20,000 nucleotides of DNA. Origin: Microthyrium microscopicum (Eukaryota). The stretch covers positions 938,842-958,841 of the forward strand of contig MU004240.1 in assembly GCA_010405405.1 (NCBI GenBank), read 5' to 3'. Positions 1 through 20,000 of the stretch are shown one piece after another. The translations under genes and the position numbers were made by a program. Each line of letters begins with the position of its first letter. The stretch's first letter is position 1. The notes beneath the pieces are model-generated. The model ran no database searches and was not told where the DNA came from. It saw only the letters and a program-made list of their open reading frames with translations.

Positions 1-1518
1 CTAAACCTATAAAAAGTATATAATTAGCAAAAGAAGTAAGAATTAGGCTAGATTTAAGATAAGATTTAGGAGCTAGAAACCTAGTAAGCAAATCTAAACC
101 TACTATTAGTAGTATGCTACGTTATTTAACTATCCTTAGTAGTAATTAATCTAGGATAGCTACTACTAAATAACGTTAACTACGTACCTTTTATAGAGCT
201 ATAATAGATAATAGTTAAAAGCATACTAATTCTAGAAGCTAATACTTTTAAGAAGTATAACGTACTAATTAATATTAGTAGTAGCGTACTTAGAATTATC
301 TATACTTACTTTATTAAATAATATAATATACTAAAAATATAACTTAACTAATTACGCTTAGTAGAGCTTATAAATAGAAAGACTATTATTAAAATTAATA
401 AAGCTATACTAGTTACTATACGTATTAGAAGTTATATTAAATAGATATACTATTTTGTAATAAAAGCAGCTACTTATAATCTTATTCTTAGTAACCCTTA
501 GATCTAGCTTTATAAGGTATACCTAAGAGAAGGTAAGAAAACTATTACGTTTAACTCTTATTATTACTTTTATAATTATATTCTAATACGTTATCTTATT
601 AAAGTTAATACTTAAGGACAATATAACTTTATTACGAAACCTCTAGAAAATAAAGAAGTAGTAGTAGTATCTATATACGTTATAATAATACTTATAAAGC
701 GCAAAGGTTAAATAGTAGAAGTTCTCTATTCTAAGGACTTTGCTAAGCCTAAAGATAAAAAGTTACTAGATAGCTCTTTACTAAAGAACTTTTTAATAGA
801 GAAGAAGAAGCTATTTAACCTCTTAGGAATATTAGACCTAATCTTCTTTATAGATAATATAGCAATTAATCTATCTACTATCTTAGAATATAATTTTAAG
901 AAGTAGCAAGAAAAGCATAAGCGTCCTTATCTTACTTATAAAGAACTTTATAAAATAATTCTAGAGGAATTTTATTACTATCTTAAAGTCTTTAATCTAT
1001 AGAAAGTAAATAAATTACTACCTTACTACCTAGGTTTTAATTATTCTATTAATCTTATACTAAACGTTACTATACTAAAATAATATAGTACTAGTATAAA
1101 CCTAAAATAAAATATTATTATTAAATAGTATCTAGAAGGTCTATTAGGAAAAGGCTTTATACGCTCTTCTAAATTATACTTTATAGTACTAATATTATAC
1201 GTATATAAACTAGGTAAAGGTATTTAAGTCTATATTAATTATTAAGGTCTTAATAAAATCTCTTATAAGAATAAGAATATATTACTATTACTTCCTAATA
1301 CTTTAGTAAAGCTATATTAAGTATAGTACTATAGTAAATTTAACGTCATTATAGCCTATAAGTAAATATAGGTTAAATCTAGGGATAAATATAAAATAGC
1401 CTTCTCTATATAATATAGTTTCTATAAGTTTATTATTATATCTTTTAGATTAACTAGCACTCCTAGTACCTTTTAAGTATATATTAACTACGTCTTAATA
1501 AAGTATCTTAACGACTTT
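1..1518 (+). pseudogene. pol: Element A pol, 5' part (aspartic protease and N-terminal RT)
   Basis: One frame throughout: VLINISS at 262-282 (de-RIP ALIDTGS), YNLILSNP*I at 475 (YDLILGNPW), LEGLLGKGFIRSS at 1132, VYINY*GLN at 1228 (VCIDYRGLN), ending KYLNDF at 1501-1518. Many TAA/TAG stops. Confidence 0.92.
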
Positions 1519-1836
1519 TGTCACGGACCCCTATAGACTCGCTATAGAGGCATAGGTATCTTGCTACCTCTTTACTCTCTCTACTCTTACAATACGCTAT
1601 AGAAAGGCTTTTTGCTAGTAAACTACTAAGTTAATATAAATAGTACCTACTCTCTATTATAATAAGATAAAGCTAAATAGAGCTAAGGATAAGAAGAAGA
1701 AGTAGCCTTACTAAAAAGAAGATAGAGAGGAGTATAAGTAAAGAAGTAGACTTAATCTCTAGAGAGATTAAGTATTAGTTTTATCTTAATACTAGTTCTT
1801 AGAATCTATTTCCCTTACTTTAAACTATCCTTTATA
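1519..1836 (+). repeat. Element B 5' LTR
   Basis: Starts TGTCACGG and ends CCTTTATA. Ungapped alignment to 9970-10287 with about 39 differences by hand count, all transitions. Confidence 0.96.
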
Positions 1837-1886
1837 ATTCTAATACTTCTCAACGTACTATATAGTAGTAAGCTTAATAGATTCTT

Positions 1887-3053
1887 ATAATAATAAGGAG
1901 TATAAGGAACTTTAATAGAAGCTAAAATAAAAGCAAAGATAAAAATAAAGACCTAAATAATAACTTAGATAATAACTTAGATAATAACTTAAGTTAATAT
2001 AATAACCTACTACTACTAATAGACTTAGAAGCTACTTTAGCTATCCTTTATATAATAATAGCTTAAATTAATGAATAAGAATAAGCACACGTAGCTAAGA
2101 TATAATAGCTCTATAATAAGATTATAGCCTTATTATAAGCCTCTTAATAGAATCCTCCTCCTCCTTCTTAACTAAGAGAATTAAAACCTACTAACCTTAT
2201 AGTCCTTTAATATAAAACTTAATAAGAACTTATTAACTAGACTATAAGAGTAGAAAATGCTTTCTATTTAGTACCTTCTTAATTCGCTATATAAGAAAAC
2301 TATATTAGATAAGCTAGCTAGTTTATAAGTCTTAACCTATAAACTTAATAGAACCTAAAGAAGAAGAAGATTAAGCTACTAACTTAAACTTAGGAAAAGT
2401 TTATAGAATAGCTCTAATATTAATACGCTTACCTTACTATAGCTAAACTTTTAGTTACTAAGAAACTTAAAAAAGCTAAGTAGCGTTCTACCTAGACTCT
2501 TATAGAGTTTAATACCTACTTAGACTTACTAGAAACCTAACTTAGTATTAATATGACTTACGAAAGAGATAAATAATACTTAAAATTCCTTACTAAGCTA
2601 ACCTTAGAACTATAGAAATAGATTAAACTAATAGAGTATATCCTAATTACTAGACTAGATATAGTTAATACTATTAAATACTTTTAGTAAATTACCTATA
2701 AGCGCTTATAAGAAGATCTATTAGGTAACGTTAATTCTTAACCTCTATAATTAAATTATAATCTATAAGATAGCTAAGATAAATAATAGAGGCGTAAAGG
2801 TCGTATAAGGTATATACTATTAAATTACTTACTAGTAAGTATAAAGCCTAAAAAAGATAGCAAGATATATAAGGGAATTACCTATTATAATTATAACCTA
2901 TTTAGATATTATATAAATAAGTATAATAAGCTTCTAAGAGGCCTTTAGGTTACCTAAAGGCAAGGAAGTTTCTTAAAATATAGAAGCTAAAGGAGGAACC
3001 TAAATACTATTCTTCTCTTATTAAGATCTAGAATTAACCTAAAAAAAGAGTAA
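1887..3053 (+). pseudogene. gag: Element B gag relic with CCHC zinc knuckle
   Basis: Single frame with an acidic N-terminus (12-bp repeat read as DDDS) and YYNYNLFRYYINKY at 2883-2924 (de-RIP CX2CX4HX4C). Ends AAA AAA GAG TAA at 3053. Start position approximate. Confidence 0.8.
1958..1991 (+). repeat. 12-bp tandem repeat (TAATAACTTAGA, about 3 copies) in gag 5' region
   Basis: Directly visible; in the gag frame it de-RIPs to an acidic DDDS repeat. Confidence 0.8.
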
Positions 3054-6000
3054 GTATTATAGGGGTTAAGAACCCTATCCTTATAATACTAGATTAAACT
3101 ATAGAGGTATAGATTTAGATAATAACTAATCTTCCTCTTACTATAAAAGATTAATCTATAAACGTTCTCTTAGATACTAGTAGTTAAATTAATATTATTA
3201 ATAAATAATTTACGTAATACTATAGCCTTAAGAAAGTAACTATAGAAAGTATTTAAGTTATAGGTTTTACTAATAATATAATAGAAAGCAAATATTATAG
3301 TATATATTAGCTATATTTTTATTATAAAGACTTCTCTAGTATCTATAAGAATATTAAATACTATTTCTTCTCTTTTAATTAGACTAAATATATCTACCTT
3401 ATAGTATAGGGAACCTCTCTATAAGAGAAATATAATATTTCTATCTACCTAAGGTAGAAGAAGTAGCTATTTAGAAAAGAGAAGCTAAAATACGAGATTA
3501 TAGACTAGAATATATTTAAGAAAAAGCTATAAGAATATAGTAAAATATTTAAACTAACTATAAAATTTAATAAGTACCTATACTTAAATAGTAGAAAGGT
3601 AGAGATCTCTAGTATTAGCTTTAAGCTAAGCTTATAGGCAGATATTAATCTAAAAAATAAACTACTATAAGAGCTATAGAATTTAGCCTCTTAAGTTAAG
3701 GCTAGAGATAAAAATAAACCTATCTCTAAAGGTATTAAATATACTATTAAGATAACTATAGATCCTCCTTTTAGACCTATCTATAACTTATTAGTAATAA
3801 AATTTAAGATACTATAAGAATACCTTAAGTTAGCTCTTATAAAAGGCTAAATCTAGGAATTAACTAGCCTAGCTAGAGTACCTATACTCTTTATACCTAA
3901 GAAGAATAAAGGATTACGACTTTATATAGACTACTACTTACTTAATATAGTTACTATTAAAAACTATTACCTATTTCCTTTAATAAGTAAGATATTAGAT
4001 TAACTTAGTAGAGTAGTATACTATACTAAGATAAACCTTAAGAATACCTATACCTAAATACTTATTAGAAAATAAGATTAATAAAAGATAGTATTTTATA
4101 CCTAATATAGATACTATAAATACTAAGTTATACCTTTTAGACTTACTAATACCTTAGTTATATTCTAAGCCTATATTTATAAAGCATTAGTAGAACTCTT
4201 AAATATTATTTATATTATCTACCTTAATAATATCCTTATCTTCTTTAAAATATATAAGGATTATATTTATAATATATATACTATATTAGAATACCTACTA
4301 GCTACTAAGCTTTATACTAATCCTAAAAAGTATTAATTCTTTACTAACGAGGTAGAATTCCTTAGTTTTATAGTCTCTATAAAAAGAGTAAAAATAGATC
4401 TTAGTTAAGTTAAGTTTATTACGAAATAGCTAGAGCCTAGGAGCTATAATAATATATAAGTATTTATTAGCTTTATAAATTTCTATTATAGGTTTATTAA
4501 AGGCTACTTAAAGGTAACAAAACTCTTAACTAACTTACTTAAAAGTATATAACTTAAAAGGAAATATAGACCTTTTATTTAGATAAAGAAAGTAGCGTAA
4601 GTATTTTATATACTTTATATAGCTTTTAATAAAGCTCCTATCTTTATATATTTTAACTTAAAGAAAAGGATTTACCTTAAAATTAATATATCCTAGCATA
4701 CTATTATAGGTATTCTTTCCTAGCTATAGAAAGATAGCTAATAGTACCTTATTACTTTTTAGTTAAGGAAATTAATAAAGGCTAAGATTAACTATTAAAC
4801 TTATAATTAGGAACTTCTTATTATTATTAAAGCTATAAAATATTAGTAATATTATCTTAAGAATAGTTACTACTCTATTAAGATTCTAACTAACTATAAT
4901 AACCTAGTAGGGTTTATAAAATAGAAAAACTTAAATAGGTACTAAGTGTGCTAAGCAATTATACTAGTAAAGTATAACTTCTATATTAGGTATTAAAATA
5001 GAAAGATAAATTTTATAGATATACTATTAAGATAACTTAACTATACTACTATAGAATAGGCTATAAATAACTTGCTACTTACCTTTTAGAAGAAGCTAGA
5101 ACTCCTTTTAGAAAAAGAATAAAAAAAGCTAGTCTTTATAAATAGTCTTAAGCTAATAAAGTAACTTACTAGTAAGATACTAATAATAAATAAGTATAAC
5201 TTTATAGATAAGATATTTAATATTAAGTACTACCTAGTACTAAATATATTAAGAATAGGTAAGATACCTTATAAGTAAATAAGTAGCTAAGATGCTATAA
5301 GTAAAGAGAGTAAAGACTTTCTTAGCTCCTAAAAAATAGTTACTACTCTAGACTATATTTATATCCTAAGAATTATAGTAAGAAAAGTAATATAAGACCT
5401 ATATATTATAAATAGAGAAGCTCTAAATATACTAATTACTTTAGTCTAAGTTACCTAAGATAGTAATAAGGAACTTAAGTATATCTAAGAAGTATTTAAT
5501 ATATAGCTAGAGTCTAAAGAGACCTAATAGCTAAAGAATACTTAGTTAGTTTAAAGAGACTACCTCTACTATAAGAGCTAATTATATATACCTTATAAGC
5601 TTACCTTAAGAAATAAACTCTTAGTAATATACTATAATAACCTACTAGTAAGATACCTAAGGATCTAAAATACTATAAAACTACTCTATAAATAGTTTTA
5701 CTAGCTAAAAATAGAAGAAGACGTATAGATATATATAAAGACTTACCTAGTCTACTAAAGGATAAAAGTAAGATAATATTAACCCTATAGTGAGTTAAAG
5801 TCTCTACTTTAATTAACCTAACTATAATAAGAAATTACTATAGACTTTATTATAAGTTTACTACCTTATAAATATAAACTTATAATATTTAACGCTATAC
5901 TAGTAATTATAGATTAGTATACTAAATAAATAAGGTATATTAAAACTATAAAAAATATAACTACTAAAGAGCTAGTAGAACTTATAGAAAAAAGAATTTT

Positions 6001-6950
6001 CTTAGAAAAAGGCCTACTAGTAGGTATTATATTAGATAGAGAATTTATCTTTATAAGTAAATTTTAAACTAAACTATACTAAGTAAGAAAGGTAAAATAT
6101 AGGCTATCTATAGCCTAGTATCTATAAATTAATAGCTAAACTAAGTAGTAAAACTTAGTACTAAGATATTACCTATAAGCCTTTACTATTAAAAACTAGA
6201 TAAACTAGTTAAGCCTCCTACTTATAGTATAATAGGTAATAAATATATCTTATAATAAGATACTTAACTATACTCTAAATATAGCTAAAATAAGATATAA
6301 ACTAACTCTCTTAGTAGACCTTCTTATAGACTCTAAGAATAGGTTTAAAGAAGAAGGAAGTAAGGTAGTAATAGTAAAGTAAAGAGTAGTAAAAATAGAA
6401 TAAGACTAAGAAAAGATAGTAGAATGCTAAGGAAAAGTAGTAGAATACTAAGCTAAGTTCTATAATAAGAAGTATACCCTAATATTATTCTATATAGGAG
6501 ATAAGGTTCTACTATTAATAAAGAATATTAAACTTAAATTACTAAGTAAGAAGCTAGCTTTTTACTATATAGAACTATTTAGTATTTAAGACGTAGTTAG
6601 AGAATAAGCCTACTAACTAAACCTTCTAATAGGCTACTAAATCTATAACGTCTTCTATATATCTAAACTTAAGCTATATTATTAAAAAGAAGGTTAAGAA
6701 GAACTAGAGCTCCTTATAGCTATTAAGCTAAAAGATAAAGAAGAATAGAAAGTAAGAGCTATCTTAGATAAGAGAAAATAAAAAAGGAAAGTTAAATATT
6801 TTATTTATTAGTAAGGCTATCCCCTAACTTATAACTCTTAAAAATAAGAAAAAGACTATAAAAATATATAAGACTTAATTAAGGTTTTTAAAAAAGCTAG
6901 TAGACCTAAGTTTATTATTATAAAGAAAAGAAAAAGAGAAAAATAAAACT
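3050..6950 (+). pseudogene. pol: Element B pol relic (PR-RT-RNaseH-IN-chromodomain), -1 frame relative to gag
   Basis: VLLDTSS at 3164 (LLDTGS); PPFRPIYNL ~3764; PILFIPKKNKGLRLYIDY ~3881; YLNNILIF at 4220 (YLDD); integrase HHCC region ~5630-5757; ITIDFI ~5834; YL*INS*TK ~6119 (HPQTDGQTE); chromodomain EE*KVRAILDKR...YFIY**GY at 6740-6820. Ends approximate. Confidence 0.93.
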
Positions 6951-7123
6951 ATAAAGAAAGGTATTATAAGAGAGAAGAGATTTTTATATACTTTTTATTT
7001 ACTATAAAAAAGTAACTAATTAGTAGGATAAAAAATAGAAAACTAAAAATAAAAATAGTAAAAATTATAACTAGGTAAATTATTAATAAGACATAAATAA
7101 AACCTAAATAAAATTAAGGAGTC

Positions 7124-9558
7124 TTATAAGAGACTAGTAGGCTAGTACTATAAAAAAAAGGACTCTTCTCTATAGAGATAAAAAGAGTAGACTACTAGCG
7201 AATATAATAAAAAATAAGAATTTTTCTTAAACGCTATAATTATAGATAGCAAGTTAATAAAAAGACTAGTCCTAAAAGATATTAAGACTAGTAACTTACG
7301 CCTAAAGAAATAAATAAATATAGTATTTACGTAATTAAAACGTAACCTAATTACTAAACCCTAATTCTATATATTAAAACGCTATAACTTTAAAAGTAGG
7401 CGTTAGATACTATTAGTTACTCTAAGACTATTAGAAAAGGAGTATATAATAAATATAGCTAGAGTAATTAGCGTACTATTAGTAAATAAGTAAGTAGATA
7501 AAGAAATATTATAAGTTATAGGCGCTATAAGCGTAGGAGGAGGATAAAGATAGCTAGAATTAATACTAATAAAATTAATACTACTATCTAAGTTATAGTA
7601 AATAGTTACTTTATTAATAGTACGACGCTATTAGAATTAGTAAAGAAAGTAAGCTATTTTATTAATATATTAAGCCTAAGCCTAAGTAGCTAGAAAAAAG
7701 CTATAGAAGGATAGTATAGTCTCTTTATTAAACTACTTAGTCTATATACTATCCGCCTCTTTATCTTTAACCTTCTTTATAATAGGCAGATATACTATAA
7801 AGTATAAAGTACTAATATCTAGAATAAATTTAGGAGACATATAAGCTCTAAATATAATAATATTCTCCTTATTTTAGACTAAAAAAGATAAGAAGTAAAT
7901 ATAAGGATAATTACCCTATATAGGTAGACTACTAGTAGGTAGAGATAATAAAGAGTTATTAGTAGTAAGACTTAGCTCCTAGCAAAGATTAAGTAGTTTA
8001 AAGCCTTTTAAATAGATTCTTATAAGCTAGATAGGTGCTTAAACCTATAACTAAGTATAGGATATAAGTAAAAGATAATTCTAAGAATAATAGTTAATAA
8101 GAGTATAACTTATAGATAAAATATAGAAGAACCTATACTAAGATACTAAATATTATTAGCCTACTCTAGCGCATCTTTAATATAACTAAGTATAATATAA
8201 ATATAGAATACTATATTTAAGGCTATAGAATAGCTATAGCCTCCTAGGTAATTCTCTATATAATACTAAGCTATAATAAAAGTATTATAAGCTTATTAAT
8301 AATATATTAACTCCTTATTATAAATATAGTATATATTACTATACTAATAAAACTTAATAAAAGAACCTAAAGGCGTAACAACTATAATAGAACTTATAAA
8401 GTTAAGAGATATAAGATAAATATATAAGTAGATTAAATTATTTATAACCTTATTAAAGACTATAGGTATCTAAATAGAGGTTAGCATATAAGCTACATCT
8501 AAGTTACTAATAAGATACTTATAATATTATAATAGTACTTCTAGTAGGTATAGTAATAGTACTTAGTAAAGTTGTTCTTATAACTATATATAGTACTTTA
8601 TAGAATATAGCTACTATTAGGATAATAGTAGACTATATTATTAATAATATTCTATAAATATTAGAAATAATATAAGAAGAGAAGTAGAGTAGGTATAGCT
8701 TAAAAATAGGATGTAATCTAAGTAATATTCTATAAAAGTATAAGTTAATAAAAGAATTAAGCAAGTTACTTATAATATACTTACTATAAAGGCTTATTAC
8801 TAAGTAGTCTAAGCTATAGGACTTAGGTCTATATCTTCTAGCTTACTAGGTAAGTTATCTAACTTAGACTCTTTATTATCTAGAGATAATATATAAAATA
8901 GCGTAGGAGTATTTTAATAAGTAGATTACTTCTTAATTATAGGATAAGTAGTAAATAGCTATAAAGGCTCTAGTAATAGAGTGTCTTTATAATAATATTT
9001 TCTATTAGCTTAAAAAGCGTATAAAGTATAGGTTAGCTATAGAGTAGAGTTAGTAATTAAGTTAATTATAGTAGTACTAAGAGGTACTTAAAGTAGGTAA
9101 TAAAAGCTATTAATACTACGTTAGGCTAAATAAAAAATAAATAGTAAATTAGCACTAGTAATAATATAGCCTAAGGGCAATAAGACGTAAAGGGTTAATA
9201 AGCCTTCCTAAAGCTTTAAGAGGGCTACCTAGTTAGTAAGTTAGACTAAGTTATAATTATATAACTTAAGCCCCTTAAGGGTACGCTAAGGACCCTATAG
9301 AATATAAAGAGTAGTAGAACGCTAGTAAGTTATATACTTAAAAGGTTAGCTATTATATTACTAAGATTATTAAAACTCTTAAAAGGCGTAATAGGTTCCT
9401 AAAGAATAATTACCTAGATTAAGGTTAACTAACTGCTTATTTTCCTATAAATTACTATTATTAATAAAGTTATTATTACTAAAGGAATTAATATTAATAA
9501 GGTCTTAATAAGACGAATTACTACTATACGAACCGTTAGAATAATAATAAAAAGATAT
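7124..9558 (-). pseudogene. Antisense five-exon accessory gene relic of unknown function inside element B (~735 codons)
   Basis: Exons 9558-8785, 8729-8523, 8469-8137, 8080-7300, 7233-7124. Introns of 55, 53, 56 and 66 nt with donors GTAAGT, ATAAGT, ATAGGT, GTAAGT, branch sites GCTAAC or ATTAAC, and TAG acceptors. Spliced frame is continuous and protein-like after de-RIP. Start (ATA for ATG) and stop are inferred. Confidence 0.75.
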
Positions 9559-9955
9559 TATAAGAGAATAATTAAAATACTATTAAAACGTATATTAAAA
9601 AGCTAAAAGTGTTAGAAATAAGTAAAAAAAGTATAAATAGAATATAAAAAGGATATAAGTTAAATTAAGGACTCTAGAGAGATATAGTTTTTAAAACTTT
9701 TAAGATTTTAGGTAGGTAATATACTTATAAATTGCTTATAAGAAGAAGAGATTATAGTATTAAGAAGATAGAGTATTATAGTCCTAAAATGTTTTAGTAT
9801 TATATATATATATAATACCCTTATAATAAATAGAGTTATTATTATTTATATAATAAGTACTATAGTAACTCTAAAGGTAGGAATACTATAAGTTAAGACT
9901 ATACCTACTAAAAGAGGAAAGCATAATAGCTAGGTTATTAAGAGCGACTTCCTTT

Positions 9956-9966
9956 AAGAGAGGAAG
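9956..9966 (+). other. Polypurine tract of element B
   Basis: AAGAGAGGAAG ending 3 nt before the 3' LTR. Confidence 0.8.
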
Positions 9967-9969
9967 CTT

Positions 9970-10287
9970 TATTATAAACCCTTATAGACTTGCTATAAAA
10001 GCGTAAGTATTTTACTACCTCCTTACTCTCTTTACTTTTATAATATACTATAGGAAGGCTCTTTGCTAGTAAACTACTAGGTTAATATAAATAGTACCTA
10101 CCCTCTACTATAATAAGACAAAGCTAAATAGAGCTAAGGATAAGAAGGAGAGGTAGCTTTATTAAAAAGAAGATAAAGAGGAGTATAAATAAAGGAGTAG
10201 ACTTAATCTCTAAAAAGATTAAGTATTAGTCTTGTCTTAATACTAGTTCTTAGAATCTATTTTCCTTGCTTTAAACCATCCTTTATA
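9970..10287 (+). repeat. Element B 3' LTR
   Basis: Starts TATTATAA (RIP form of TGTCACGG), preceded by a purine tract and followed by TSD ACTTT. Confidence 0.96.
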
Positions 10288-10292
10288 ACTTT

Positions 10293-13040
10293 ACTATAGT
10301 CTATATAGATAATATCCTTATTTTTAGTAAGATATATAAGGAATATATAACTTATATATACTTAGTACTTAATAAGCTAAAGAAAGCTAGCCTATATCTT
10401 AATATCTATAAATTAGAATTTACTACTATAAAAGTAAAATATTTAGGGTTAATTATTACTATAGAAGGTATTAAAATAGACTCTATAAAGATAGAATTAG
10501 TATTAGAATAGAAATAACTATTATGTATTAAAGACGTTTAAGCTTTCCTTAGTTTTGCTAACTTCTATTGCTATTTTATATAAGGATACTTAGAGATTAC
10601 TATACTTCTTATAGCCCTAATAAAGAAAGATGTAGTTACTATATTCCTATAGGATATTAAAGAACTAAAAGATTAAGTATTTAATAAACTAAAGAAGGCG
10701 TTTACTATAGCACCTATTTTAAAGCATTTTAATTATACTAAGGAGACCTAGCTTAAGACTAATACGTCTAATTAGGTATATACTAGAGTATTATCTTAAA
10801 AAGATAATAATAGAAATCTATATCCTATAGCGTTCCTTTTAAAAAAGATATTACTAGTAGAATATAATTATAATATCTATAATAAAGAACTTCTTATAAT
10901 TATATACGCTTTTAAAGAATAGGAACTAGAGCTATTCTCTACTAATAATCTTATTAAAGTATTCTTAGATTATTAAAATCTATAGATATTTATAACTACT
11001 AAGAAGCTTTTACGTTATTAAGCATACTAAGTAGAGTTTTTATTATAGTTCTATTTTAAGATTATATATTATTCTAGACTAGCTAATAGAAAAGTAGACG
11101 TACTAATTTAGTGTTCTTAAGACTTACCCTAGAGTAATAATAATTTACGTATCTAGTACTAGGTATACCCTTTACTTTTTCCTTACTAGTTTAATATTAC
11201 GTATATAATTAAAATAGTACGCCTACTAGTTAAATCTATTACGTTATCTTTTATATAGATTACTACTATTATTATAAATAAGTTAAATTTCTCTACTAAA
11301 GTAGAAGAGTTATTAGAGGACCCTATAATAGTAGACCTTAGTAATAAGGACTAGCCTAAGAACGCGCCTAAGGGTAACTTCTTAGAGTTTAATAAATCTC
11401 TAGACTTTAACGTTAATTAGTTTCTAATAAAAATAATAGAAGTAGGTAAAAATAATATATTGCTAAATGCTATTCGTTATACTAAGTAAGAAGGATTACT
11501 ATACTTTCCTTTTAGTATCCTAGAATAATAAGATATTAAGCTTAGTAATTATATAATCTTAGTAAAAGGCCTAGTTCTTTACTACTAATATATTCTAATA
11601 TCTAAAGGTAAGCTTTATTATTATACTATAATATATACTTACTATTATAAAGTTATAAGTTATAGAGGCTTAGTAACTACTTATTACTAGCTCTAGTAAG
11701 ATTATTAGTAGCTATATATATTGTAAGATATAAAGAAGTATATCTTAGGATATAAATATATTTTTACTAAACTTATTTGCTAGAAGAAGTAAGGACTTCT
11801 TTAATTATTCCCCTTACTAAAGTAAGCGTAGTTAAATATCTTAATTAACTTTACTATCTCTCTACCTTAGTATACCTATTTAGGTATTACTTTTCGTTAT
11901 ATTATAGTTATTATAGACTAATATACCTACTAATAGCGCTTTGTTTCTTTATCTAATCTCTTTATAGAGATAATAGTTCTTATATTTATTAATTAAGTCT
12001 AGAAGCTAACTAGATAACTAAATATAATTCTATTAAATAGAGAGTTATAGTTTACTTTAGCATTTTAGAAGTAATTATATAATTAAGTAAGCATAGTACT
12101 ATAGCTAAGTACTATATAGTATCTATAGACTAATAGAATTATAGAAATCTTAATATTAGTACTTAAGTAATATCTTTACGCTTTTATTAACTAGGATTAA
12201 GATAATTAAGTCTAGTTACTACTATTTATAGAGTTTGCTATTAACTCTACTATTAGTATAACGATAGGCTTTACTTTATTTAAGATTTAATATAGTTTCC
12301 TTCCTAAATCTAGACTTAAGTTATTTTACTAAATACTAGTACTATACTAATACTTTTCCTCTTTAGCTTAATAAGAATAGAAAGACGCTAATAAGATATA
12401 GAAAGACTATAAAGATATATATAATTATCTTATAAAATAGCTAATGTAAGCATAAGTATAATAAGCTAAATAGGCTAATAAGTACTAATGTATAGCGCTA
12501 GATCTCTAACCTAGAGACTAGGTACGTCTAGATATTTAAAACTACTATATAATACGTGTGTCTAAGACCCTTAATAGTAAAAGTATAGAGCCTTTCTATA
12601 TTCTAAAGAAACTTAACGCTATTATATTTAAACTTAACTTACTAAAGTATATAAAGATATACTCTATATTTTATATTTAGCTACTATATACTATTATAAA
12701 TAATGTAGAGCTTCTACGTTAATATAACTCTCTACTAGTAGTAGTAAGTAGAGCGCTAGAAGAAAAAGAGTAGTAAGTTAATAAAATCCTTAATAGCTAC
12801 TATAAAAAGGGCACTTATAAGAAGTTAGAATACCTTATAAAATAGACAAGTTACGACACGCCTTTATAGTAGCTATAGGAAGACCTTAAGAATATAGTAA
12901 ACTTAATCTATAACTTCTATAAATATAATCCTATAAAGCCTAGCCCTAACCCTAAGTAGTTACTACCTATTATTAGACCTAATATATCTAACTCTACTAA
13001 TTATAATAGTAATAGATTACTAGACAACTAGTTAGAGTAA
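10293..13040 (+). pseudogene. pol: Element A pol, 3' part (RT YxDD, RNase H, integrase, chromodomain)
   Basis: TIVYIDNILIFS at 10293 (YxDD); LKTNTS ~10752 (LETDAS); YNYNIYNKELL ~10863; LINF ~11842 (SIDF); YL*TNRIIE ~12120 (HPQTDGxTE); EPF ~12587 (GPF); chromodomain E**VNKILNS...LEYLIK*TSY at 12768-12855 (EWQVDEILDS...LEYLVKWTGY). Same frame to TAA at 13038-13040; exact end uncertain. Confidence 0.92.
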
Positions 13041-13229
13041 TAGAAAAGTATTTATTTATTTATTTATATTGCGCTACTATTAGCACCTTATTAGCGCTAT
13101 AAACTAGAGTATTCTAAAGATATCTAGGTTCGTTAATGCTTAGATAGTTACCTTAGTAGGCTAGAGGATAGTAAAATAGCAAAAGGGTACAGATAGCATT
13201 TTATTAAATACAAAGCAGATTAGATTAAA

Positions 13230-13279
13230 CTAGACTAGACTAGACTAGACTAGCCTAGCTAGGCCTAGAATAGAATAGC
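13230..13279 (+). repeat. (CTAGA)n pentanucleotide repeat in element A 3' untranslated region
   Basis: Four perfect CTAGA units from 13230 followed by degenerate units. Confidence 0.8.
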
Positions 13280-13312
13280 ATAAATTAAAACGTAGCTTAG
13301 AGCACTAGTTTT

Positions 13313-13323
13313 AAAGGGGGAAG
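13313..13323 (+). other. Polypurine tract of element A
   Basis: AAAGGGGGAAG ending 3 nt before the LTR start at 13327. Confidence 0.88.
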
Positions 13324-13326
13324 TAA

Positions 13327-14122
13327 TATAAGGATTTCTTACTAAAGTATAATAGCTTTAGTATTAAGCTAGATCTTAAACAAAGATTTAGCGGCGCTAG
13401 TCCCAATTAGGACTAGCGTCCCTAAGGATCTTCCAAGTATTACCCTCTTCTTTCCTTAGCGTAGATTCTACTCTACCTCTCTCTCTCCCTTTGTACGCTA
13501 GATCGTTAAATATTATCTACCTATAACGCCGCAGAGCGATCCCTACCTAAACGGCTCAACTAATGCAAAAAGTACCGTAGTATCTAAGCTTGGACACTTT
13601 GTAGGATCGTACGTATATATTCTACACGTTAGGAGCTATTATAGGCTCCTATGGCTAGCATCTCGCTGCCGTACGGAATACTCTTATAATATACACTCCT
13701 CTCTTTAATAAGCCTATCCTTAGGCGATAATATATACGCAACTTTTAGTAATAGGCTTAAAGCAACGTTATTATGTTCTTTACGTAATGTAAGCACTAAG
13801 CAAATCGTTATGCTTTATAGGCTATACAGTTCTATTGCCTTTACACGAATTAAACCTACAACCTATAGATTTACAAACTTAGTAGGAGTAGTACTATATA
13901 AGCTTAGACACTTTATAACGCTATAAGGCGATCCTTACCTAAATGGCTTAACTAATGCAAAAAGTATTATAGTATCTAAGCTTAGACACTTTGTAGGATT
14001 GTACGTACATATTCTGTACGTTAGGAGCCGTTACAGGCTCCTATAGCTAGCATCTCGCTGCCGTACGGAACGCTCCCGTAACACTACCCTTTACTTAATT
14101 ACGTGCCTATTAGATCCTTATA
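13327..14122 (+). repeat. Element A 3' LTR (229 bp after removing the TRIM and one TSD copy)
   Basis: Follows the PPT; 9-bp terminal inverted repeat TATAAGGAT/ATCCTTATA. The partner 5' LTR is outside the window. Confidence 0.82.
13522..14083 (-). mobile_element. TRIM-like non-autonomous miniature LTR retroelement (562 bp)
   Basis: 170-bp direct repeats at 13522-13691 and 13914-14083; 222-bp non-coding interior; TSD CTACC at 13517-13521 and 14084-14088; minus-strand purine tract AAAGAGAGGAG next to the left repeat; right end reads TGTTACGG on the minus strand. Confidence 0.92.
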
Positions 14123-15020
14123 GATATATATAGTACTAATAAAAAGCTAAGACCTAAAAAAGAGGCATCTTAACTATAAAATAATAAAAATTATATTAGA
14201 ATTATAAATTAAAATAATAATATATAAGTTAAGCTATAAATAAAGACTTACTATTTATACTAGAAAGATATTAGTTTAGAATAAGAGTTCTAATATAATT
14301 CTAAAACTTATAAGCTTAGTATAATAAAAAAAGTAAACTATAAGTTAAAAAGAGCGTAAGCAAGAGAATTATATTAATAAAATTATAGTAGAAATCTTAT
14401 ATAGCGGAAAAAGTAATTGCTCTAGAAATTCTTAAACTTATAACCTATATTATTATTATTTCTACTATAGCTATATAAGTAAAAGTAGAATTATAAGGAA
14501 ATTATAATAATATACTTATGTAAAGTAAGTTATTATAACGTAATAATAATCTATAATGCTATTTAGAAGCTAATAGCTAGTAGAATTATTAAAGAATTAT
14601 AATATTAAAAAAGAAAATAAAGTAAATATATCTAGATTCGTACTTATAGTTCGTAGCGTAATAGTAGCTATTATGAATATACTTAATAATAACGCTAGAA
14701 TTATAAGAGAAATCTAGGCTAGAGAAGAGAGAGAATATATAGTTAGCTAACGTAATCTTCTTCTATAAAAGTAGAAATCTAATCCTAAATAAAAACTAAG
14801 AGAATTACGTTAGAATTATAATTAAGACAAAAGATAAATATTATACTAGTACTATAGTACTTACTATAAAAATGCGTATAGAGCTAAGAAAATAGTTAGA
14901 TATAATACAAAATTCTAGTAAGCTACTTACGCCTTTCTAAGTATAGGTTTTACTATAAACCTAACTATCGTTATAAAGAACTATATAGCTATAGGACATT
15001 AAAGAATTCTAGTATAATTA
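14123..15020 (+). pseudogene. Possible RIP-degraded intron-containing gene, truncated at its 5' side by element A
   Basis: Protein-like frame from the LTR boundary; intron GTAAGT (14525)...GCTAAT (14569)...TAG (14580 or 14583) links it to a stop-free stretch reading LLKNYNIKKENKVNISRFVLIVRSVIVAIMNILNNNARIIREI. No recognisable domain. Confidence 0.45.
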
Positions 15021-15655
15021 TATTTAGATAGTATTACTTATATTTTAATATAGATATAAAATAATAGTTACGAAGGATTTAGCTATATATTTATAAAAGT
15101 AAGAATAAAAGACAAAATTACGTAGGAATTCTAATATACTATTATTTTTATAGTAAGTAGAACATTTTAATACTCTCTTAGTCTTACTAAGTATAAGTAG
15201 AGTTATATACTAATTAACTATACCTATAGAATTATAAGAGAATTATAATAAGAAAAGATTTAGTAACTTACTCTATACTATCTATAAATTAATATCTAGA
15301 TTTAGATTAGTAAAAAGTACTAGAAAAGATATAAGAAAAAGTAATAGAACTATAGTAGAATTACGTATTTTAATAAATACTAAATAAGGTCTTAAAACTA
15401 AATAAGTCCTTAAGCTTAGGGTCTATAAATATAATATAGAGCTAGAGAATTATTATTAAAGTATTATTTATAATATTATTTAATGCTATAGTTATAATTA
15501 CGTTAGAATTATAATAAATAAGTATAGAAAAGGTATAGATAATGCTAAAAGATTAGAAGGTTAAGAAAGAAGGGAGAATTAAGAAGAATTCTAGTAGAAT
15601 TTAAATAGAGTATATTTATTTTAAAAGTCTATATTAGGAATAGCGTAAATACTTA

Positions 15656-15740
15656 GTAAGGACTTATAATTTTCTAATATTAAAGTAGAGATTTATAATT
15701 ATCTAATACTAAGGTAAGGATTTATAATTATCTAAGGCTA
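15656..15740. repeat. 29-bp tandem repeat, about 2.8 copies
   Basis: GA(C/T)TTATAATT(T/A)TCTAA units starting at 15661, 15690 and 15719. Confidence 0.8.
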
Positions 15741-15990
15741 GATCTAAAATAAATATTAGTAACTTAACTATTCTATAAGAATTTACTTCTATTTAATATC
15801 TTAATTAAGTCCTAACTTAAGATAAGAGAAGCATTATAGTTCTACTAGAATTCTTATATTATATCTTTATAATATTACTTCTATATAACGTTATTTAATA
15901 ATATTTTATTAGCTTTTATTAACTAATCTATTTAATAAATACTCTATTAACTATAGACTATTAATTCTTTATTTAACTACTAAAATATCT

Positions 15991-16495
15991 TAAGATATAT
16001 ACGTAACGTTTATTTACTATAAAATACGTACTAATTCTATTTTTACTCTAAATAATATAGTTCTACTAGAATTCTTATAATATATATTTATAACTTTACT
16101 ACTACTATAATATTACTTTAATCTTTTAACTATATTACTTAATCTATAGGCTTATCTATAAGCTAATCTATAGGCTAATTTAATATCTAACTTTAGAATA
16201 ACGTAGCTAAAAATAATAGCAAGAAAGTTAAAGTTAATATTAAAATATACATACTACGTTTATTTACTAGTAGAATGTACGCTAGTTCTATCCTTACTTC
16301 TAATAATATAATTCTACTAGAATTCTTATATTATATATTTATAACTTTACTTCTACTATAATATTACTTTAACCTTTTAACTATAATACTTAATCTATAA
16401 GCTAATCTATAAGCTAATCTATAGGCTAATTTAATATCTAACTTTAGACTAACGTAGCTAAAAATAGTAGTAAGAAGATTAAAGTTAAAATTAAG
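15991..16495. repeat. ~250-bp tandem duplication containing 12-bp sub-repeats
   Basis: ACGTTTATTTACTA at 16006 and 16256; ACGTAGCTAAAAATA at 16201 and 16452; each copy has about three TAATCTATA(G/A)GC units. Partial copies near 15830-15890 and 16497-16595. Confidence 0.88.
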
Positions 16496-16649
16496 CTTAA
16501 AATATATATACTATATTAAACGTATATCTCCTATACTAGTTTTATACTAAAGAGCATAGTTTTGCTAAAATTCTAGTATATCTTTATAATATTATATCTA
16601 CGTAATATTATTTATCTAATAGATTAAGTTCTACCCTTACTACTATAAT

Positions 16650-19600
16650 TTTATTCTTTAATCTTAGCTTTTCCTTTAAACTTTTAAGCTTTTTCTTTAA
16701 AGCTACTTTTCTAGCCTCTACTTTAATATTTTCTTTAGTATTACTTATCCTAAATTACTATCTACATTATCTTAAAAATATAGATATACCTTTATCTCTA
16801 GACGTAGGTTATTAAAGTATAGCTAGATTATTAAGTTCTAAAAGAGCTTAATATAAATTAAATATTTATAATAGCTTATATAAATTTATAATATTAAAAG
16901 GCTATAATAAGTCCTTTACCTTACCTTTTACTTATCTTTAATTACTTTTATCTATTAATTATATTAAATTATATATATATAAGCTATACTATTATTATAT
17001 TCTACCTATAAAGTTACTACTATATATAATCGCCTTAAGTATAATTACGCTAAATTAATATAGCTAGGCTAGCTTAAATAACTATATCTACTTCTACGTT
17101 AAATTCTTATATTTATTATTAAGTTCTATAAGAATTATAAGTAAATATAGCTTTAATATATTAAGTATTATATAGTTATACTTTATAATACCTTCTATTA
17201 ATAATAAACCTTTACTAATAATATTATCTTATATATATAATAATTCTTCTATATTTATATCTTTATAAGCTAATTATTATACTTATACTAATATTAAACT
17301 CTTTTCTACGTATAAACTAGCTAAGATCTAAAGGTTAGTCTTATAGTTAAGCTATATTTTAAGATCTAGCTATACCTATATTATCTTTACTAATTCTACC
17401 TTAATTAATACCTTATTATTATCCTCTCTTTATAGATTCTTTATCTAGTACTTTATAAAATAAATTAAAAAGCGCTTTATAAAGTTTTAATATATATAGA
17501 TAAGATAAAATACTAAGAAGTACTATAGATATACCTTCTATAAAAACTTAGAATATATTTCTACTAAGTACTCCTTAAAGCTTATAAATAATATTTAGTA
17601 TTAGTATAATCTATTATATATATATAAGAATTATATAATATATCTTTTACTTATTTTAAATATATATCTACTATAATAGCCTAAATTTCTTAACTATATA
17701 TATAATCTTAATTTATAGGCTAGCCTAAGACGTTAACTAATATCTTAAAGACTTATCTAAATATTTTCTAATATACTAATATAGTCTCTCTATTTATCTA
17801 AATATATATAAATACTTAAAGTCCTATAACCTTTATTAATATTTATCTTATATATAGTAACTATAATATACGCTATATTAAAAGGTACTAACTAACTAGA
17901 CTATATATTATTATCTTACTATTAATTATTTAAAAGGATAAGTCTATTTAAATAAAAGAAACTTACTAAAATACTTTAGCTTAACTTTCTATATAATAGA
18001 TAATAAGGAAATACTTTTAATTAGAAAAGTAGTAAATATCCTAAATCTATTATTCTTTTTATAGATAAAGCTTATTAAATTAGAACTCTTACTTAATCCC
18101 TAATATATTATTAGCTATATTTTATATAATTAATATAGAACTATAATATATATTAGCAAGACTTATTCCTAAAAGATAGTATAAGAAATAAAAAGCCTAA
18201 ATTATAATACCTAACTAGTTCTTATTTATAAGCAAAGTATAAATCTCTAAAAGCGTAGATTTCCTAAATTACTTATATAAATAAAGTATAGCTAAAAAGA
18301 TTATAAATTATTCTATTATTATTTAAATAAGTTAGCTTTATATATTATATATAATAAAAGACTTAATATATAAAGAGTAACTATTATTAAGTCTTTACGC
18401 TTAATAATAGTCTTAAGCTACTATTATAGATTAGTAAGAATTCTTAACTAAGGAGAAGGATAATATATATAACTCTTTTTAATAATAAAAATTAAATATA
18501 AATACTAAAGCTAATGCTTTAGAATATAGAAATAAAATTTTATATTATACTTTAACGTAATATTATTTTGTTTTCCTTCTAAATGCTTATATACTATAAT
18601 TATACTTTTATTAACTATAAATTATATATAAACTATATTATAACTTATAATAATATTTATAAATTTATTAGAATAACTATATATATATATAAAGACTTCT
18701 TAACTAAACTTTAGTAACTCTATTTACTAAACTTTTTAAATATACTAAGTTAATTTAATCTCCTAATATTAACTAAATAGAATACTAAAGATTAGTCTTA
18801 TTCTAGAAACTATATCTAATAAACTTAGCCTAGATTACTAAATTAGAATTCCTATATACTTCTATAATATATTAAGATAAGAATATATATAAGCCTCTAA
18901 AAAAATATTCTAACGTCTTAATTTAATATTTAATAAAGAAGAAATAGCTTATTCTTATTATAATAGCAATAAAAGCTTTAAAAACGAAATTACTAATAAA
19001 AGCCTTTATGCTAACTATATAATATTAGTATTCTAAAATATAAGAATATAAAGAATAATTACTTCTAAATAGATCTATTTAACTAAACCTCTATTAAGTT
19101 ATCTAGATAAGAGAAAGTATACTATTAAGTAATTACTCTAATTTAATCTACCTAAACTTAGTTATAACTTAGTAAATACTATATAATATTTAGCTAAATT
19201 ATTACGTAGTACTTAACTCCTTTATAGTAATATATTAAATACTATACTCTTAAGCTATCTAATTTTAAATCTTAAGATAAGAAACGAAGAGCAATTAAAA
19301 AAGAACTACTTCTCTTAAAAGGTTTAAACTAAATCTACTTACTATTAGTACCTAAATAGTTATATAAGTCTCTTTAAAAAGATAGAGAATTAAGCTTATA
19401 TTATTTATAAAGGTTTTTATAATTTTACTAGCTATACTTTTCTATTACTTAACTAATATTATAATAAGAAAAAAGTTAGGATCCTCTTAATAATAAGGAT
19501 TCTCTAAGTAATAAATAAAATATATAATTCTTATTAGATCTATATTAGGGTATAGTAGAATCTAAGTATAATCTTAATACTCTAATATAGTAATATTATT

Positions 19601-19700
19601 AGTATTATTTATACTAATAAGAAGTAGCTTCTATATATTTATAAGCTATATTAAGTTTATAGTTAATACTTATTTATTTATATTATTTACGTAATTATAA
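16650..19700 (-). pseudogene. Mutator-like (MULE) DDE transposase relic, multi-exon
   Basis: Minus strand: I*IDLSF (D1 at 17942-17944); AIIVDIYLK*VK (D2 at 17666-17668, de-RIP VDMCSKQAKG); FLVFYLIYIY*NF (CxxH at 17496-17507); L*ILASL (PWILAGL); DINIEELLY (de-RIP TNxxESxH, E at 17244-17246). N-terminal YKGVKY ~19215 (CxGVKxC-like) and FIRYSF* ~18815 (FIGCSxW). Intron at 17824-17871. Both ends approximate; no TIR visible. Confidence 0.78.
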
Positions 19701-20000
19701 ATAAATTATAGTAGTATTTACTTATATTATTAAGAGCTATATTAAAAAAATAGCTTTATATCTTATTATAGCTATTTTCTAAATTTATAGATAGCTAAAA
19801 TTTAGAGACTTAGGCTTTATTATTTTTAGTATTATAATTACCTTTATAGTTATTATAGCTTATATTATTAGTATACTATAGAATCTAATAGTACGTTAAA
19901 TTATCTTAATAAGAAGATATAATTATATTTACTTAAAAAAATTCTTAAAAGTATAACTAAGTATTAATAGAGAAATAGAAAGGAAAAATTCTATTAAGTT

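Follow-up and report, generated by a model that had tools for sequence, protein, structure and literature searches.

Antisense genes in described elements and the structure of element B

In fungi, an antisense gene named brtn, located between pol and the 3' LTR, is described for the Boty elements of Botrytis and Sclerotinia in passages of PMC7264820, PMC8365987 and PMC4227169 that cite Zhao et al. 2011 (Virology 417:248). In plants, the elements Grande1, RIRE2, Retand and PvRetro13 are described as having an additional ORF in antisense orientation at the same place (review PMC7264820; for Retand also PMC11963269); by the account in PMC7264820, most copies of a family contain such an ORF, and its function is unknown. 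The retrotransposon considered here, referred to as element B, is located in a window of 20,000 nucleotides from Microthyrium microscopicum (assembly GCA_010405405.1, contig MU004240.1, positions 938,842 to 958,841), and it likewise holds a family-shared extra sequence between pol and the 3' LTR, hereafter the module. Similar to the Boty elements as these sources portray them, element B is a fungal Ty3/gypsy element, with a chromodomain-like part, whose extra sequence is carried by family copies, and an antisense orientation is plausible for it; however, element B measures 8.77 kb and the Botrytis elements BcGypsy1 and BcGypsy2 only 6.4-6.6 kb and 6.4 kb, the module is much longer, and brtn is likened to it by description, not by sequence. 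The plant ORFs share the position of the module, but they reside in plant hosts and mostly in non-chromovirus lineages, and they too are likened by description. An earlier reading of this DNA, made from the sequence only, took canonical chromoviruses to encode nothing besides gag and pol; this premise is contradicted by the antisense brtn of Boty-like fungal chromoviruses, as presented in the same three sources.

Element B spans 8,769 bp in total and is a complete chromovirus remnant with a 5-bp duplication and 318-bp LTRs. The sequence-only reading had called it a complete LTR retrotransposon, which is borne out by the LTR pair, the ACTTT duplication, the polypurine tract (PPT) and the pol remnant among the following features:

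1514-1518, no strand: target-site duplication ACTTT, 5' copy
1519-1836, plus: 5' LTR, 318 bp, TG...TA, pairing with 9970-10287
1900-2900, plus: probable gag remnant, in the frame starting at 0-based position modulo 3 = 2 (+2, weakly the best)
2930-6976, plus: pol remnant in frame +1, from Pfam matches and alignment to relatives' proteins
~4622-4975, plus: RNase H of pol (Pfam RT_RNaseH_2, 5e-10)
~6497-6680, plus: integrase SH3 of pol (Pfam SH3_Tf2-1, 8e-6), the last Pfam match before the 3 kb that follow
to ~6890, plus: chromodomain-like part of pol, aligning to the chromodomain region of relatives
to ~6943-6976, plus: Lys/Arg tail of pol, with relatives' proteins aligning to 6910-6976
6980-9954, no strand: extra internal module, family-wide, with a RIP level like that of pol
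9955-9966, plus: PPT AAGAGAGGAAGC, next to the 3' LTR
9970-10287, plus: 3' LTR
10288-10292, no strand: target-site duplication ACTTT, 3' copy

The LTR pair with its short target-site duplication and the PPT beside the 3' LTR are those of a Ty3/gypsy chromovirus, and pol follows the gypsy order of RT, RNase H and integrase. Alignments with proteins of relatives extend over 4676-6976, that with P0047 over 4676-5053 and 5564-6835, and the RY-collapsed alignment of 79 relatives against element B covers 3460-6873. In this copy the RT domain itself does not reach Pfam E=1, Pfam Chromo gives no match at E<=1 although the stretch aligns to the chromodomain region of relatives, and the gag region 1900-2900 has no Pfam match. 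Element B is itself nested within another gypsy pol.

This copy is a dead relic destroyed by repeat-induced point mutation (RIP). All 39 substitutions between its two LTRs are transitions, with not one transversion; a TpA/ApT index of 1.75-1.83 and a second index, (CpA+TpG)/(ApC+GpT), of 0.04-0.08 mark it as a RIP-mutated repeat, and differences from copy to copy are almost all transitions (1776 transitions against 40 in run X1). The module, with a TpA/ApT of 1.75 and a GC content of 0.235, has RIP indices like those of pol. The whole window lacks a stop-to-stop ORF of 80 aa. A stop occurs every ~12-17 codons in all frames, so that this copy can make no protein. Since any stop can be attributed to RIP, asking whether a frame is open after deRIP tests nothing.

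Family-wide occurrence of the module and its counterparts in relatives

The sequence-only reading placed about 3 kb between the end of pol and the PPT, which is indeed the case (pol ends at ~6943-6976, and the PPT is at 9955-9966). Three DNA runs of one sample (X1-X3) yielded 1518, 1540 and 1574 contig pieces of at least 80% likeness over 1827-9977, which cover 30 of 30 bins, module included, with a contig depth at the listed places of 5-15 in the module versus 3-21 in pol. Because contigs cover these 3 kb as they cover pol, the module is family-wide and an integral part of the repeated element family, not a private insertion. In agreement with the same reading, no internal LTR, TIR or duplication was found in the module. 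A comparison of the module with the remaining sequence of the window also showed no similarity. Runs of the same genome contain parts of the module in a GC-rich, little-mutated form, and a single little-mutated contig in X1-X3 is collinear with ~7458-9795; another run, X5, guessed to be RNA, gave 5 contig pieces of at least 80% likeness, which carry no strand information, and its GC-rich contigs are collinear with ~7448-8239, 8812-8923 and 8895-10195. None of the four intron sites proposed in the sequence-only reading is spanned by the aligned parts of contigs.

Relatives of element B differ in what follows pol. The canonical fungal chromoviruses (P0002, P0003, P0004, P0012, P0047; L003, L055) have a pol like that of element B, with 28-55% identity to the RIP-mutated copy and the same Lys/Arg tail after the chromodomain; their pol ends just after the chromodomain, and the SH3-to-LTR distance is 0.3-0.7 kb, in contrast to 3.3 kb in element B. 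The long-spacer relatives (L042, L024, L047, L078, L053, L033, L018 family) resemble element B in having a long spacer with codon periodicity between pol and the LTR, which keeps to a single phase in these relatives, whereas several phases occur in the module. Ten related loci with LTR pairs, all from metagenome contigs, have their integrase SH3 1.8-2.6 kb from the 3' LTR. While pol scores plus in all ten, the whole spacer scores best in one minus-strand phase in five (L042, L024, L047, L078, L053), favours plus in L033, and has no whole-spacer frame in the other four. For example, the L024 spacer contains 16 stops in 543 minus-strand codons versus 28-47 in the other frames, and the L042 spacer reaches +42 bits over 2.2 kb in a single phase; Pfam Chromo is found in L042, L024 and L018. 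Neither the module and the spacers of relatives nor those spacers among themselves showed any similarity, and the relatives thus serve as analogy, not homology. A majority and deRIP consensus of the L042-family spacer has no ORF above 122 aa, a result that is uninformative since the same procedure missed the pol of that family. Comparisons of the module in the R/Y two-letter alphabet returned 2564 weak and uncalibrated matches, the top one at 106 bits against 900-1177 for pol, and these were taken as noise.

Probable traces of former coding sequence

Coding sequence besides gag and pol was probably once present in the module, where three stretches stand out:

7200-8050, no strand: coding-like block X, triplet phase fitting -0 or +1
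9150-9950, no strand: coding-like block Y, triplet phase fitting -1 or +0, not the proposed -2
8531-8842, minus: 69-aa open run (8633-8842) in frame -0 with low-stop surroundings, TpA phase 24, 23, 7 in 8523-8729

The TpA phase is 96, 54, 46 in block X (p=1.6e-5) and 30, 64, 68 in block Y (p=3.1e-4). Transitions can neither create nor erase R/Y periodicity, which makes it RIP-invariant; for the whole window it peaks at 9151-9900 (p=9e-4 to 4e-5, with a best value of 3.9e-5 in block Y), and it reaches p=2-3e-3 at 7351-7950, the best value in pol being 1.6e-3. No tandem repeats that could explain the periodicity were found, and both blocks are at least as strongly periodic as pol. The phase signal is absent from the middle kilobase, 8100-9150 (p=0.6). 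A generic R/Y codon model, which chose the true frame in six of six known coding segments, scores both blocks positive, and a codon score trained on pol found no pol-like frame in the module.

Searches of Pfam (six frames), PDB sequences (four frames) and Rfam gave no match to the module, one PDB match at E=0.28 being ignored, and no transposase or RT signal appeared in six frames. With stops written as X, protein searches of frame -0 over 6901-8080 (candidates of 216-688 aa) and of frame +0 over 9001-9975 (178-569 aa) returned nothing; frame +1 over 5402-8101 (495-1575 aa), with words from the pol part only, returned one distant integrase. Similarly, a profile built from a mixed two-row alignment (-1 of 7992-9977 with +1 of 6401-8101) produced 52 matches, all to the pol part and confined to profile positions 4-186. 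According to simulations, a sibling would have been detected by the protein searches. The best control match was only P0009, a 66-aa near-family fragment at 55% identity; the libraries are therefore poor in the element B family, and the blank protein searches weigh little. A search of metagenome contigs for the GC-rich end of a contig (30 letters) gave nothing, and neither did a search with P0009 in viral contigs.

Competing readings of the module

The sequence-only reading interpreted the minus strand from 9558 to 7124 as a third gene with a charged stretch and four introns, located as follows:

8730-8784, minus: proposed intron 1, 55 nt, donor GTAAGT; motif present, inside the open -0 run 8633-8842, unsupported
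8470-8522, minus: proposed intron 2, 53 nt, donor ATAAGT; motif present, unsupported
8081-8136, minus: proposed intron 3, 56 nt, donor ATAGGT; motif present, at the end of the block X phase
7234-7299, minus: proposed intron 4, 66 nt (a multiple of 3), donor GTAAGT; stop-free in -0, inside the open -0 run 7148-7360, not needed
7751-7786, minus: charged stretch PIIKKVKDKEAD, read in frame -0 as P-I-I-K-K-V-K-D-K-E-A-D at 7786-7751

All four strings do exist, with their donors and terminal TAG, and both A-donors (ATAAGT, ATAGGT) are preceded by T, as RIP of T|GT would give; a function as introns is unsupported for 1 and 2, not needed for 4 and at most possible for 3. The motifs are no more frequent than expected by chance: the 2435 nt of the proposed gene contain 6 donors that lead into a valid intron (2.46/kb), the 4201 nt antisense to pol contain 10 (2.38/kb), and first-order Markov copies contain a mean of 3.3 (SD 1.9), with 6 sites reached in 13% of 500 copies. 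Splicing yields the claimed length of 2205 nt, but it does not restore one frame, since 59, 59 and 114 stops remain in the three frames. The exon frames fail as well: the TpA phase permits the frame of exon 4 (-0) and disagrees for exons 1, 2 and 3, exon 5 being too short, and block Y, which would be read in -2, scores -9.4 in that frame and fits -1 or +0. The acidic N-terminus and Cys-rich middle are absent from the sequence as it stands and amount to guesses that N replaced D and Y replaced C. The PxVEEVEDEE-like stretch, by comparison, is real as DNA; translated at the same position, one GC-rich contig from a public run gives I-E-E-V-K-D-E-E-T. The four-intron model is unusable for annotation, and a single antisense gene of 735 codons with these introns is barely credible: the motif strings, the exon 4 frame, the charged stretch and the coincidence of intron 3 with the end of the block X phase speak for it, whereas it is opposed by 59 stops in its own frame, by motif density at background, by phase signals that RIP cannot erase, by the position of introns 1 and 4 within the longest open -0 runs, and by spacers of relatives that require no introns. 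What survives of the third-gene reading is the family-wide module with coding traces and relatives that favour antisense; the four introns, the 2205-nt frame and the exon frames do not.

Strand signals in the module conflict, as stop counts favour minus while purine content and the R/Y model favour plus. Stop densities are 6.4% in -0 versus 10.6% in +1 for block X, 6.0% in -1 versus 8.6% in +0 for block Y, and 5.2% in -0 at 8500-8850; the lowest values in the module (6.4%, 5.2%, 6.0%, 6.0%) are all on the minus strand, and the frame of pol itself shows 8.7-9.6%. The three longest open runs (74, 70 and 69 aa, the latter two being 7148-7360 and 8633-8842) are all in frame -0, and with plus taken as sense the sense-to-antisense stop ratio of block X is 1.66, compared with 0.47-1.3 in nine control blocks. 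The antisense strand of pol has low stops and long runs too, with 8 runs of at least 45 aa on minus versus 6 on plus. The R/Y codon scores, by contrast, are 9.9 for +1 versus 7.4 for -0 in block X, and 10.6 for +0, 2.3 for -1 and -9.4 for -2 in block Y; a path search at a penalty of 6 gives 28.1 for the best plus path versus 14.7 for minus, the same direction as in plus-coded controls. The plus strand is purine-rich (0.56-0.62), unbroken from integrase to LTR, so that a minus-strand gene would be unusually pyrimidine-rich (0.42). The minus phases shift repeatedly across the module (-1, -2/-0, -2, -0), phase breaks lying near 8100, 8500, 8850 and 9150, in contrast to the single phase of relatives' spacers.

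The module is probably the wreck of additional coding sequence in a RIP-destroyed chromovirus. The likeliest reading, at about even odds, is that it was a single long antisense ORF that started close to the PPT and 3' LTR and ran in the direction of pol. Such an ORF agrees with brtn as described for Boty-like elements and with the pattern suggested by the related metagenome chromoviruses, and the lean towards antisense comes from the lowest stop densities and the three longest open runs, all on minus, and from the stop ratio of block X. In an intact master copy, a separate promoter on the LTR side would drive its transcription, convergent with that of pol, and it would pass through the RNA intermediate as passive antisense sequence; the product would be an orphan-family accessory protein with one charged, low-complexity end, which may act on the element's own cycle or on silencing. 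It is unlikely, though worth serious weight, that the extra coding sequence belongs to the sense strand, either as a third ORF downstream of pol (~6980-8010 in the frame of pol, ~9040-9950 in frame +0) or as pieces of host mRNA gained during reverse transcription, in which case the transcript of the element itself would carry it and be the source of any expression. The R/Y codon model and path search prefer plus, block X shares the triplet phase of pol with a +1 score positive without a gap over 6301-8100, the strand is purine-rich throughout as retroelement sense strands are, and the pol-trained codon score prefers +0 over -1 in block Y; however, stops are denser in the plus frame of block X (10.6%) than in either the pol frame or the minus frame aligned with it, open runs on plus reach just 45 and 51 aa, relatives' proteins stop 10-40 residues past the chromodomain (near 6943-6976), the +1 profile (6401-8101) matched in its pol part only while +0 (9001-9975) matched nothing, and 5 of 10 relatives favour minus.

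Two further explanations dispense with an additional gene of the element. An improbable one regards the 3 kb as a non-coding spacer, for instance an extended 3' UTR or regulatory region or a locus that yields small RNAs, whose periodicity is a long-dead relic or an accident; it would account for the lack of protein, domain or structure matches in any frame, for the middle kilobase at p=0.6 and for the lack of a frame with pol-like codon usage, but it is at odds with two blocks of ~0.8 kb whose periodicity equals or exceeds that of pol and is not explained by tandem repeats, and with the still stronger single-phase signals in relatives' spacers (as in L042). Very improbable is a nested origin, in which a piece of some other mobile element inserted long ago into the ancestor of the family and has been carried along since: nesting is common locally, element B itself lying inside a gypsy pol, and blocks X and Y are in different phases, but neither an internal LTR, TIR or duplication nor a signal of transposase or RT was found in the module, nothing else in the window resembles it, and related families likewise have long spacers.

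The antisense ORF reading, if it is extended to relatives, leads to a tentative and rather doubtful proposal: an ascomycete chromovirus clade including the element B family would possess a fast-evolving antisense spacer gene of ~550-900 codons with no or few introns, lacking detectable similarity between families, of which a little-mutated master copy would have survived RIP here. Antisense accessory genes would then be a regular, overlooked part of fungal LTR retrotransposons, not an oddity of Boty. Even for the module itself, an accessory gene would provide a second, much larger case beside the single reported antisense gene of a fungal LTR retrotransposon, hint at a wide occurrence of genes of this kind within one clade of chromoviruses, and offer a handle on the dealings of these elements with host silencing or on their cargo. 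R/Y periodicity and TpA phase, which survive RIP, can reveal the frames of former coding sequence in cases that defeat both ORF finding and homology searches, and they may serve elsewhere.

Element B and the segment beyond its pol

A complete LTR retrotransposon of the chromovirus type, element B spans 8,769 bp (1519–10287), and its two LTRs are 39 transitions and 0 transversions apart. The window is extremely AT-rich (GC 0.17–0.35), neither of its strands holds an ORF of at least 80 aa counted stop to stop, and the indices of repeat-induced point mutation (RIP) are extreme, to the same degree in pol as in the module, the segment between pol and the polypurine tract (TpA/ApT 1.8; (CpA+TpG)/(ApC+GpT) 0.04–0.08); this copy is dead.

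Structural features of element B
1519–1836 and 9970–10287: LTRs, 318 bp each
1514–1518 and 10288–10292: target-site duplication ACTTT, perfect 5 bp, flanking the element
9955–9966: polypurine tract (PPT)

RNase H and integrase SH3 are recognized by Pfam in a single plus frame, with stops read as X; SH3 ends at about 6680, and alignment to relatives' proteins extends to 6910–6976. The pol proteins of relatives carry a Lys/Arg tail and end 10–40 residues past the chromodomain, as does the frame in the window. Because pol ends at 6910–6976, about 3.0 kb (6980–9954) separates it from the PPT, and the gap of about 3 kb described in the sequence-only reading is thereby borne out by both Pfam and relatives' protein ends. 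Upstream, a weak coding signal lies in frame +2 of the gag region (1900–2900) and pol (2930–6943) is in frame +1, which suggests that the two are offset by a single base (a −1 shift).

Contigs from three DNA runs of one sample (X1–X3), aligned to 1827–9977 at ≥80% likeness, gave 1518, 1540, and 1574 pieces covering 30 of 30 bins, with differences that are nearly all transitions (X1: 1776, versus 40 transversions); at the listed variable places, 5–15 different contigs overlap in the module versus 3–21 in pol. Since the module is covered like pol, it is repeated along with the element B family, and a private insertion is excluded. A GC-rich contig of single-copy-like depth in these runs is collinear with about 7458–9795, and a run guessed to be RNA (X5) holds GC-rich contigs across three module parts, these contigs carrying no information on strand or level. 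In our comparison, the ends of the GC-rich contigs differ from the window by A/G and T/C only; hence, little-mutated module copies exist, and at least one has largely escaped RIP.

Coding traces and the four-intron model

RIP causes transitions only, so the ancestral purine/pyrimidine (R/Y) string is preserved. Three-base periodicity in this string reaches the window maximum at 9151–9900 (p = 9e-4 to 4e-5) and is also found at 7351–7950 (p = 2–3e-3; best pol value 1.6e-3), with no tandem repeat that accounts for the signal. Phase counts of TpA, a RIP product, are uneven like those of pol in 7200–8100 (96, 54, 46; p = 1.6e-5) and 9150–9900 (30, 64, 68; p = 3.1e-4), and even in 8100–9150. A generic R/Y codon model, which found the correct frame in 6/6 known coding segments, scores both regions positive, with per-codon values like those of pol. 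From periodicity, TpA phase, and codon-model scores together, it follows that two blocks of about 0.8 kb, block X (7200–8050) and block Y (9150–9950), were probably once coding, with block X compatible with frames −0 or +1 and block Y with frames −1 or +0.

The sequence-only reading had placed here an antisense gene from 9558 to 7124 with four introns (8730–8784, 8470–8522, 8081–8136, and 7234–7299). This observation is partly right: the four intron-like strings are present, and splicing them out leaves 2205 nt; however, the frame is not open, as the three frames of the spliced model contain 59, 59, and 114 stops. Because TAA, TAG, and TGA can all be derived by RIP from CAA, CAG, TGG, or CGA, openness after RIP reversal is guaranteed and has no diagnostic value. 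Intron-like strings (A/G-T-A-R-G-T, a branch-like pentamer, and TAG or CAG within 45–80 nt) number 2.46/kb in the proposed gene region versus 2.38/kb antisense of pol, which is intron-free, and the observed count is reached by 13% of 500 Markov copies. Furthermore, the proposed intron 1 sits within a 69-aa open run in frame −0, and the proposed intron 4 (66 nt), free of frame −0 stops, within one of 70 aa. The TpA phase agrees with the proposed frame for exon 4 only, and frame −2, assigned to block Y, does not fit it. The charged stretch PIIKKVKDKEAD (7786–7751) reads IEEVKDEET in a GC-rich contig, which establishes G>A mutation but does not prove the coding frame; the plus frame is open there too.

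Strand and origin of the module

No homolog of the module was found by Pfam, PDB-sequence, Rfam, protein, and profile searches over the frame and length combinations covered. Little of the element B family is represented in these libraries, because the best control match is only a 66-aa fragment; in simulations, a sibling protein present in them would have been detected. With P0009, a 66-aa fragment near the family (55% identity to the mutated copy), as the query, 79 loci on metagenome contigs were retrieved, in which no similarity to the module was seen in six frames, versus 77 matches for the pol control. LTR pairs were detected in 16 of the 79; integrase SH3 and the 3' LTR lie 1.8–2.6 kb apart in 10 of the 16 and 0.3–0.7 kb apart in three, compared with 3.3 kb in element B. 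A long spacer is thus a frequent feature of this clade. The R/Y model scored pol as plus in all 10 long-spacer loci and the whole spacer best as a single minus-strand phase in five.

Single-phase spacers leaning antisense in related loci
L024: 10500–12130
L042: 10500–12740
L078: 8400–10150
L053: 9400–11260
L047: 10490–12350

The L042 spacer gains +42 bits across 2.2 kb, and the minus frame of L024 has 16 stops in 543 codons versus 28–47 in other frames; L033 leans plus, and four other loci show no whole-spacer frame. The relatives' spacers resemble neither each other nor the window, and no Pfam domain beyond the chromodomain appeared in the three relatives scanned (L042, L024, and L018). They are analogous rather than homologous, but they do shift our odds toward an antisense ORF that requires no introns. 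In the L024 spacer, open runs of 100, 95, and 83 aa persist; a minus-strand Lys/Glu/Ala repeat (KKKEA ×3) adjoining an acidic stretch at L042:11400–11600 is similar in kind to the charged stretch at 7751–7786.

Within the module, the strand evidence divides. The remnant of an antisense ORF lacking the proposed introns, to which we give an even chance, accords with the lowest stop densities, all minus (6.4, 5.2, 6.0, and 6.0% versus 8.7–9.6% in pol's own frame), with the three longest open runs (74, 70, and 69 aa), all in frame −0, and with a plus-as-sense stop ratio of 1.66 in block X, beyond the 0.47–1.3 of nine control blocks; long open runs also occur antisense of pol. Sense-strand coding, about half as probable, is favored by the R/Y model (+0 over −1 by 8 bits in block Y; +1 over −0 by 2.5 bits in block X), by the best path (plus 28.1 versus minus 14.7 at penalty 6, the same direction as in three plus-coded controls), and by a plus strand that is purine-rich (0.56–0.62) throughout from integrase to LTR. 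Both the stop-based and the R/Y strand tests depend on base composition. A non-coding spacer, with which the even TpA phases of 8100–9150 are consistent and against which the traces in blocks X and Y speak, is improbable; an old nested fragment is more so. Least probable of all is the exact four-intron model.

An antisense ORF in this position has precedents in the literature. According to a review (PMC7264820, citing Zhao et al. 2011), plant elements, and likewise Boty of Botrytis cinerea and Sclerotinia sclerotiorum, carry additional antisense ORFs between pol and the 3' LTR. PMC8365987 and PMC4227169 also name the antisense gene brtn; this contradicts the claim that chromoviruses carry nothing besides gag and pol. 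Of the earlier interpretation, the outline of an element-borne extra coding module, quite possibly antisense, stands, and the four introns, the frames, and this claim do not. The Botrytis elements listed in a supplement table measure 6.4–6.6, 7.4, about 11, and 8.3 kb, none matching the 8.77 kb of element B. The word "antisense" does not occur in the survey PMC3248453, and in the literature searched, an antisense ORF of several kilobases has not been reported for any fungal chromovirus, which does not prove absence.

Surroundings of element B

A second, diverged gypsy element (1–1513 and 10293–12900) surrounds element B, which interrupts its reverse-transcriptase region. The outer pol is in frame +0 as far as 1513 and continues from about 10299 in frame +2 (Pfam RVT_1, RNase H, and SH3); in the pol of element B itself, the position equivalent to this break is about 4205/4217. 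Downstream of the outer pol, a GC-richer island (12500–14500; 0.30–0.345) contains two open runs of 68–78 aa and a 157–162-nt direct repeat (13522–13683 and 13914–14075; 392-nt spacing, 86–87% alike). An array of three to four 221–251-nt units, 78–92% alike, occupies 15835–16614, past which GC skew is strongly negative. At 16450–17450, no more than 21 of the 333 codons of one plus frame, on a pyrimidine-rich strand, are stops; the TpA phase is weak (p = 0.04), Pfam gave no match, and the low stop count is probably a composition effect.
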